Shown here: one piece after another, positions 1 to 64,000 of the stretch | How positions within the stretch are numbered: position 1 is the first letter of the stretch | Layout of the letters: every line of letters starts with the position of its first letter | From: an uncultured bacterium | Lineage (GTDB): Bacteria > Verrucomicrobiota > Verrucomicrobiia > Verrucomicrobiales > DEV007 | Reading direction: 5' to 3' | Assembly (NCBI GenBank): GCA_963977015.1 | Contig: CAXBMO010000011.1 | Span: 32,001-96,000, forward strand | Length of the DNA stretch: 64,000 nt | Position numbers and translations under genes: made by a program | The notes under the pieces: model-generated | Database searches by the model: none | What the model was told of the DNA's origin: nothing | Seen by the model: the letters and a program-made list of their open reading frames with translations, nothing else

Positions 1-241
1 AGGGGCGGGCATACCTTTCTCTATCCGTGTTCCTGCCCGGATTTCAAATCGCAATCGAGTTGGCCTGGTCCGGGGCTGTCGGGAACGACTCCGTGTCCGG
101 TTTTTGAAACGGGAGCTTTGGGGAGTGGTTTCACTGACCAGGCGAACTTCACCCGCCCATTCAGTTTGCCCATTCCAAGAGGATCTGGAGCCATTTGGAA
201 GCCTGGCCGGAAAGTTTTTTCAGAAATTCATAAAGAAATCC

Positions 242-271
242 TTTACAACGGTGACGGTTTTGTCATAGAAT
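242..271 (+). promoter_or_regulatory. Putative sigma70-type promoter (TTTACA-N18-TAGAAT)
   Basis: -35 TTTACA at 242-247 and -10 TAGAAT at 266-271, directly upstream of a structured segment starting near 278. Confidence 0.5.
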
Positions 272-277
272 TACCCC

Positions 278-365
278 GAACTCCAGCAATGGAGTGGAAC
301 CCTTCGGTGCTCGGCACCTCCTGCCCAACCTGCCTCCTATTGCCAGCCGAGGGGTTCATTCCTTT
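278..365 (+). ncRNA. Candidate small RNA with anti-Shine-Dalgarno (CCUCC) motifs
   Basis: Hairpin ACTCCA-GCAA-TGGAGT (280-295); 11-bp stem 297-307/347-357 with one G-U; inner hairpin GGCA-CCTCC-TGCC (313-325); second CCTCCT at 333-338; no credible CDS here. Confidence 0.45.
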
Positions 366-541
366 CAACTTAGGCCAAGCGAAAGCTTGGCCTAAGTTAT
401 TTTGGGCCCGCCGTATGAAAAGGAATATGCACGTAAAATCGGCTCGTCGCGATGTAAAATTTGTTCATTTTTGGTTAATATTCTTGCTGCCACTCACTGA
501 TGTTACGGTGTAGTTGGTAAATTCAATAAAAAGGAGTGCCC

Positions 542-1216
542 GTGAAAGATACGGAATCGAAGCAAAAGAGGATATACAGGGTTTTCCTCCTCGAAGATCA
601 TGAGTTCATGCGAGGAGGGCTTAGGGCTTTTCTGAGTATCGAGCCACAGCTTGAAATCTGTGGCGAAGCTGAAAGGCTGGAAGGTGCGACCGAAGCCATT
701 TTTGAATCCAAAGCCGATGTCGTCATTTTGGATATCGCTCTGCCCGATGGAAGTGGGCTGGAGTTCACCAAGGATCTCCGAAACGCCGGGTTCGAGGGGG
801 CGATTCTTGCCCTGACCATGCATCCTGAGTCACTCTACGCCAACCGCATGCTGCAGGCAGGTGCGAACGGTTACGTGACGAAGAGTGATAAACAGGAACT
901 TGTTTTGGAGGCGCTTTACGAAGTGCTGAAAGGCAATACTTATGTCAGCAATGAGTGGAAGGTTCAGCAGGCGAAGCAAGGAATCCAAAGCGATCGGACG
1001 GAGAAAATGGAACAGGCTGAGCAGTTGACGGACCGGCAGATTCAGATTTTGGAACTGATGGGGGCGGGCCTTCCGACTCCTAAAATTTGTGAGCGTCTGA
1101 ATATCAAGACTGCAACGGTGAATGTGCAGCGCATGCGGATGAAAGAGCGGCTGGGAATTTCTGACCTGAGCGAACTCACCCACTTTGCGGTGGTGCTGTT
1201 CGGTCAAAATCCGTGA
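542..1216 (+). CDS. NarL/FixJ-family response regulator (REC + LuxR HTH)
   Basis: VFLLEDH...ILDIALPDGSG...GYVTK receiver; LTDRQIQIL...TV LuxR-type HTH; AAGGAG RBS favours GTG at 542 (track start 536). Confidence 0.92.
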   Translation: MKDTESKQKRIYRVFLLEDHEFMRGGLRAFLSIEPQLEICGEAERLEGATEAIFESKADVVILDIALPDGSGLEFTKDLRNAGFEGAILALTMHPESLYANRMLQAGANGYVTKSDKQELVLEALYEVLKGNTYVSNEWKVQQAKQGIQSDRTEKMEQAEQLTDRQIQILELMGAGLPTPKICERLNIKTATVNVQRMRMKERLGISDLSELTHFAVVLFGQNP

Positions 1217-1244
1217 AACTGCCGTACGGCCAAATCGGCCGCTG

Positions 1245-2042
1245 CTAGACCGCGATCGGCGCTTTGATTGTCGGGTGTGGATCGTATCCGACCAGCTCAA
1301 AATCCTCGAATCGGAAGTCGTCGATCTCTTTCACTTTCGGATTGATTCGCATCGTGGGTAAATCGCGGAAATCGCGCGCGAGTTGCTCCCGTGTTTGATC
1401 CAGATGGTTCTGGTAGAGATGTAAATCGCCAAACGTGTGGACGAAATCGCCGGGTTTCAGCTCGCAAACCTGGGCGATCATCATCGTGAGCAATGCGTAG
1501 GAGGCGATGTTGAAAGGAACGCCGAGAAACAAATCCGCACTTCGTTGGTAAAGCTGACAACTCAGTTCGCCATCGTTCACATAAAACTGGAACATCGTGT
1601 GGCATGGCGGCAATGCCATTTTCGGCACGTCCACCGGGTTCCAACCGCTGACGATGTGGCGGCGACTAAATGGATTGGTCCGAATCCCCTCGATCAATTC
1701 CGCAATTTGGTCGATTGGCTCCGCGTCGGGGGCGCCCTGCCAGCGACGCCATTGCTTCCCATACACCGGACCCAAATCACCATTTTCGTCGGCCCATTCA
1801 TCCCAAATCGTCACCTTGTTTTCACGAAGATAGCCGATGTTCGTATCGCCCTGCAAAAACCAGAGCAACTCGTGGATAATCGAGCGCAGGTGCAGCTTCT
1901 TCGTGGTCAGGCAGGGAAACGTGTCCCGCAGATCGAATCGCGCCTGGGCGCCAAACACGCTCAGCGTGCCAGTTCCCGTGCGATCATCGCGTGACTTTCC
2001 CTCGTCCAGAACCAGGCGCAAAAGGCGGTGGTATTCTCGCAT
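1245..2042 (-). CDS. thyA: Thymidylate synthase
   Basis: [37 protein letters not shown] motifs. Confidence 0.98.
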
Positions 2043-2130
2043 GAGGATGAGGTTAGGCCAAAGCTGGGAGCTATTCCACTTTTCTCAAGGGAATCCCGCA
2101 ACTCGGCGAAAAGGCCTGGGTTTAAAGGGC

Positions 2131-3408
2131 ATGAAGAACTTGATTTCAGCCTTCTTTTTCGTCCTGGGACTGGGGGCATTTTCCGCGCAGGCACAGCAAC
2201 TACCACTCAATCAACCGGTCCCGGACGTGACCGCATATGATGCTGATGGGAATGCGTTTTCGTTTCGGGACAACCTGAAGGGCGAGACATCAGTGGTTGT
2301 TTTTGGCTGCCTCACTTGACCACCGTTTCTTCGAAACGTCCCCGGTCTGGAGACGGTTTATCAGGATTACTCGGGAAAAGGGGTCAAGTTTTACTACGTC
2401 TACAAGGCGTTGGCGCACCCGGAGCGGGATGGCTTCGTTCAGCCACTGACGTTGGAGGAGCGGCTCATGCACGTGAAGGAAGCGGCTCGCCGGTTGTCCA
2501 CGCAATGGACGTGGTTGGCGGATGCGCCGGATAATCAGATAAAGAACGCATTTGGGAACCGAAACAACTCGGAGTTCGTGATCGATCCGGAAGGGACGAT
2601 CGTTCGTGCCCGGACGTGGAGCAATGAGGAGGCGCTGCGTAAGGATTTGGCGGCGATGGTCGGAAGCGTGGAGACGCCGACGAAGGTGGCGGATCTTGAA
2701 ATGAAATCGCTTCCCGCCGAGCGCGATGGGGCGATTGCGACCAATGTGGTGCCGAGGGTTCCCGCTCCCGAGGGCGCCAAACCGCTCAAGGTTACCGCGT
2801 CCGGCGACGGCCCGTTCTATCTGAAGCTGCGGGTTGAGGCGAACCCGGATTTGCTGCGAACCGGGACGGGAAAAGCGAGACTGGGCTTTTGGCTGGACCC
2901 GATTCATCAGGTGCATTGGAACAACCTGGCGGAACCCCTGAAGTTTCGGGTGATTGCGGAGAACGGAACCACCGTCGAACCTGCGATCGGCACGGCTCCG
3001 AAAGTCGAGGTGGAAGCGGACTATGATCCTCGCGAATTCGCCGTAGAGATTTCCGGCGCGAATCGGAGCATGCCGATCAAGGTCGAGGTGAGCTATTTTC
3101 CCTGTCATGACGTCGACAAATGGTGCCGGGCGGTCACTCAGGAGTTTTCCATCGTTTTGGAGGAAGATCGACACGCTGGAAAGCCATCATCCCAGATGAG
3201 AGGGCGAGGGACCGGAGGAAAAGGCCCGGCGGGAAGCCGGGGCCCGAACCCCGAGCGGTTTCTTGCCAGAGCAGACGCAAATGGGGACGGAAAGATTGCC
3301 AAAAGCGAGGCACGGGGAAAGATGGGGGAACGCTTTGACCAAATGGATCTGGACAAGGACGGCTTCGTGACTCTGGAAGAGATGAAGCGGCATTTCTCGA
3401 ATCGCTAG
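2131..3408 (+). CDS. Secreted selenoprotein: deiodinase-like thioredoxin-fold domain (CxxU) + Cys-pair domain + C-terminal EF-hands; TGA at 2317-2319 read as Sec
   Basis: The end of track ORF 1837-2319 and ORF 2410-3408 are in one frame; read-through gives FGCLT-U-PPFLRNV...FYYVYKALAHPE, matching deiodinase FGSCTUPPF and YIxEAHP; signal peptide MKNLISAFF...AQA; SECIS-like hairpin follows the TGA. Confidence 0.85.
2334..2359 (+). promoter_or_regulatory. Putative bacterial SECIS element
   Basis: CGTC-C-CC-GGTCT-GG-A-GACG stem-loop; GGUCU apical loop begins 25 nt after the TGA and resembles the E. coli fdhF SECIS apex. Confidence 0.65.
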
Positions 3409-3504
3409 CACGGTTTCTCTTTTGTCATAACCTCTTGTGCTGATTGTAGATCCATTCGGCGAGATCCGTCGTTGACGAGAGCCTACCTTTGACGTAACCC
3501 GTTT

Positions 3505-3530
3505 GAGCCCGCATTCTGGCGGGTTCTTTT
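3505..3530 (+). terminator. Rho-independent terminator-like hairpin between the selenoprotein gene and gltB
   Basis: GAGCCCGC-ATTCTG-GCGGGTTC followed by TTTT. Confidence 0.45.
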
Positions 3531-3633
3531 GGCCGATTCCGAGTAAAATGTTGGCCCAGGAGGCTCCGCCAGCAATGGGGACGCGTCTTGAATCGGGCGA
3601 ATCATGCCCTCAATTCCTTGAGCAACATCATTG

Positions 3634-6600
3634 ATGAATCGGAAACTACTCCCACATTATCCACATGTGCAGGGCAGCCTGCACCAGCCTAATTTGGAAC
3701 GTGATGCCTGTGGCGTCGGCGTGGTAGCCCACGTCAAAGGCGAACGGAGCAACAAGATCCTGGAATATGGATTGGTCAGTTGTTGCAATGTGATGCATCG
3801 CGGGGCGATGGAGGCTGATGGGAAGACCGGCGATGGCGCCGGCGTCCTGACCCAATTGCCCTACAAGATCCTGTTGCCTGCGGCCGAGGCCATGGGCGTG
3901 AAGCTGGACGACGAGAAGGAACTTGGCGTAGGCGTATTCTTTTTGCCACAGGACGCGGAATGCCGGACCAAGGCAAAGGTGATGACGGAGGGAATCATCC
4001 GGCAACACCAGATCGAGGTGATCGGCTGGCGCGAGGTGCCAGTCAATCCCGATGAATTGGGCGAGAAGGCTCGCAAGACCATGCCGGTGATTGAGCAACT
4101 GCTGGTGAAGCGCGGCGCGGACATGGACGAGAAGAAATTTGAGCGGAGCCTCTATATGACGCGCCGGGAAATCGAGCGAAAAATGAGGGAGGAGATTCCC
4201 GACCTTTACATCAGTTCCTTTTCCCATCGCACCATTTCCTATAAAGCGTTGGCTTTGCCTCCGGCGATGCGGAAGTTTTATGCGGATTTGACGAATCCCG
4301 ACTACGAAACGGGGATTTGCCTCTATCACCAGCGATTTTCCACCAATACGTTTCCAAGCTGGCCTCTCGGACAGCCCTTCCGGATGTTGGCTCACAACGG
4401 TGAGATCAATACCGTGAGAGGCAACCGCAACTGGCTCAATTGCAGCGAAAAGGACTTCAAGAGCGATGTCTGGGGGGATGAGATCGATCTCATGACCGAA
4501 GTGGTGCATTCCGATGATTCGGATTCGGCCAGCCTCGATGCCGCTTTGGAGCTGCTCGTCCTTTCGGGACGCAGTGTGCCTCACGCGATGGCGATGTTGG
4601 TTCCTGCCGCTTGGCGAATTGACCCGACCACGCCAAAACCAGTTCAGTCCTTTTACGAATATCATCGCTGCTTCCAGGAGCCTTGGGATGGTCCCGCCTC
4701 CCTCGTGTTTACCGATGGCCGAGTGGTCGCGGCAACGCTTGATCGCAACGGGTTGCGTCCATCTCGCTTCAAATTGACGGAAGACGGCATCTTTTCGCTT
4801 GGATCAGAGGTTGGCACCATCGGACTGGATGATGAGAAAGTGATCCGGAAGGGGCGGCTTGCTCCCGGCCAGATGATCTGCGTAGACACGATCGACGGAG
4901 TGTTTTATTCCGACGACGAAGTGAAGGATGCGCTTGGTGCGAAGCAACCCTACGGGAAGTGGCTGGAAGAAAACCGGGTTCACTTCAGCGAGTTGGTCAG
5001 CTCTGAGCCGCAGGCGCCAGAGGGTGACCTGGATGTGATGTCCCTGACGCAGAAGCAGGTGACCTTCGACATCAACAAGGAGGAGGTGGGAGAGATTCTC
5101 GCGCCCATGCTGAAAACCGGCGCCGAGGCGATTGGATCGATGGGAGACGATGCCGCGTTGAGCATCCTTTCCAGCCGGCCGAAACTTTTGCTGACCTACT
5201 TCAAGCAGCTGTTTGCCCAGGTCACGAATCCGCCGATCGATCCGATCCGCGAACGGCTCGTCATGTCGTTGAACGTCAATCTTGGCTGGCAACGCAACCG
5301 TCTGGTTGAGAGCCCTGAGCACGCCAGAATGGTTCACCTGGCTTCGCCGTTTTTGCTCGATCATCAGTTGGAGAAGCTGATGAATTTGGAAGGGTTTCCA
5401 TCCCGCAAAATTGATATCACCTGGCCCGTCAGCGAAGGTGCGGCCGGGCTCGAGAAGGCGATCGACCGAATCTCGCGGGAAGCCGAAGAAGCGGCCGATG
5501 CCCACAACCCGATTTTGGTGCTGTCTGATCGAAACGTGGATCACGAACATGCCCCGATTCCCGCAATCATGGCAGTTGGTGCGGTTCACAACCACCTGAA
5601 CCGGGTTCACAAGCGGATGTGGTTGAGCATTGTGATCGAGACTGGAGAAGTGCGGGACACGCACTCCGCTGCCACCATGTTTGGTTTTGGCGCGCAGGCG
5701 ATCGTCCCGTATTTGGCTGTGGACACCATTCGCGAAGCGTTGCAGAACGATCCCCGGAAAAAATTGGGTGAGATCAGTTATGTTGACGGGGTGAAGAACT
5801 ACCTTTCTGCCTTGGAGAAAGGTGTGCTCAAGATCATGAGCAAGATGGGGATCAGTGTGCTTTCCAGCTACCAGGGCGCTCAAATTTTTGAGGCCGTTGG
5901 TGTGGGCTCGAAAGTCATCGATCGTTGCTTCACGGGAACCTCTTCCAAAGTTGAGGGAGTCGGATTTGAAGAGATTGCGAACGAGACGCTTGACCGCCAT
6001 CGCCAGGCTTTTGGCAAGGCTGTGCCAGGCGGAGAGGAAGTTGCGCTGAAGCTCGACGATCCGGGTTACCTGAAGTTTCGGCGCGATGGTGAGCGCCACG
6101 GGATGCCAAACCCGATCATCAAAAATTTCCACACCTTCATTAAATCGGGCGATCCGGTTCAGTATGAACAGTACGTCGAAGACCTGAAGTCGCACCATCC
6201 GGTCGCGCTGAAGGACGTGATGGATTTCAATTCGCCCAATGACCCGATTCCGGTCGAAGAAGTGGAGCCGAAGGAAGAAATCTTGCGACGCTTCACCACC
6301 GCAGCCATGTCGCTGGGCGCGTTGAGCCCGGAAGCGCATGAGATGCTGGCCGTGGCGATGAACCGGATTGGGGGACGTTCCGATTCCGGAGAGGGAGGAG
6401 AAGACAGTCGCCGATTTACGCGCTACACGGAAGAAACTGCCAAGGATACGATTTTCGAGGCTGGAGATTGGGGGAATTCCAAGATCAAGCAGGTCGCTTC
6501 CGGTCGTTTTGGAGTTCACACCCATTACCTGGTCAACGCCGAGCAGTTGGAGATCAAGATGGCTCAAGGCGCGAAGCCGGGAGAAGGTGGTCAACTGCCG

Positions 6601-8217
6601 GGTGACAAGGTGAATGAGCTGATCGCACGACTTCGGCACACCCAGCCGGGCGTGACCCTGATTTCGCCTCCTCCTCACCACGATATTTACTCGATCGAGG
6701 ATCTCGCCCAACTGATTCATGACCTGAAAGAAGTGAACACTTCGGCAAAGGTCGTCGTGAAATTGGTTGCGGAAGCCGGAGTCGGCACCGTTGCCGCAGG
6801 TGTCGCCAAAGCGAATGCGGACGTCATCCTGATTTCCGGACACGACGGCGGAACCGGCGCGTCTCCGATCAGTTCGATCAAGCACGCGGGGCTTCCCTGG
6901 GAACTCGGTCTCGCCGAAGCTCAGCAGGTTCTCATGCTGAACAACCTGCGCGAACGGGTGATTCTTCGGACCGACGGCGGCATGCGCACCGGGCGCGATA
7001 TTGTTCAGGCCGCGCTTCTTGGCGCTGAGGAATACAACTTTGGCACGATCGCCATGATTGCCATGGGTTGCGTTTACGTTCGGAAATGTCACCTCAACAA
7101 CTGTCCGGTTGGCGTCGCGACTCAGGATCCCAAGTACCGCGCCAAATTCAAAGGCGAGGTGGAGCATGTCGTGAATTTCTTCAATGCCGTGGCTGAAGAC
7201 GTCCGTCGGCACCTGGCTCAACTTGGAGTTCGCAAGATGGATGAGATCATCGGGCATCCTGGATTTCTCAAGCAGCGGGAAGTGCCAAATCATCCCAAGG
7301 CGAACACACTGAACCTGGGCGCGATCCTCAAGGATGTCGCCAAAGACGTGGGTGAAGATTTGCCTCGCGCCCATCGTTGGGAGCGGAACGACGGTTTGCA
7401 TGCGGAAGCGCTCGACGTCCGGATCATCAAGGATGTTGCGCAAACTCTGGAAGACGGAAAGACCCCCATTTCCAAGAGTTATCCCGTGGTTAACACCAAC
7501 CGGAACGTTGGCACGCGATTGGCGGGTGAAGTCGCCAAAAAATGGGCCAATCACGGAATTCCGGATGGCACAATTGATCTCCAGTTTTCCGGAAGTGCAG
7601 GTCAGAGTTTCGGCACCTTCCTGTGCGGTGGAATTCGCATGACGCTGACTGGCGAGGCGAATGACTACGTTGGCAAAGGCATGTGCGGAGGTGAGATTAT
7701 TCTCAAAGCTCCAGAGAAGCGCGGCTTTGTTCCTGGTGAAAACTCCATTCTTGGAAACACCGTGATGTATGGTTCAACCGGCGGGAAGCTTTTCGCCAAT
7801 GGCCGGGCCGGAGAACGTTTCTGCGTTCGCAACTCTGGTGGAACCGCAATCGTTGAAGGCGTGGGAGACCACGGGTGCGAATACATGACGAATGGTTTTG
7901 TGGTGATTCTCGGTCGCACCGGAAAGAACTTCGGAGCCGGCATGAGCGGGGGCACCGCCTACATTCTGGATCGGAAAGACCGTTTTGATACGCTGATCAA
8001 CCCGGAGATGATTGAAGTGGTCGATCTTGAGGACGAGGCAGACATCGCGGCGGTCAAAGCTCTCATCGAGCAACACCGCGACTACACGAACAGCGAACGT
8101 GCCGAAGAGGTGCTTTCTGACTGGGATGCGTCGCTCAAGCTCTTCCGCAAGGTTCAGCCCAAGAGAAAGGCCGCCCCAGAGAAAGCTGAAGAGCCAACGA
8201 AGAAAGCCGCAGTCTAG
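3634..8217 (+). CDS. gltB: Glutamate synthase large subunit
   Basis: ERDACGVG amidotransferase start, HQRFSTNT, AHNGEINT, KMAQGAKPGEGGQLPG, 3Fe-4S motif CVYVRKCHLNNCPVG, C-terminal GXGXG domain. Confidence 0.98.
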   Translation: MNRKLLPHYPHVQGSLHQPNLERDACGVGVVAHVKGERSNKILEYGLVSCCNVMHRGAMEADGKTGDGAGVLTQLPYKILLPAAEAMGVKLDDEKELGVGVFFLPQDAECRTKAKVMTEGIIRQHQIEVIGWREVPVNPDELGEKARKTMPVIEQLLVKRGADMDEKKFERSLYMTRREIERKMREEIPDLYISSFSHRTISYKALALPPAMRKFYADLTNPDYETGICLYHQRFSTNTFPSWPLGQPFRMLAHNGEINTVRGNRNWLNCSEKDFKSDVWGDEIDLMTEVVHSDDSDSASLDAALELLVLSGRSVPHAMAMLVPAAWRIDPTTPKPVQSFYEYHRCFQEPWDGPASLVFTDGRVVAATLDRNGLRPSRFKLTEDGIFSLGSEVGTIGLDDEKVIRKGRLAPGQMICVDTIDGVFYSDDEVKDALGAKQPYGKWLEENRVHFSELVSSEPQAPEGDLDVMSLTQKQVTFDINKEEVGEILAPMLKTGAEAIGSMGDDAALSILSSRPKLLLTYFKQLFAQVTNPPIDPIRERLVMSLNVNLGWQRNRLVESPEHARMVHLASPFLLDHQLEKLMNLEGFPSRKIDITWPVSEGAAGLEKAIDRISREAEEAADAHNPILVLSDRNVDHEHAPIPAIMAVGAVHNHLNRVHKRMWLSIVIETGEVRDTHSAATMFGFGAQAIVPYLAVDTIREALQNDPRKKLGEISYVDGVKNYLSALEKGVLKIMSKMGISVLSSYQGAQIFEAVGVGSKVIDRCFTGTSSKVEGVGFEEIANETLDRHRQAFGKAVPGGEEVALKLDDPGYLKFRRDGERHGMPNPIIKNFHTFIKSGDPVQYEQYVEDLKSHHPVALKDVMDFNSPNDPIPVEEVEPKEEILRRFTTAAMSLGALSPEAHEMLAVAMNRIGGRSDSGEGGEDSRRFTRYTEETAKDTIFEAGDWGNSKIKQVASGRFGVHTHYLVNAEQLEIKMAQGAKPGEGGQLPGDKVNELIARLRHTQPGVTLISPPPHHDIYSIEDLAQLIHDLKEVNTSAKVVVKLVAEAGVGTVAAGVAKANADVILISGHDGGTGASPISSIKHAGLPWELGLAEAQQVLMLNNLRERVILRTDGGMRTGRDIVQAALLGAEEYNFGTIAMIAMGCVYVRKCHLNNCPVGVATQDPKYRAKFKGEVEHVVNFFNAVAEDVRRHLAQLGVRKMDEIIGHPGFLKQREVPNHPKANTLNLGAILKDVAKDVGEDLPRAHRWERNDGLHAEALDVRIIKDVAQTLEDGKTPISKSYPVVNTNRNVGTRLAGEVAKKWANHGIPDGTIDLQFSGSAGQSFGTFLCGGIRMTLTGEANDYVGKGMCGGEIILKAPEKRGFVPGENSILGNTVMYGSTGGKLFANGRAGERFCVRNSGGTAIVEGVGDHGCEYMTNGFVVILGRTGKNFGAGMSGGTAYILDRKDRFDTLINPEMIEVVDLEDEADIAAVKALIEQHRDYTNSERAEEVLSDWDASLKLFRKVQPKRKAAPEKAEEPTKKAAV

Positions 8218-8252
8218 GCCAGGCCCAAGAACACATTCCTTCTGGCGAAGCT

Positions 8253-9368
8253 CTACTGGCCTGCCGGAACCGTCTGATCTTGCACGATGGTTCCCGTGCC
8301 CAGGAGTTGCTGTGCGAGGAAGGTTTCGACCAGCTTTTGAATGGCCGGGCCAAACCCTCGGCCGTGTCCGCCATCCTGTACCGTCACGAACGTGGCGCTC
8401 ACACCACTGGCTTCCAGCTTCTTCTCGAAATCTACGGATTGAGGGTAGGGGACGAGGTCGTCTTTGGTGCCGTGGACGATGAGCGTCGGTGCGTCATCTG
8501 CGGTCACATGTGTGATGGGCGAAGCGTTGTTCGCCCGATCCTTGTTTGCTTGAATGGCGCCACCAATCAGGATCGATTCGGGTGAATTCGGAGCATTGTG
8601 ATCGATCTTGCTGGGGTGATCGTTCATCGTGAGTAACTCGGTCGGTCCATAGTAGTCTACGACGCAGGCAACGTCGCTCGATTGGCCGGTATGCGGACCA
8701 ATGGTTCCCTCCAGATCGGCGACTCCGTGGCTGACCCCCAACATCGCAACCAAATGGCCGCCGGCGGAGGAACCCCAGACCGCAATTCGGTCAGGATCCA
8801 GATTGTATTTTTCAGCGTTGGCGCGAATCCAGCGAATCGCGGCTTTGCAGTCGTGAATCTGAGCGGGCCACGGGGCCTCGGTGCTCAATCGATACCCGAT
8901 CGAAACGCCCGCATAGCTGCCCGTTGTCGCGAGCCGGGCTACCTTGGTGCCGTTGCTTTTGTCGCCTGCCTTCCATCCTCCTCCATGAATCCAGCAAACC
9001 ACGGGAAGTGGATCGTCTCCGAGCTCCTTGGGGAGATACAAGTCCAGCTTTTGCTTGGGATTGTCGTTCCCCGCGTAGTCCAGATCGGAAAGCTTTGTGA
9101 ACTGATCGTTCCCGACATTTCCGCGTTCCGGACGAGCCGGATCATTCCGTTTCGTCACCGCAAGGTGCTCTTCCAGCGAAATCGCGCCGTCCTTGTTCGT
9201 GTCGACGCGTTCGAAGTTCTTCTGGAGAGGCTGGGGCAACTCATCCTTGGTCAACTTGCCATCCTTGTTCCGGTCCCAATTTGTGAATCGGCGATCCGGT
9301 TCCACTTGGGCGAGGCCGGAGAGGGGAAAGGCGATGGCGAGAAGAAGTAACGAGAGATGGGGCTTCAT
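8253..9368 (-). CDS. Secreted alpha/beta hydrolase (HSL-like esterase) with N-terminal EF-hands
   Basis: Signal peptide MKPHLSLLLL; DRNKDGKLTKDE and DTNKDGAISLEE EF-hands; IHGGGW, GSSAGG, HGTKD, GGHG. Confidence 0.9.
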   Translation of the reverse strand: MKPHLSLLLLAIAFPLSGLAQVEPDRRFTNWDRNKDGKLTKDELPQPLQKNFERVDTNKDGAISLEEHLAVTKRNDPARPERGNVGNDQFTKLSDLDYAGNDNPKQKLDLYLPKELGDDPLPVVCWIHGGGWKAGDKSNGTKVARLATTGSYAGVSIGYRLSTEAPWPAQIHDCKAAIRWIRANAEKYNLDPDRIAVWGSSAGGHLVAMLGVSHGVADLEGTIGPHTGQSSDVACVVDYYGPTELLTMNDHPSKIDHNAPNSPESILIGGAIQANKDRANNASPITHVTADDAPTLIVHGTKDDLVPYPQSVDFEKKLEASGVSATFVTVQDGGHGRGFGPAIQKLVETFLAQQLLGTGTIVQDQTVPAGQ

Positions 9369-9449
9369 GAGATAGGGGTTAAAACTGAAGAAAGCGGTCA
9401 AAGTTTCGCAGCAAACCGAGAAAAAGCGGGATGGAACCGTTGCTAACGG

Positions 9450-10724
9450 TCACTCTGCCGACAGTGGAATCGAGACTCCGACTTCAGCGGAAAACTGGTT
9501 CAGCCATTCGCGTCGCCCCTGCTCGGGAACGTCGAGCGAACGGATGGTTGGTTCTACGTCAGGATACCCTTCGACTTCATCCTGGCTGTCAATCATGCGT
9601 GACGTTCCCGCCAACGCCTGGCTTACGATTCGGGCGTCCGTTGCGTCGCGATCACCGGGTCTGGCGCCAACCCTTCTCGCCACATGCCAGAGCGTTTGGG
9701 CCTCACCGATTGGCTCCAGCCCTTCCGGCCACAGGGGCGGTTCCGGCAAGGTATCGAATGGCTTTCGCAAGACGGGAATCGTTTGGCCGTCGCGGTTGAA
9801 CCCAACATTCCCCCGGAAGTGAGCCGACGCGATTCCTTCAAACACGGCGGAAGACAATTTGGTATCCTCGCCAAACAGAACGATGTTTCCCACCACGGAA
9901 AGCACCGGCTGTCCCTCTCCGTAAGCAGGGTCCAGTCCCACATGAATCGAGCGTTGGCCTGGATTTGCGATCACGTTGTTGACGATGACGCCGGACGTTC
10001 GGGGCTGGAAAAGCGGATTGCGCTCCACGTTGCTGCAATAGAGATTCCTCACGAGGGCAACTTGCTGAGTTCCGCCGAAAATGAGGGAACCTTTCGAGTG
10101 CGGTCCTTTCGCATGGGTCGAGTCGTTCAGCCCCTCGGCGATGATGCAATTGCGGACGAAAAGGCGGTGACTTGGAATCCCGTCTTCAGGTTTGTAGGAC
10201 GTCGGGGAGATGCCTTCATCCACGCACCACGTTACCGAACAGTGATCGATCCAAACGTCGGAAGGTCCCCGCGTCGTGGTGATCCCGTCAGGTTCCCAGC
10301 CGCTGCGTTTTGCCTTGCCAGCATCACCGGGGCGAATTCGCAAGTGTTGGAGGACCACCTGACTTTCCCGAATTTCCAGGCCTCCCTTGATGAGGGTGAT
10401 TCCGGGGCTGGGGGCGGTCTGGCCGGCGACGACGATCTGGGGATGGCGAATCGATAGGCCTCGTTCCTTGAGGTCGATGACCCCGCCGACTTCAAAAATG
10501 ACCAAGCGGGGACCTTTCTGTTGCAACGCATCGCGCAGGGTTCCACGGCCTTCGCCTTCCAGGGAGGTCACCCGGTAGACCGTTGCCTGATCAAGCTCAA
10601 ATCCAACATCCGGTAGTAGGTTCTCCTGCCACTGCCAATCCTCTTGCTCCGCATTGGAAGGCAGGATTGTGCCTTGGAGGAATAGTGAGAAGAGAGGCCA
10701 AAGGAAGTTGAGGGGTTTCGTCAT
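9450..10724 (-). CDS. Pectate lyase-like (PL1-type) beta-helix protein
   Basis: VTSL..GRGTLRDAL...GPRLVIFEVGGVI, AGQTAP, VWIDHCSVTWCVDE, HSKGSL, RNP; start moved to MTKPLNFL signal peptide. Confidence 0.85.
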   Translation of the reverse strand: MTKPLNFLWPLFSLFLQGTILPSNAEQEDWQWQENLLPDVGFELDQATVYRVTSLEGEGRGTLRDALQQKGPRLVIFEVGGVIDLKERGLSIRHPQIVVAGQTAPSPGITLIKGGLEIRESQVVLQHLRIRPGDAGKAKRSGWEPDGITTTRGPSDVWIDHCSVTWCVDEGISPTSYKPEDGIPSHRLFVRNCIIAEGLNDSTHAKGPHSKGSLIFGGTQQVALVRNLYCSNVERNPLFQPRTSGVIVNNVIANPGQRSIHVGLDPAYGEGQPVLSVVGNIVLFGEDTKLSSAVFEGIASAHFRGNVGFNRDGQTIPVLRKPFDTLPEPPLWPEGLEPIGEAQTLWHVARRVGARPGDRDATDARIVSQALAGTSRMIDSQDEVEGYPDVEPTIRSLDVPEQGRREWLNQFSAEVGVSIPLSAE

Positions 10725-10898
10725 ATCTACAAACGGGGGTGCAGAGGAATTTGTAGAGGGGAGGGGAAGCGTTGTGAAGCGATTTTCAAAGCGTGGAGCG
10801 TCTTGAACCCTGATTGGGGTTGAATAATGCAGTTTCGCCCCTGAATTGTAAGAGACTTCTCGTCGAAGCCGACAATCGTCAGCAACGAAGTCACCTTC

Positions 10899-11183
10899 AT
10901 GAAAGCCAGACGACGCAGACCTCGTTGGGCCCGGAACCTGGGTCACACGCTCTATCTCGTGCTTGCGATCATTGCGATCGTGGCCGGGGTGGTCCTGTTT
11001 CCGCTGCCCATTCCCGTGGGGCTACCATTGATTGCCATCGGCCTGGCGCTCTTGCTGCGATCATTTCCCGCAGTCCGGCGTTGGGTGCGGCGGCGCGCTT
11101 CCCGCGTCCCCATTCTGGCGAAGGCGTTGACTTACCTTTCTCCATCGCGAACCCGCTCCGTTCGCTCAAGTGGAAGCGCTTAG
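10899..11183 (+). CDS. Small membrane protein, PGPGW-like
   Basis: Helix-LFPLPIPVGLPLIAIGLALL-helix pattern with basic flanks. Confidence 0.65.
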   Translation: MKARRRRPRWARNLGHTLYLVLAIIAIVAGVVLFPLPIPVGLPLIAIGLALLLRSFPAVRRWVRRRASRVPILAKALTYLSPSRTRSVRSSGSA

Positions 11184-11199
11184 ACGCGAGTTCGCAATC

Positions 11200-11589
11200 C
11201 TACTCGTAATTCGCGCGGATCCAGGCGGCCCAGTCGCGATAGCGTTTGGCTTGAAGATCGTTGAAGTGGACTTCCACGTTGTAGGCGATCAGGCCCGTTG
11301 ACGTTGCGCCGCTGGGAAGCGGGGAGGCAGATTCCTGAAAGGAACTGTCGAGTTCAATCAGTTGGGACCATGTCGCAGTCAATCGGGCCAGGGTTGCCTT
11401 CGCTGCGGCCTGGTTCTCGGACGGAGTGATGAGTTGGATGGCGGATTGCAGGTCTGCTTCGGCTTTCGAGAGGTTCTCTCTGGCTTGTTTGACCTTGCGG
11501 AAGGCTTCGGCTCCGGGAGCTTCCTGGCTGAGGCCGGAAGCGGCACTGACAAGGAGAATGACGGCAATGGTGAGGGCGCAGCTTTTCAT
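11200..11589 (-). CDS. Hypothetical secreted helical protein
   Basis: Signal peptide MKSCALTIAVILLVSAASG, Ala-rich helices; fills the gap downstream of the TAXI gene. Confidence 0.6.
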   Translation of the reverse strand: MKSCALTIAVILLVSAASGLSQEAPGAEAFRKVKQARENLSKAEADLQSAIQLITPSENQAAAKATLARLTATWSQLIELDSSFQESASPLPSGATSTGLIAYNVEVHFNDLQAKRYRDWAAWIRANYE

Positions 11590-11644
11590 GGGGTTTCAGG
11601 TAAGACGGCCCATCGGGCAATCTATTGGAAGGAAGCGGCGTGAT

Positions 11645-13060
11645 CTACCGCGGATCAAAGAGCGGCGTGGTGCTCGTATCGCGATACCCGTAGCGCTGGA
11701 GCCAAAGATCGACCATTTCGATGATCTTGGGATCGGGGTGACGGTTCCATCCAAAATCCGTCCAGGTAATTCCCTGGTCATATCCTCCATTGCCACCGGA
11801 GGCCTTGAGCCGTTCCCCTTCCTGAATTTGGCTGAGATTTGCCGCGACGTCCTTCCACAGGGAGCCCGCCCGCGGAATGCCAAAATCCTGCGATAGGCCA
11901 TAGGTGGAGTCCGGATCCGTACTCAGTTTGGTGAGCACGCGTTTAACGATGTGGCGGACCCAACGGATCTTGTGATTCGCGGCCGCAGCTTTATCGGTAT
12001 AGGAAGAATGGGTGACCAGGCAGGCGGTAACCCCCCGGGTTTTGATGGGGTTGGGGTTCGCAAAGAGGAAGTTGTAGGCATTGGCCGGAATCTCGGTTTT
12101 GACATAACCACCAAACTCGTCACGGTTCGAATCCACGATTTCGTCGGCCACGTCGCCGAAGGGGAGAAGAACCAGTTCGCCAACTTCTTTTTCGACCACA
12201 TCAACCGTTTGTCTCCCCAGGATGTTGCGCTTCTTCACCTCTTCCTGAATTTGCTTCAGCCCAAAGCGTTCCAACGCGGGAAAGGGAACGCCTCCAATCA
12301 GAATGACGGCATCCAAATAGCGCTCTCCATTCTGCGATGCGTTCTTGGGGCGAGGTTTGGTCAGGAGGTCGAGAGCGGCATCCCTCGAATAGTATTTCTT
12401 TTTCCAAACCCCTGAAATCATATCGGGCTCGCGAAGAAACATTTCCTCCAGCAAGGTGCAGGTGATGGCGGTTCCGGATCCCATTGCCCCGATATTCACC
12501 ACGGCGCCTTTGTTGAAGAGATCGGCGAGGTCTTTGTATTCGCCCTTGGACTCCTCGCGAATCACAATGTGAATCGCTTCGGTGTACAAAGGCAGGATCA
12601 GATTGATATCTTCCTTAATTTTTGCCCAGATCTGTCGAATCTCATTGTCGACTTTGCCGTGATACTTGGTGAGATGATTGACGTCACTATGTTGTTGGGC
12701 GTAATACCAGATATCGCTCTGCACGATGGCCAGTTGCACCTCATCCTCGGTCCGGAGTCGTTTAATACTGTCGAAGCTCCCCTGGGTTGCGAAGACGTTC
12801 AGTTTGATCGCCGGGTTGTTGACCTTGTCTTCCGGATCGCCAAAGCGAATGCACATATCGCTGATATCTTCGGCGAACCGAACATAGATGCCGGAGTGCG
12901 AACCGCTCGCGATTCCCGGGTTTACTCCGCGAACCGGTTTGACCGCTCCCGGGTATTCCGAAAGCTTCACACTCGAAAGGGAGGTTTGCGCCTGGGCGGA
13001 AGTTGAAAGGATCAGGGTGACGACAAGATGGCCGAGAACAGAGAAGGCTCGAGTTTTCAT
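11645..13060 (-). CDS. TAXI-family (TRAP) solute-binding protein-like
   Basis: GIASGSHSGIY, TQGSFDSI, QLAIVQSD, LPLYTEAIHIV, VNIGAMGSGT; signal peptide at MKTRAFS. Confidence 0.75.
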   Translation of the reverse strand: MKTRAFSVLGHLVVTLILSTSAQAQTSLSSVKLSEYPGAVKPVRGVNPGIASGSHSGIYVRFAEDISDMCIRFGDPEDKVNNPAIKLNVFATQGSFDSIKRLRTEDEVQLAIVQSDIWYYAQQHSDVNHLTKYHGKVDNEIRQIWAKIKEDINLILPLYTEAIHIVIREESKGEYKDLADLFNKGAVVNIGAMGSGTAITCTLLEEMFLREPDMISGVWKKKYYSRDAALDLLTKPRPKNASQNGERYLDAVILIGGVPFPALERFGLKQIQEEVKKRNILGRQTVDVVEKEVGELVLLPFGDVADEIVDSNRDEFGGYVKTEIPANAYNFLFANPNPIKTRGVTACLVTHSSYTDKAAAANHKIRWVRHIVKRVLTKLSTDPDSTYGLSQDFGIPRAGSLWKDVAANLSQIQEGERLKASGGNGGYDQGITWTDFGWNRHPDPKIIEMVDLWLQRYGYRDTSTTPLFDPR

Positions 13061-13208
13061 GGCAGTATTCGTGGAAGGCCTATTCGAGGTGTTTGCCTCG
13101 GAAGAATGAACTCCTAACGTTGTTAGTGTGAGGGATGGGAGCCTTTCCGTCAATCTCGAGATTCCGCAGCCACGTGCCGGAAATGTCAAAGTTGGCTTGG
13201 GAGTGGCG

Positions 13209-13877
13209 TTAGGGGCTGAGCCTCATTTTGTTCCAGCAATTCGTTTCCCGATCCAGCTCAAACGCAATTCGATCGTGAAGCCGGCTGGAACGGCCTTGCC
13301 AGAACTCGATCCGAGTGGGGCGCAGGACATAGCCGCCCCAGAATGGGGGCCGGGGAACCTCGCCGCTTTCGGGATACTTGGCCTTGAACTCCGTTTCCCG
13401 GTCTTTCATCCATTCGCGATTCGGGATCACCTCACTTTGTGTTGAAACCCAGGCGCCGATTCGGCTTCCGTAGGGGCGGCTCTTGAAATAACGGTCACTT
13501 TCCTCATCGGGTAGTTTTTCCGTGACGCCGCGAACGCAGACCTGGCGCTCAAGGGTTTCCCAATAAAACGTGAGCGCTGCGGATGGGTTTTCCGCCAGAT
13601 CGCGACCTTTCCGGCTTTCGAAATTGGTGAAGAACTGGAAACCGCGTTCGTCCAGCCCCTTCAGCAGGACGGTTCGGGCAGAGACTTGGCCGCTGCCGGA
13701 CACCGTCGCTAGCGTCATCGCGTTGGGATCGATCAACTTGGCTTTCGCCACTTCATCAAACCACGCCCGAAAGAGCTGAATCGGGTCATCACCGACATCG
13801 GCCACGTCCAGTTGGTCGCGCTGATAATCAGTTCGGAGATCGGGAAGGTCTTCGCTCGGGATGACGGCTTTTGGCAT
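13209..13877 (-). CDS. pdxH: Pyridoxamine 5'-phosphate oxidase
   Basis: [37 protein letters not shown]. Confidence 0.97.
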
Positions 13878-13930
13878 GATCGGGTTTGATTACGTTGTAT
13901 TCGTGCTAGTGTCTACGATCTCACCTTTTC

Positions 13931-14497
13931 ATGCAAGCTGTGAACCAACCGTTAGCTTCCTACGTCGATCAGATTTTGATTACCCAGGGTCAGATCCACG
14001 AGCGGGTGGCTGAGCTGGGAACGGAGATCGAATCCCGGCACGAGGGTGGAGATTTGACGCTCCTGGTCATTCTTCACGGGAGCATTCTGTTCGCCGCAGA
14101 TTTGATGCGGGCCATGTCGGTGCCGGTTTACCTGGAATCGTTTCGGGTTGCCAGTTATCACGGGGGAACGGCTAGTTCCGGGACGGTGAGCATGGAGCAG
14201 GCAGAGACCTTGAGGCATCTCAAAGGGCAGAATGTGTTGCTGGTCGATGACATTCTCGACTCGGGAAGAACGCTCCATGCGGTCAAGAGACTCTTGGAAG
14301 AGGAGATTGAAGCGGCCACCGTTCGGTCTTGCGTGTTGCTCGACAAAAAGGTGACTCGCTCGATGGATGCTGCGGCTGATTTTACCGGATTTGAGATCGA
14401 GGATGCCTTTGTGATTGGCTATGGGTTGGATTATCAGGGGAAATTCCGGAATCTGCCGTTTATCGGCACGCTGAAACCGGAATGCATCGAATCCTGA
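13931..14497 (+). CDS. hpt: Hypoxanthine phosphoribosyltransferase
   Basis: VLLVDDILDSGRTL PRPP motif; FVIGYGLDY...RNLPFIG. Confidence 0.93.
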   Translation: MQAVNQPLASYVDQILITQGQIHERVAELGTEIESRHEGGDLTLLVILHGSILFAADLMRAMSVPVYLESFRVASYHGGTASSGTVSMEQAETLRHLKGQNVLLVDDILDSGRTLHAVKRLLEEEIEAATVRSCVLLDKKVTRSMDAAADFTGFEIEDAFVIGYGLDYQGKFRNLPFIGTLKPECIES

Positions 14498-14553
14498 CGC
14501 CGCCTTTCTTTGCGCTTCCCGTTTGGCTGAAGAAGTGCTAAGAACTGCCAACC

Positions 14554-15132
14554 ATGCAGTGGTACTATCTGGACGAAAATCAGCGCCAAGTTGAAGCTTC
14601 GGAAGCCGATCTTCACGACTTGAGGATGCGTCGCGTCATCACGGATCAGACCATGATTTGGAACGAGACGTTGCCGGAGTGGGTTGAAATGGGGAGAGCC
14701 TTGCCCATGCAACTGGGGCAATACGAGGAACCGACCAAGGAAGAACTGGAAGAACTCATCAATCCCCTGGCAACCGCGGCTGAAAAGCATCCCCCGGCCA
14801 ATTCCTCAGACACCAGGGTTTATGCCAGCGTCGTTGCGCAGAGTGCGGGCTGGATGAAATTTCTCGGGATTCTGGGCATCATCAATGGTGTCCTGCTCTG
14901 TCTGACCCTGATTGGAGCCGTCGTGGGGTGGATTCCCATTTGGATGGGCCGGATGCTGGTGAGTTCCGCGAATTCTGCGCAGGATGCCCAATCGACCGGT
15001 AGCCGGTTTGAAATGACGGACAGCCTGGAGAAAATGACGAAAGTTCTGAAGGTCAGTGCCGTCCTTACCCTTCTCGGGATCATTCTCGCGATCATTGGCG
15101 GAATTGTCGCCTTGGTGATCCAGGTCGGCTGA
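14554..15132 (+). CDS. GYF_2-like domain + DUF5362-like membrane protein
   Basis: N-terminal WYY...TMIWNETLPEW; C-terminal GWMKFLGIL...WIPIWMG with TM helices. Confidence 0.75.
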   Translation: MQWYYLDENQRQVEASEADLHDLRMRRVITDQTMIWNETLPEWVEMGRALPMQLGQYEEPTKEELEELINPLATAAEKHPPANSSDTRVYASVVAQSAGWMKFLGILGIINGVLLCLTLIGAVVGWIPIWMGRMLVSSANSAQDAQSTGSRFEMTDSLEKMTKVLKVSAVLTLLGIILAIIGGIVALVIQVG

Positions 15133-15137
15133 GTTGA

Positions 15138-16592
15138 TTAGGAAAGCGCCACTTCCAGGTTTTTGCGAACCAGCCCTCCCATCGATTCGCAGGCATCGAA
15201 CGCGCTGGTCTCGTGGTAATCGTTCAGTCCGCTTCGCAGTTCTTTCACCTTGTCCGGGCTCGATAGCTCATCCTGCTCCATTCGCTCCAGTAGATCGTTG
15301 AGGCGTCGGCCTTCGGCTTGAACCCGGCGGCTGATGAGCGTCCGCTCCTCCTGCTGATACTGCTTCATTGTGGGGTAGTTCAACAGCTCCGTGCAGAGCC
15401 GGACAACCTGGTTGTTCTCCTTGAAGAACTGCGGGAGATACATCCGATTGTTCCCCTCGTAACTTTGTTGATCGAAGTCGATCGCGCGGACGCGATACTG
15501 CGTTTGCTCAAAGTCCGGCGTCATGTCGATGACGTAGTTGTAGCTTCGCATATCGCCAAGAAGCCGCACGAAACAGCGCTCGTTGAACTTCACGAACTCC
15601 TTGGCCAGGCGAACTTCATCGAGGCGCCCGGGGGCGACATGATCGCGAATGAAGACATCACCTGGAATCCCCGCGATGTGTTCCTCAATCAGCGTTCCCT
15701 GATTCACCAGGTAATTCACCTGGTTGGGGGAGAGCGTCTGCTCCAGCTCCAATCCGTAAATCCGGGACGAATCGGGCACTTTCACGTAAAAATGGTCGTA
15801 GTTGTCGTTGAACTGGTTCACGACCCGAACGCGAAAAGGCTTGGAGTTCCCGAACTCGCAGAAATCGACCCGCTCAATGTAAATGTGCTCGATCAGGAAG
15901 GGGTCGCCGGTTTTCAGTTGGGAGTAAATGCGGGCGAGCAGGCTGTTCAGGTCTTCCCTCCGCGTCATGTTGTAGGATACCGTGTCCCAAAGCGTGTCGT
16001 TGCCATCGCGATCCGAGCAGGCGAAGGATGATTCGAATTCACGGAGCTTGTCATAGATCGGAGGCAGGTCCGATCCGCGTCCGTACTCGACGAGGTATTC
16101 CCACAAATGATCGGAAATTTGGAAAAACGGCTTTCGGTGAGAGATTTGGTTAAACCCGTCTCGCGCCGCTTGATCGGGAGCGGCGTGAATGGGTTTGTCC
16201 GACTCCTCGGTTCGTTTCCAGACCGTGGAATACATGGCATAGATTTCGTCGGCCGCGCCCTTGTCCCGCTGGGGTTCCCACTCCTCCTTGTCGAGCCAAA
16301 TCCCGCCGCAATGGATGCAGCGGTCGACATGAAACGCCAAATCCCGACCCACGTTTGCCCTGACCAGGAGGTGGCGACATTCCGGACAGGTAAAGGCTTT
16401 CTTGCTATCGGTGGACGGCACCGCGGGTTCGCGATCTTGCTCGGGGAGGATGGTTTCGCCGCGATCGCTGACCCAGCGCCAATATTGGAACGACGGGATC
16501 CAATGCCCTTCGCATGCCCGGCATTGACGGGCGACGAGGCCGTGTTCGAGATCGATGCGTCGGGTTTTGGCTTTGCAGGCGGGGCACTTCAT
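15138..16592 (-). CDS. Tandem Zn-ribbon (zf-TFIIB-like) domains fused to a putative atypical kinase-like domain
   Basis: CPAC...CRACEGHW and CPEC...VDRCIHCGGIWLD; C-terminal FYVK, LLGDMRSYN, RAIDFD. Confidence 0.7.
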   Translation of the reverse strand: MKCPACKAKTRRIDLEHGLVARQCRACEGHWIPSFQYWRWVSDRGETILPEQDREPAVPSTDSKKAFTCPECRHLLVRANVGRDLAFHVDRCIHCGGIWLDKEEWEPQRDKGAADEIYAMYSTVWKRTEESDKPIHAAPDQAARDGFNQISHRKPFFQISDHLWEYLVEYGRGSDLPPIYDKLREFESSFACSDRDGNDTLWDTVSYNMTRREDLNSLLARIYSQLKTGDPFLIEHIYIERVDFCEFGNSKPFRVRVVNQFNDNYDHFYVKVPDSSRIYGLELEQTLSPNQVNYLVNQGTLIEEHIAGIPGDVFIRDHVAPGRLDEVRLAKEFVKFNERCFVRLLGDMRSYNYVIDMTPDFEQTQYRVRAIDFDQQSYEGNNRMYLPQFFKENNQVVRLCTELLNYPTMKQYQQEERTLISRRVQAEGRRLNDLLERMEQDELSSPDKVKELRSGLNDYHETSAFDACESMGGLVRKNLEVALS

Positions 16593-16875
16593 AGCGTGGA
16601 GTGGGCGGAAACCGCATTCAAAACCGCGTTTGCGCGCACGATTTTCGCCTGTGCGGCAACTTAGCAAAGGTTAGGCGGCCCGAAAATGAATTTCACGAAG
16701 CAGAATTGCGAAAATTTATGAAATATGAGAACTATTTTTGTGGCCACCTCTAGGTACCAGAGGTATTAGAACATGAACCAAGGAAAGGAGGTTGCCAGAA
16801 TCGAGCTTTCTGCGCATCTCTTCGCTTTTCATTCACCAGAACAACACCGATTTCCACCCGAACCACTTCTTTATC

Positions 16876-18141
16876 ATGTTCCAAGGAACTCAATCTGCAT
16901 CACCCGCTGTCGATGGTCTTCAACTGCCCGGACTTCTCGCGCAAGAAATGTTCGACCTTAGCCAACTGGAAAAAGTTGAAGCTTGGATAAACACGCTGGG
17001 TTTTGGCGACTTTGGCCCTTGGCTCAGCGCAGGCATGATCCTGTTTTTCGGCTTTATCGTTTGTTGGGTGATTCAGAAAATTGTCGAAGGAATTCTCCAC
17101 CACACTGAGCTGGATGAGAAAATCGCCGATGCCTTGGGCGTATCCAACGCGAACACGGAGCGGGCGTTCGGCACCTTCCTGTTTTGGTTCCTGATGCTTT
17201 TTGTCGTGATGGCCGCCATCAGCGCGGCGGAGTTGGGCGAGAACGTAACGCGTCCGCTCGAAAACATGCTCGCCGAGGTCACGACCTTCCTGCCGAAACT
17301 GCTTGGTGCAGGATTACTCGCGTTTGTTGCCTTCGCGGTCGCCACGATCGTGAAGAAGATCCTGGTCGGAATTTTGACGGCGACGCGGATTGACGAGCGT
17401 TTGGGACTGGGATCGGATCGACCACTGACGACGGCCATTACGACGATCGTCTTTTTCCTCATCATTTTGACGATCCTGCAGGGCGCGATCGAGACGCTTG
17501 GAATTCAGAGTATTTCAGAGGCGATCAACCCGATGATCCAGACGATTTTGAGCTACGTGCCCATTCTGTTTGGTGGCGCCGTGGTTCTGGCGCTCGGCAT
17601 ATTCCTGGCCTCGATCGTGAACAAGGCTTTGGGATCGACCCTGGCGGCGGCTGGCATTGACCGGATTCCCATGCGGCTCGGTTACGACGAGGAGATTCGG
17701 TTTCTCGGCCGTCCGCTTTCCGAGATGATCGCAAAGATCGTCGCCCTGACCATCATCGTGGTGATGGTGAAGCAGTCCATCAACATCATGAATCTCGTCG
17801 AGCTCAAAATCGTGGCGGACAAAATTCTCGACGTTTGGGGTGGGATCGTGATTTTCCTCGTCGGCGTTTTCGTTGCCGGCATGGCGAAGAAGGCCATCTC
17901 GAATCAGGTTTGGCGCGATGTCGCTTACTACGGCATTCTCGTCTTTGTCGGCGGGATGGCGCTGCAGGCGGCCAACCTCACGACCCTGAGTGATACCACG
18001 ATCCAGTATCTGATGCAGGGCGCGATCATCGCAGCGGTTCTCGCCTTCGGAATTGGCGGCGGCATCGCCATTGGCCTCGGCGGTCGTTTCAAGGTCCAGA
18101 AGTACCTCGAAGACAAGCAACCGCCGACCAACTACGACTGA
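16876..18141 (+). CDS. Multi-pass membrane protein with repeated TM_helix units (mechanosensitive-channel/CmpX-like)
   Basis: Repeats FLPKLLGAGLL and YVPILFGGAVVL; C-terminal AFGIGGGIAIGLGGR. Confidence 0.8.
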   Translation: MFQGTQSASPAVDGLQLPGLLAQEMFDLSQLEKVEAWINTLGFGDFGPWLSAGMILFFGFIVCWVIQKIVEGILHHTELDEKIADALGVSNANTERAFGTFLFWFLMLFVVMAAISAAELGENVTRPLENMLAEVTTFLPKLLGAGLLAFVAFAVATIVKKILVGILTATRIDERLGLGSDRPLTTAITTIVFFLIILTILQGAIETLGIQSISEAINPMIQTILSYVPILFGGAVVLALGIFLASIVNKALGSTLAAAGIDRIPMRLGYDEEIRFLGRPLSEMIAKIVALTIIVVMVKQSINIMNLVELKIVADKILDVWGGIVIFLVGVFVAGMAKKAISNQVWRDVAYYGILVFVGGMALQAANLTTLSDTTIQYLMQGAIIAAVLAFGIGGGIAIGLGGRFKVQKYLEDKQPPTNYD

Positions 18142-18887
18142 TACGAGCGATCGACGTGGACGTAGCCACCATCGACGTGGATCAATTGTCCCGTGGTATG
18201 GCTCGAGCGCGGCGAAAGCAGAAAAACCGTCATTGCCGCGATCTCGTCCGTTGACGTCATTCGCGCTCCCAACGGAATCCGGGACTCGATCTCTGCTTTC
18301 CGGCTTTCCGGATCTTTCTGGGTTTGGAGCCAGTTCTCGTACATCGGCGTCCAGACCTCGGCCGGAATCACCGCATTGACCCGAACGTCGTCGTTCGCAA
18401 AATCCAGCGCCCATTCGCGGGTCAGGGCAATCAATCCGCCCTTCGCCGCTGCATACCCCGAAGTGCCACCCTGGCCGGTCATCGCGACTTTGCTCGCGAT
18501 ATTCACGATCGCGCCCTTCGACTGGCGTAACGCAGATGCCGCGTGATGGACGAGCCCGTAGGCCTGAACCAGATTTTTCTCCAGCGATTGGCGAAACGGC
18601 TCCGGACCAGCTTCAATCCCGACTCCATCATTGATCCCGGCGTTGTTCACGATTCCATCGATCAGGTCGAGCTTCTGAACTGCGGCGGAAACCTGGGAAT
18701 CGTTCGTCAAATCGCAGACCACAGCCTCGATCCCAAGCTCCGAAGCCAGGTGCTCGGACCGAACCTCGTCGCGATCCAGAATTATCGGTTGGGCGCCTTC
18801 CTCAACGAGCTGACGCACAATCGCCTCACCAATCCCCGAAGCGCCGCCCGTAACGAGGTAGACTTTGTTCGATACCAAGAGATCCAT
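18132..18887 (-). CDS. SDR-family oxidoreductase (L-fucose dehydrogenase-like)
   Basis: VTGGASGIG, NNAGINDGVG, YAAAKG, VIPAEVWTP, SSHTTGQ. Confidence 0.9.
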   Translation of the reverse strand: MDLLVSNKVYLVTGGASGIGEAIVRQLVEEGAQPIILDRDEVRSEHLASELGIEAVVCDLTNDSQVSAAVQKLDLIDGIVNNAGINDGVGIEAGPEPFRQSLEKNLVQAYGLVHHAASALRQSKGAIVNIASKVAMTGQGGTSGYAAAKGGLIALTREWALDFANDDVRVNAVIPAEVWTPMYENWLQTQKDPESRKAEIESRIPLGARMTSTDEIAAMTVFLLSPRSSHTTGQLIHVDGGYVHVDRSYQS

Positions 18888-18989
18888 GATCCAAGCACGC
18901 CCAAAAGAGGCCGCTTCGAAACTCTTTTTCCTTGATCCTCGAAGGCCAGCCCCGGCTCCGCGAGCCCTGCCCATTCTCCTGTGGAGGGC

Positions 18990-19066
18990 AGTAAAACGGG
19001 GCTCCGTCCCGTTCTTTGGTCGAGCGGCGGAGTCTTTGCGGGAACGGGACAGAGCCCCGTTTTACT
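18990..19066. repeat. Inverted pair of 25-bp REP-like palindromes (REPIN-like)
   Basis: 18990-19014 AGTAAAACGGGGCTCCGTCCCGTTC and 19042-19066 are reverse complements with one mismatch; each arm is itself a hairpin (AACGGG...CCCGTT). Confidence 0.8.
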
Positions 19067-19264
19067 CTTGAAGCTGGAACAACCGAAGACCATTTCATCG
19101 GCTGGAGCCTTGGCTGACCACCTGCGCGTTTTCGCAACTTCACCTTGCATGAAGCCCAAATTTGTTAATTTTGATGATCTATCAGGAATCTTAAATTGCG
19201 GATTCGGTCAGGATTTCCCGAATCGCTCTCACGTTCACCCCACTCACCCACGTTTCACTGACTC

Positions 19265-20164
19265 ATGCTCGAATTCTGCGTTCTCGGAAGTGGTAGTGCT
19301 GGCAACAGTTCCCTGGTTCGATCCGGGAAAACCACGCTTCTGATCGATGCGGGCCTGAGCGCGAAACAGTTGGTGTTGCGGATGCAGGAGGTCGGTGTCA
19401 ATCCCGATCACCTGGACGGGATCGTGCTGACCCATGAACACGGAGATCATACCCGCGGAATCGATGTGCTGTGTCGCAAGCGCAAGTTGGCGGTCTACTG
19501 CAACATCCGGACCCGGGAAGTGCTGCGTCCCAAAGTCGGGAGCGAGGTCTCCTGGCGGATGTTCGAGAGCGGCGATGCATTTCCGATCGGCGACATTCGG
19601 ATTCAGAGCTTTTACATTCCGCACGACGCGGTCGAACCGATGGGGTTCGTCTTCGTGAATGGAGCGGGACGGCTCGGCCTGGTCAGTGACATCGGCCACG
19701 TCACCACCTTGGTCAAAGATCACCTCTCCGGGGTCGATACGCTCTTCGTGGAGGCGAATTACGACGATTTGATGCTCCAGAACGACACGAAACGTCCCTG
19801 GTCGACCAAACAACGGATTTCCTCGCGTCATGGTCACCTCTCGAATGCCCAGGCGGCGGAGTTGGTCTCGGAAGTCGAAAGCGAGAAACTTCATCGCGTG
19901 GTGTTGGGTCACCTGAGCCGCGATTGCAACGCGCCCGACGTCGCTATCGGCGCGATTCGCAAGACGCTCGAACAGCAGAGTCGCGGTGATGTCAGCGTGG
20001 AGTGCGCGGGTCAGAATGAAGTGATTCCGTTTCAACCGGTGCGGAAAGGCGGAATGCCGGTTCCGGTTCAGATCGCCGAGGAAAAGGAGCCGGTTCGCCC
20101 GAAAGCTCCCGCAACGCCGATGAGTCCGTGGCAGGCTTCCCAGCAGTCGCTGTTCGACGTTTGA
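19265..20164 (+). CDS. MBL-fold metallo-hydrolase (YycJ/WalJ-like)
   Basis: LGSGSAGN, LIDAG, THEHGDH, PHDA, EANYD, GHLSN, LGHLS. Confidence 0.92.
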   Translation: MLEFCVLGSGSAGNSSLVRSGKTTLLIDAGLSAKQLVLRMQEVGVNPDHLDGIVLTHEHGDHTRGIDVLCRKRKLAVYCNIRTREVLRPKVGSEVSWRMFESGDAFPIGDIRIQSFYIPHDAVEPMGFVFVNGAGRLGLVSDIGHVTTLVKDHLSGVDTLFVEANYDDLMLQNDTKRPWSTKQRISSRHGHLSNAQAAELVSEVESEKLHRVVLGHLSRDCNAPDVAIGAIRKTLEQQSRGDVSVECAGQNEVIPFQPVRKGGMPVPVQIAEEKEPVRPKAPATPMSPWQASQQSLFDV

Positions 20165-20232
20165 AGCAGGGCGGCGCCAATCGAAAAGAGACCGGCTTGC
20201 GAATCGTGGAAGACGCGGGTTCACTGGTGTTG

Positions 20233-21693
20233 ATGAAAAAACTCCTCTTCGCTCTTTCGCTGGTTTTTCTGGCGATCAATTTTGGCGCGGCTGCTGACCG
20301 CCCGAATATCATTTTCATCATGTGCGATGACCTCGGATATGGTGACGTCCAGTGTCTCGCGCCTGAAACGAGCAAGATCGCGACTCCGCATACGGATCAG
20401 CTTGCTGCGGAGGGGATGATTTTCACGGACGCGCACTCCGGTTCGTCGGTTTGCACCCCAACGCGCTATGGACTGATGACGGGGCGCTACAGTTGGCGGA
20501 CCCGGCTGCAAAAGGGCGTCGTCACCGGTTTCGCGCCCTGCTTGATCGACGAGGATCGCCCAACGGTGGCGAGTTTCCTCAAGGCCCAGGGCTATCACAC
20601 CGGAATCGTCGGGAAGTGGCACCTGGATTTCGAGTATCTCGATCCCACCTCCGGAAAACGCTACTCCCCGAAGCAGCACAAGTCTCCTCCGGTCGGTGCG
20701 AAGATTCCGGATGGCCCGATTCATCGCGGGTTTGACTATTTTCACGGATTTCATCACGCGCGAAACATGGAGGCGGTCATCGAGAATGATGAGGTGATCG
20801 CTCACGATCCGGAGGAGAACATGTTGCCGCGACTGACCAAAAAATCGGTGGAATACATCGCCTCGCGCGCCGGGAAAGAGGAGCCGTTTTTCCTTTATGT
20901 GCCGCTCGGTTCGCCGCACACGCCGATTGTTCCGACCGAAGACTGGAAGGGAAAAAGCGGGTTGGGCTCCTATGGTGATTTCGTGATGCAGACCGATAAC
21001 GTGGTGGGAGAAATCTCTGCGGCGTTGCAGGAGCATGGTTTGGCGGACAACACGTTGGTGATTTTCACGAGCGACAATGGGTGCTCCAAAGCGGCAGATA
21101 TCAAGGGGCTCGCGGAGCAGGGCCATATCGTGAGTGCCCATTTGCGGGGATCCAAAGCGGATATCTGGGACGGCGGGCATCGCGTGCCGTTTATTGTGCG
21201 CTGGCCGGGCAAGGTCGAGGCTGGTTCCCTGAACGATCAGCTCATTTGCCTGGTCGATTTCTTCGCGACGCTTGGTGATCTTCTCGACGAAGATATACCG
21301 GCGGGAAGTGCTGAGGACAGCGTCAGTTTTTTGCCTGCTCTTTCCAATCAGCCGATTGTTTCGACTCGGGCGGGAGTGATCCACCACTCCTACAGCGGGC
21401 ACTTCGCCTACCGGCAGGGCAAGTGGAAGCTCGTCTTGGCCCGGGGATCCGGAGGGTGGAGCTCGCCCAATGAGAAGCAGATGCCCAAGGATGCTCCCAA
21501 GGCTCAACTCTACGACATGGAGAATGACATCGGAGAGACGACCAATCTTTACGAGAGCCAGCCGGAGACGGCTGACCGTTTGCTCAAGCAACTTGTCGCT
21601 GATGTCGAAAGCGGACGAAGCACCGACGGTCCGCCATCATCCAATGATGTCGAGAAGATCAATCTGTGGAAGAGCGAACGGGCGAAGAAGTGA
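20233..21693 (+). CDS. Arylsulfatase (formylglycine-dependent)
   Basis: RPNIIFIMCDDLGYGD, CTPTRYGLMTGRY, GKWHL; signal peptide. Confidence 0.95.
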   Translation: MKKLLFALSLVFLAINFGAAADRPNIIFIMCDDLGYGDVQCLAPETSKIATPHTDQLAAEGMIFTDAHSGSSVCTPTRYGLMTGRYSWRTRLQKGVVTGFAPCLIDEDRPTVASFLKAQGYHTGIVGKWHLDFEYLDPTSGKRYSPKQHKSPPVGAKIPDGPIHRGFDYFHGFHHARNMEAVIENDEVIAHDPEENMLPRLTKKSVEYIASRAGKEEPFFLYVPLGSPHTPIVPTEDWKGKSGLGSYGDFVMQTDNVVGEISAALQEHGLADNTLVIFTSDNGCSKAADIKGLAEQGHIVSAHLRGSKADIWDGGHRVPFIVRWPGKVEAGSLNDQLICLVDFFATLGDLLDEDIPAGSAEDSVSFLPALSNQPIVSTRAGVIHHSYSGHFAYRQGKWKLVLARGSGGWSSPNEKQMPKDAPKAQLYDMENDIGETTNLYESQPETADRLLKQLVADVESGRSTDGPPSSNDVEKINLWKSERAKK

Positions 21694-21726
21694 TTCCCAA
21701 CCCCTGCACTGAACCCTATCACGACC

Positions 21727-22659
21727 ATGGCAACGAAGTTTGAAATTCGCCCGATGACCGAAGCCGACTGGGATGAAGTCGGCGAACTCATCTATCTCTC
21801 GACCAACTACTGGTATGAAGCGAACGGACGTTCGCGGATCTTCGGTTGCGACCCGAAAGAGGCACAACTGTTCTGCCGGGTTTACGAGGATCTCGACCCG
21901 GGATGTTGTCTGCTCGCGATTCACCCGGATTCGAAACGCATCATCGGTTCCTGCTTTTATCACCCGCGGGAGACTCATGTTTCGTTGGGCATCATGAATG
22001 TTCACCCGAATCATTTCGGGGCGAAAGTCGCGGGCGGGTTGCTCGAGGAAATCATCTCTCTTGCGGGATCGCAGAATCTCCCGGTGCGTCTCGTTTCGAG
22101 CGCGATGAATTTGGATTCGTTTTCGCTCTACACGAAGAGAGGCTTTCGCTCGATTCGGTCCTTTCAGGACATGTTCGTATCGGTTCCCGGGGATGGATTG
22201 AAGAATCTGCCCCCGGCCCAAACCGTGCGCGAAGCGACGCTCGATGATGTTCCTGCGATGGTGCAGTTGGAAGAAGAGTTGACCGGAATTCGTCGGGCGA
22301 AGGATTATCGATATTTCATCGAGAACCGGCTGGGAATCTGGCATACCTCGGTGTCGACCGATGCAACATCGGGGAAAATCGACGGTTTTCTCAGTTCCGT
22401 CACCCATCCCGCGAGCAATATGTTGGGGCCCGGTTGTGCCAGGACTTCGCAAGCGGCGTTCGACCTGATCGTCGCCGAACTGGATCGTCAGCGGGGCCGT
22501 TCTCCGGTTTTCCTCGTGCCAACCGATGATCAGCAACTGGCTTCCGCTCTCTACGCGATCGGAGCGCGCAATTGCGAACTCCATTTTGCGCAGGTTTGTG
22601 GCGAAACGCAGCCCAGCGCGGGCGTGGTGATGCCCACATTCATGCCTGAAACGGGATAG
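21727..22659 (+). CDS. GNAT-family N-acetyltransferase
   Basis: IRPMTEAD, VHPNHFGAKVAGGLL, SLYTKRGF; duplicated GNAT-like fold. Confidence 0.8.
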   Translation: MATKFEIRPMTEADWDEVGELIYLSTNYWYEANGRSRIFGCDPKEAQLFCRVYEDLDPGCCLLAIHPDSKRIIGSCFYHPRETHVSLGIMNVHPNHFGAKVAGGLLEEIISLAGSQNLPVRLVSSAMNLDSFSLYTKRGFRSIRSFQDMFVSVPGDGLKNLPPAQTVREATLDDVPAMVQLEEELTGIRRAKDYRYFIENRLGIWHTSVSTDATSGKIDGFLSSVTHPASNMLGPGCARTSQAAFDLIVAELDRQRGRSPVFLVPTDDQQLASALYAIGARNCELHFAQVCGETQPSAGVVMPTFMPETG

Positions 22660-22708
22660 TCGGCTTTTTTCCTTTTCTCGATCCTCAAATCCTCCTAGAT
22701 TCACTACA

Positions 22709-23290
22709 ATGGATGGTCGCAGCAGTGCAGATACTTTTCTGGAAAAGAATCGAGAGATTGTTTGCCACGCCAGCGCCATGGCCGATCAGAAGGCCAGTAT
22801 TATTCTGGGATCAGAATTCATTATACTAACCATCATCATCACCGGAATCTGGGTGCCGCAATACGATGCCGCTACGGGAACGGTTTCCCTCCAAACGGGG
22901 GCCGAGCAGATTCCGATCTGGAGTCTCACGCTGTTTTTCTCGATTCTGGTCTCCGTAGCCTTCTCCCTGATTGTGCTAATGCCCAAGTTGGGACCGAACC
23001 GAAGGAAAAGGGTCGTGAAACGAGGAAGTCTGCTTTTCTTCTCTTCAATTGCGGAGATGAACAAGGATGACTACATCAATGAAATGAAGAAGGTGCTGGC
23101 GGATGATGAGTTGATTTACGAAACCATCCTTGGAGATATCTACAATGAATCACGAGTCTTGCGCTACAAGAAATACCACTACCTGAAGCTGAGCTACCTC
23201 ACCTTGATGGTCGGAATCATTCTTACGATGATCGTTTTCTCCGTCGAGCATTTCAACATCATTGATTTGCTGCCCAAGCTACCCCTTTGA
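22709..23290 (+). CDS. Pycsar effector-family (DUF5706/PycTM-like) membrane protein
   Basis: MADQKASIIL-TM...TM-LMP...SLLFFSSI...Y...DIY...VL..KKYHYLKLSY-TM signature. Confidence 0.82.
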   Translation: MDGRSSADTFLEKNREIVCHASAMADQKASIILGSEFIILTIIITGIWVPQYDAATGTVSLQTGAEQIPIWSLTLFFSILVSVAFSLIVLMPKLGPNRRKRVVKRGSLLFFSSIAEMNKDDYINEMKKVLADDELIYETILGDIYNESRVLRYKKYHYLKLSYLTLMVGIILTMIVFSVEHFNIIDLLPKLPL

Positions 23291-23354
23291 TTTTGCAAAT
23301 GATTGGGTTTCGAAGCTCTGATGATTGTGGTTCTCTCATCAGATTTTAAGAGCA

Positions 23355-24755
23355 ATGTCAGACTTCACCATTGATACCAGGCCGACGCTGGACTTTCACG
23401 AGCGATTGAAGGAAATCGCGTTGAACGATACAGATTCCCTGCATCGGGCATTGCTGCAGTCCAATGATGAGATGGCCCGCTTTGGCGATAGTGGATTGGA
23501 CAGCAAACAGATTCTGGATGCTGCATTGACCGCTTTTTTGTTGGATCAAGCCGGAGTCCGGACGCTCTACCAGTTCGCGACGACGCTGCATAATCTGGTC
23601 GAAAAGACTCTCAATTACGTCATCGATTCGCCGGAGCTTCTGCGAACCCATTTTCCCAGCCATGAGCGGATCTTTCCCCACCTGAAGAAGACCGCCGGAA
23701 CCGGGAATTGGCAGGTCATCTCGCGATGCGATTTGGCCATCACACCAGGCGGGGGCATCAAAGTGATGGAGTTGAACAACGGTTGTCCCGGTGGGTATAT
23801 CGTCTCCCGGCACTTGATCGAACCCTCCAAGCACGCTCTGCGGCGGTTTGGGTTTGGCGAGGAGATTGCGGGGTGGTCGTCCGTCACGGTCGAGCCCAAC
23901 GCAATTGTCGACACGCTTCTCAAGTTGGAAACCAAGGCCGGGATTGAGCCCGGCGTCATTGGAATTCTGTATGACGAGAATGAGTTGAAGTTTGAGCTCG
24001 ATGAGTTGGCGCGCGAGTTCGAAAAATCGGGACGGGTGGCGAAGGTGGCCGATGCTCGTAAACTTGAGTATCGGGACGGAAAGCTTTTTGACGGCGCCGA
24101 TTACCTTTCGGCAACCTACAACAAGTTCCGGGTGAGCACGCCGGACAGCCCGAATCATTGCTGGAAAGCGGGATTCGAAGAACGGTATCCGGCTTATCTG
24201 AGGGCGCAGGATGAAGGCGTGGTGGTTACGATCAACAATCTTTGCGGAATGACGATCGCGGAAGACAAAGGTCTGCTCGCCTTGCTGCGGCGTCCGGAAT
24301 TTCAGGAATTGATGTCTCCAGAAGAGCAGGCTCTCGTGCAACATAGCGTGCTTTGGACTGAGCGCCTTGAAGATCGGGAGGTGGAAATTGATGGAGCAAT
24401 GACCAATGTCCTGGAGCATGTGAGGACGAACAAAGATCGTTATGTCATCAAGCCGGCAAATGAGGGGCGCGGCTTTGGAGTCGTGATTGGGAAATCCGCG
24501 ACACAGGAAACGTGGGACGAAGCCTGTAAACTGAATCCGGAGTTGCCGTGCATTGTTCAGGAATACGTCGAGCTGATCTCGATGCCGGTCGGGAACGTGC
24601 GGAGCGGGAAATTTGCGATTGATCCGATGCACCTCACGCTGGCAGTTGCGAATGCAGACGGCACTCCGCATGGCTTGGTGTGCCGGATTTCGAGCGAGTT
24701 GGTGACCAACGTTTCCCAATGCGGATTTGGTCAGGCAGCTTTCCAGTTGAGCTAA
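23355..24755 (+). CDS. Circularly permuted ATP-grasp ligase (glutathionylspermidine synthase-like)
   Basis: RCDL...KVMELNNGCPGG, EDKGLLALL, WT, YVIKPANEGRGFGVVIG, IVQEYV. Confidence 0.82.
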   Translation: MSDFTIDTRPTLDFHERLKEIALNDTDSLHRALLQSNDEMARFGDSGLDSKQILDAALTAFLLDQAGVRTLYQFATTLHNLVEKTLNYVIDSPELLRTHFPSHERIFPHLKKTAGTGNWQVISRCDLAITPGGGIKVMELNNGCPGGYIVSRHLIEPSKHALRRFGFGEEIAGWSSVTVEPNAIVDTLLKLETKAGIEPGVIGILYDENELKFELDELAREFEKSGRVAKVADARKLEYRDGKLFDGADYLSATYNKFRVSTPDSPNHCWKAGFEERYPAYLRAQDEGVVVTINNLCGMTIAEDKGLLALLRRPEFQELMSPEEQALVQHSVLWTERLEDREVEIDGAMTNVLEHVRTNKDRYVIKPANEGRGFGVVIGKSATQETWDEACKLNPELPCIVQEYVELISMPVGNVRSGKFAIDPMHLTLAVANADGTPHGLVCRISSELVTNVSQCGFGQAAFQLS

Positions 24756-24756
24756 A

Positions 24757-25719
24757 CTAAGCCGAAGGCTCCGTCGGCGAGGGCTCGGGCGGGCTGCCCT
24801 TCAGCACGAAGTAGAGTCCGGCGCAGACCAACAACAAGGAAGTCAGCGCAAAATGGGAAACCGGCTCTTTGAGGATCACCGATCCCAGGATGACGCCAAG
24901 TGGCGGGGTGAAGAGCCGGAATACGTTGAGTTGGTTGGCGGAGAATTTGGAGAGAAGAAAGAGCCAAATCAGGAATCCCATCGCTGAGACGACCAAACCT
25001 TGATAAACCATTCCTCCCACGACCGCAGAACTCAAGATCATCGGTTCACCGGATTCCTTGAACAACGCGATGACGCCAAAAATCGCGACGGCAGCGGCTC
25101 CATCCCAGAACGCCAATTTGACGGGATGCATGTGTTCCAGGATTCGTTTCATAACTACGATCTTGGTTCCAACGAAGAAAGCTGCACCAACGACCATGAT
25201 GTTTCCCAGGAGCGAGCCGGATGCCGGGTGTTCGTTGCCCTCAAGAACAAGGAGGGGAATCCCGGAAAATGCGATCGCGATTCCCAGTACAATCCGGGCG
25301 GTGAGCCGGTGCCCTTTCAGAATGAAATGACCGGCAAACGCCGCGAAAAAGGGAAACGAATTGATGAGAATGGTGCTGTGGACGCTGGTCGTTGCACGCG
25401 TTCCCAGCGTAAACAGGCAAATCTGGGTGCACAGGAGAAACCCGCTCAGCATCAGGGCTTTCCATTCATTCCCAACGGGTTTCAGGCCCACGCGGAGTAC
25501 GCGGGAGACCAGGTAGACGATTGGCAGCGCCATCAGAAAGCGCAGCGCCATGATCGTGATGGGCGGAATGCCCTCTAGCGCGACTTTGACGGCTACCGAT
25601 TGCCCGGCCCAGATCGCGGCACACCCCAGAGCCGCGAGTGCCGCCCACCATGCCAACTTGCGCACGACGATCGTCTCCTGGTCTTTAAGGTTGTCTACTT
25701 GATCAATCGGGACTGACAC
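24757..25719 (-). CDS. DMT/EamA-family transporter
   Basis: About 10 TM helices; IWAG, LRF, P..GVILGSVILKE. Confidence 0.92.
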   Translation of the reverse strand: MSVPIDQVDNLKDQETIVVRKLAWWAALAALGCAAIWAGQSVAVKVALEGIPPITIMALRFLMALPIVYLVSRVLRVGLKPVGNEWKALMLSGFLLCTQICLFTLGTRATTSVHSTILINSFPFFAAFAGHFILKGHRLTARIVLGIAIAFSGIPLLVLEGNEHPASGSLLGNIMVVGAAFFVGTKIVVMKRILEHMHPVKLAFWDGAAAVAIFGVIALFKESGEPMILSSAVVGGMVYQGLVVSAMGFLIWLFLLSKFSANQLNVFRLFTPPLGVILGSVILKEPVSHFALTSLLLVCAGLYFVLKGSPPEPSPTEPSA

Positions 25720-25724
25720 CAGCT

Positions 25725-28700
25725 TTAGTCGTTGCTTCGAAGGGTTGCTTGCATAGAAGCTCCTGCGAGTTCGGCTGTGGGGCTGGGATTGTCAAGTCGC
25801 GACGAAATCATGGCTTGATCGGCCAACTCGCTACGAAGGGCATTGGCGCGGTTGCGAATGGCATTCAAGTAGGCGTTTCCAATGTTGTTGGACTGCCAGG
25901 GTTTGGCGTAAAACTTGTAGGCTTGGTCGAGTTCCTCTCGATCTGGTGACTGGATTCCCTTACGGACATACTCGCAAATCAGCAGGAGCAGCTGGCGATC
26001 GTCTCGCGAAATGACGGTTTCTGTATCTTGGCTCTGGCCAACAACGATCGCTCGAAGCGCTTCCTTGACGTTTCCGTCGGAAAAAGCGCGCGCGACGGTC
26101 AATTCCAGGGGGGCCTTGTCTTGCGGGATCTGGATTTCCTTCAGCATTTCGGCACAGAGTTCCGGATTGCCAAGCATGGCTTCGATCCAGGCTGCCCGGT
26201 AGGTCTGACTCAAATAAATGTTGTGGCGGGGATCGGTTGGTTCATTCCACTTCATTTTTTCTGCGGACTCGAGATAGCCGTCCAACTCCAATTTCGCTGC
26301 TTCCAGATTTCCAGAGACGAAAATGTGGTAGTCGGCAAATCGTTGCCGGAAGTTGGGGAGAAACGATTCCCATTGGCTAGCCTCCGCGAAATATTCCCAA
26401 TCTTCCGGGTTCGAAGCTTTTTCGATCGATTTCTCCAAGGCGAGTTCGGCGTTGTGGGCATTGCCGGAGAAATGCGCCGCGAGTGCCTTCAGGAGGTTGC
26501 AACGAATGTACTGCCGACACACGTCGAGATAGATTTCACTTTCTTCCGTCGGGCCGGGCAAGGAATTCGTTTCCGGGTCCTTTCCTTCTGCAATGACCCT
26601 GTCGATGGTTTTCTGTCGAGTCGCGGCGGCCAATTCCGCCTGTCGTTCGCTCTTGCCGAGCTTCCAAAACTCGAGATAAAAGTGAGCACGGTGCTGATTG
26701 ATGACCGCAGCGTAAAGATGGTCGTCGGGGCTGGGAGAACCGGCAAGTTGAATCGCGGGAAAGCAATCGCCCAACCGGCCCATCGCGCGGTTAAAGACCT
26801 CCTCGATCCGATCTTCGTCATAGTTGCCGACGCCCGATCGATCGGAAGCCTGGGTCATGGTTGACTGGCGGACCATGCTTTCCCCAAGTAGGGCCAAAAC
26901 GTAAACGTGCAGAAGGCTGTCCGTGACGGAGTGGAGATTGGTTTCCGCCTGCGTGAGTTTCTGGATGACATCGAGAAACTCGTTTCGGCGTTCGTAATGG
27001 AGACGAGCCGCGTCGGAATAACAAAGCCCGAGTAGTCCATCGACAATTTCGCCTTCGGCAGATTGCCGTTTGGCCCGCATTTCTTTGATGTAGAGCTCTT
27101 CGGCTTTCTTGAAGGCAAAGAGCGCGCGATCGTAGTCGTTGGAGGACTTTCCGAATCGACTCCTGATCGATTTTAGTTGTTCGAGACTGGCTGGATCATT
27201 GGTATCGTTGGGCGCAGGCTTGAGGCTGGTCAGGAGATTCGCGATCAAATGCCAGTCGGTTGCGCTGATTTCGGAACGTTTCGTGATCTGCGCGATGAGC
27301 TCGTAGCAGGCGGGCCTTCCCAATTCGCGAATGTATTGGCCTTGGTCGGCTTTCATCAAGTTGCCGATTTCGATCAACTTCGGAGTGAGCGGACTCGCGG
27401 ATCCTGGCAGCCACCGCTCCTTCAACTTGGAGTAAAAGTCCGATGCTTCGTGGGAAACGAGCATGTGATGCTTGAGATCCGCCAGATTCACCCCACGGCC
27501 CCGCTCCTTGTAAAACGTTCGCCGCATTTCCGGGGTAAACCAGGGCGAGACATCGAACCACCAGGACTGACCGTCCAGTGCCGGCGCCAGGCTGACGAAC
27601 AACGCCCGTTCCCGTTCCTGCGGTTGCCGAACGATCATATTGAAGAAGTAAAACCCCAAACCTACGAGAAGGAGAACGGCCGCGATCTTCATCGCATATT
27701 GGAAGCCCGGCCTCAGTTTCGGAACGATGTCGTAGACGGTTTCGACCTGATCCTGGAGCTTGACGGTCGCGCCAGCGATTTGGCGAACCTTGAAGCGCCG
27801 GTTTCGGTCGTTAATGTGGGTCCGGGCCGAGCCGGAGACACGGATGGCGCCGGGATAGGCCGAACCTGGCAGGACGTCCACCGCCTCGGCCGCAGCAGAG
27901 CCTTCCACCAATCCTTCTGTTTTCTCCATGACCAACCCGTAGTGAACCGCGCCCCGCGTTTGGTCTTTCGTGGCGCGCTTGACATCAATGAGAAACCGAA
28001 TGCCGTCCTGAACCCGCTCAAACGCGAAGACGCGGGTCAATTCTGAAACATCCTTGGAAATCTTGGCTTCCTTGCCCTTGGCGCGTTGGGCCGCGCGTTC
28101 AATCGCCGGAGCGAAGGTGTCGATCGCTTCACCGGCGCTCACTGCCGCCAGGGCTGCGGGTTTCAACTGGGTTTGTCCTTTGCCCTTGCGCGGCGTGCGC
28201 GGCTCCAACCCGGGCGGGCAATATTCCCAGACCTCGACATCTTCAACGATTCCCTGAAGGCTGACGGCGTTGTGGCGATGCACCTTGCCGTCGGAGGTTT
28301 CGTCGCCCAGCACGTCCTGAATCTGGAAGGCGACGGAAGGGGAGAGGATGATTTGATCTTCCTGGGAAAGGTCGTTCAAGCGATGAACCCGGTCGACAAA
28401 CGAGCCTTGCAGGGTGCCTTCGGCATTTCGCATGACCTTTCCCGTATCAATCGAAAGGTGATACTGAATGTGGGGACATTCGTAGCCTGCTGGCGCGGGA
28501 ATCCGATAAGGCTCTTTCAGCACTTCCAGCGTCCAGAGCCGGGCTGGGTCGGGATCGGGAAAGGAGAGAAAGCAGGAATCGCCGGTTTGATCGACGATGT
28601 TCCCGCCGAATTGTTTGGCCAGAGTCGCCGTGTATTCGCGAAACGGCTTGAGCACCTTGTTCTCATAATTGGCGAGGCGCTCTTCCTGATTCGCTCCCAT

Positions 28701-29330
28701 CAAGGGTTTGATGGAAGTGGAATGCAGGATGTCGATCACGACCAGCGACAACCGCACGATTTCGCCCTCCACTTCACCCGAAGCGCCGGTTTGCTGGATC
28801 GCGCGAAGCTGATAAATGCGGGTAGGGTCGCGATTTTCGAGCAACCGGTGGCGACCGAGAAGCAACACCTCCAATTCGCCCATGTCGCTGGCGGTCAAGC
28901 TTTCCGCGACTTCGTCTTCAATGTAAATTTCGTTGGGTCCCGCACCGCCGGCGAGGGCGTGCGCGTGGGCGACTCCCCGAAAGTCCTCCTCATCGCTCCC
29001 TCGCGACGAACAGGAAATTCCGACATAAAACTGGATCGGATCTTCCAGTCCCTTGGGAACAAAACGAATGCTGTTTTCGTCACTGCCGACGAGCGCTCTT
29101 GCGATCGTGATGATTTGGGATGATCCGCTCGTTTCGATCACGAACGGGCTCACCTTGTTCGAGAGAGAGGCGTTGTGTTCTCCGCACAGCTTCTGGAGCT
29201 TGTTGGCGACCGGGCGATCGACGCGCTGCAGATAGAGATCGGGATCTGCTGAATCTCCCAACTCCTTCTTCAAGGCGTCGGCGTTCGCGATATCGACAAC
29301 GATAACGAAGTTCTTTTCGATGTTTCTCAT
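25725..29330 (-). CDS. Membrane-anchored protein: three class III nucleotide cyclase-like domains + TM + large helical (TPR-like) C-terminal region
   Basis: Central domain VVIDILHST (D200)...GGNIVDQTGD (D251)...SIDTG...QGSFVDRVHRL (R317)...QIILS...SLQG; degenerate copies either side; TM about aa 549-568. Confidence 0.78.
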   Translation of the reverse strand: MRNIEKNFVIVVDIANADALKKELGDSADPDLYLQRVDRPVANKLQKLCGEHNASLSNKVSPFVIETSGSSQIITIARALVGSDENSIRFVPKGLEDPIQFYVGISCSSRGSDEEDFRGVAHAHALAGGAGPNEIYIEDEVAESLTASDMGELEVLLLGRHRLLENRDPTRIYQLRAIQQTGASGEVEGEIVRLSLVVIDILHSTSIKPLMGANQEERLANYENKVLKPFREYTATLAKQFGGNIVDQTGDSCFLSFPDPDPARLWTLEVLKEPYRIPAPAGYECPHIQYHLSIDTGKVMRNAEGTLQGSFVDRVHRLNDLSQEDQIILSPSVAFQIQDVLGDETSDGKVHRHNAVSLQGIVEDVEVWEYCPPGLEPRTPRKGKGQTQLKPAALAAVSAGEAIDTFAPAIERAAQRAKGKEAKISKDVSELTRVFAFERVQDGIRFLIDVKRATKDQTRGAVHYGLVMEKTEGLVEGSAAAEAVDVLPGSAYPGAIRVSGSARTHINDRNRRFKVRQIAGATVKLQDQVETVYDIVPKLRPGFQYAMKIAAVLLLVGLGFYFFNMIVRQPQERERALFVSLAPALDGQSWWFDVSPWFTPEMRRTFYKERGRGVNLADLKHHMLVSHEASDFYSKLKERWLPGSASPLTPKLIEIGNLMKADQGQYIRELGRPACYELIAQITKRSEISATDWHLIANLLTSLKPAPNDTNDPASLEQLKSIRSRFGKSSNDYDRALFAFKKAEELYIKEMRAKRQSAEGEIVDGLLGLCYSDAARLHYERRNEFLDVIQKLTQAETNLHSVTDSLLHVYVLALLGESMVRQSTMTQASDRSGVGNYDEDRIEEVFNRAMGRLGDCFPAIQLAGSPSPDDHLYAAVINQHRAHFYLEFWKLGKSERQAELAAATRQKTIDRVIAEGKDPETNSLPGPTEESEIYLDVCRQYIRCNLLKALAAHFSGNAHNAELALEKSIEKASNPEDWEYFAEASQWESFLPNFRQRFADYHIFVSGNLEAAKLELDGYLESAEKMKWNEPTDPRHNIYLSQTYRAAWIEAMLGNPELCAEMLKEIQIPQDKAPLELTVARAFSDGNVKEALRAIVVGQSQDTETVISRDDRQLLLLICEYVRKGIQSPDREELDQAYKFYAKPWQSNNIGNAYLNAIRNRANALRSELADQAMISSRLDNPSPTAELAGASMQATLRSND

Positions 29331-29492
29331 GGTTTGCCTCCGGTCTACACTACAATACCCAAAATACTATGGCAGGCAGGATTCTTGCAATTCTAAAATG
29401 ATGTTGGAATTGGGGGCTTGTCGCCTCAGTTTGGGACCCATTCAGGGGCGAATGCTGAGGCGAAAGGACGGGGGCGGACCTCCGGCCTCGCA

Positions 29493-30911
29493 TTAGCGAT
29501 CTCCCGGGTGAAGACCGTATTGGCGGAGTTTTTCGCGCAGGGTTAGCCGGGAAACTCCAAGCCAGCGAGCTGCTTTGGCCTGGTTGCCTCCCGAGCGTTT
29601 GATCGCCTGACCGTAGACTTCGCGCTCAAAATTGGCGGTTAGCTCGGGGAGGGCGGCTTCCAGTTCACCTTCCACCACCTTCGACAGCGTTTCGGCAACA
29701 AGTTGGTGAAAACTCGGGACCGACTCGCGTTCGCCCATTTCGGTATCCTCCAGGATTTCCCGGCAATCATGCCAGCCGATCGTGTAGCCGCGGGATGCCA
29801 GAAGTGCCCGGCGAATCACATTCTGAAGTTGGCGGATGTTTCCGGGCCAGTCCTGGTCCTGTAGAAATTCCACCGCTTTCGGTGCGATCGATGGGCTGTC
29901 GATCCCGTATTCCGTGGCAAAACGTGTCAGAAAGTAGTCGATCAGTGCCGGAATGTCTTCGCGGCGGTCGCGGAGCGGCGGGATCGTGACTTTCGCCACG
30001 TTCAATCGGTAGATCAGGTCTTCGCGAAATTCGCCGTCGGCGACCATCTTTTCCAGGTTGCGATGCGTCGCCGCAATAACCCGGACATCGACCGGGATGT
30101 CCTTGTTCGCGCCAACCCGCTGAATCGTCTTCTCTTGAAGGACGCGCAGCATCTTCGCCTGCAACGCGAGATTGAGGTCGCCAATCTCATCGAGAAACAG
30201 CGTTCCACCGTGAGCCTGCTCAAACCGGCCGACCCGCATTTTGTCGGCGCCGGTGAACGCGCCTTTTTCGTGACCAAAGAGTTCGCTCTCCAACAACGCA
30301 TCCGGGATGGAGGCGCAGTTGACCGCGACGAACGGTTTGTGGGCGCGGTGCCCGTGTTGGTAAATCGCCCGCGCGATTAGCTCCTTACCCGTCCCGGTCT
30401 CCCCGAGAATCAGCACCGTCACCGGTTGCGCCGCGATTCGACCCAATTGCTTGTAGATATCGCGCATTGCCCGGCTTTTGCCGACAATCGTGTCCTGATC
30501 CGGGTAGACTTCGCCAATTTCGACGGGTTTTGACATGCGGCGCGCGTCTTCCACCGCATTTTTCACGACATCGTTCAGTTCTTCGATGTCGATCGGCTTG
30601 AGCAGGCAGTCGTAGGCACCTGCCTGGATCGCGCCAATCGCGATATCGCTGCTTTGCTCCCTCGTTAGCATCACGATGGGGAGTTTGGGATGCTTGGTCT
30701 GGAATTCGCGAACCAGTTTCAGGCCGGAAAAACCCTCGAAAGAGAGCTCGGTCACCATACAGTCGAATTGGCCCTTCTTGAGCCAGGCTTCGGCTTCGTC
30801 CTGGCGACTCGTCGTGTCGCAGGAAAATCCGCGAACGCGCAGCAAATCCGCCAATTTTTCGGCTTCCTCCGCTTCATCGATGACGAGAATGTGAGCGTGG
30901 TTTGCTGGCAC
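29493..30911 (-). CDS. Sigma-54-dependent NtrC-family activator (REC-AAA+-Fis HTH)
   Basis: GETGTGKE, ESELFGHEKGAFTGA, LFLDEIG, WPGNIRQL, NQAKAARWLGVSR; start set at GTG 30911 (uncertain). Confidence 0.93.
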   Translation of the reverse strand: MPANHAHILVIDEAEEAEKLADLLRVRGFSCDTTSRQDEAEAWLKKGQFDCMVTELSFEGFSGLKLVREFQTKHPKLPIVMLTREQSSDIAIGAIQAGAYDCLLKPIDIEELNDVVKNAVEDARRMSKPVEIGEVYPDQDTIVGKSRAMRDIYKQLGRIAAQPVTVLILGETGTGKELIARAIYQHGHRAHKPFVAVNCASIPDALLESELFGHEKGAFTGADKMRVGRFEQAHGGTLFLDEIGDLNLALQAKMLRVLQEKTIQRVGANKDIPVDVRVIAATHRNLEKMVADGEFREDLIYRLNVAKVTIPPLRDRREDIPALIDYFLTRFATEYGIDSPSIAPKAVEFLQDQDWPGNIRQLQNVIRRALLASRGYTIGWHDCREILEDTEMGERESVPSFHQLVAETLSKVVEGELEAALPELTANFEREVYGQAIKRSGGNQAKAARWLGVSRLTLREKLRQYGLHPGDR

Positions 30912-31147
30912 AGTTAGGGAGCATAGATCAGGTTGCGGATTCGCGCAATCGACAGGGTTTACCGATTCAACTTGGCAACCCAAGCCGATTTTCGTGCTCA
31001 GTCGCCTTCCATTTCGACCTCGTGGACGAACTGGGCGATTTCCACACCGCGTTGAGGCGGGTGAGACGAGGTCGCGGGGCAGGGGACGTGATTGCTGGGT
31101 GACAAGACTCAAAGGAAGGGCCATGGATGACCAAACTCTCAAATTTT

Positions 31148-32365
31148 ATGCTAACGACGATTCGCTCCTCCCTCATCCTTGCCCTTTTTTCGGCGGCGGG
31201 ATTGCTTCCCTGCCACGCTCAAAACAAAGCCTGGACACCGCCGCCGGTTCTGGAAATCCAGAAACTCATTCCCACTCAACCGGCAGAAGCCGCCGCGCTC
31301 ATTCGAAAATCCTGGGGAACCAAGGCGCTAACGACCAAAGCATTGCGGATCGAGAAAACGACCGTTTTGTGGGCCTCGCTCAATGATGAGCCAGTCGCGG
31401 TCGTCAATCCGGATTCGGGCGAGGTGATTGGCGAAATGGCGAAGCTGAATGAAGATGGCCTTCAAGCGCTGGCGATCACGTTTTCCAACGGGACATTGCT
31501 CAACTACCAATTGCGGGCAGGCGAAAAAGTTTTGGGTGGCGGATCGTTGAAGATCGAGCACTACGACTACCTGCCCGATTCCCTCAAGCAGGACGGAGTC
31601 CCGGAAGGGCAGGTTCATCGCCATGAGTGGAATGACTCGAAGATTTTCCCGGGCACACTGCGTGAGTATCTCGTCTACATTCCCGCGCAGTACGATGGCT
31701 CAAAGCCTGCTGCGCTGATGGTATTTCAGGATGGCTTGTGGCACGCCGATCCCAAGGGCGGGTTGCGCGCGCCAATCGTCTTCGACAATCTGATCGCCAA
31801 AGGTGAGATGCCGGTGACGATCGGTGTTTTCATCAGTCCAGGCCGCCTGGCTTCTCAAAAACCGGGTGATAAGCCGCGAAATCGCGGTTTCGAATACGAT
31901 TCCCTGGGGCCGGCCTACGTGAATTTTCTTCTCGAAGAGATCCTGCCGAACGTGGTCGCCGATCATGATTTAAACTTGAGCATGGATCCCGGGATGCGGG
32001 CCATTGCCGGCGGATCGAGCGGAGCTTCCTGTGCCTGGACTGCCGCGTGGGAGCGACCCGATCAATTCGGCAAAGTGCTCGGCTGGGTTGGATCGTTCGT
32101 CGATCTGCGGGGCGCCAATGCCTATCCTTCCCTGATTCGAAAAACGGAGCGAAAGCCGATCCGGGCCGTGTTTTTGGCCGGTTCCAACGATGTCGACAAC
32201 CGATTTGGGAATTGGCCACTCGCGAACCAACAGATGGAAGCGGCGTTGGCCTTCATGAATTACGATTATCAGTATCGCTGGGGGCCATGTTTTCATGGCA
32301 GCAAACACGCCTCAGCCGAGCTGCCGGAGATGTTGCGCTGGCTCTGGCGGGATTGGAACGACTAA
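31148..32365 (+). CDS. Secreted esterase, enterochelin-esterase-like alpha/beta hydrolase
   Basis: LMVFQDG, NRGFEYD, IAGGSSGA nucleophile elbow, FGNWPLAN, HGSKH. Confidence 0.85.
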   Translation: MLTTIRSSLILALFSAAGLLPCHAQNKAWTPPPVLEIQKLIPTQPAEAAALIRKSWGTKALTTKALRIEKTTVLWASLNDEPVAVVNPDSGEVIGEMAKLNEDGLQALAITFSNGTLLNYQLRAGEKVLGGGSLKIEHYDYLPDSLKQDGVPEGQVHRHEWNDSKIFPGTLREYLVYIPAQYDGSKPAALMVFQDGLWHADPKGGLRAPIVFDNLIAKGEMPVTIGVFISPGRLASQKPGDKPRNRGFEYDSLGPAYVNFLLEEILPNVVADHDLNLSMDPGMRAIAGGSSGASCAWTAAWERPDQFGKVLGWVGSFVDLRGANAYPSLIRKTERKPIRAVFLAGSNDVDNRFGNWPLANQQMEAALAFMNYDYQYRWGPCFHGSKHASAELPEMLRWLWRDWND

Positions 32366-32829
32366 AACTCGGACATTGAGAACGCGTTCTCAATCAGATT
32401 GAGTTTTGGTGGGAGTCCCTCTTCCAGAATCACTTCCATAATGTCAAAGCGATGCCGGACTTCCGGCTTGTTCAGTTGGCGGAGCCACGAACTGGCCCCC
32501 CGAAGAATCAGTTTTCGCTTCTCGTGATCCACCGCTTCGGACGGTCGTCCATAATCCAGGCTGGTCCGCGTTTTGACCTCCACGAACACCAGCACATCGG
32601 AATCCCGACAAACAAGATCGATTTCACCGCCCCCTTTGGGCCGAAAATTCGTCCAAAGCACCTTCCAGCCACGGCGAATCAGCCCGGTTTGAGACAATTT
32701 CTCACCCCACTCACCAATCTCCAAATGGCTGAGCCGGGCGGAAAGCCCGTTCTCATCGACCTTCGTCAAACGGCAGGGAGAGCTGAGCGACCGGTCGAAA
32801 CGACTGGCGATGTATCGGACAAGGCCCAT
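32362..32829 (-). CDS. yraN: YraN-family PD-(D/E)xK protein
   Basis: GEIDLV...LVFVEVKTR...RFD; conserved position after rnhB. Confidence 0.9.
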   Translation of the reverse strand: MGLVRYIASRFDRSLSSPCRLTKVDENGLSARLSHLEIGEWGEKLSQTGLIRRGWKVLWTNFRPKGGGEIDLVCRDSDVLVFVEVKTRTSLDYGRPSEAVDHEKRKLILRGASSWLRQLNKPEVRHRFDIMEVILEEGLPPKLNLIENAFSMSEF

Positions 32830-33379
32830 GGCGGCGGAGTTGCTCAAGATGCAACTTTGTTCCGTAACCCTTATGCTTTTCAAAGCCATATTCCGGATAT
32901 TTTTCCGCGAATTTCAGCATCAGGCGATCGCGCTCCACCTTGGCGATGACGCTGGCGGCGGCGATTGAAAGACTGATCGAGTCGCCTTTGACCAAGGCCT
33001 TTTGATGGATTGGAAACCCTTTGACCTCAAGACCGTCGATCAAAACGGCATCGGGCTTGGTGCTGAGGCCTTCGGTCGCGCACTTCATCGCAGCGTGCGT
33101 CGCTTTCAGGATGTTGATCTTATCGATCTGGCGGGAATCGACTGCCGCCGAATTCCAGATAATGCGCTCGTCAGCCTTCAGCTCTTCATAGATCGCCTCC
33201 CGCTTCTTCTCGGAGAGCTGTTTGGAGTCGTTCAGCGAGCTGTGACGAAAACTCAGCGGCAAAATCGCTGCTGCGGCCACAACGGGACCCGCGAGTGGGC
33301 CTCGGCCAGCTTCGTCAATTCCGGCGACGGAGGAATAACCCTCCCTCTGCAGCGTCTGTTCCCAGGCCAGATCCGGCAT
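32753..33379 (-). CDS. rnhB: Ribonuclease HII
   Basis: GIDEAGRGPLAGPV, DSKQL, KGD..S.SIAAASVIAKV.RD, HKGYGT. Confidence 0.97.
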   Translation of the reverse strand: MPDLAWEQTLQREGYSSVAGIDEAGRGPLAGPVVAAAAILPLSFRHSSLNDSKQLSEKKREAIYEELKADERIIWNSAAVDSRQIDKINILKATHAAMKCATEGLSTKPDAVLIDGLEVKGFPIHQKALVKGDSISLSIAAASVIAKVERDRLMLKFAEKYPEYGFEKHKGYGTKLHLEQLRRHGPCPIHRQSFRPVAQLSLPFDEGR

Positions 33380-33393
33380 GGGTCAAGAAAGGC

Positions 33394-33858
33394 TTAGCTT
33401 GCGGAAGCGTCTGTGGCCTTCTTCTCGCGCTTGCGCTGCTTGCGCTTGCCCTTGGCTTCGGTGGCTGCAGCCTGAGCGTCTGCATTGGCCTTCACCTTCC
33501 AACCGTTCTTCGCTGGGCGGACGGTCGTAGCGGCTTTTCCAAGGCGGGAGCGCATGTAAGCGAGCTTGGAGCGGCGAACCTGGCCACGGTTGGTAACCTC
33601 GATTTGCGCCACTTTCGGAGAATGAACCTGGAAAACGCGCTCAACACCTTCTCCATTGGAAATCTTACGGACAGTGAACGCCTGATTGACGCCTGTGCCA
33701 CCGCGAGCGAGGACAATGCCTTGGAAAATCTGAATCCGCTCTTTCCCACCTTCAACAACGCGGGAGTGCACTTTGACCGTATCTCCTGGTCCGAAGCTGG
33801 GGACTTCCTGCTTCATTTGTTCTTGCTCGATTTTTTGGATAACGGGAACTGCGCTCAT
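33394..33858 (-). CDS. rplS: 50S ribosomal protein L19
   Basis: FGPGDTVKV...[12 protein letters not shown]...[15 protein letters not shown]...RRSKL.Y; basic C-terminal extension. Confidence 0.98.
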
Positions 33859-33965
33859 GACGACCTCTAGGGTTGGTAAGTGAAAATAAAAACGAACCGC
33901 TTTTAGCGGGCGGAAACTTGTATCCAGCTTCAGAAGAAAGGCAACGAAAAAGCCTAAACTTTTTG

Positions 33966-33994
33966 TTGCACGAATTGAAGGTCCCGTCTACGAT
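33966..33994 (+). promoter_or_regulatory. Sigma70-type promoter for tRNA-Asp
   Basis: TTGCAC-N17-TACGAT followed by a C-rich discriminator, about 36 nt upstream of the tRNA. Confidence 0.6.
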
Positions 33995-34030
33995 CCTCGC
34001 CCCGCACGAAAGTGCGATTTTTTAATGTTT

Positions 34031-34107
34031 GGAGTGGTAGCTCAATTGGTTAGAGCACCTGCCTGTCACGCAGGAGGTTGCGGGTTCGAGTCCCGTCCAC
34101 TCCGCCA
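34031..34107 (+). tRNA. tRNA-Asp (GTC)
   Basis: 77-nt cloverleaf GGAGTGG...CCACTCC-G-CCA; anticodon arm CCTGC-CTGTCAC-GCAGG; GGTTCGAGTCC T-arm. Confidence 0.98.
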
Positions 34108-34255
34108 TTAAAAGCCCTGGCAGGGCATGGGATCCCGTAACCAGCACTCTTTGGCGGGGTTACCCGTTGGAATTGACAATCTCAATAGCTTCCCTCGGAG
34201 TTCCACGAATCCATCGTTTTGTTTACTCTAAGATTCCGACGCTGGTGTTGCGGCC

Positions 34256-37200
34256 TCACCACGCGCAAAGCTTCTCGACGTGCGCGGCGGATCCATCCCG
34301 GAGCCAGCCATCCAGCTGAGCCTGCTCTTTCAATTGCTGGCCCCGATGCCGGGGGACGAGGAAGAAGCTGCAGTCCAGCTCCCGTAGCTGGGTCATGTCG
34401 CTCCAGAGTTTCTCAAATTGGGTGACGGGAAAGATGTCTTCCTGGCCGCTGCCCCAGCGTTTTTTGACTTCCTTGAGGGTCACGTAGGTCGGCATGCGTT
34501 GGGCGAGGTTGCGCACTCCTTTCTGGACGGCGGCTTCATCACGAAGGCTTTCGCGGTCCAAACCAAAGGCGGCGAGCAGTTCATCGATGGAGATCCAGGT
34601 GGTCATGCTGTTGTAGTAGGAGAGCGAAAACTCCAGTTCCTCGCGCGGAAGGGCCAACCCTTCGACGAGTTCGACATGACCGTCGACGCGGGCCAAACCG
34701 CCGCCACGGTCATCGATAAAGCGGCTGATGACTTCGAAGCTAAGCGCGGAGCCGGAAGCGAGATGTCGGCCGAGCAGGGTGGGGTCGAGATGGGCTCCCA
34801 CGGTATCGATGTTGTGGAGCATCAGCACCTGGAGTTGCGGACGCTCGTCGAGGAGACTCGCCAGCGTTCCGTTGAGAAGAAGGTTGGGGACCTCGAACCA
34901 GTGGCCGACCGGGTGGAGGCATTGAGCCGCAAGGTTGTCGGTATAGTCGGCGCCTTCGCCGCTGGTGCGGGCCCAGTCGATCAGGGCGGCATGCGCGCTT
35001 TCGCGAACTTTCTGGGCCTGCTCGTCGAGCGTCTGCTGGGCCAGCTCTTCCCAGGCGAAGCGGAGATCCCGTTCCATCGGAATCATGCGAAGCCCGATGG
35101 ATTTACCCGGAGACAAGATGGTTTGGCCGGGATACGCGAAGTGATCGTGACTCTCGAGAAATCCTTGGAGCGCTCCCTCGGTCAGGTAGCTGGTGGTGAA
35201 AATGTGAGGCGGGAAGGCACCGTATTGCTGACCGATGTGGCGGCTCTTGGCGAGGTGGGTCTCCAGAAAACTGCGGTAGCTGCCGGCGAAACGCGCAAAA
35301 GGGTGGAGCGCTTTGACGACACCGGCACCCTGGGTCCAACGGCTTCCTGCTCCGGCGGCGAGGCTGACCACGGCGACTTCGCCATTGGCGAGCGCGGCTT
35401 CTCCCCGGGCGAGATCCGAGGCGGAATCGCGACCGGGATCGGTGAAGTCCTCAATTTCGTCCGACCGGACATCGAGAATCTCAGTTCGAGCGGGAAGGCG
35501 GTTCTGGGCCAAGCCGATACGGCCCGAACGCAAGTCGGCCCGAATCTGCTCGTGTTGCACCGTGTCGAAGCCATTTTCCGCCAGCAAGGTGAAGAGATTG
35601 CCGTTGGAGTTTTCCTCACGGGTCTCGGGAAAGAGCCGGCGGAAAATTTCCGGAACCAATGAACGGAAGCGGTCGTCCTCGCGGCAGACTTCACCGATTC
35701 GCTGGAGTTCCTCATTGCGACAACGGCTGAGGCTCTTGGGATCCTGGCGAATGAGAAAGGGGACCATGAATTGGTAGTAGGCGCGGTTGAGCAGCGCTTC
35801 GTTGCCGGTCTTCAGTGTCGCCGTGGTTCCCTTGTCGTTGATCGTGAAATCGTAGACCACGGGATCGATCGCGAAGGGGAGGGCCTTCTCCAGCTCGGAC
35901 TTGGTCGAACGCATTTCCTGCTCGAGCCATTCCTGAGCGACCGGCTTGATGGACGGCGCGAAGATGAAGCCCATTCCGCCGCCGGCCATGCCGCCGAGCA
36001 TCCAGAAGCCCCAGAAATCGTCGCCGAACCGTTCGCGGCATTTCTCGATGAGCCGTTCGGTGAAGAGGTTGCTGCACCAGGGGATGATGGTTTGGAGCGG
36101 GCCGAAAAAATTGCGGGTCGTGGTTTCCCCGAGATCGCGAATTTCGCCCTTCTGGAGTCCCTCGAGCACGTCATCGAGCAGGGCGAGGGCTTCTTTGCGG
36201 GCTTCCCATTCCGCCTTGGACCGGAGGAGATATTTCTCGGTCACCATTTCGAGGATCGGGCCAACGTTCTGCGCCATCCCCCCGTGCACGACAACCAGAC
36301 TCTGCTGCAGTTTTTCGGCGATGTCGGGAGCCAGTCGCGGTGGCGCGAGAATCTCGTGATCGGGCATGAGTCGCCCGCGGCTGATCCCGTGCTCGAGGTC
36401 TCCCTCGGAGGCCGGTTGGCCGCAGATCAGCTTGATTCCGGGCCAAATCCCGCCGGAGTCCTGCCATCCTCCACCGGAGCCGCCCAACCATTCGCCCAGA
36501 ATCGCGCGAGCGGCGACGAGACGGAGATCGGACTCGTCGAGCGATCCTTCCAGGGAGCGCGTTTGCCCGGTGGCGCGCATGCAGAGGGCGATGAGGGATG
36601 CGAGAAGGTTCGTCGATACCGCGAGACGCGATCCCTTGGGGATGCCGCGAACATGGCTCACCAGTTCCAGGCCGTTGCCGGGCCCGACGAGGCGCACGAG
36701 AAGGTCGGAGAGTTTCTGCCCGGAGCCTTCCAGTCCCGGTGGGACCAATCCGGAGGCGACGAGAGCCGCTTTGATCAGTCCCAGGTAATCCGCGGCGTAG
36801 TCGAAAATTTCTTCCAGCTCACGGATGTCTTTGCGGGCTTCCAAATCCACGCTAACGAGCCGGATCACCGGTTCATCGATCACGCGAAAGAAAGTCTCAA
36901 TGGGCGGAGCCGGTTCGTCGTCCCGGCCGCGAATCCCCAGGTCAACGGAGACGTTGATGACGCGGGCTCCTTCCGGGTAATCCATCCCGAGGAAGAAAAT
37001 GTCGCTCCAGGCGCTGTGGGTCAGATCCATGCGGACCGGAGTTCGCTCGACGAGGACGGGGAAGAGTCGCGAATCGGAGGAGGCTGGAGTCAGCAGCTCC
37101 GGGCGCACCTGCAGCGGTTGATCCTGGGGATGGCCAAGCCGGAACATCCATTGATTCCCGGGAACCGACCGAACGCTGGTGCGAACCTGATCGGCGAGCG

Positions 37201-37588
37201 ATTGGAAGGCCAATTGATGGTAGGCCGCAGCCAAGGCGCTGGAAAGCGATGCGCTCCATCCGTCTTTCGCGGCGGACTCCCAAAATGTCTCGATGGATTC
37301 CGAAAACCGGCGTTCCAGAAAGTGGCGATAGCCGGAGTAGGGAATCGAGCCACTGGCCGGAAGATCCTTCTTCTCGGGAAGGTGAAAGCGAAAAATCGCG
37401 TAGAGAAAGAAGAGGGCGCGAACGGAATCGTAGAGATTGTCCGATTTCTGCCGAAACGCGTCGAGCATGCGGCACTCGTCGAGCAACTCGGTTAGGGAGA
37501 GCTGGTCCGCGGCCACTGCGAGGGACCGGTTGCGGACCTCTTCATCCGGTGAGGTAATGAGGGGGATCAGGGCGCTGTCGCGTTCCAT
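34256..37588 (-). CDS. GHMP sugar kinase-like domain fused to UDP-sugar pyrophosphorylase
   Basis: PVRMDL, PKGSRLAVS, GGGWQD, LGGMAGGG (GHMP); LAAGAGSRW...K, HPVGH, HNIDT, GGGL, QFEK (UDPGP). Confidence 0.85.
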   Translation of the reverse strand: MERDSALIPLITSPDEEVRNRSLAVAADQLSLTELLDECRMLDAFRQKSDNLYDSVRALFFLYAIFRFHLPEKKDLPASGSIPYSGYRHFLERRFSESIETFWESAAKDGWSASLSSALAAAYHQLAFQSLADQVRTSVRSVPGNQWMFRLGHPQDQPLQVRPELLTPASSDSRLFPVLVERTPVRMDLTHSAWSDIFFLGMDYPEGARVINVSVDLGIRGRDDEPAPPIETFFRVIDEPVIRLVSVDLEARKDIRELEEIFDYAADYLGLIKAALVASGLVPPGLEGSGQKLSDLLVRLVGPGNGLELVSHVRGIPKGSRLAVSTNLLASLIALCMRATGQTRSLEGSLDESDLRLVAARAILGEWLGGSGGGWQDSGGIWPGIKLICGQPASEGDLEHGISRGRLMPDHEILAPPRLAPDIAEKLQQSLVVVHGGMAQNVGPILEMVTEKYLLRSKAEWEARKEALALLDDVLEGLQKGEIRDLGETTTRNFFGPLQTIIPWCSNLFTERLIEKCRERFGDDFWGFWMLGGMAGGGMGFIFAPSIKPVAQEWLEQEMRSTKSELEKALPFAIDPVVYDFTINDKGTTATLKTGNEALLNRAYYQFMVPFLIRQDPKSLSRCRNEELQRIGEVCREDDRFRSLVPEIFRRLFPETREENSNGNLFTLLAENGFDTVQHEQIRADLRSGRIGLAQNRLPARTEILDVRSDEIEDFTDPGRDSASDLARGEAALANGEVAVVSLAAGAGSRWTQGAGVVKALHPFARFAGSYRSFLETHLAKSRHIGQQYGAFPPHIFTTSYLTEGALQGFLESHDHFAYPGQTILSPGKSIGLRMIPMERDLRFAWEELAQQTLDEQAQKVRESAHAALIDWARTSGEGADYTDNLAAQCLHPVGHWFEVPNLLLNGTLASLLDERPQLQVLMLHNIDTVGAHLDPTLLGRHLASGSALSFEVISRFIDDRGGGLARVDGHVELVEGLALPREELEFSLSYYNSMTTWISIDELLAAFGLDRESLRDEAAVQKGVRNLAQRMPTYVTLKEVKKRWGSGQEDIFPVTQFEKLWSDMTQLRELDCSFFLVPRHRGQQLKEQAQLDGWLRDGSAAHVEKLCAW

Positions 37589-37610
37589 GGGATGGGGGGA
37601 GGTCTCGAGA

Positions 37611-38468
37611 TTACTGATGGGAGCGGGCGAGCAGATCGAGCAGTTCACTGAGAACCATCGATTTGTCGGAACCGTTCAAGGCCAGGGCCAGTTGGGTGTA
37701 GAACAGCCCGTATTTGAGACTGATGTGGTGGCGGCTGCCCTGAATGAGGACCGCGCCGTATTGTTCGCGTCGCGCCAACGCGGCGAGGACGGGAGAAAGC
37801 TGAACTTCGCCTCCGTTTTTCTTCGCGTTTGCGACCGCTTCAAGGAGTAACTCCATCACCAACGGAGTGAGGACGTGAAGTCCAAAAAACGTGAGATATT
37901 GGCCGGCGCGAAGTCCCGGGACAATCAGCTTCTGTTCGGCTTCGGTTGGCGTCGGTTTCTCGATGACTTCGCGAACCTGATAAATCGATTCGGATTTGCC
38001 GGAGCGGGTCAACGACCCGGAAACGGCACCGTAGAGGTGAATCTCCGTCTCCCGCGTGGATTGAACCGCCGACATGGCGCAGCCTTCGCGTTCAGCGCTT
38101 TCAACCAGCTGCCGCGCACAGGATTTCTCCGGATCCGTGCTGAGAAAGAGGTGATCGCAGACGGCATGGAAGAAGGGTTCGCCCTGGACGAACTCGTGAG
38201 CGAGCGAAAGCGCGTGGCCGTAGCCGAGCCGCTCGGTCTGCTCCACAAAGGAGAGGCGGACCGGGAGATCGTGAACCGCTTGGCGGTAGGCTTCTTCGTC
38301 TCCCGGATGAATCACGAGACAGACATCCTCCAGGCCGGCGGAGTGGATCTCGCGAAGGAGGATTTCGAGGACGGAGCGGATCTGGCCATCGCGGTCGACC
38401 AACGTCTGCAGTGGCAGAGTTCGGTGTGCCGGACTGGCCGCCGTGATGACGGCTTTGGTTACTTTCAT
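37611..38468 (-). CDS. Sugar-phosphate nucleotidyltransferase (GalU-like)
   Basis: KAVITAA, EQ..RLGYGHA, EPF, YG, IEKP; Gly-rich motif is degenerate. Confidence 0.8.
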   Translation of the reverse strand: MKVTKAVITAASPAHRTLPLQTLVDRDGQIRSVLEILLREIHSAGLEDVCLVIHPGDEEAYRQAVHDLPVRLSFVEQTERLGYGHALSLAHEFVQGEPFFHAVCDHLFLSTDPEKSCARQLVESAEREGCAMSAVQSTRETEIHLYGAVSGSLTRSGKSESIYQVREVIEKPTPTEAEQKLIVPGLRAGQYLTFFGLHVLTPLVMELLLEAVANAKKNGGEVQLSPVLAALARREQYGAVLIQGSRHHISLKYGLFYTQLALALNGSDKSMVLSELLDLLARSHQ

Positions 38469-38624
38469 GCGAAGAACGGGGTTCGAAAGGCAAAGGCACC
38501 CTGCGGATGCGCGGCAAGGTAATTCGGAAAGCAGAAAGTCGCAATATCAATAATGAGTATAATTTATGATATTTTTCACATACAGGTTTCCGCTTGGATC
38601 GAAATCCTGGGAAAGCCAGAACCG

Positions 38625-39647
38625 CTATCGCTTCTTCGCAATCAGCCACCGGATCCAATACGCCGGATTGACGAGGAAAATCGCGAGAATCTGGATGGTG
38701 AGGAAGAAGTCCAGACTCATGACCCGGCTGATGCTGAGGTGAAAGGCAATGAGGGTGAGGCCAATCACCAGTGCCCAACGTCTTCCCAACAAGGCCAGCA
38801 CCGCCGCAAACTCGAGCAGCAGGCCGGAGGCCATGAAAATTCGGCTCCAGGTTGGCGACTCGATCAAAAAGGCCTCGATTCGCCTCGAAAGTTTGGCGAA
38901 TACCGCGTCGGTATGCTCGGGAACGCTTTTCCACCACGGCCCGTCGATGGGGGCGGTTCCCGGGAGCTCGAGCCGATTGTAGTACTCGCTCATCCGGGTT
39001 TTCTCGAGCTGGATCGGAAAGTTCTTGGCGTTCTTGACCCATTGGAAATCACTGTCCCACATCTTCGTGATGCCCGTGGTGAGGTAAGTGGCGACGAGAA
39101 CCTGGATCGAAATCCACATGAGTTGCCGGTAGAATTGATCCTGTTGGCGTTCGGTGTTGGCGAAATTCGGCATCAGCCTCCGAATTCCCCAGATGATTGA
39201 CCAAACCGTTTGCGCGGTCAGGACCAGAGCTGCGGCTTGCAGGTGATGGGTGTTCGCGCCCTGGCTTTGGGCCAGGGTGGTTGGCCCGATCACCAGAAAC
39301 CAGATCACCGGCATCACGATTGGCAGGCCGATTCCCACGGCGTAGAGAATCAGCGCTGGAACGAGGAGAAATCCGAGCTTTCCGAGCAGCTCGCGGTCGG
39401 CGAAAAAGGTCAGATCCAAAAAGTGCGCAATCCCGACGGGAACGGGCTGCCCGGAGATCGACATGACCTGGGCTGGAAGCGCCAGATAGATCTCCCAATA
39501 GATGACGAGGGCGAATAAGATTCGGGTGACCAATCGCTCGGTGCTTCCAAAGGCCGGACCGCTCCGGAGTTCTTCCGCAGTTTCCGGCGACCAAAACCGC
39601 CGAAACGCGTTGCGGGCGGCATTGTAGGCAGAAGTCAGGACACTCAT
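38625..39647 (-). CDS. HTTM-like multi-pass membrane protein
   Basis: Y..TGITK...W, LLLE, FH..I...M pattern; about 7-8 TM helices. Confidence 0.65.
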   Translation of the reverse strand: MSVLTSAYNAARNAFRRFWSPETAEELRSGPAFGSTERLVTRILFALVIYWEIYLALPAQVMSISGQPVPVGIAHFLDLTFFADRELLGKLGFLLVPALILYAVGIGLPIVMPVIWFLVIGPTTLAQSQGANTHHLQAAALVLTAQTVWSIIWGIRRLMPNFANTERQQDQFYRQLMWISIQVLVATYLTTGITKMWDSDFQWVKNAKNFPIQLEKTRMSEYYNRLELPGTAPIDGPWWKSVPEHTDAVFAKLSRRIEAFLIESPTWSRIFMASGLLLEFAAVLALLGRRWALVIGLTLIAFHLSISRVMSLDFFLTIQILAIFLVNPAYWIRWLIAKKR

Positions 39648-40130
39648 CTAAGGTAATTCAGCGACCATGTAGTGGGTTCGTTCCATCTCTTTGTCTTCCG
39701 TGACTTTCACTTCAACCACATGGAATCGCAGAGGGCGATGGGAGAACAATTCCTCCCGCGCGGTTTCCCGGCAGTTTTCGTAAAGCCAATTCAAGGTGTG
39801 TTCCCCCGCCGGTTCCCGTTGCTCTCTCGTCATCCATTGAAAGCCCTGAATCTGAACTCCGTTTGCTTCGAGTTCCTTGCGCACTTCGCTCAGCTTGGAG
39901 CTGTAGATTTTCTTGAGCTTGCCGGTCCGGATCGAAGTGATCTCCTCAATCGGAATCGGGTTGTCCTGGCTGTCCGTCAGGTAGACATAGGACGTGTTGT
40001 TGGCCATTCGCGCATACATCGGGAAGTCTGAGAACGGAAAATTCTCCTGGAACACCAGGCAGAGGAAGACGGTGATCAACAATGCCGGTGCCGGGAAATT
40101 GCGCAGTTTCTGCTTCCATCGTGGATCCAT
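39648..40130 (-). CDS. Hypothetical membrane-anchored protein, partner of the HTTM-like gene
   Basis: N-terminal TM followed by ENFPFSDFPMY; stop abuts the start of the next gene. Confidence 0.7.
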   Translation of the reverse strand: MDPRWKQKLRNFPAPALLITVFLCLVFQENFPFSDFPMYARMANNTSYVYLTDSQDNPIPIEEITSIRTGKLKKIYSSKLSEVRKELEANGVQIQGFQWMTREQREPAGEHTLNWLYENCRETAREELFSHRPLRFHVVEVKVTEDKEMERTHYMVAELP

Positions 40131-40230
40131 CAGTATGTTCGGACGAGGTTAGGTTGGGTCGATGTTCTACTCAAGTCAGGGGGAGGGGAATTCGCAAATT
40201 GAGGTGAAGAACCGGCAATTGCTGCGCTGG

Positions 40231-40878
40231 TTAGCCGTTGCTGCCAACTTTGCGATGGGCATAAATCTCGCCGGATTTGTGGTAGGCCAGAAGAATGGCG
40301 CCCTCCACCGCGATTTCCTCGAACAACTCCTGCATGAACTGCTGCTGATAGGGCCACGGATAGACGAAAAAGACATCAATCTCGGAGATATCGCCGTCCA
40401 TCCCCTCGTAACGAAGTTCGGACACCAAATTGTAGGCGACCGCGTCATAATCCTCGCGAATCAGGTATTCGCCACCGACCCCGGAGTAACTCTCATAGCC
40501 GTCGGGGACGTAACTGGTTTCCAGGATGGAGACTTCCAACCCAAGGTGCTCTGCCAGGTCCTCGGAGGCCTCGACCAGGCTGCTTTCAATTTCAATTCCG
40601 TAGGCGTCATAGCCGAGTGAAGCGGCGAGGCACGTGCAAACGCCAAAGCCACTGCCCCACTCGCAAAACACCTTGCCCATGGTCAGGTCGTTCTCGGTCA
40701 AATACGCGAGCGCGCGGTAGAAGACCTCGGGGTCGCTCGGCAGATAGTTTGGAGTCTTTTTGTTTTCGGTGGTGGAAAACAACTCGTCGATTCGACGGTC
40801 CGATTCCTCAATAATGTGTGCAGCGCGCTTCGGCAGGTCGTCCGTCGAAAGCTGCATGGGGATTTCCTGGAGTGCCAT
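40231..40878 (-). CDS. Class I SAM-dependent methyltransferase-like protein
   Basis: FCEWGSGFGV motif I, YGIEIE motif II, FVYPWP. Confidence 0.75.
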   Translation of the reverse strand: MALQEIPMQLSTDDLPKRAAHIIEESDRRIDELFSTTENKKTPNYLPSDPEVFYRALAYLTENDLTMGKVFCEWGSGFGVCTCLAASLGYDAYGIEIESSLVEASEDLAEHLGLEVSILETSYVPDGYESYSGVGGEYLIREDYDAVAYNLVSELRYEGMDGDISEIDVFFVYPWPYQQQFMQELFEEIAVEGAILLAYHKSGEIYAHRKVGSNG

Positions 40879-41052
40879 GGGTTATCTGGTCTCTGAAAGA
40901 CCGGCGGGAGAAGTGATCATCCTTCATCCGTACGACCGACGAAACTGAAGTCAAGCAGCGTCGACATTCCCACCCCTTGCGTGCGGGGCCTTGAGCCAAA
41001 ATTTTGCACGACAAAGTGTTTCCCCCGATTGGGTGAGCCGCTAAGATTTTGA

Positions 41053-42522
41053 ATGCATTTCAAACCCCTTTTACAGCAATGCTGCTTCCTCGTGTGCTGG
41101 ATTCCGGCACTTCTCTGGGCTCAGGATGGAGAAAAACCCAACGTGCTCTTTCTGATCTGCGATGACCTGAACTGCGATATTGGCTCCTACGGGCATCCTC
41201 TGGTTCAAACCCCGAACATCGATCGTCTGGCGAGCCGCGGGGTGCGCTTTGATCGCGCCTATTGCCAGTATCCGTTGTGTGGGCCAAGCCGCGCGTCGTT
41301 CATGACCGGCCTCTATCCGGATCAGACGTTGATCCGTCGGAATGCGATCTACGTGCGGGAACACCTTCCCAGTGTGAAGTCGATTCCGCAGATGTTTCGC
41401 GATGCCGGATACTTTGCGACCCGAATCGGAAAAATTTATCACTACAACGTTCCCAAGCACATTGGAACGAGTGGTCACGATGATCCGTATTCCTGGAATC
41501 AGGTTTTCAATCCGCGAGGGCGGGATGTCGAAGACGAGCCTCTGATCTTCAGCCTGCAACCCGGGAGTTTTGGCGGGACGCTCAGTTGGTTGGCGGCCGA
41601 TGGCGAGGACTCAGAGCAGACGGATGCCATGATTGCCGATGAGACCATCCGGCAATTGCAGGGCTTCGCGGAGAGTGGGAAATCCTTCTATCTTGCGGTG
41701 GGGCTGTTTCGTCCGCACACCCCTTACGTTGCCCCCAAAAAATACTTCGATCTCTACCCGCTGGAATCCATCACCATTCCATCACAGCCCGAGGACTATC
41801 TTGAGACCCTTCCCAAACCCGCCGCAACGTCGATTCGGAGGAAGAAGAATCAGGTCGATCTGGATGAGAAGCTCGCTCGGGAATGTATCCAGTCGTATTA
41901 TGCTTCGATTACGTTTGCGGATGCGCAAATCGGTCGAATTCTCGACGGATTGGAGGCGAGTGGGTTGGCGAAAAACACGATTGTGATTTTCACCTCGGAT
42001 CATGGCTATCACATGGGGGAGCACGGGCATTGGCAGAAGACGACGTTGTTTGAGAACGCGACCCGCGTGCCGTTGATCATGGCGGGGCCCGGTATTTCGG
42101 CTGAGGGGAAATCGACCGAAACGCCGGTCGAGATGGTCGATTTTTATCCGACGTTGGCGCAGTTGTCAGGACTGATGAGCAAAGCTCCAAACTATCTTTC
42201 GGGGGTGAGTCTGGTTCCGGTGTTGAATGACCCGGAAAATGCGGCGCCGCGTGGTTCAGCCTTTTCTCAGTATGCGAACGGATATAGCATCCGTACGGCA
42301 CGCTATCGATATACCGAATGGGGGGAGGAAGGCAGTGAAGGGAACGAACTCTATGACCATCAAACCGACGCTGAAGAGTTGGTCAATCTGGCGCAGAACG
42401 TGGAATATGAAGGGAAGGTCAACGAACTGAGGGAGGAGCTTCACCAACGGATCAGGGATGCTCAGCGCAAGCCTGATGGCTTGGAACAAATGGTGTTCGA
42501 GAACCGGCGCCGGGTCCGCTAG
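41053..42522 (+). CDS. Sulfatase (iduronate-2-sulfatase-like)
   Basis: PNVLFLICDDL, CGPSRASFMTG, GKIYH, RPHTPY, SDHGYH. Confidence 0.95.
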   Translation: MHFKPLLQQCCFLVCWIPALLWAQDGEKPNVLFLICDDLNCDIGSYGHPLVQTPNIDRLASRGVRFDRAYCQYPLCGPSRASFMTGLYPDQTLIRRNAIYVREHLPSVKSIPQMFRDAGYFATRIGKIYHYNVPKHIGTSGHDDPYSWNQVFNPRGRDVEDEPLIFSLQPGSFGGTLSWLAADGEDSEQTDAMIADETIRQLQGFAESGKSFYLAVGLFRPHTPYVAPKKYFDLYPLESITIPSQPEDYLETLPKPAATSIRRKKNQVDLDEKLARECIQSYYASITFADAQIGRILDGLEASGLAKNTIVIFTSDHGYHMGEHGHWQKTTLFENATRVPLIMAGPGISAEGKSTETPVEMVDFYPTLAQLSGLMSKAPNYLSGVSLVPVLNDPENAAPRGSAFSQYANGYSIRTARYRYTEWGEEGSEGNELYDHQTDAEELVNLAQNVEYEGKVNELREELHQRIRDAQRKPDGLEQMVFENRRRVR

Positions 42523-42745
42523 CGAAACGCTCTTCTTCTGCGACTTTGTCTCCTTTGCGGTGGCTGACCGATGTCTGGGGCGGCCACCCAATTGGCCATG
42601 AGCAGAAGAAGAGAGGGGAGGAAAACGGGGCATGGCCCACCGCGGGCGCGCACCGCATGAAGCTCCACCAAATTACCGATTCTCGAAATATTGGGCGGTT
42701 TGGGATCGTGAATTCGGTAACCCTTTGTTTTTGTTTCAGCGATTG

Positions 42746-44122
42746 ATGAATCTCTCCCGCCGTCGTCTTCTTCAAACTGCCGCCTGTGGCTTTGGCCATC
42801 TCGCGTTTTCTGCGATTGCAAACGCGCAGAACCCACTCGCAGCCCGAGAAACGATGCATTTTGCTCGGGCCAAGCGGGTCATTTTCATCTTTATGCAGGG
42901 CGGTCCGAGTCATGTTGATTCGTTTGAGTACAAGCCCGCGTTGGCAAAATATGACGGTCAGCAGGCCGATTTCCGGAACCCCCGATCGCGAAAGGTCGAG
43001 TCGAAACCGGTCATGGGACCGCTTTGGGAGTTCCAACAACATGGAGCGTCTGGAAAGCACGTCACCGGCCTCTTTCCGGAAGTTGCCAAGCATGTCGATG
43101 ATCTCTGTTTTCTCCACGGGATGCACACCAATGGCGTCGCTCACGGCCCGGCGACGTTGTTTCTCCATACGGGAGCAACCAATCTGATCCGGCCATCGGT
43201 CGGCAGCTGGATCAGCTACGGACTTGGCTCATCGAATGAGAATCTCCCGGCCTTTGTCACCGTGAACCCGTGTGCCAACAAGGGCGGACCTCGCAACTAC
43301 GGGAATGCGTTTCTTCCCGCGATTCATCAAGGCACGGTGTTGGGAAGCCCCGGGAATCGGAATGCCGATCCTCACCTGCAAAATCTGATTTCTCCGCTGT
43401 CACCCGACCAGGCAGAGCGCAACTTTGATTTTCTTTCAAGCCTCAATCAGCTGCAGGCGGGAGCTTTGCTCGCGCCCGCGTTGGAAGGAGCCATTTCCTC
43501 CCATGAATTGGCCTGGCGCATGCAGAGTCGCGCCTCGGACCTGGTGGATCTGGATCGCGAGTCGGTCGCGACGACCGAGCTTTACGGAATCGGCGCGAAA
43601 CCCACCGATTCCTTTGGTCGGCAATGTCTCGCCGCGCGCCAGCTTGCGGAGGCGGGAGTTCGCTACATTCAAATCAGCCATTGCGACAACGGTGCGACGC
43701 CGGTTTGGGATCAACACAGCAACATGCCCAAGCACGAGACCCTGGCGCGTGAAGTGGACAAGCCGATCGCCGGTCTTCTTGCCGATCTCAAGCAACGAGG
43801 CATGTTGGAGGACACGCTGGTTTGGTGGGGTGGGGAGTTTGGGCGCACGCCCTACTCGCAAGGGAACAACGGGCGCGACCACAATCCGAAAGGCTTCACG
43901 ACCTGGCTCGCGGGAGGTGGCGTGAAGCGTGGTTTCAGCTACGGATCAACCGATGAGCTCGGCTTCCAGGCAATCGACGGCAAGGTTCACATGCATGACC
44001 TCCACGCGACGATTTTGCACCTGCTCGGCATGGATCACGAGAATTTGACCTATCGCTATGCGGGGCGCGATTTCCGGCTGACCGACGTTCATGGTCACGT
44101 CGTAAAAGAGATCCTGGCGTAG
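42746..44122 (+). CDS. DUF1501-family protein with Tat signal
   Basis: SRRRLL Tat motif; AKRVIFIFMQGGPSHVDSF; WDQH; GEFGRTP; GRDH; HDLHATILHLLG. Confidence 0.92.
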   Translation: MNLSRRRLLQTAACGFGHLAFSAIANAQNPLAARETMHFARAKRVIFIFMQGGPSHVDSFEYKPALAKYDGQQADFRNPRSRKVESKPVMGPLWEFQQHGASGKHVTGLFPEVAKHVDDLCFLHGMHTNGVAHGPATLFLHTGATNLIRPSVGSWISYGLGSSNENLPAFVTVNPCANKGGPRNYGNAFLPAIHQGTVLGSPGNRNADPHLQNLISPLSPDQAERNFDFLSSLNQLQAGALLAPALEGAISSHELAWRMQSRASDLVDLDRESVATTELYGIGAKPTDSFGRQCLAARQLAEAGVRYIQISHCDNGATPVWDQHSNMPKHETLAREVDKPIAGLLADLKQRGMLEDTLVWWGGEFGRTPYSQGNNGRDHNPKGFTTWLAGGGVKRGFSYGSTDELGFQAIDGKVHMHDLHATILHLLGMDHENLTYRYAGRDFRLTDVHGHVVKEILA

Positions 44123-44334
44123 TCGCCGGATTTCCCCAGAAGGGGAGGCTTCTCTCTGATGACTGGCTGACTGGTGGCGTTGGGAACGCGCTTCGCCGCG
44201 TTCTCCGGTAAATCGACGAAGACGCCTTTGGCGGCAATTTCGACATCCTGCGCATCGTGAGACGGAAAGTCGCGACGATTTCGAGGATCATCCTGGAGTT
44301 GGAATTCGGTCTCCATTCGGGGGGGGAGTCGGGG

Positions 44335-44700
44335 CTAGTAGCGGGCTAGCTGCGCAATGGGAGCGGGGGCCAGGTGGGTGATGCGATTCCACTCAAAGGG
44401 AATCGGCTCTTCAGGTTCTTCCGGGAAAACCTGAGATAGCAGCTCTTGCCCCGCCTGGGTGGAGCGGATGATGATTTTGCGGCGATCTTCCGGATTGCGT
44501 TGGCGGGTCACGAGACCTTTTCGCAACAGGTGATCGATCGTTCCGGTCATGGATGCCGGCGAAACGCCGACGAGGTCGCTGAGCTCGGACGAGCAGTGAC
44601 TTTCGTCGCGAAGGTGGAACAGGGTAATCATTGCGGACACCCCAATCCAGTGAGGAATTTGGGTGAGATCCGCAAGAGGAGTCGTCTTGAAGTCGTTCAT
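44335..44700 (-). CDS. MarR-family transcriptional regulator
   Basis: SELSDLVGVSPASMTGTIDHL..KGLV.R..NPEDRR...T.AG. Confidence 0.88.
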   Translation of the reverse strand: MNDFKTTPLADLTQIPHWIGVSAMITLFHLRDESHCSSELSDLVGVSPASMTGTIDHLLRKGLVTRQRNPEDRRKIIIRSTQAGQELLSQVFPEEPEEPIPFEWNRITHLAPAPIAQLARY

Positions 44701-44789
44701 GATGAGTCGAGTCGATAAGAGATGAAGGCGCGAAGTTGCTTCGGACGGGGGAGTCCGGAATCGCGACCTGACGTGAAATTCCGCGCGGA

Positions 44790-44993
44790 TCAGCGGCGGT
44801 GAGAATTCAGGCTACGGCCGGTGGAATTGGCAAAGGCTTGGAGGGCCTCGTAAACTGCGGTCACGGATTTGGGAGGATTTTGGTCCGACTGCATGTGCGA
44901 GAGAAGCGATTGGATCGATTCCGCGACATCGGAAACCAGGATTTCGTGATCAGATGGGGGTGCAGCTTGCGCTACAGAACGCTGGTTGTTCAT
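44790..44993 (-). CDS. Small hypothetical protein
   Basis: 67-aa ORF co-oriented upstream of marR; no recognisable motif. Confidence 0.4.
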   Translation of the reverse strand: MNNQRSVAQAAPPSDHEILVSDVAESIQSLLSHMQSDQNPPKSVTAVYEALQAFANSTGRSLNSHRR

Positions 44994-45270
44994 TAGCTTG
45001 GTATTTGGATTTTGGTTTCCCAATCAGCACGTTGGCGAACCCGCTGAATGGTTTTGTTCAGGTTGAGAAATGCGCCTCGGATGACTCCTCTCAGTGTTTG
45101 GCGAACCCAGAGTGAAGGCGGAAATTGCATTTCAGCAAAGATCAAAGATCTAAGCATAATGATATTTAGGCTATGTTAGAAGATGAGTCAATTAAGAGAG
45201 AAGTCTTTGTTAAGAAAAAATCCAGCGACTCGTTCCCGCTCTCTGAAACGCGGTGATTTCAGCCGATTTG

Positions 45271-45311
45271 TACAAAGAAACCGGGCCGAACACATGAAGC
45301 GTTCGGCCCGG
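45271..45311 (-). terminator. Rho-independent terminator (minus strand)
   Basis: Perfect 11-bp stem 45281-45291/45301-45311, 9-nt loop, followed on the minus strand by TTTCTTTGTA. Confidence 0.7.
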
Positions 45312-45513
45312 ATACCAAATAGCAGTAAAGCTAATGTGGGTTCGCCGTGAATTCGATACAATATCCTTCGTTTCACGCAAGCTAAATTCTTAGAATTGTA
45401 CAATTTTAATGGAATTGGACTTTGGAGACAGAATTTATGCAATTATCGAAAATAATTCCTGCATTTGGGATGTTTCTTTTGTACAGGAATCTTGAAACCG
45501 TATTTCAGGAAAC

Positions 45514-46017
45514 TTGTCGGAGACAGAAACATCCGAGATCACGAGGAAGTTTTCCCTCAAGGTCGAAGAAACGAACTCAGAGACACGATTGGAGCTCGAA
45601 ATGGGCCAACCGGGGGTCATCAAGTTCGAGCTTCCGCCGCGCCCGCAGCCACGGGCCGTTGGTCCACAGGTGATTTGGGCGGAGCTGCGCGCCAAGCTTC
45701 AGCAGCGGATCGAAAGCGGTTCCAAGGAAGACGCAGGGAAGATCGGAACCAAGGAAGCGGCTTTGATTGGGGCTTGGGCCTATGTTTGTGCGGTGGGCCG
45801 GGACGACGAAGCCTTTGGGACGACGGAGATCAAAACGGTGTTGGGAGATTCCTGGGATGCCTTCAAACGGAAGGACAGCCTTCACACCGGTGATCTCAAA
45901 TTAAACCCGTGGATTGATCAGATCGGGAAAAGCAATCGCTACAGCCTGAATGCGGATGGCATTGACCAGGCCAAGGAGCTGATGAAGTCGCTGATTGGTG
46001 ACGCGCAGGAGGCCTGA
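45514..46017 (+). CDS. Hypothetical protein, possible C-terminal winged helix
   Basis: TTG start after AGGAA; C-terminal RYSLNADGIDQAKEL resembles a wHTH wing-helix. Confidence 0.6.
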   Translation: MSETETSEITRKFSLKVEETNSETRLELEMGQPGVIKFELPPRPQPRAVGPQVIWAELRAKLQQRIESGSKEDAGKIGTKEAALIGAWAYVCAVGRDDEAFGTTEIKTVLGDSWDAFKRKDSLHTGDLKLNPWIDQIGKSNRYSLNADGIDQAKELMKSLIGDAQEA

Positions 46018-46021
46018 TGGC

Positions 46022-47005
46022 CTATTCGCGAGCCCAGATCCGCGTATCCAGGTTCAGGTCCTCCACCAGATCGAAGCACGACTTCAACTCTTCCGCGACG
46101 CGTTGGATCTGGCTGCTGCCATGCAGACTTTCCTGGAGGCGGGGTTCGAAGAAGTTTCCTTTGAGCGGAATCGCGACATTCACCATCGAATCGACAAACG
46201 AGATTCGGATATTTGCGCCTTTCCAGGCGTTTCGCAGGCTCAGGATTCGGCGCATCATCGTGGTGGAAAGCAGGTAGCGGGCCTCGACCTGATCCGAGCT
46301 GTAGACTTGAAAGTGGTTCTCAAAGTCGGGGTCTTCCATGCGCACCAAATCCTTGGATCCAAACGGAAAAAAGCCCTGCATCGCTTTGCCCATTGCGCCG
46401 AAGATCCCGCTTTCATTGTCCGGCAGAACCCGAGTCACGCCTTGGAAGTTCTTGTGAAAATCCGCAACCATCATCACGCCCTTAAAAATGGTCACGTAAT
46501 AGGTTTCCGTATCGCCATCGCTGTCCGTCCGGGTTCGCTTTTCCTCGGCGTTGATTTCGGCGATGAGCACGTCCGTTTCTCCCACTTTTCCGGCGAGCTG
46601 ATCTTCGGTTGCGTAACGGTCTGGCGAGGTGGGAAAAAGCTGCGTTGCGCGGAAGAGGCTGCATTCAATTCCGCGGTCGGGAGCGAAGCGAACCTTGGGT
46701 TGAATCGTGCGAACCAGCTCCGTCACCACATCGGTCTTGAACGAGGTTCGAAACTCTTTCGCTGCCGGCGCTGCGACCACCATCCAACTGATGATGCTGG
46801 CGATAAACGTGGCGATAACTCCCGGGATGAAGACGAAAGCGCCGTAAGCTTGGGAGAGGAACAGGCAAATTACCAGAATGCCGCCACCGATGACCAACAA
46901 CAGGTTGTAGCACTTGGATCGCTGCTCCAACGCGTGAAGCCGGCGGTTTTCCACGCTGTCCAGGTTGGTTTCCAAGCGGGCCAGAACTTGATCGAGCGCT
47001 TCCAT
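46022..47005 (-). CDS. DUF3137-family protein
   Basis: Two N-terminal TMs; DRY..ED...TIFKG...DF.KNF.G.T...EDPDFE..F.VYS.DQVEARYLLS. Confidence 0.85.
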   Translation of the reverse strand: MEALDQVLARLETNLDSVENRRLHALEQRSKCYNLLLVIGGGILVICLFLSQAYGAFVFIPGVIATFIASIISWMVVAAPAAKEFRTSFKTDVVTELVRTIQPKVRFAPDRGIECSLFRATQLFPTSPDRYATEDQLAGKVGETDVLIAEINAEEKRTRTDSDGDTETYYVTIFKGVMMVADFHKNFQGVTRVLPDNESGIFGAMGKAMQGFFPFGSKDLVRMEDPDFENHFQVYSSDQVEARYLLSTTMMRRILSLRNAWKGANIRISFVDSMVNVAIPLKGNFFEPRLQESLHGSSQIQRVAEELKSCFDLVEDLNLDTRIWARE

Positions 47006-47041
47006 GATGAGCGAAGTTGTCCCTTGGGGGAATTTCCGGGA

Positions 47042-47599
47042 TTAGGAAAAGTCCACCTTCACCGGTGCTCGTTCCACTTCCGCCGCCTCAAAAAACGCCA
47101 TTTTCTTCAGGTTCATGGCGTTTCCGACGATGCTGGATGGAAACATCTCCAAGGCGTTGTTGAACATCTCCACCGCCCCGTTGTGGGCCCGGCGTGCTGC
47201 TGAAACCTGTTCCTCCACTTCATTCAGCGACTTCTGCAGATGGATGAAGTTGTCGCTCGATTTCAGCTCCGGATACGCCTCGGCGCGGACGGAAATCGCG
47301 CCCAGGTTGGAACTGATTTCGCTCTCCAGCGTCATCCGCTCAGAGGATTCGATATCCCGATTGGCGGCTTGTTCGCGCAGCTCGGTGATCTTGGTCAGCA
47401 GATCGTTCTCATGCTGCATGATTCCCTTCACCGTGTTGACGAGATTCGGGATCAGATCGTGGCGCTTTTTGAGGTGAACATCGACGCTGGATAGCGCGCT
47501 TCGCGCCTGGTTGCGTTTCGCGATGAAGCCGTTGTAGGTTGCGAGCCACCAGATGAGAATGATGAGCCCGGCGCCTGCGAGTATGAAGAGTCCTGTCAT
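47042..47599 (-). CDS. lemA: LemA-family protein
   Basis: YN...VDVHLKKRHDLIPNLVNTVKG...EAYPELKS..NF...AARR...FPS. Confidence 0.93.
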   Translation of the reverse strand: MTGLFILAGAGLIILIWWLATYNGFIAKRNQARSALSSVDVHLKKRHDLIPNLVNTVKGIMQHENDLLTKITELREQAANRDIESSERMTLESEISSNLGAISVRAEAYPELKSSDNFIHLQKSLNEVEEQVSAARRAHNGAVEMFNNALEMFPSSIVGNAMNLKKMAFFEAAEVERAPVKVDFS

Positions 47600-47786
47600 G
47601 GTGCGGTGAGGCTACGCGAACTGGCCGGAACCGCCAACTCCAAACATGTTGATAATTTGGAATAGCAAACCTTGAAGGTGGCCGCTGCAAAGATTCCAGA
47701 ATCAGCTAAGCAGGAGAGCGCGAAAAGTAAGTTTTTCCCATCCGATAGCTTGCACTCTGCAAAGTCGTGTCCGAAGGAAAATGGTC

Positions 47787-50294
47787 ATGAAAAACTCCTT
47801 CGCCCTTCTTCTGTTTGCTTGGCTGACAGCGATTCCGCTGTGGGCTCAAGACAAAGCTCCCGCGCTAAAACTCGCCACCGTGTTTGGCGATCACATGGTG
47901 CTTCAACAAGGTAAGCCAACCTCCATCTTCGGGAGTGCTGCGCCGAACGGCCCGGTGACCGTGAAATTCGCGGGTCAAACCCATCAAACCAAGGCGGACG
48001 GCAAGGGAGAATGGAGCGTGACGTTGAATCCGCTGAAGACCAACAAAGTGGGCCAGGCTCTTACGGTTTCGGCCGGTGGGGAATCCGCGAAACTCAGCGA
48101 TATTCTGGTTGGCGAAGTCTGGATGTGTTCCGGCCAATCCAACATGGCGTGGCGACTGAGCCAAACCACGGATTGGGAGAAAGCCGCAGCGGGGGCGAAG
48201 TTTCCTCAGATCAGACTTTTCACGACCCCAACCTCGACGGCAAAATCGCCTCAACGGGACGTGCTTGGTGGAACCTGGCAAATTTGCTCGCCCGAAACGG
48301 CCCCCAATTTTTCCGGTGTTGGTTATCACTTTGGCCGTCAGCTGCATCAGAAGCTCGATGTTCCGATTGGAATGGTCTGCACGGCGTGGGGCGGCAAGCC
48401 GTCGGAAGCCTTCACGAGCCGGGAAATGCTCGAAAGTGTGAGCACCGCACAGAAGCTGTTGGATGATTGGGATGCGCGCCAAAAAGCCTACAATCCAACG
48501 CAGGCCAAAGCCAATTTTGAAAAGGCGCTCGCCGCGTGGGAGAAAAAAGTCGCTGAAATGCGCGCTGCCGCCAAGGAGTCAGGCAAGCCGGTTGCGAGAT
48601 TTCCCCGGAGACCCGCCACGCCGATGGAACCGTATCTTCAGTCGAATTGCCCGACCGCCATCTACAATCAAATGATTGCGCCCTGGAATCCGGTCGCGAT
48701 TGCCGGAGCCATTTGGTATCAGGGCGAATCCAATGCCTCGCGTGCTCGACAGTATGAGACGATTTTCCCGGCCATGATCCAGGATTGGAGAAATCAGCGG
48801 AACGATGCGATTCCCTTCCATCTTGTTCAGTTGGCGAATTTTAGGGCCCCCTCAACCGAACCCGGCCGTCCCGATTCCTGGGCGGAACTCCAGAACGCGC
48901 AAACCTTGACCCTGAAGAAGCAGGTCAAGACCGGGATGGCGATCATTAACGACATTGGCGAAGCCAACGACATTCATCCCCGGAATAAGAAGGACGTGGG
49001 AGAGCGTCTCGCGCGTTGGGCTCTCGCCAACGATTACGGCAAAGAAGTCGATGTGATTTCCGGTCCCATTTATTCTGGTCACGAGATTGTTCCCGGAGGA
49101 ATTCGCGTCCAGTTCGACTACACGGGCGAGGGCCTCGCTTCTCGCGATGGCAAGCCGCTCGCCCGGTTCGAGATTGCGGGCAAGGATCAGAAATGGCATT
49201 GGGCCGATGTTTCCATTGAGGAAGGCGGCAAGAGCATTTTCGCCACCAGCCTCGACGTGTTGGATCCGGTTGCAGTTCGCTATGCGTGGGCCGCCAATCC
49301 GGAAGGCGCAAACCTGGTCAACTCTGCAGGATTGCCCGCCTCCCTCTTCCGCACCGATGACTGGCCGCTTTCGACCGATGCGTCCGGAATGTATCCGAAG
49401 GAAGAGCGAATGAAGCGACTGCTGGAGCGGAGAAAAGAGGCGGCGAAAACGCCGGCGACTCCGGTTGTGGCCAAAGTGGAGGCGAAACCCGCCGCCAAGT
49501 CCGAGCCCGCAAAACCCGCGGCCAAGTCCGAGCCCGCGAAACCGGCTCCCGCCAAGTCCATGCCTGCGAAACCGGCTCCCGCCAAGGTCGTCCCGAAACC
49601 AGCTCCCGCCAAAACCGAGCCGAAGCCGGAACCCAAAAAGCCCGAGCCGAAGACTGCCGACAACACGAATCGGATTCACGAGAACCTCAAGAAAGCGGGC
49701 TGGGAAGTGCTCTTCAACGGCACGGACACCAAAGGTTGGAAGAATCCCTATGATTACGGCAAAATCGAAGTGAAGAACGGCGAGATTCACCTCACTTCCG
49801 ATAAGAAATTCTTTCTCGTGACCGAGAAGACCTACGGCGACTTTCAGCTCACGGCCGAGATTCATCTTCCAGAAGGTAAGGCGAATTCGGGTGTCATGTT
49901 TCGCTGCCACGTCGAACCGGGAAATGTTTACGGTTACCAGGCTGAGTGCGATGGGTCGGAGCGTCGGTGGTCCGGCGGACTTTACGATGAAGCGCGTCGC
50001 GGCTGGATCTGGCCAAGCCAAACCGGTCGCACCAAAGAGGAAAAGTTTCTTGCTCACGAAGAGGAAAGCCAAGCCTTCATGAAACGCCCTGAAGTCGCCG
50101 GCGCGCTCAAGCGCAACGGTTGGAACAAGTATCAGATCACCTGCAAAGGCAACCGCATCCAAATCCGCGTGAACAACGTCCTCATCACCAACATCGAGGA
50201 CGACACCGACGCCCAAGGCCACATCGGCATCCAGCATCACGGAGAGAAAGGCGCGGTTTACCGGTTCCGGAACATCTACCTGAAGCCGTTGTAG
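47787..50294 (+). CDS. Sialate O-acetylesterase-family (SGNH) domain + Pro/Ala/Lys linker + DUF1080 domain
   Basis: FGDHMVLQ, GEVWMCSGQSNM, WYQGESN, DIHPRNK; C-terminal LFNG..TKGW...NSGVMFR...GYQ...WN.Y.I...GHIGIQHH...FRNI. Confidence 0.9.
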   Translation: MKNSFALLLFAWLTAIPLWAQDKAPALKLATVFGDHMVLQQGKPTSIFGSAAPNGPVTVKFAGQTHQTKADGKGEWSVTLNPLKTNKVGQALTVSAGGESAKLSDILVGEVWMCSGQSNMAWRLSQTTDWEKAAAGAKFPQIRLFTTPTSTAKSPQRDVLGGTWQICSPETAPNFSGVGYHFGRQLHQKLDVPIGMVCTAWGGKPSEAFTSREMLESVSTAQKLLDDWDARQKAYNPTQAKANFEKALAAWEKKVAEMRAAAKESGKPVARFPRRPATPMEPYLQSNCPTAIYNQMIAPWNPVAIAGAIWYQGESNASRARQYETIFPAMIQDWRNQRNDAIPFHLVQLANFRAPSTEPGRPDSWAELQNAQTLTLKKQVKTGMAIINDIGEANDIHPRNKKDVGERLARWALANDYGKEVDVISGPIYSGHEIVPGGIRVQFDYTGEGLASRDGKPLARFEIAGKDQKWHWADVSIEEGGKSIFATSLDVLDPVAVRYAWAANPEGANLVNSAGLPASLFRTDDWPLSTDASGMYPKEERMKRLLERRKEAAKTPATPVVAKVEAKPAAKSEPAKPAAKSEPAKPAPAKSMPAKPAPAKVVPKPAPAKTEPKPEPKKPEPKTADNTNRIHENLKKAGWEVLFNGTDTKGWKNPYDYGKIEVKNGEIHLTSDKKFFLVTEKTYGDFQLTAEIHLPEGKANSGVMFRCHVEPGNVYGYQAECDGSERRWSGGLYDEARRGWIWPSQTGRTKEEKFLAHEEESQAFMKRPEVAGALKRNGWNKYQITCKGNRIQIRVNNVLITNIEDDTDAQGHIGIQHHGEKGAVYRFRNIYLKPL
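49482..49660 (+). repeat. Degenerate 27-30 bp tandem repeats encoding an AKPA-type linker
   Basis: Near-identical 27-mers at 49482-49508 and 49509-49535; GCGAAACCGGCTCCCGCCAAG repeated at 49536 and 49566. Confidence 0.8.
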
Positions 50295-50427
50295 ATGCGA
50301 CATCTCCGCTTTTGAATTGCGGAAAAGAGAGCGAGATTAGGGCTTGGCTTTCGGGGAATGGTTTCCCGTGGCCATCTCGGATGGCTTCGTAACGAGAGCC
50401 AACTCCGGTCGTCTAGAACTTCGAGTC

Positions 50428-52113
50428 ATGTCCCTGATCCCTCTCCTCACGAAAATCGCCCTCGAATCTGGCTGCCCGGATCGTCACCGTTGTGAGGAGA
50501 CGTTGCAGACGGCTCAGTCGCGGCAAGCTTCGCTGGTGGAGGCCTTGGTGGAGGCCGATCTGGTTGAGGAAACCGCTTTCGCCCAGAACCTGGCCAAAGC
50601 CACGGGGCTGGAGTTCCTCGCCGAAAGCGAGTTGGATCTGAGCCAGCCGCTTCACAACAAGTTCCCCGCGAAGTTGGCGCTGCGGCACCGCATTCTTCCC
50701 GGCCGGATGAACGGGACCGATGTTTGTCTGCTCACCTACGATCCGTTCGATCTGGAGGCGAAACAGGCGGTCGGCCAGGAACTGAGCAAAAACGTGACCT
50801 GGGCGATGACGACGCGCTACCAGGTCCTGGAGTCGCTCCGAATCGGCTATGGCGTCGGGGCGGAGGATTTCGATGAAATGATCGAGGGCCGCGAGGAAGT
50901 CGAGGACGATGAAATGAAGCAGGAGGTCAGCATTCTCGACGAAGAGGATGAGGAGGCCAGCGTCATGAAATTCGTGAATCAGGTTTTTCGCGAAGCGCTC
51001 AAGGAACGGGCCACCGATATTCACGTTGAGCCGCTCGAGGAAGGGCTGCGCATTCGCTATCGCATCGATGGATCGCTTCAGGAAGTCACCGTGCCACCGA
51101 ATATCCGCGTTCTGCAAAGTTCGCTCATTTCCCGCCTCAAAATCATGGCACAGTTGGATATCGCCGAGCGTCGCCTGCCGCAGGATGGCCGGATCAACCT
51201 GATTCTCGATGGCGATCCCATTGACGTTCGGGTTGCGACGATTCCCAGCGTGAATGGCGAAAGCGTCAGCCTGCGTCTGCTCTCGCGCCAGAAGTTCGAT
51301 TTTTCGATGCTCGGCTTGGATCAAAAAGCCGAAGCCACGATTCGCGAATTGTTGGCTGCTCCCAACGGGATCATTCTCGTGACCGGGCCAACCGGTTCCG
51401 GAAAATCGACCACGCTCTACACCTTTCTTCGCCAGCTCAATACCAAGGATCGCCGGATCGTCACAATCGAGGATCCGGTCGAGAACAAGCTGGATGGCGT
51501 CGTCCAGATTGCGGTGAAACCCGAGATCGATCTCACGTTTGCCGTCGGTCTCCGCTCCATTTTGCGGGGGGATCCGAACGTCATCATGGTCGGGGAAATG
51601 CGGGACCTGGAAACGACGGAAATTGCGGTGCGCGGCGCCCTGACCGGTCACCTCGTTTTCAGCACGCTCCACACGAATGACGCCGTTGGTGGCATTTCGC
51701 GACTGCTCGACATGGGGGTTGAACCCTTCCTCATCGCGTCCTCGGTGCGGGCCTTTCTGGCGCAACGCCTCGTTCGCACCCTGTGCGATCATTGCAAGGA
51801 ACCCGCGAGCTTTGAAGACTCCTACCTCAGCAGTATTGGCTTTCCCCTGGAGTGGAAGGACCAGATCAAGCAGGCCAAAGGCTGCCGTGCCTGCCGCGAT
51901 ACCGGATTTCGCGGGCGAATGGCCATTCTCGAGATTTGTCGCGTGACGCCAGCCCTGCAGGAGCTCATCACGCAGAATCGTCCCAACGCCGAATTGAAGA
52001 ATCAAGCCATTAAGGACGGGATGACTCAGTTGCGGCCCTACGGCTGGATGAAAGTCGCCGAGGGACGCACCACGATTGAAGAAGTGATCACAAACACGGC
52101 GGAAGCGGGGTAA
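50428..52113 (+). CDS. GspE/PulE/PilB-family secretion ATPase
   Basis: ATDIHVEP, ERRLPQDGR, GPTGSGKSTT, TIEDPVE, DPNVIMVGEMRD, TGHLVFSTLHTN, two CxxC motifs. Confidence 0.95.
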   Translation: MSLIPLLTKIALESGCPDRHRCEETLQTAQSRQASLVEALVEADLVEETAFAQNLAKATGLEFLAESELDLSQPLHNKFPAKLALRHRILPGRMNGTDVCLLTYDPFDLEAKQAVGQELSKNVTWAMTTRYQVLESLRIGYGVGAEDFDEMIEGREEVEDDEMKQEVSILDEEDEEASVMKFVNQVFREALKERATDIHVEPLEEGLRIRYRIDGSLQEVTVPPNIRVLQSSLISRLKIMAQLDIAERRLPQDGRINLILDGDPIDVRVATIPSVNGESVSLRLLSRQKFDFSMLGLDQKAEATIRELLAAPNGIILVTGPTGSGKSTTLYTFLRQLNTKDRRIVTIEDPVENKLDGVVQIAVKPEIDLTFAVGLRSILRGDPNVIMVGEMRDLETTEIAVRGALTGHLVFSTLHTNDAVGGISRLLDMGVEPFLIASSVRAFLAQRLVRTLCDHCKEPASFEDSYLSSIGFPLEWKDQIKQAKGCRACRDTGFRGRMAILEICRVTPALQELITQNRPNAELKNQAIKDGMTQLRPYGWMKVAEGRTTIEEVITNTAEAG

Positions 52114-52197
52114 CCCGCGACAAAAGGCGCATACTTCCCGAGCTTTCGAGCTTGCCTTCCCGCGATCCCTTCGCTTGGCTGGCACCTGATGGCCCCC

Positions 52198-53346
52198 ATG
52201 TCAGGAACTCGCAAAAAAGTGGTTGTTCTCGGTTCGACCGGATCAATTGGAGATAGCGCGTGCAAAGTCGCCCGCGACATTCCGGATCGGATGGAGTTGG
52301 TGGGCCTTGCCGCCCATCGTTCGGTCGAAAAAATCAACGCGCAGGCGCGGGAATTTGGCGTGGATCACGTTGCTCTCGTCGATGAGTCGCTCGCTTCGCA
52401 GATTGAGGCGTCCCATCCCCATTCGGGAGAGGAAGGCTTGGTCGAACTCGCGACGTTGCCGGAAGCGGATCTCGTCCTGATCGCGATTGTCGGGACCGGC
52501 GGATTGCGTCCGGCTCTCGCCGCGCTCGAAGCGGGCAAAGACATCGCGGTCGCGAGCAAAGAGATTCTCGTGATGGCGGGCGAAGCCGTGATGGAAGCCG
52601 CCAAGCGCAACGGTTGCCGCGTTCTTCCCGTTGATAGCGAGCACAACGCCATTTTTCAGTGTCTCGAAGACCGCAAGCCGGAAGATGTTCGCCGTATCAT
52701 CCTCACCGCATCGGGCGGCCCGTTTCGGCAAACCTCAGCCGCGGATTTGGCTGCGGTTACCGTGGAGCAGGCGCTCAACCATCCCACCTGGGAAATGGGG
52801 CCCAAAATCACGATCGATTCGGCGACGCTCTTCAACAAAGGGCTCGAGATGATCGAGGCGCGTTGGCTCTTCGATGTCGAAATGGATCGCGTCGACGTCA
52901 TCGTCCATCCCCAGAGCATCGTTCACTCCATGGTCGAATTCATCGATCACTCGATCCTCGCGCAATTGAGCTACAGCGACATGTGTTTCCCGATCCAATA
53001 CGCAGTCACCTGGCCCGACCGCGTTCCCAATTCTCTCGACCCGCTCGATTTCGCGAAACTGGCCAAGCTGGATTTTGAAGCTCCCCGGTTCGAGGACTTT
53101 CCCGCCCTCGGCTTGGCGCGCCAGGCAGGCGAAGAAGGCGGCACGCTCCCCGCCGTCATGAACGCCGCCAACGAAATCGCCGTCGCACGCTTTCTCGACG
53201 GCAAATCGGCCTTCCCCGCGATCTGGGAAACCGTCGGAGCGGTCATGGACGCCCACGAAAACGTCGAGCACCCGACTCTGAAGCAAATCCTCGAAGCCGA
53301 TCGGTGGGCGCGAGAGCAGGCGACCGATTTTCCACCTGGCACCTGA
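52198..53346 (+). CDS. dxr: 1-deoxy-D-xylulose-5-phosphate reductoisomerase
   Basis: LGSTGSIG, LPVDSEHNAIFQ, LTASGGPF, HPTWEMGPKITIDSATLFNKGLE. Confidence 0.98.
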   Translation: MSGTRKKVVVLGSTGSIGDSACKVARDIPDRMELVGLAAHRSVEKINAQAREFGVDHVALVDESLASQIEASHPHSGEEGLVELATLPEADLVLIAIVGTGGLRPALAALEAGKDIAVASKEILVMAGEAVMEAAKRNGCRVLPVDSEHNAIFQCLEDRKPEDVRRIILTASGGPFRQTSAADLAAVTVEQALNHPTWEMGPKITIDSATLFNKGLEMIEARWLFDVEMDRVDVIVHPQSIVHSMVEFIDHSILAQLSYSDMCFPIQYAVTWPDRVPNSLDPLDFAKLAKLDFEAPRFEDFPALGLARQAGEEGGTLPAVMNAANEIAVARFLDGKSAFPAIWETVGAVMDAHENVEHPTLKQILEADRWAREQATDFPPGT

Positions 53347-53401
53347 CTCTTTACCGCAAAATTCTTAAGAAATTGTGGGGCGGGGCAAAGATGTTTTCTG
53401 C

Positions 53402-53637
53402 ATGAATAAACCTACAAAACCGCTTTCATTCGGCCTATTCGTTTTAGTCCTGCACTCTTTCGCTTTCGCAGGAGATTACCACGTGGCAACGGATAGCTCG
53501 GATCGGAACTCCGATTTGGAAGAGCAACCATTTCGACGATTGCCAAGAAATCGGAACCGCCAACACAGCCGGGTGACCGAATTGTTCTTCATCAAGGGCT
53601 CTATCTTCCAACTGCCCTACTAAATCTCAGTAGGTGA
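53402..53637 (+). pseudogene. Frameshifted, truncated remnant of a secreted right-handed beta-helix (DUF1565-like) protein
   Basis: Signal peptide + YHVATDSSDRN...QPFR; after a 1-nt shift near 53536 it continues IAK...QPGDRIVLHQGLY, then stops at 53635-53637. Confidence 0.65.
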
Positions 53638-53902
53638 GGAACGTAGGGGCAGACCTTTGGGTTGATGGATGCAAAAGGGTAGGCTGTGACTAAAGTGTTG
53701 GGAATTTTGAGCCGAATTGCGTTTGATGGCAAACGATAGGCAGACTATTCAGGTAGTAGAAACGTAATCTTTTCGGCCCATAAAATACATTGCGGTTATA
53801 AATCGAGTTGAAAAATTTCCAATTTTCGACAAACTTGTAAAGATTTGCAAACTGGGCCAGACAGATATGCCGCTACAAAGGTTAGTAAGTCATGAACTCC
53901 CA

Positions 53903-54385
53903 ATGAATCCCTTAATCTATCGGACCAACGTCGAGACACTCTCAGAGAACAAGTCTGACGCAATTTTTCATAATCGCAGCGCATTTCACGCGGAAATCGT
54001 GTATGAAGCTCTGTTTGATTACGCTAAAAGCTCCATAAATATTTTTTGCGAATCACTCGATGATCGCGTTTTTGGATCCGATCGGGTTTTGAAGGCGACA
54101 ACTCGTGCAATCCAACGCAGTGTGCGAATCTCCGTCATATATCAGGATCGATCTGCGGAAGATTCGCGTTTTTTTAAGAAATTCAACAATTACAATGGTT
54201 TGCATAAGGTCTCTCTAAAGTTTGCACCAGAGCATCTGCGGGAACAGGCCGGGAATTTCGCAGTTGTTGACAGCCGTGCCTTTCGCCTAGAACCAGATAA
54301 GTCCACATGCGAGGCTTTTGTTTCGTTCAATCGACCGGCACTCGCCGAAGAACTCGAGCACTTCTTCAAAAAAAATCTAACCTAG
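53903..54385 (+). CDS. Hypothetical protein, PLD-like fold without an HKD motif
   Basis: ALFDYAKSSINIF...L...VF...VRISVI...NFAVVDSRAFR...FN....EL..FF pattern; AT-rich; start could be 53867. Confidence 0.6.
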   Translation: MNPLIYRTNVETLSENKSDAIFHNRSAFHAEIVYEALFDYAKSSINIFCESLDDRVFGSDRVLKATTRAIQRSVRISVIYQDRSAEDSRFFKKFNNYNGLHKVSLKFAPEHLREQAGNFAVVDSRAFRLEPDKSTCEAFVSFNRPALAEELEHFFKKNLT

Positions 54386-54389
54386 GAAC

Positions 54390-54938
54390 GTGCAGATGTT
54401 TGGGCTGGAGTTTGTGCCGCCGACATATGGCGGAGGAGGGTTCGTTGAGATTTCGGTAGGACTAAATGCAGCTCAGTTTGCGTGGTCCGGGTATAACAAA
54501 CGACTGCGAAGGGCGATCGCAAGGCACACCAGCTATCGCTCTGATATTGCACTCGATATGACTGCATATTTGCAGAGTAATGCAGTCAACCGCCTAACCA
54601 AGTTTCTTTTTTCGGTATACGGTTTTTGGGCGTTTCTTGCTCAGGGTTTCCACCAAATCATGTTTTGGTTGCTGAGGTGGATTGCTGCATTCAACGTCTT
54701 GTTGGGCCTTTTGCTTTTGTATTTTGGCATTGAATGGAAATATTGTTGGATACTTTTTGGCCCATCACTGATTTTGCCGATATTCGATTACTGTGGACAA
54801 CTTATCGTTGCGTTCTTCGCTTGGTGGTTTGCTTACGGCAATCTGCCTGATGATTTCAGGGAAAATTCCCAAGCGCTCGGAGTCATTGACACACTCAGAG
54901 ACCTTACAAGAGGCCTGGATGAGAATCAGCAATCATAG
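54390..54938 (+). CDS. Hypothetical membrane protein
   Basis: Several Trp/Phe-rich TM segments; starts 4 nt after the upstream stop; AT-rich. Confidence 0.6.
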   Translation: MQMFGLEFVPPTYGGGGFVEISVGLNAAQFAWSGYNKRLRRAIARHTSYRSDIALDMTAYLQSNAVNRLTKFLFSVYGFWAFLAQGFHQIMFWLLRWIAAFNVLLGLLLLYFGIEWKYCWILFGPSLILPIFDYCGQLIVAFFAWWFAYGNLPDDFRENSQALGVIDTLRDLTRGLDENQQS

Positions 54939-55098
54939 CAACTCCGCCGTTCCGACTCCTTAGGGGATATTTCTCAAGGTTCTTCTCAGCTGCGGTATTC
55001 CCAATGTTTCGAAGAGCGAGTTACTGCATTTTCACTAAAAAGCCGCCTTGTTCTACTACACTTGAACCCTTCGTAATCTGCCTCACAATGGTCGCCCC

Positions 55099-55551
55099 AT
55101 GGATGATGACCAAAATGCCCACCAGCAGTTTTCCACCTCCTGTTTCAACGGCGTTTGGGAGTTGCTCGAGAAGAAGGGTCGCTCCGAGGCGGATGACGAG
55201 ATGATGCGCGAGATGGCGCATGCGTCGCTGTTTCACTGGTTAAAGCGCGATGACTGCCGACCGCAGAATCTCTCGATCGGGTATTGGCAGCTTTCGCGGG
55301 TGTATGCGGCCTTGAGCAAAGCAGAGGCGGCTCGGGTTTACGGTGAGCGATGTCTCAAGGTCAGTGAGGATTTGCCACCGTTTTTCCTGGGGTATGCGCA
55401 CGAGGCGCTGGCGCGGGCCGCAAAAATCGGCGGAAAGGACGATGCATTCGCGGAACATCTCGCAACGGCGAAAACGCAGGCTGAGCAGGTCGAGAATGAG
55501 GAGGAACGTCAGCTTCTGGTGGCGGACTTGGCAGAGCTTGGCGAGAAGTGA
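55099..55551 (+). CDS. Conserved hypothetical helical (TPR-like) protein
   Basis: FNGVWELL...AHASLFHW...GYWQLSRVYA...YAHEALARA. Confidence 0.75.
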   Translation: MDDDQNAHQQFSTSCFNGVWELLEKKGRSEADDEMMREMAHASLFHWLKRDDCRPQNLSIGYWQLSRVYAALSKAEAARVYGERCLKVSEDLPPFFLGYAHEALARAAKIGGKDDAFAEHLATAKTQAEQVENEEERQLLVADLAELGEK

Positions 55552-55553
55552 GG

Positions 55554-56813
55554 ATGACCACGATTGGATCTTACTCTTTCGGAATGGGGGACCGCTTTGC
55601 GCATCAGGGCGAAGCTCAGCTGCAAGCTTGCCTCAAGGCGAAGGCGGAACTGGGCATCGATATGGTGCCGGTGTGGAACAAGTCGCACCGGGAGCACACC
55701 ACAATCGGCTCGAAACCGGCTTCGACCCGTGCGGCTGCCGATGCCGCAGTGGCGGCGTTGGGCTGGGAGACGCCCTATTTTGTCGATGCCGATCACATCA
55801 ATTTCGACACGGCGAAGCTGTTTGCCGATTCGAGCGACTTCTTCACCATCGACGTCGCGGATGCGATTGGGGAAGCTGCGGACGCGCAAATGGTAAAGGC
55901 GTTTGTGAGCCGGCATCCGGAATTGGTCGGCTCGATTGAGATTGCGGGAATTGCCGAGCCGCTGGAGATCTCGCAAGACGATGTGACCCGAATCGCGAAC
56001 CAGTTTTTGCTCGCAGTGATGGATGCGGGCCGGATTTATCGCCAGATTGAGGCGCTGAAAGGGAAGGGGAACTTCGTGACGGAGGTGAGTATGGACGAGA
56101 CGGATTCTCCACAGACGCCGCCCGAACTTCTCGTGATCCTGGCGGCGATCGCGGATCAGGATATTCCGGTGCAGACGATTGCGCCGAAGTTTACGGGGCG
56201 GTTTAACAAAGGCGTGGATTATGTGGGCGATGTGGCCCGGTTCGAGCAGGAATTTCGCGCGGACCTGGCGGTGATTGCCCACGCCGTCGCGGCTTACGGC
56301 CTGCCGTCAAATTTGAAACTCAGCGTCCATTCCGGCAGTGACAAGTTCTCGATCTACGCGCCGATCCGTCGCGCGTTGAAGGATACCGGGGCTGGAATTC
56401 ACCTGAAGACGGCGGGAACGACCTGGCTCGAAGAGTTGATTGGTTTGGCTGAAGCGGGCGGAGCCGGTTTGGAGCTGGCGAAAGAGGTTTACCGCGAGGC
56501 GATGGCGAATCAGGAAGCGCTTTGTGCGCCCTATGCCTCCGTGATCGACATCGATCCGGCGCAGCTTCCATCAGCTGATGAGGTGGACGGCTGGAGTTCG
56601 GAGCAATATCAGAACGCGCTGCGTCACGATCCCGATTGCGCGGAGTTTAACCCGCATCTTCGGCAATTACTCCACGTCGGCTACAAGATTGCCGCGCAGA
56701 TGGGCGATCGGTATTTGAATCTGCTGGAGGAGTTCGCGCCAACCATTGCCAGGAACGTGACCGAGAACCTATTCGATCGTCACCTGGTCCGGCTGTTTGG
56801 CTCGGAAAGTTGA
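55554..56813 (+). CDS. uxaE: Tagaturonate/fructuronate epimerase (UxaE family)
   Basis: SFGMGDRF, WNKSHREH, VDADHI, EVSMDET, FNKGVDY, SVHSGSDKFS, HLKTAGTTWLE. Confidence 0.88.
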   Translation: MTTIGSYSFGMGDRFAHQGEAQLQACLKAKAELGIDMVPVWNKSHREHTTIGSKPASTRAAADAAVAALGWETPYFVDADHINFDTAKLFADSSDFFTIDVADAIGEAADAQMVKAFVSRHPELVGSIEIAGIAEPLEISQDDVTRIANQFLLAVMDAGRIYRQIEALKGKGNFVTEVSMDETDSPQTPPELLVILAAIADQDIPVQTIAPKFTGRFNKGVDYVGDVARFEQEFRADLAVIAHAVAAYGLPSNLKLSVHSGSDKFSIYAPIRRALKDTGAGIHLKTAGTTWLEELIGLAEAGGAGLELAKEVYREAMANQEALCAPYASVIDIDPAQLPSADEVDGWSSEQYQNALRHDPDCAEFNPHLRQLLHVGYKIAAQMGDRYLNLLEEFAPTIARNVTENLFDRHLVRLFGSES

Positions 56814-56846
56814 TGATCTGGCGATGTCCTCGCTCAAGCGCAGGTG

Positions 56847-58043
56847 TCAACCGCGCAGGGCGGGGAGGGGAACGCTCTGGGCGAGGTGAGACGAACGGCT
56901 TTTGAGTTCCTCGAGAATCGGCGGAATCTGTTCCGTGGCAATCTCGTGAACTTCGAGAGCTTCCCCAATTCCGGTCACCATCGTGATGGTGAGGCGTCCG
57001 CCGAGGTGTTCGCGAAATTCCTCCAGGCCGCGTAGAATGGCGAGCTGATCTGCTTCGTGAGACTCCAAATCGCGGTCGTAGAGATGGAACCCGATGCGCT
57101 CAATCAGGTCGAGAATGCGGGCGCAGTCGGCTTCGCCGAGAAGACCGGTTCGGCGGGCATAAATCAGGTCGATCCCGATTCCAATGGCGACGGCTTCCCC
57201 GTGACCAACGCGGAATCCTGAAATTTGCTCGAGTTTGTGGGCGCTCCAATGGCCGAAATCGAGAGGGCGGGCGGATCCCAGTTCAAACGGATCGCCGCCC
57301 TTGGCGATGTGATTCATGTGAAGCTCGGCGCTGCGCCGAATCACCGCTTCGAGGGCGTCCTCTTCCAAATTGGCCAGTGCTTCCGCGTTTTCTTCAATGA
57401 ACTCGAAAAACGAGCGATCGCGGATGAGCGCCACCTTGATCGCCTCGATAATCCCGGCCCGACGCTGTGGCTTGGGGAGCGATTGGAGAAAGTTGACGTC
57501 GTTGATGATGGCAAATGGGACGGCGAACGCGCCAATCCAGTTTTTCTTCCCGAAGAAATTGACGCCGTTTTTGACGCCAACGCCTCCATCACCCTGGCTG
57601 AGCGTGGTGGTGGGGAAGCGAATATGTCGAACGCCGCGATGCGCTGTCGCGGCGGCAAAGCCGACCAAATCGAGAACCGCGCCTCCGCCAATCGCGATGA
57701 CGTAGGAGTGGCGGCAAATCTTGCCATCGTGGATCTCCTTCCAAATCTGCTCGACCAACGACCATTGGTTTTTGGAGGATTCGCCGCCGGGAAGGATGGT
57801 GGGCGAGGCGACGAGATCGAGCACATCCTGATGCTCTTGAAAGTAGGATTCGATCGAGGATACCAACTGCTGATTTCCGTGAAGCAGGCCGCGATCCACA
57901 AAAACGACGACTTTGGCGCGCGTTTGGCCCGGTTCGAGGGCGTCCGCGATCAGGTCGCGGAGGGTGTCGTTGCCTGGGGCGAACGCCATCCGGGTAAAGA
58001 TCGCGCGGTGTTCGTAATTCAGGGCGATGTTGCGGGAAATCAT
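56847..58043 (-). CDS. 3-dehydroquinate synthase-like sugar phosphate cyclase (EboD-type)
   Basis: PGGE..K, IGGGAVLD..G, HRG, PTT.LSQ.D.GVGVKN, DPFELGSARPLDFGHWSAHKLE, HGEAV. Confidence 0.88.
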   Translation of the reverse strand: MISRNIALNYEHRAIFTRMAFAPGNDTLRDLIADALEPGQTRAKVVVFVDRGLLHGNQQLVSSIESYFQEHQDVLDLVASPTILPGGESSKNQWSLVEQIWKEIHDGKICRHSYVIAIGGGAVLDLVGFAAATAHRGVRHIRFPTTTLSQGDGGVGVKNGVNFFGKKNWIGAFAVPFAIINDVNFLQSLPKPQRRAGIIEAIKVALIRDRSFFEFIEENAEALANLEEDALEAVIRRSAELHMNHIAKGGDPFELGSARPLDFGHWSAHKLEQISGFRVGHGEAVAIGIGIDLIYARRTGLLGEADCARILDLIERIGFHLYDRDLESHEADQLAILRGLEEFREHLGGRLTITMVTGIGEALEVHEIATEQIPPILEELKSRSSHLAQSVPLPALRG

Positions 58044-58202
58044 GCAGAGGCTGGGGTTGGGACCGCTGGAAAGTAGAAATGTTCGAGAAGCAGGTCCGTC
58101 CGTCAAGTTTACTGGTTATGAAGTCTTTTCCCAATCTAAGCTCGGTTTGGAATAAAAACGTCTGGAAAGTCGGGATGGGAGGCTCCCAACCTATCCTATT
58201 CG

Positions 58203-59084
58203 CTAGGTGGCCGGGATGTAACGCTGGGCGATGAGGTTGACGGCCAACAGGGAAAAACAGAAGAGTGAGGCGCTCGAGCTGACGGAAATGCAGGCCATGG
58301 CATCCACCAACACCATTCCTGCGAGCAGTTTGCCGACAAAGGCTCCGATCTTGCCCGGTTTCTCACGCAGCGTCTCGTAACTCATCGCCAGCCAGATCCC
58401 AAAAATCGCGACCGAAGCAATGAGCGGGTGAAGCCAGTCTCCCGCTTGAATCCAGACGAAGAGGCCGAGGGCGGCCGGCGCGGCAAGGAGAAGAAGCGCG
58501 ACCCTTTTGACCGATCCGCCGGTGTTTTCGCCCCGGGCTGCGAGCGTGATTCCAGCGACATAAATCAGGAGCGCACCCGCCCAGAGCCAGATGGTCGAGG
58601 AGCATTCAAGCCTGAAAATCGAGGCGGTGGTGAGAAAAAGCAGGGCGCGACAGGCTCCCATGATCCAAACCGAACCGCTCCACTTCTTGTGAAAGTGGTT
58701 GTAGAGCGTAATCGCCGTGAAAAGGGCCGCGATATAGATGATGTGAGCCCCGATCACGAGAAACAGCGTGATTCCGGCGATCAGGCAGGCGAGGCAGTAG
58801 ATCGATGCAGTGCGGAATCTGATCATCCCGCGAGGAATGGGGCGATCCTTGGCATGTTGGCGATCCCACTCCACATCCATGAGGTCGTTCTGCGCCATTC
58901 CGCCGATGTAAAACAGGCTTCCGGCGAGCATGGCGACGAAAAGCATGCCCTCCCATTGGCCTCCCGCGAGAAACCAGGCGGCCGTGATGTTGGCCCAGAC
59001 GGTGGGAAGGTTCGAAACTCGTCCGAGGATCAACAAGGCCCGAATCGTCTGCGGTTTTTGCTGGGGGGATCCGGTTTGATTCAT
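58203..59084 (-). CDS. UbiA-family prenyltransferase (EboC-type)
   Basis: RVSNLPTVW, GMAQNDLMD..WD....DRPIP.G, MGACR; multiple TMs. Confidence 0.88.
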   Translation of the reverse strand: MNQTGSPQQKPQTIRALLILGRVSNLPTVWANITAAWFLAGGQWEGMLFVAMLAGSLFYIGGMAQNDLMDVEWDRQHAKDRPIPRGMIRFRTASIYCLACLIAGITLFLVIGAHIIYIAALFTAITLYNHFHKKWSGSVWIMGACRALLFLTTASIFRLECSSTIWLWAGALLIYVAGITLAARGENTGGSVKRVALLLLAAPAALGLFVWIQAGDWLHPLIASVAIFGIWLAMSYETLREKPGKIGAFVGKLLAGMVLVDAMACISVSSSASLFCFSLLAVNLIAQRYIPAT

Positions 59085-59127
59085 GCCGAGCGAACGTGCC
59101 AAAGTCGAATTTTCGGGAAACAAGCTC

Positions 59128-59802
59128 CTAGAGGGCGTCCATTTTCCCGCGCAACCATCCCGGCAACGGATCCATCCCATAGGCTTTCTCTGCGAAGATC
59201 TCGTATTGCTTCTTCGCCTCAAGCGGTTGCTTTGAAGCCACATAAAGCTCCGCGAGTTGCAGATGGATGCTTGGCGCGGTGTTGGAAGTTCGCGCTTCCG
59301 CATTCAGCTGTTCGATCAATTGCGACGTCGTTCCGCTGAGTTTTGCCGCGGTGCAGGCGTAATGGATGCGAAGCGGAAACGGCGCGGTTTCCTCTTCGAT
59401 TCGGAACGTGGCGGGAGCTGGCTTGACGATCGCGTGGGTGGTCGATTCCAGATTGTAGGAGCCGGGAGGAAGCGGTTTTTCGAGAATCCAGACCGCCTCA
59501 AGGTGTTCACCGGGAGCGAGAGAGACAGGCGGCGTAAAAGCCAGGTTCCACTTGGCCTGGCTCGCTTCGCGCAATTTGGGAGCGACATCGATTGGAATGC
59601 GAACGCGCTTGTTTGAGACGTTCTGGACCTGAAGATGAGCCACGATCGGAATTCCCGAGCCAAACGAGGCATGGTCTTGCTCATTCACGAGCCAGACCGC
59701 GTCAAAGTCGCCGAACTCCGGAGCCACGGCGAGCGGATCGCAGTTGGGAACCGCAACGAGAACGGGAGAAACGAAGGCAAAAAGGCGGAAAAAAGCGGTC
59801 AT
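59128..59802 (-). CDS. Hypothetical secreted protein (Ig-like + TPR-like)
   Basis: Signal-like N-terminus; SLAPGE beta domain; C-terminal HLQLAELY...EAKKQY. Confidence 0.6.
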   Translation of the reverse strand: MTAFFRLFAFVSPVLVAVPNCDPLAVAPEFGDFDAVWLVNEQDHASFGSGIPIVAHLQVQNVSNKRVRIPIDVAPKLREASQAKWNLAFTPPVSLAPGEHLEAVWILEKPLPPGSYNLESTTHAIVKPAPATFRIEEETAPFPLRIHYACTAAKLSGTTSQLIEQLNAEARTSNTAPSIHLQLAELYVASKQPLEAKKQYEIFAEKAYGMDPLPGWLRGKMDAL

Positions 59803-59825
59803 GGTTAACAGACTCAAAAACTCGA

Positions 59826-61793
59826 TCAGGGCGTGAAATCCCAGAGGCGCATCAGGTCGTTCGCGATGAGTTCGGTGGAGAGTTCACCGTCGAGAAAAAG
59901 GGATGTGGAACCGGGGTGCGGTCGCAACGCACGCCATGCCCGGGTTTGTGATTCGGAATTCGCGATCCCGAGCACGGCGGGAAGGGCATTGATCCGCAAC
60001 GCCTCGATCACGTAAACGCCGGCGCTGGATCCAACCGTTTCGCGGGAGTGCTCATGCGGCTCGACAAAATGAAGATCGATGCCGTAGGGATTGAAGCGCT
60101 GATCGATCGTGTTCTGGACCAGATTGTTGAGTTGGTCGGTGTAGTCGATCAAAAAGTAATCCTTCCGCGTAGGTGAAAATCGGCGGAACTGGCCGTTCAC
60201 GTACGCTCCGCGATACTCCTCGAACGGGCTGAGCGCGTCGTCATCCTCCTCCCCGGAGGAATCTTTTTCGAACGCGTCCGCGATTCCGTTTCGATTGAAA
60301 TCGAGGGGAAAGTGTATCGCGACACCTTCTTCGATCGCGCCGGGATCTTTGACCTGAATCGGTTCCCAAAATCCATCCACGAGGACCTCGGCGCGAATCA
60401 CGCCACTGGCCGCCCAATCCTGGACACTGACCGTGGCCACGGTCGGATTCTGGATCTTCTTGGCGAGAACCGCGTTCGAAACCGGATTCGGAAGGCCGGA
60501 ACTGCGAACCGTGCCCTGGAGCGCGAAGCCCGGGTTGAGTTTCTGATCAAAATAGAGGTCCGACTCGGAGTCTTCCGGCGTTTCCTCGAATGTCCGGTAG
60601 GTTCGGTTCCATTTCAGCTCCGTTTCACCTTCCGTCAGCTTCACTGGGATGCTCTGGGCGACCGTGGCACGGGCTCCGTCCTCCAATTGGCGCAAATTCG
60701 CATTGATGGCAGCTCCGGGGTGGTTGGAAACCTGATCCAGAATCAGGCGAATGCCTTTGACGCGCTTCGGATCCTTGAGGTGGACCGCAAATCTGCGCGT
60801 CTCGCCGAACGTGGGCATCCAGGTTTCCGGGGAGCCGTCTTCGCAGGCAAGCCAGGCGACATCGGGCGGCTCACCAATCGCGAGACGCCAGGATGCGGTG
60901 ATCTTGGTGTCCGGAAAGCCGCCTTTCGTGTCCGTCGAGATGCTGGCGACACTGGTTTGCGTCGCCGTTCCACTCGCGAGAATCCGCCGGCCGGTGAGCG
61001 TGCTGACCGAGCGAACTTCCGAGTCCTCAAACATCAGGCGAGGGGGCAACAAATTGCTGTGAGTGACCTTTCCGGTTCCAGCCGCGCCTCCAATTCGCAA
61101 ATCCAGCGGCAAACTGTAGTCGCGCTCGGACTTTGATACCCGGGGGGGAGCGTCTTTCGAAGTGCTGGGCGAAGTCGTGTTCCGCGTTTCCACCACTTTG
61201 GAATTCGCGACATGGTCGATCGACAACCCCGGCGGGGTGGTGACGGGAAGCGCGCTGAGGCGAATTTCGATGACCGGCTCGGACTCGTGTTCTTCGATGA
61301 TGCGGATGGAAAGGGGACACAACGTCGCGGCCCGGCGAAAACGTTCTTCCTGCTCCAGTTTGGCGAGAAATTCGGGATCGATTTTGTCGGATTTCGTGAA
61401 ATCCCCGAGGTCGATCTGGGATGGATCGATCGAAACCGTCGATTGTTGGTCCAGCTTGGCCTGAATGTCGGTTTTGGTGAACCAGCCGTTCCCGTAGTCG
61501 ACCGGGATCGCCTGAAAGGTCGCTTTTTGGGTTCCGCCCGCCGTGATTTGGATCTGGAGCGGCAACAGCGTCCGCACGTGCTGCCTGCCGCCGGGCGATT
61601 GGCGAATCTGCTGATAAAAGTCGGAAGCGGTGATTTCCAGCTTCCCGCTGCCGTCGTTCACCTCAATTTGAAGCCGGCCACCACGAACGGATTCAAAACC
61701 GGTGGAAGCCAGTCCCACCGTGTTCTGGGCGCAAGCGAATTGCCCCGCAAGCAGGGCAAAAACAACAGAATACAGCACCCGGTGATCGATCAT
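59826..61793 (-). CDS. Large hypothetical secreted protein
   Basis: Signal peptide at MIDHRVL; acidic DFNRNGIADAFE...DDDALSPFEEYRG possible Ca-binding segment. Confidence 0.65.
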   Translation of the reverse strand: MIDHRVLYSVVFALLAGQFACAQNTVGLASTGFESVRGGRLQIEVNDGSGKLEITASDFYQQIRQSPGGRQHVRTLLPLQIQITAGGTQKATFQAIPVDYGNGWFTKTDIQAKLDQQSTVSIDPSQIDLGDFTKSDKIDPEFLAKLEQEERFRRAATLCPLSIRIIEEHESEPVIEIRLSALPVTTPPGLSIDHVANSKVVETRNTTSPSTSKDAPPRVSKSERDYSLPLDLRIGGAAGTGKVTHSNLLPPRLMFEDSEVRSVSTLTGRRILASGTATQTSVASISTDTKGGFPDTKITASWRLAIGEPPDVAWLACEDGSPETWMPTFGETRRFAVHLKDPKRVKGIRLILDQVSNHPGAAINANLRQLEDGARATVAQSIPVKLTEGETELKWNRTYRTFEETPEDSESDLYFDQKLNPGFALQGTVRSSGLPNPVSNAVLAKKIQNPTVATVSVQDWAASGVIRAEVLVDGFWEPIQVKDPGAIEEGVAIHFPLDFNRNGIADAFEKDSSGEEDDDALSPFEEYRGAYVNGQFRRFSPTRKDYFLIDYTDQLNNLVQNTIDQRFNPYGIDLHFVEPHEHSRETVGSSAGVYVIEALRINALPAVLGIANSESQTRAWRALRPHPGSTSLFLDGELSTELIANDLMRLWDFTP

Positions 61794-61952
61794 GGGGCGG
61801 AACAGGTACGGTTTATGCTCCGCAACGGCAAGTGAAATGCCAAATCCAAGCACCCGAAAACAGGATTGATGGACGGTGACCGTTTCGGTTATCCTGAATA
61901 TCGACTTCACTTTCGGGCGTCAAATTGAGAACCTATTACCCAAATCAATGTT

Positions 61953-62630
61953 ATGCGTTTAGTGCCACAAAGTTGCCGGACTCGTCTTCAACCCCGTGAT
62001 TTTGACTTCATTGCGAAGGTCCTCACGGGAACGAGACCATCCCAAACCGATGCGATTTTCGAGTTGATGTGCGACTCGGATTCCCTCAACTCGCTCCTGG
62101 ATCACAAACAACTTTGGAACGCGATTCTCCACCTCAAACAGCCCGTCACGATTACGCCGGAGTTGTATTTCTACGTTCTGGTGCGCCAGGCCCTGCTGGA
62201 GGCGGGAATTGATCATTTGGAGCTGGCCGATTACATCGCCGCGACCCTTGCCGATCACGCCACGGGTTCCTCGGCTCATACCGGTGAATTGTCATTCAAC
62301 GACGCCTTCTATCACGTGGATTTCATCGAGGCGATGCATTCCGCCAGCCCCGCCGAGCAATTCTATCTTCACGTCCGCTGCGGAAACCAGTTCATGGTTC
62401 TGACGGGACTGTTTCCCCGCTTTCTCGCGCGGAGGGAAGAGCGGAAAGGTGCTCCGGGAGTGCTTTACTATGAAGGAGTTGCGCGGGATTCGTTTCGAAC
62501 GGCTGGAGGGCACCCTCTCGCCAACGAATTTGCGCTCGACGAAGTCTATCACTTGCTCGCCGAGGAGTTTCCGAGGACTCGCAAGGTGCTCAATCGCCTC
62601 GCCCAGGAATACCTGTTCCTGGGAGCGTGA
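61953..62630 (+). CDS. Conserved hypothetical protein
   Basis: 225-aa ORF with LYFYVLVR, ADYIA, GN...LTGLFP, YYE...G motifs; typical codon usage. Confidence 0.75.
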   Translation: MRLVPQSCRTRLQPRDFDFIAKVLTGTRPSQTDAIFELMCDSDSLNSLLDHKQLWNAILHLKQPVTITPELYFYVLVRQALLEAGIDHLELADYIAATLADHATGSSAHTGELSFNDAFYHVDFIEAMHSASPAEQFYLHVRCGNQFMVLTGLFPRFLARREERKGAPGVLYYEGVARDSFRTAGGHPLANEFALDEVYHLLAEEFPRTRKVLNRLAQEYLFLGA

Positions 62631-62805
62631 GCACTCGGCCAGGTGGCCGATTTGAAGAAAAACGCGCGTTGGTGACGTGTAATAAGTACTGAAATGTCAT
62701 TTTTTTGACATTCGACCTAACATTTTTTTCGTCACCACGTTAAAACCGGTGGGTTCTACTCGCCTGTCGAGGAGGATCGTTCGGAAAACCCTATCTCAAC
62801 CATTC

Positions 62806-64000
62806 ATGTCCGCCATCATCAATGCTCTCCGCAATGCGTTGGATTCTGACCCGGCAAGCTGGACGAATCGGTTGGCGCTCATCGAAGCTTTTCTGAACGA
62901 AGGGCAACCAAATGAGGCGATTGGAGTGCTGAACGAGGTTGAAGCCCTCCCGGAAGACGCGGATTCCCTGCTCATTGCCGCCAAGGCCTATGCCCTGGTT
63001 GGTTCGGAAGACGCCGGGAATCTGGTCGATGCGGTTTTGCAGGTGGATCCGAATCACGCCCAAGCGCATTTGACGATGGCCTTTATTGCTCATCGCGCGG
63101 GAAACCCCGCCGTGGCCGGTGAACATTTTGCGAAAGCAAAGACGCTGGATCCTTCCGCGACGGATCCGGACTTGGAGGCGGTTTACGGTTCCGCCCCGGC
63201 GGAAGCTGAGCCGATGGTCGCCCAGATCATCGATGAACCGTTGGATGGAGATGCGGAAGAGGTGATGGAAGCGGCCATCGCCGAGCCGGTTGTGGAATCA
63301 GCCGCGGTGGTTCCCGTCCAAGCTCCGAAACTGGTGCCGCCGGTCAGGTCGGAAGATCCTGAAGCGCACGCTGCGGTGGAGCACCTGAAAGCGTATGAGG
63401 AGGCTCAAAAACTGGCGGTCGAACGCGCGCGACGGCGGGATAAGATCAATTCGCTCTTTATCACGCTGGTGATGCACATCGGCGTGGTGGTGCTTCTCGG
63501 GTTGGTGGTGATGGCGGTTCCCATTGCTGAACCACCCAAGATTCAGGCCGTAACGGCTCCATCCGCAGAGGAAACCATGTTGGAACCCGACAAAGTGGTG
63601 AAGCACGTTCCGCGAAGCCCCACTTCAGCTTCCAACGCGATGCCGGACGTCCTTGCCGCGTTCAATACGTCTGACGTCGCCGTTCCGACGATGAAATTGG
63701 ATTCGACCCAACCTCCCGCCGATTTCGGGATGTACATGGGACCGCCGATGAGTTTTGGGATGTCGGGAGCGAGCGGCGGAGAAGCGATGATTTTCGGCAT
63801 GAAAGTGGAGGGCGACAAGTTGGGCGTGATTCTCGATGTTTCCGGATCGATGGCCGAATATCTCCCGCTCGTGATTCGGGAAGTGGATCGCAATTTCGAC
63901 AATGCCCCGATCGTTTACATCAACAACGCGTTGGTTCGTCCCGGTGGTAGTGAATCCATTGTTCAGCCCGTCGTTGAAGAAGATGTTGTTCCCAGCCGCG
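62806..64000 (+). CDS. TPR + TM + vWA-like protein (3' partial; absent from ORF track)
   Basis: Open frame from ATG 62806 to window end: TPR-like helices, TM FITLVMHIGVVVLLGLVVM, then IFG...LGVILDVSGSM MIDAS DxSxS. Confidence 0.85.
   Translation, partial: MSAIINALRNALDSDPASWTNRLALIEAFLNEGQPNEAIGVLNEVEALPEDADSLLIAAKAYALVGSEDAGNLVDAVLQVDPNHAQAHLTMAFIAHRAGNPAVAGEHFAKAKTLDPSATDPDLEAVYGSAPAEAEPMVAQIIDEPLDGDAEEVMEAAIAEPVVESAAVVPVQAPKLVPPVRSEDPEAHAAVEHLKAYEEAQKLAVERARRRDKINSLFITLVMHIGVVVLLGLVVMAVPIAEPPKIQAVTAPSAEETMLEPDKVVKHVPRSPTSASNAMPDVLAAFNTSDVAVPTMKLDSTQPPADFGMYMGPPMSFGMSGASGGEAMIFGMKVEGDKLGVILDVSGSMAEYLPLVIREVDRNFDNAPIVYINNALVRPGGSESIVQPVVEEDVVPSR

Follow-up and report, generated by a model that had tools for sequence, protein, structure and literature searches.

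A TGA codon inside the gene at 2131–3408 of the plus strand is almost certainly decoded as selenocysteine, and the gene is a hidden selenoprotein of the window, by which we mean the whole analysed stretch of 64,000 nucleotides. Its predicted product combines a deiodinase-like redoxin domain, carrying the selenocysteine in a C-L-T-U motif, with a second domain resembling the alpha domain of DsbD and ScsB and carrying a further conserved cysteine pair.

Translated with TGA as U, the frame yields 425 residues with one internal TGA at 2317–2319 (codon 63, U63), which stands in the context VVFGCLT-U-PPF with C60 upstream. A sequence-only reading had already placed this in-frame TGA, C60/U63 and the accompanying motifs within one 425-codon frame, and the translation reproduced it. 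Standard gene calling of the locus gives the piece 2410–3408 alone, and the database copy of the window's protein (P0002) begins at M113. The gene lies upstream of frame 3631–8217, and its divergent neighbour occupies frame 1245–2042 on the minus strand; by their translations we take the former to be glutamate-synthase-like and the latter thymidylate-synthase-like. The TGA is also spanned, without change, by contigs from three public DNA runs; one of these runs may be the source sample itself, and one (X2) is a variant with 20 other differences in 1.6 kb. The runs containing this DNA are mostly marine metagenomes; no RNA run is listed among them, which says nothing about whether the gene is expressed. 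A promoter and terminator search at the gene gave nothing above chance. The features discussed below are outlined in Table 1.

Table 1. Positions of the gene and its predicted features in the window
Feature	Position	Strand	Basis
Purine-rich AAAGGG directly 5' of the ATG, possible ribosome-binding site	2124..2129	+	Sequence; function inferred
Whole gene, 425 codons, TGA read as selenocysteine	2131..3408	+	Translation; full-length one-TGA homologs
Probable signal peptide, residues 1–21, Ala-Gln-Ala end	2131..2193	+	Hydropathy; similar N-termini in homologs
Domain 1, thioredoxin fold with deiodinase insertion, residues ~24–180	2200..2670	+	Pfam; structural model
C60-L-T-U63 active-site motif with TGA 2317–2319	2308..2319	+	C60, L61 and T62 invariant in 95/95 distinct Sec rows
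Bacterial SECIS hairpin, loop GGUCU 2344–2348, conserved G at 2345	2336..2357	+	Conservation across homologs
Y91-K-A-L-A-H96-P97, counterpart of deiodinase YIxEAHP, Glu to Leu	2401..2421	+	Alignment
Extended linker, residues ~181–215, packed on domain 2	2671..2775	+	Model secondary structure; covariation
Domain 2, DsbD/ScsB-alpha-like Ig-fold, residues ~216–347, DPxxxVHWNN and DPREF	2776..3171	+	hhalign; Pfam DsbD_N
Second redox pair C325-X6-C332	3103..3126	+	Conservation; alignment with ScsB-alpha Cys pair
Two EF-hand loops, residues 382–393 and 406–417, past a Gly/Arg-rich spacer	3274..3381	+	Pfam EF-hand above cut-off

Decoding of the internal TGA

The sequence-only reading had proposed looking for the selenocysteine machinery in the genome and for Cys or TGA at this site in homologs, and both searches came out in its favour. 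In the host genome selA, selB, selD and selC (tRNA-Sec) all scored above their respective cut-offs, and selD itself contains its own in-frame TGA. Full-length homologs, with one TGA in each, were present in 7 of the 60 relatives searched. A selA match was found in all seven carriers, six times above the cut-off and once, in G014, as a partial match. Of the 60 relatives 29 had none, a comparison among kin which are not independent of each other.

With the stretch behind the TGA as query, a scan of species genomes gave 22 loci, assigned to Verrucomicrobiota, Planctomycetota and Acidobacteriota together with one unclassified bacterium. Among the 30 genome loci considered, codon 63 is TGA in all 29 that reach it, corresponding to 27/27 distinct loci after removal of two duplicates and with the own locus included. 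From the metagenomes 531 of 603 stretches were confirmed, and TGA occupied codon 63 in each of the best 80 that were kept. TAA or TAG was never encountered at this codon among the genome and metagenome loci. This metagenome scan was seeded by an alignment of the Cys form, and its best 80 stretches are TGA loci alone because the ranking favours relatives of the alignment's first sequence.

Of 3239 candidates from the protein database, 661 (clusters at 90% identity) matched at E ≤ 1e-5, so that with at least 531 metagenome stretches the family is large. It is also nearly invisible: among the best 120 of these 661 matches, 99 begin at or after residue 67 and hence behind the Sec codon, 20 span the site and one was unplaced, and most are unnamed or called 'hypothetical'. 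Nineteen of the 20 site-spanning homologs carry CxxC and one DxxN, and CxxC was present in 41 of the 59 members of a wider homolog set. As the searches that supplied the Sec rows were seeded near the own gene, we do not infer from them which of the two residues, Sec or Cys, came first.

The stem-loop with a GGUCU apex that had been proposed from the single sequence is conserved across homologs, though weak when taken alone. Its loop starts 24 bases past the TGA. Single-sequence folding did not place the hairpin beyond chance (z 0.24 to 1.74), and a loose genome-wide SECIS filter was discarded as too permissive (558 of the 2810 motif-bearing TGAs of the genome passed). Across 26 distinct rows, hairpin positions were paired in 91.8% of cells, compared with 84.6% for shuffles and 35–50% for slid pairings, and both-sided changes occurred at three of the eight hairpin pairs; RNAalifold recovered the same stem unaided. 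In a set of 88 distinct rows all six pairs were formed in 72, while 5–6% (at most 14%) would be expected after synonymous recoding. Codon 8 past the UGA was CCC or TCC and codon 10 was NTG in 88/88 of these rows, and the first two Pro codons past the UGA made use of all four forms. The G of the apical loop was found in 27/27 genome rows and in 61/62 distinct metagenome rows, and hairpins at an equal distance also occur in further UGA genes of the host. Judged from these alignments, the constraint on the hairpin is one that acts on the RNA, at silent sites.

It is hardly credible, on this evidence, that the TGA is a real stop resulting from a pseudogene, a sequencing error or a split gene. Such a reading may draw on the hairpin, unremarkable in isolation, and on the fact that the case for readthrough is here built from DNA sequence. 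It is opposed by the identical TGA in all genome loci of three phyla and in all 80 metagenome loci, never replaced by TAA or TAG, by the Cys in homologs, by the silent-site constraint on the SECIS element and by the distribution of selA between carriers and other relatives. The Sec machinery, the TGA or Cys in homologs and the conserved SECIS element all agree with the single selenoprotein read through the TGA that had originally been suggested.

Two predicted domains and their nearest relatives

At the N-terminus a Lys is accompanied by a hydrophobic core, in which the best 11-mer has a hydropathy of 2.65, and residues 19–21 read Ala-Gln-Ala. This is in line with the signal peptide noted earlier, and the protein is probably exported. 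An AlphaFold2 model of residues 24–354 (pLDDT 94.7, pTM 0.90) places the two domains confidently as one unit. In the model of domain 1 the Sec is located at the beta1-alpha1 turn of a predicted thioredoxin fold with a deiodinase insertion. The best match among 48,161 chains was Dio3 (4tr4, Z 18.8, rmsd 2.3 over 156 residues, 23% identity), which corroborates the deiodinase-like thioredoxin fold of the sequence-only reading; for comparison, ResA gave Z 17.2. With Pfam, Redoxin/AhpC-TSA scored above the cut-off and T4_deiodinase below it (PF00837, 23.3 against a cut-off of 27), and NF038285 (deiodinase_rel) reached 59.3 against a cut-off of 250, five Cys homologs scoring 46–71. Since PF00837 is matched weakly by 27/27 members, we regard the family as a relative.

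A true reductive dehalogenase that uses deiodinase chemistry on halogenated aromatics (iodo- or bromo-phenols or tyrosines) and brings its own recycling domain, close to what the sequence-only reading had offered as one of two functions, has to be weighed at this point. Such an enzyme would fit the best structural match, the mostly marine origin of the runs and several retained residues, namely T169, Y197 and H202 of Dio3, the Pro-Pro-Phe after the Sec and an aromatic residue (Phe/Tyr) at the position of Trp207. Against this, the position of Dio3 Ser167 is Cys (C60) in 95/95 distinct Sec rows, that of Glu200 is Leu in 94 (here Leu94) and Val in one, His219 falls into a gap of the profile alignment and the counterparts of Glu259-Arg260 are Asn-Ser. 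Mutation of S167 or E200 is reported to lower or abolish Dio activity (PMC7506546). Furthermore, the protein stays below both the Pfam and the NCBIfam cut-offs, and none of the about 28–29 neighbouring frames scanned was related to dehalogenation. With Cys60, Leu94 and a gap in place of the Ser167-Glu200-His219 network of iodothyronine deiodinases, deiodination by domain 1 appears unlikely because these three residues are missing, and the dehalogenase as a whole is quite improbable. The claim of a reductive dehalogenase is thereby weakened, while the other suggested function, a thiol oxidoreductase, gains support.

Two further assignments were rejected. The protein lacks both the PxxxTxxC/U motif of peroxiredoxins and their catalytic Arg: V56 and C60 stand where the motif has Pro and Thr, and Asn146 occupies the Arg position of the host's peroxiredoxin when counted from the FVID strand. 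The Arg at this site of peroxiredoxins has a catalytic role. Membership of the TlpA/ResA/DsbE group is contradicted by GCLTU instead of WCxxC with its attacking first residue and by Asn at the position of the cis-Pro ahead of the last strands, which we take to be that of Asn146 (N146 in 87/94 rows, with a Pro one residue earlier in 70/94). The predicted protein resembles a selenoenzyme with Sec at the deiodinase/peroxiredoxin position, but judged by the residues that define them it does not belong to the deiodinase, peroxiredoxin or TlpA families.

Domain 2, the middle third of the protein with its second conserved Cys pair, had not been described in the sequence-only reading. In the model it is an all-beta sandwich. 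When the ScsB-alpha domains of the host and its relatives, 31 in all, were made into a profile, hhalign matched it to the domain-2 profile at 87.8% (E 3.3e-6), versus 1.2% for a reversed control, and the register aligned both Cys and the HWNN motif (H-x-x-W-x-N) with ScsB-alpha. Among the 27 members, 11 matched Pfam DsbD_N with E of 0.1 or better (best E 3.9e-5), the own protein remaining below the Pfam cut-off, and a plain hmmsearch with the domain-2 profile found 0 of the 31 ScsB-alpha sequences. C325 and C332 are present in 92/92 Sec rows that reach the loop, and the surface motifs that the family conserves best, DP, HWNN and DPREF, all lie in this domain. Homology of domain 2 to the alpha domains of ScsB and DsbD is, on the strength of these alignments, very probable, and it is this predicted domain with its second conserved Cys pair that sets the family apart.

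The fold comparison is broader in its outcome. Foldseek returned DsbD-alpha chains at ranks 4, 5, 10, 11, 13 and 16 with E of about 0.01, and structure alignment gave Z 6.5 over 120 residues for ScsB-alpha (6c29) and Z 6.7 at 18% identity for the C-terminal domain (CTD) of SOQ1 (7djl); DsbD-alpha, ScsB-alpha and SOQ1-CTD together span Z 6.3–6.7, compared with 7.8 for unrelated sandwiches. Such an unspecific match to a common, Ig-like type of fold would suit a domain 2 that serves for binding or as a scaffold, with C325 and C332 forming a structural disulfide and domain 1 working alone, reduced by a separate envelope thioredoxin. The joint alignment of both Cys and HWNN with ScsB-alpha speaks against such a scaffold, which we regard as improbable also in view of the losses described below.

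The linker between the domains shows covarying pairs with domain 2 (T204-Y298, V206-D299 and I202-H326). At the C-terminus the EF-hands are accessory, and homologs L052, L054, L059, L060, L061 and L067 have other tails; Lanmodulin and XopAW matches were dismissed as EF-hand matches far below the cut-off.

Coupling of the redox pairs and possible electron flow

The fate of the two redox pairs was followed on a quick tree of 93 near-complete rows of proteins and genome loci, from which fragments were left out. Rows with an intact CxxC or CxxU motif keep the second Cys pair in 76 of 77 cases, and where the first motif is broken, 15 of 16 rows lack the full second pair. The coupled loss comprises 14 rows in one clade (support 100) and one further case; two rows, P0049 and P0243, are uncoupled. 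In an alignment of 326 rows (223 effective), only a few inter-domain covarying pairs were obtained, placing domain 2 against the deiodinase insertion (L106-F339 and N139-H348, more weakly E109-D329 and H114-P324), and none of them joins the two Cys pairs themselves. Coupled loss and covariation are suggestive of a link between the two redox pairs. That precisely those proteins of the clade which lost the first motif also lost the second pair is a further argument against the purely structural disulfide. The same clade of 14 also provides a point in its favour: both domains and most conserved motifs are kept there in the absence of all four redox residues or of all but one, and the module should therefore have some role beyond redox chemistry.

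A candidate electron source is found in the host genome, in which one DsbD_TM gene was detected, encoding a full ScsB-type protein, and no lone CcdA. The host ScsB has a TGA at its gamma-domain motif W-U-L-T-C with its own hairpin. The codon in question is TGA in 16 of the 29 ScsB loci read, the host included, and in the seven relatives carrying our gene it is TGA in four and Cys in one, was not located in one and not found in one. Sec-bearing DsbD-gamma domains have been described from ocean metagenomes as 'Trx-like 2', cd02953 (PMC2398784). For Caulobacter, PMC3322552 reports that TlpA, PrxL, ScsC and, via TlpA, PprX are kept reduced by ScsB. Around the gene itself no conserved neighbourhood emerged from a scan of 24 loci, in which similar neighbour frames were shared by two loci at most. 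Of 45 proteins compared with Pfam 17 belonged to the family itself, and the about 28–29 neighbour frames fell into unrelated families, and neither ScsB nor another redox gene appeared among these loci and frames as a conserved neighbour.

The reading we prefer, and to which we would give an even chance, is that of a predicted exported, self-recycling selenium reductase. U63 would be the attacking nucleophile, because it is located at the position of the deiodinase Sec and the peroxidatic residue of peroxiredoxins and because, unlike in the host's thioredoxin-type selenoproteins, U does not come first in the motif (the thioredoxin-type UGA genes of the host have WUxxC, its peroxiredoxin has U last in TxxU). 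C60 may then resolve U63 to a selenenyl-sulfide, and C325/C332 would re-reduce the redoxin as DsbD/ScsB-alpha domains do for envelope redoxins. Recharging of the oxidised alpha domain could come from the ScsB gamma domain, which normally partners an alpha domain. Most likely the enzyme would clear oxidative damage from the envelope, be it hydroperoxides or oxidised sulfur centres, presumably at a non-canonical site made up of the invariant K92, H96, H114, N146 and E148, with the EF-hands as an accessory calcium-binding tail. This model is weakened by SOQ1, the one studied protein with a thioredoxin-like and an nDsbD-like domain, in which electrons flow in the opposite direction, by the missing peroxiredoxin motif and catalytic Arg, by the unspecific fold match and the negative hmmsearch of domain 2, by the coupled loss being mostly that of one clade, by the missing conserved redox neighbour and by a Sec-containing ScsB in just four of seven relatives.

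A reverse relay of the SOQ1/DsbD type is the main rival reading, though a less likely one. Electrons would pass from a membrane donor to the C60-U63 redoxin, acting as a soluble counterpart of DsbD-gamma, and further to C325/C332; the alpha domain would be the business end and, with the same reserve, would reduce client disulfides or methionine sulfoxide. Several observations are in accordance with this direction. As reported in bioRxiv 2024.11.01.621559, the thioredoxin-like domain of SOQ1 reduces the nDsbD-like CTD one way and the CTD has Msr activity; this CTD is among the fold matches of domain 2, which also harbours the family's most conserved surface motifs. Cho et al. furthermore proposed a chain from CcdA via a thioredoxin-like protein to ScsB-alpha, its members being separate proteins. 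The reverse relay is, however, at odds with the Sec in second place of the motif, as the gamma- and thioredoxin-type selenoproteins of the host have Sec first, with Asn at the presumed cis-Pro position and with the lone full ScsB as the DsbD_TM gene of a host in which no separate CcdA was detected.

Unlikely, and more speculative in kind, is a reading in which marine Verrucomicrobiales and their relatives have a wider, largely selenium-based chain of reduction in their envelope. This widespread and uncatalogued family would be its end point, and a rewired deiodinase-derived domain, DsbD-alpha recycling and Sec-ScsB would together serve a new substrate class for selenoenzymes, possibly halogenated aromatics. 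Should that chain be real, it would for the first time name the physiological reductant of a bacterial deiodinase relative and would offer a soluble, self-contained model for the recycling of deiodinase-fold enzymes.

Relation to known systems

A redox function was suggested when deiodinase-like selenoproteins of bacteria were described in 2005 (Zhang, Fomenko and Gladyshev; PMC1088965), and such proteins have been predicted since then without a known function. As the fused domain of the present family points to an electron source, a single soluble protein and four point mutants of it would put the function directly to the test. With the published prokaryotic members (PF00837; PMC1088965; GOS set, PMC2398784; NF038285) the protein shares the thioredoxin fold with deiodinase insertion, the Sec position, the TUPPF and AHP motifs and the bacterial SECIS element as well as, in some members, an export signal and EF-hands. 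It differs from them in the fused alpha domain with the second Cys pair and in its motifs: the members consulted in the GOS and deep-Sep supplements have SxTU/SCSU and YIREAHP, and ours has CLTU and YKxLAHP. The family motif is given as UxxC in two reviews (PMC13188914, PMC9312934).

Dio2 and Dio3 (PDB 9h48, 4tr3/4tr4) have the fold of domain 1 and T169, Y197 and H202 in common with the protein, but they are membrane-anchored and contain S167, E200, H219 and E259-R260, which are not kept here, whereas the present protein is predicted to be soluble and exported with its own recycling domain. The alpha domains of ScsB and DsbD (PF11412; 6c29, 1jpe, 1vrs) share both Cys, H-x-x-W-x-N and the Ig-like beta-sandwich with domain 2, which, in contrast, is fused behind a redoxin, has no membrane domain, shows a Cys spacing of X6 and reaches at most 13% identity to the solved alpha domains in structural alignments.

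We found no fusion of a CxxU deiodinase-like domain with a DsbD-alpha domain in the literature covered. Specifically, Table 1 of PMC13188914, with its 119 families, lists neither a CxxU deiodinase-like protein nor a redoxin-DsbD-alpha fusion; CLTUPP, VHWNN and DPREF do not occur in the GOS supplements consulted, and the GOS fusion figure has other domains (PMC2398784), nor do CLTUPP, GCLT and VHWNN occur in the deep-Sep supplements. BSepDB (PMC13326102) and table S9 of PMC4807772 may list members as 'deiodinase-like'. The CxxU form with alpha domain was not found described in the literature searched, and we consider it a variant of the known deiodinase-like selenoproteins.

Redoxin and DsbD_N folds are also paired elsewhere. 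The ESM Atlas gave unnamed clusters and weak DsbD_N leads alone, among them AhpC-TSA + DsbD_N fusions of Acidobacteriota and Actinomycetota, which have the same Pfam pair and stand as a lead by feature scores of 0.84–0.86; the pairing is not unique because such unnamed fusion clusters exist. In the plant SOQ1 lumenal region and NHLRC2 (bioRxiv 2021.03.16.435614 and 2024.11.01.621559), a thioredoxin-like domain is joined to an nDsbD-like one in a single exported chain, either of them with its own Cys pair, and both SOQ1 domains were among our fold matches (7djk for domain 1, 7djl for domain 2). The present protein differs in having no NHL propeller and no membrane anchor, in the second position of its Sec and in a redoxin of deiodinase rather than TlpA type. 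We treat the likeness as an analogy, by which the family may be seen as a bacterial parallel to SOQ1/NHLRC2, with a thioredoxin-like and an nDsbD-like domain in one chain.

Predicted selenoprotein genes and related genes of the host genome

The sole ScsB/DsbD gene found in the host genome (G000) carries an in-frame TGA at C12:129474-129476 within the gamma-domain motif W-U-L-T-C, with a hairpin present. A TGA at this motif was observed in 16 of the 29 such loci read, that of the host among them, and a Sec-bearing DsbD/ScsB gamma domain is of a kind already catalogued. Furthermore, the host has a stand-alone ScsB-alpha-like gene, whose product may be an additional member of the envelope chain. 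Many relatives likewise show, at a similar size, a second DsbD_N match.

Besides the ScsB gene, five more host genes of thioredoxin fold contain an in-frame TGA followed by a hairpin, their products being exported or membrane-anchored (one peroxiredoxin TxxU and four UxxC motifs). A Cys-form deiodinase-like gene with a signal-like N-terminus was also identified, and the tRNA-Sec gene adjoins it back to back. The CxxU motif of the host SelD is, according to the GOS paper (PMC2398784), a minority form of this protein.

Features located in the host genome and in the window
Feature	Location	Strand	Remarks
Cys-form deiodinase-like gene	G000:C5:263658-264149	+	L075; SWTC, YIREAHP
selD	G000:C5:255715-256644	-	L010; C-A-G-U (CxxU)
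ScsB/DsbD gene	G000:C12:129192-131486	-	L072, L074, L076
Stand-alone ScsB-alpha-like gene	G000:C1:377900-378235	+	L073
Thioredoxin-fold UGA gene	G000:C2:5984-6352	-	
Thioredoxin-fold UGA gene	G000:C18:95001-95378	-	
Thioredoxin-fold UGA gene	G000:C1:180662-180949	+	
Thioredoxin-fold UGA gene	G000:C11:142328-142591	+	
Thioredoxin-fold UGA gene	G000:C2:344553	+	
Esterase-like frame	window 8253-9401	-	exported; EF-hand pair at N-terminus

Motif and hairpin variants

In the subgroup L143, L151 and L196 YKxLAHP is replaced by YKYLAHA, while TGA and hairpin are retained. A single metagenome member (L135:3298-3345) keeps the TGA and the full stem and is missing the loop G at its usual place, so that nature itself puts the SECIS rule to the test here.

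Fusions of the module and loss of its redox residues

The pair of redoxin and alpha-like domains (the module) is fused or doubled in P0024, L143, P0146, P0147, P0143, P0194, P0172 and P0122, the last containing it twice. Its partners are esterase, dienelactone-hydrolase, arylsulfotransferase-like, YHYH, Lcl_C and DUF3179 domains. One clade of 14 homologs (P0209, P0212, P0216, P0219, P0222, P0224, P0225, P0227, P0230, P0233, P0236, P0241, P0252, P0261) has kept the module, although in both domains the redox residues are gone (the sequence is often D-L-T-D), which suggests that the module may serve a binding role. All five clade members scanned exhibit a right-handed beta-helix domain N-terminal to it.

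EF-hand tails like that of the family protein are common among relatives, and the EF-hand pair of the esterase-like frame resembles that of the nearby family gene.

Follow-up and report, generated by a model that had tools for sequence, protein, structure and literature searches.

The locus studied here raises the question of whether a PycTM-family membrane protein and a receptor with class III cyclase-homology domains, encoded 2.4 kb apart, work together as a Pycsar-like system. A sequence-only reading of the window (the whole 64,000-nucleotide stretch of DNA analyzed) had proposed that they do, with a peptide ligase and an exporter adding a small-molecule output. Our analysis supports this interpretation in part: a conserved gene module and the receptor nature of one of its proteins stand, while the Pycsar-type system finds no support.

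All five open reading frames of that reading were recovered with the same boundaries, gaps and convergent layout. On the forward strand, a gene for a two-domain GNAT acetyltransferase (310 aa, 21727..22659; Pfam Acetyltransf_1/18/7) lies directly upstream of the gene for the PycTM-like protein P0001 (DUF5706, three transmembrane helices, 193 aa, 22709..23290). The latter shares its strand with the gene for P0002, a circularly permuted ATP-grasp acid–amine ligase (23355..24755), and is separated from the genes on its two sides by 49 and 64 nt. P0002 has 466 aa when read from the ATG at 23355 and 476 aa from an alternative TTG at 23325. On the reverse strand, the gene for the receptor P0004 (1201 aa, 25725..29330) is followed after 5 nt (25720–24) by that for the EamA/DMT transporter P0003 (320 aa, 24757..25719), which converges on the ligase gene with 1 nt (24756) between them. 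A gene for a sigma-54-dependent response regulator (549 aa, 29493..31142, reverse strand; Pfam Response_reg, Sigma54_activat and HTH_8), given here as context only, is co-directional with the receptor gene and located 162 nt upstream of it. This regulator and the other neighbors in the window (a sulfatase, an MBL-fold protein and an esterase) are of housekeeping type. The PycTM-like gene had been described as AT-richer than the core genes, and the GC content is indeed 0.46–0.48 across 22800–23699 against 0.54–0.60 in the flanks.

The cyclase domains of P0004 have no match in Pfam, NCBIfam or PADLOC, and the protein fails PF00211. Residues 231–372 nevertheless match the class III cyclase 3mr7 from the PDB in a profile search (E 1.1e-5), and the top Foldseek matches are class III cyclases without exception. 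This region belongs to domain 2 (residues 186–376; 28203..28775), to which both domain 1 (residues 1–182; 28785..29330) and domain 3 (residues 400–545; 27696..28133) align in hhalign (92%, E 6.1e-7, 138 columns, and 87%, E 3.8e-6, 125 columns, respectively). Sequence and fold searches thus show a head of three tandem class III cyclase-homology domains, in line with the multi-cyclase receptor read from the sequence. Domains 1 and 3 are degenerate. In domain 1, modeled by AF2 with pLDDT mostly about 80–87, the acidic residue D13 is found at the first metal position and the second metal Asp is gone; domain 3, where AF2 confidence is low, has no metal Asp residues. Domain 2 retains the metal Asp pair, D200 and D251, as well as R317. 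The Asp pair is invariant in 8 of 8 members of the P0004 family, which comprises only 8 clusters at 90% identity, and the whole N-terminal part is matched by only 5 representatives among 1.84 billion. D247 occupies the position of the base-specifying Lys of adenylyl cyclases and D313 that of the transition-state Asn, which bears out the claim of a non-standard base-specificity pocket in a membrane receptor. These two substitutions, at canonical catalytic or specificity positions, and the failed PF00211 match leave P0004 no more than a putative active cyclase.

Domains 1 and 2 fold like receptor-type and tandem class III cyclases such as mammalian C1–C2, soluble adenylyl cyclase and mycobacterial Ma1120 (Foldseek E 2e-10; domain 2 superposes on Ma1120 with a TM score of 0.82 and an rmsd of 3.0). 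P0004 also resembles these enzymes in carrying several homology domains per chain, with degenerate partners beside one that keeps the Asp pair and the Arg. It differs from them in having three domains rather than two, in the Asp substitutions and the failed PF00211 match, in its sensor, a large TPR-like domain at the C-terminus on the other side of one transmembrane helix, and in an AF2 model with no canonical head-to-tail pseudo-dimer (rmsd about 21 Å against soluble adenylyl cyclase; pTM 0.44). Instead of standalone Pycsar cyclases, the nearest relatives of domain 2 are domains at the N-termini of kinase, CHAT and NACHT proteins. Two Pirellulales receptors (L065 and L067) have N-terminal domains that match PF00211 and share 29–30% identity with domain 2.

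A single predicted transmembrane helix (residues 549–567; 27630..27686, hydropathy scan) separates the head from a helical, TPR-like C-terminal domain of about 600 aa (25728..27608) with a juxtamembrane WWFxxxPW motif. Other resources gave weak TPR matches (Pfam) or generic TPR leads (Atlas) for this domain; a home-made HMM built from it gave full-length matches in 25 loci (E 1e-43 to 1e-193). In Pirellulales, the helix and C-terminal domain recur on other heads: Pkinase (L033, L041, L042 and L046), Pkinase with a C-terminal caspase (L038), an N-terminal caspase (L037), or Guanylate_cyc with Pkinase (L065). All 13 full receptors examined by hydropathy scan have one transmembrane helix with the WWF motif 40–50 residues later, and the protein of L037 has a signal-like N-terminus, no transmembrane helix, and its caspase and WWF domain on one side. 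From hydropathy, we infer that the C-terminal domain of P0004 is extracytoplasmic. In most copies of the module, a caspase or a Ser/Thr kinase takes the place of a cyclase as the cytoplasmic head, so that the module is not at heart a cyclic-nucleotide system. P0004 is accordingly comparable to planctomycete membrane Ser/Thr kinase receptors, some of them ECF-paired, with which it shares the helix, the WWF/TPR-like domain and the same neighbors (the ligase and sometimes EamA). It departs from them in its triple cyclase-homology head in place of the kinase, and the cyclase-plus-kinase receptors of L065 and L067 are intermediate.

P0002 scores below the curated cut-offs of CP_ATPgrasp_2 (27.6 against 32) and GSP_synth (25.8 against 29.3). 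Its profile matches in the PDB are YgiC (1.4e-6) and Cp1B (7e-4), and its AF2 model (pLDDT 89.1) retrieves glutathione synthetases, Cp1B, YgiC and GspS in Foldseek (E 3e-18 to 1e-14, TM 0.55–0.68), among them human glutathione synthetase at 3.4e-18 with TM 0.66–0.68. Homoglutathione synthetase is also among the closest folds, all of which are small-molecule ligases. The circularly permuted ATP-grasp identity proposed for this gene therefore holds on fold and profile matches, with Pfam below threshold. P0002 shares the fold of the glutathione synthetase, glutathionylspermidine synthetase, YgiC–YjfC and Cp1B enzymes, but it is only 13–19% identical to them, and its own family, made up of 43 clusters, is restricted to Pirellulales apart from a few Verrucomicrobiota records. 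The closest enzymes of known function produce small amides, YgiC and YjfC being peptide–spermidine ligases and Cp1B the E-64 amide ligase (PMC12568646). P0003 matches EamA (PF00892) in two stretches with 107.7 bits, as expected from its first assignment, and EamA homologs of 34–38% identity adjoin a ligase homolog in L033, L038, L039 and L068. Other small-molecule enzymes at module loci are a sulfotransferase (L065 and L066), an M20 peptidase (L064–L066) and a GFO/IDH/MocA protein (L069, L070 and L072).

Homologs of P0002 were found in 12 of 401 Pirellulales genomes and in 1 of 401 Verrucomicrobiota genomes, the latter being the source genome. At 9 of the 12 Pirellulales ligase loci (L033, L038, L039, L064–L068 and L071) a gene with the receptor C-terminal domain is adjacent; these nine represent a few groups of related architecture, not independent cases. 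The other three (L069, L070 and L072) have no receptor in the available DNA, which includes two contigs under 4.6 kb. An EamA homolog is present at only 4 of the 12. Receptor, ligase and EamA genes are co-directional in L038 and L068 and convergent in L033 and L039, and the entire arrangement is kept in G003, from the same genus. Receptor, ligase and EamA thus form a real gene module, co-conserved across two phyla, distant planctomycetes included. Pirellulales and one verrucomicrobial genus share it, probably through transfer. A paralog of P0004 in the source genome (L004) has neither ligase nor EamA nearby, and the genome has one P0002 match, suggesting that the receptor family can work without the ligase.

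We give a probability of roughly 60% to a core that is a three-gene module of sensor, ligase and exporter, with the PycTM-like gene outside it. P0004 would combine an extracytoplasmic WWF/TPR-like sensor of about 600 aa, one transmembrane helix and a swappable cytoplasmic signaling head, in which here the middle cyclase-homology domain alone keeps the metal-binding Asp pair. In the cytoplasm, P0002 most likely couples an amine or amino acid to a carboxylate, perhaps a peptide-like one, and P0003 would export the product or a precursor. Because the ligase-linked part of the receptor and the ligase itself are predicted to be on different sides of the membrane, what connects them is most likely a small molecule or an external cue common to both. 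P0004 would sense this molecule or cue and set the ligase and exporter output, in this genome possibly by a cyclic nucleotide from a domain 2 dimer.

Could a cyclic nucleotide from P0004 instead gate P0001, so that the locus would encode a new Pycsar-like system in which ligase and exporter are accessory? P0001 does belong to the PycTM family, as first proposed (PF18967, 69.7 bits against a cut-off of 27.2, E 3.3e-19; PADLOC PycTM, 3e-20), and is the sole PF18967 match in the genome and the sole predicted cNMP-responsive protein nearby. Domain 2, with D200, D251 and R317, has a pocket of non-purine type, and the four genes stay together in three close relatives (G000, G003 and a 74,472-bp contig with P0055, P0014 and P0005). 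The Pucsar preprint, moreover, links Pycsar-related cyclases of varied specificity to 3TM effectors. The four-gene co-occurrence is, however, limited to one genus: the PycTM homolog is absent from all 12 Pirellulales module loci, the cyclase-bearing L065 and L067 included, from the neighborhood of the paralog L004, and from 8 kb of upstream sequence at a 52% identical P0004 ortholog, whose downstream side ends with the contig. As weaker evidence, none of 15 P0001 homologs lies on a contig of 112,465 bp, the length of that carrying P0010 and P0018. A related genome, G215, provides a canonical control, an operonic pair of PycTM and, after 2 nt, a 256-aa PycC (E 6e-20) that matches 13 PADLOC PycC models; domain 2 matches none at E <= 1, its kin lie at the N-termini of kinase, CHAT and NACHT proteins, and the genes for P0001 and P0004 lie on different strands, separated by two others, with no standalone PycC-type cyclase in operon with P0001. 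Signaling from P0004 to P0001 is thus not upheld, a link of the locus to Pycsar is unsupported, and we consider such a system distinctly unlikely. The earlier caveat that DUF5706 genes also occur alone proved apt, as a genome-wide test in Verrucomicrobiia found a PF00211 cyclase near a PycTM-like gene in only 1 of 8 genomes. The only P0001 neighbor that recurs elsewhere is the GNAT gene: in G028 (L016) a 40%-identical full-length homolog directly precedes a PycTM-like gene, these two genes alone being common to both loci and the flanks otherwise unrelated (tblastx). In a phylum sample, 2 of 14 GNAT loci have a PycTM-like gene. P0001 looks like an orphan, or a partner of the upstream GNAT, and not the effector of the module.

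It is also unlikely, though less so than the Pycsar-like arrangement, that the module serves in biological conflict, as an immune or cell-death system of the caspase/CHAT/TPR/kinase/cyclase type. The ligase would then produce or alter an effector molecule, with PycTM perhaps as an additional death effector. This reading is favored by the caspase and CHAT genes of L037, L038 and L068, which flank the receptor or are fused to it, and by CHAT–cyclase and cyclase–NACHT fusions among the closest relatives of domain 2. In the Pucsar preprint, cyclases fused to STAND NTPases make up an "immunity clade 1", and the abbreviations explained for its figures include TPR and caspase-associated domains. Cp1B, the nearest solved ligase, is reported to make a cysteine-protease inhibitor. 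Against it, PADLOC, which detects P0001 as PycTM, has no match for P0002, P0003 or P0004, the window neighbors are of housekeeping type, and the predicted extracytoplasmic sensor contrasts with the cytoplasmic sensors of STAND proteins. In L033, the gene before that for the kinase receptor encodes an ECF sigma factor, an arrangement typical of ordinary envelope signaling. ATP-grasp enzymes include protein-modifying ligases, and the tight adjacency of P0002 to one receptor family would also suit an enzyme–substrate pair, in which the ligase, like ATP-grasp enzymes of the RimK or tubulin-ligase type, would add residues to the receptor or to some other protein. We judge this very unlikely: every one of the closest folds belongs to a small-molecule ligase, the part of the receptor that is conserved is predicted to lie outside the cell, where an ATP-dependent enzyme could not reach it, and the cytoplasmic heads show no conservation. 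The ligase is also accompanied by an exporter and by enzymes that tailor small molecules. More improbable still is chance adjacency of functionally unlinked neighbors. Planctomycetes have many kinase receptors, and 13 of 18 receptor-type loci from a related-locus search have no ligase within 8 kb; yet the same domain family of about 560 positions adjoins the ligase at 9 of 12 loci from independent species (a raw count), and this adjacency holds in three gene orders and two phyla.

The comparative analysis supports a three-gene module of sensor, ligase and exporter at this locus. The sensor is a 1201-residue receptor with cyclase-homology domains (P0004, 25725-29330, reverse strand), whose gene precedes that of an EamA transporter (P0003, 24757-25719, reverse strand) with a gap of 5 nt. 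On the opposite strand, the gene of a 193-residue PycTM-like protein (P0001, 22709-23290) leads into that of an ATP-grasp ligase (P0002), which ends at 24755 and for which two start positions, 23325 and 23355, are given. The convergent stops of the ligase and EamA genes lie 1 nt apart. The reading frames and packing described in an earlier, sequence-only reading were confirmed exactly for all four genes, as was the AT-rich character of the effector gene, the GC content being 0.46-0.48 across the PycTM-like gene and the 5' end of the ligase gene versus 0.54-0.60 around them. Upstream of the PycTM-like gene, the forward strand carries an MBL-fold gene, a sulfatase gene and then a gene for a 310-residue GNAT protein (21727-22659). 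The window belongs to contig C11 of a 6.9-Mb genome. Scanning positions 21500-31400 for promoters and terminators gave no excess over shuffled sequences (2 versus 3.6 and 10 versus 12.2, respectively). Upstream of the receptor gene, at a distance of 162 nt and in the same direction, is a gene for a sigma-54-dependent response regulator (29493-31142, reverse strand); a shared signalling path is only a candidate.

The ligase is related to enzymes that form amide bonds. In its 23-member family, 18 members match CP_ATPgrasp_2 and 15 match GSP_synth at E <= 0.01, and the family profile retrieves YgiC (1.4e-6) and Cp1B (7e-4) from the PDB. The AF2 model of the ligase (pLDDT 89, pTM 0.89) was matched by Foldseek to human, plant and yeast glutathione synthetases, Cp1B, YgiC/YjfC, GspS and trypanothione synthetase with E values of 3e-18 to 1e-12, the best match (3.4e-18) reaching a TM score of 0.66-0.68 over about 486 columns. 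By this model, the protein shares the fold of glutathione synthetase, GspS and YgiC, although it falls below the Pfam gathering scores (CP_ATPgrasp_2, 27.6 versus 32 bits; GSP_synth, 25.8 versus 29.3 bits). All of its fold relatives join small carboxylates or peptides to amines; YgiC and YjfC are described as peptide-spermidine ligases and Cp1B as an E-64 amide ligase (PMC12568646). The putative product is an amide-linked small molecule, which would then be exported. The transporter belongs to the EamA/DMT family (107.7 bits), its two EamA repeats both exceeding the Pfam cut-off. Its matches to NCBIfam equivalogs lie well below their cut-offs, so that no specific substrate is assigned.

The receptor had been proposed to contain several cyclases. 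Scans of the whole protein and of four pieces against Pfam, NCBIfam and PADLOC gave no cyclase match, and the separated domains failed to match PF00211 even at E <= 10, a family whose gathering score is passed by the relatives L065 (a Pirellulales locus) and P0070-P0093. With a profile built from four family members, residues 231-372 match the class III cyclase 3mr7 (E 1.1e-5). Residues 1-560 were modeled with AF2, well for domains 1 (1-182) and 2 (186-376) and poorly for domain 3 (400-545). The model has 183 PDB matches in Foldseek at E <= 0.001, of which the top matches listed are all class III cyclases; they include two-domain enzymes, aligned over about 470 columns, and Ma1120 (TM score 0.82, rmsd 3.0). 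The modeled N-terminal part shows no canonical cyclase pseudo-dimer. Domains 1 and 3 align to domain 2 in hhalign with probabilities of 92% and 87%. The reading of three homology domains rests on profile, AF2/Foldseek and hhalign results; the family libraries are blind to them.

Domain 2 alone keeps both metal-binding aspartates (D200 and D251) together with R317. These residues are invariant in all eight members. In alignments, they coincide with the motifs DIxGST, GD and ARL in the Pirellulales receptors of L065 and L067, and they also align with 3mr7. This domain shares with class III nucleotidyl cyclases the fold, the metal Asp pair and the Arg, but differs from them in failing PF00211 and in lacking the purine-specifying Lys (or Glu) and the transition-state Asn. 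D247 aligns with the Lys and D313 with the Asn of 3mr7, positions that serve in class III cyclases as the base-specifying and transition-state sites, respectively. At the Asn site, the receptors of L065 and L067 have Asp as well.

An architecture with three cyclase-homology domains is very rare. The receptor family comprises 8 clusters among 5.8 billion proteins, and in a search of 1.84 billion proteins no more than 5 representatives matched the full N-terminal part; at E <= 0.001 there are 267 matches, nearly all to domain 2 alone. Among these relatives of domain 2, the best are PF00211 domains at the N-termini of kinase receptors, of a CHAT protein and of a NACHT protein. A metagenome scan with the alignment of the N-terminal part returned only the window sequence and its paralogue (L049, L050).

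A single TM helix (residues 549-567) follows the cyclase-homology head. Beyond it come a WWFxxxPW motif and a helical stretch of about 600 residues. The same topology is found in all 13 full receptors examined, with one hydrophobic helix and the WWF motif 40-50 residues after it. For the C-terminal domain, Protein Atlas returned generic TPR leads only, all below 0.9. Since kinase and cyclase heads need cytoplasmic NTP, the conserved WWF domain is predicted from sequence to be extracytoplasmic. At one planctomycete locus (L037), a signal-like N-terminal segment precedes a caspase and a WWF domain that no TM helix separates, and at two others (L038 and L068) a C-terminal caspase and the WWF domain lie on one side of the membrane. 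The WWF domain, which is the receptor part that co-varies with the cytoplasmic ligase, would be located across the membrane from it. This argues against direct contact between receptor and ligase, and for a link made by a small molecule or by an external cue. The receptor may couple a cue from outside, possibly the exported amide molecule itself, to the activity of the module.

The distribution of the genes separates the module from its PycTM-like neighbor. Another genome of the same genus (G003) keeps the whole arrangement and is too close to be informative. On the receptor side, species genomes were scanned with the alignment of the family, which yielded 18 loci. Of these, 16 encode planctomycete proteins that match the TM helix and C-terminal part only; in those scanned for domains, this part is preceded by Ser/Thr kinase or caspase domains. 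At three of the loci (L033, L038 and L039), homologues of the ligase (36-41% identity) and of the transporter (34-38%) adjoin. Ligase homologues form 43 clusters in all, and are present in 12/401 genomes of the Pirellulales order sample, in 3/401 of the sample of the phylum that contains Pirellulales, and in 1/401 of the Verrucomicrobiota sample, this one being the window's genome. In the 12 Pirellulales loci, a gene with the receptor C-terminal domain adjoins the ligase gene in nine and EamA homologues are found in four. Homologues of the PycTM-like and GNAT proteins are found neither at L033, L038 and L039 nor at any of these 12 loci. Of the proposed association of four genes, the ligase, EamA and receptor part recurs in Pirellulales, but PycTM does not. 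The module was probably exchanged between Pirellulales and the verrucomicrobial genus of the window, and the data support a replacement of the kinase head by the triple cyclase-homology head in this genus. Literature searches, within the range covered, returned no paper describing the module. A paralogue of the receptor, 50% identical, is encoded elsewhere in the window's genome (G000:C2:300304-303825; L004:8251-11832, reverse strand), with BatD-like, TRAP-transporter, DUF547 and RtcB neighbors and with no PycTM, EamA or ligase gene nearby.

The Pirellulales loci vary in composition. In L038 and L068, receptor, ligase and EamA genes follow one another in this order on one strand. There, the module (L038:4071-13082, L068:4975-14835) lies beside a gene for a 779-residue caspase protein or a 1065-residue CHAT protein and the receptor ends in a caspase, which suggests proteolytic signalling outside the cytoplasm. 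In L065, L066 and L067, the receptor gene is followed by the ligase gene, with a sulfotransferase gene between them in the first two (L065:8728-9609, L066:10314-11201). An M20 peptidase gene is located downstream in L064 (6903-8126), L065 (11456-12838) and L066 (6692-7867). The sulfotransferase and peptidase are a hint that the product may be sulfated or peptide-like and may be hydrolysed. In the L065 receptor, the kinase is preceded by a PF00211 domain (28.2 bits) that is 29% identical to domain 2 of the window's receptor. In L033 (6013-9806), the gene of a planctomycete-type ECF sigma factor lies ahead of the kinase receptor gene and extends into its start, an arrangement that agrees with kinase-to-ECF signalling, which might control the adjacent ligase-EamA operon. 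The context is different in L069, L070 and L072, where no receptor is present in the available DNA, two of the three contigs being shorter than 4.6 kb. Their ligase homologues are 36-39% identical and have a GFO/IDH/MocA oxidoreductase gene downstream; upstream is a rhomboid protease gene in L070 and L072, and a gene with no Pfam family in L069.

The PycTM-like protein is a genuine member of its family, as had been proposed (PF18967, 69.7 bits with a cut-off of 27.2, E 3.3e-19; PADLOC PycTM, 3e-20). A profile search of the whole genome found no further PycTM match, and likewise a single ligase match. We searched 301 genomes of the class and found a PF18967 gene in 11 (12 loci), eight of which were subjected to a genome-wide PF00211 search. 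A cyclase gene lies beside the PycTM gene in one of the eight (G215); in the other seven, the nearest cyclase is 24 kb off or on another contig. The G215 pair (L082:668-1974, reverse strand) is a canonical Pycsar, with a 177-residue PycTM/2TM effector and a 256-residue PycC cyclase separated by 2 nt (E 1.7e-41 and 6e-20, respectively), and passes as the positive control. In the window, by contrast, no PycC-type cyclase gene is directly beside the effector gene, which has GNAT and ligase genes as neighbors. Four PycTM-like loci in closer relatives have as neighbors cytochrome c, alpha-2-macroglobulin, an 808-residue unknown protein, or GNAT. The caveat of the sequence-only reading, that such genes also occur alone, was well placed: in this class, a PycTM match by itself is not an indicator of Pycsar.

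These observations bear on the proposal that the PycTM-like protein and the receptor form a cyclic-nucleotide system. All three close relatives keep the PycTM-like gene, which is located 64 nt upstream of the ligase gene in the same orientation, and nothing else nearby looks like a cNMP reader, all of which would fit the proposal. Against it, neither the receptor nor its domain 2 (at E <= 1) has a PADLOC PycC match, the seven PF00211 genes of the genome are all on other contigs, and PycTM and receptor are found together in one genus only; we consider the proposal improbable. Most simply, the PycTM-like gene is an orphan, or is linked to GNAT, and merely adjoins the sensor-ligase-exporter module. 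A more elaborate scheme, which we regard as a long shot, would unite these elements: the ligase would make a peptide-like amide, EamA would export it, and the WWF domain of the receptor would sense it, in a self-produced, quorum-sensing-like loop confined to Planctomycetota and Verrucomicrobiota and with a swappable kinase, caspase or cyclase read-out, while in the window's genus a cyclic nucleotide would open a PycTM-like channel. If true, the recruitment of a Pycsar effector would have served ordinary signalling and not phage defence.

The sensor-ligase-exporter module replaces an unsupported new Pycsar with a testable reading. One sensor domain and one ligase of glutathione-synthetase fold are paired in two phyla while the head may be a kinase, a caspase or a cyclase, so that nature offers an experiment in the rewiring of a single bacterial input to different outputs. 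The module is also a pointer to a small molecule in little-studied Planctomycetota and Verrucomicrobiota of the sea and the soil.

The succession of GNAT and PycTM genes in the window (21727-23290) is seen again in a genome from another family of the same taxonomic order. In this genome (G028, L016:5404-7042), a gene for a 310-residue two-domain GNAT protein, 40% identical, directly precedes a PycTM-like gene whose product is 27% identical, with no synteny to the window beyond these two genes, which makes a two-gene unit possible. As a general partner of PycTM, GNAT was rejected, the pairing being found at 2/14 GNAT loci and 2/12 PycTM loci; it was also rejected as a partner of the ligase, which is encoded within 1.5 kb at 0/13 other GNAT loci.

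The PycTM orthologue in the same-genus genome G003 (G003:C57:6588-7244; L005/L031) has 218 residues versus 193 in the window, and the public record annotates a 106-residue product only. Its match to the window's protein falls into two pieces that overlap (residues 1-65 and 45-192) and share a single frame, which indicates an internal insertion or duplication.
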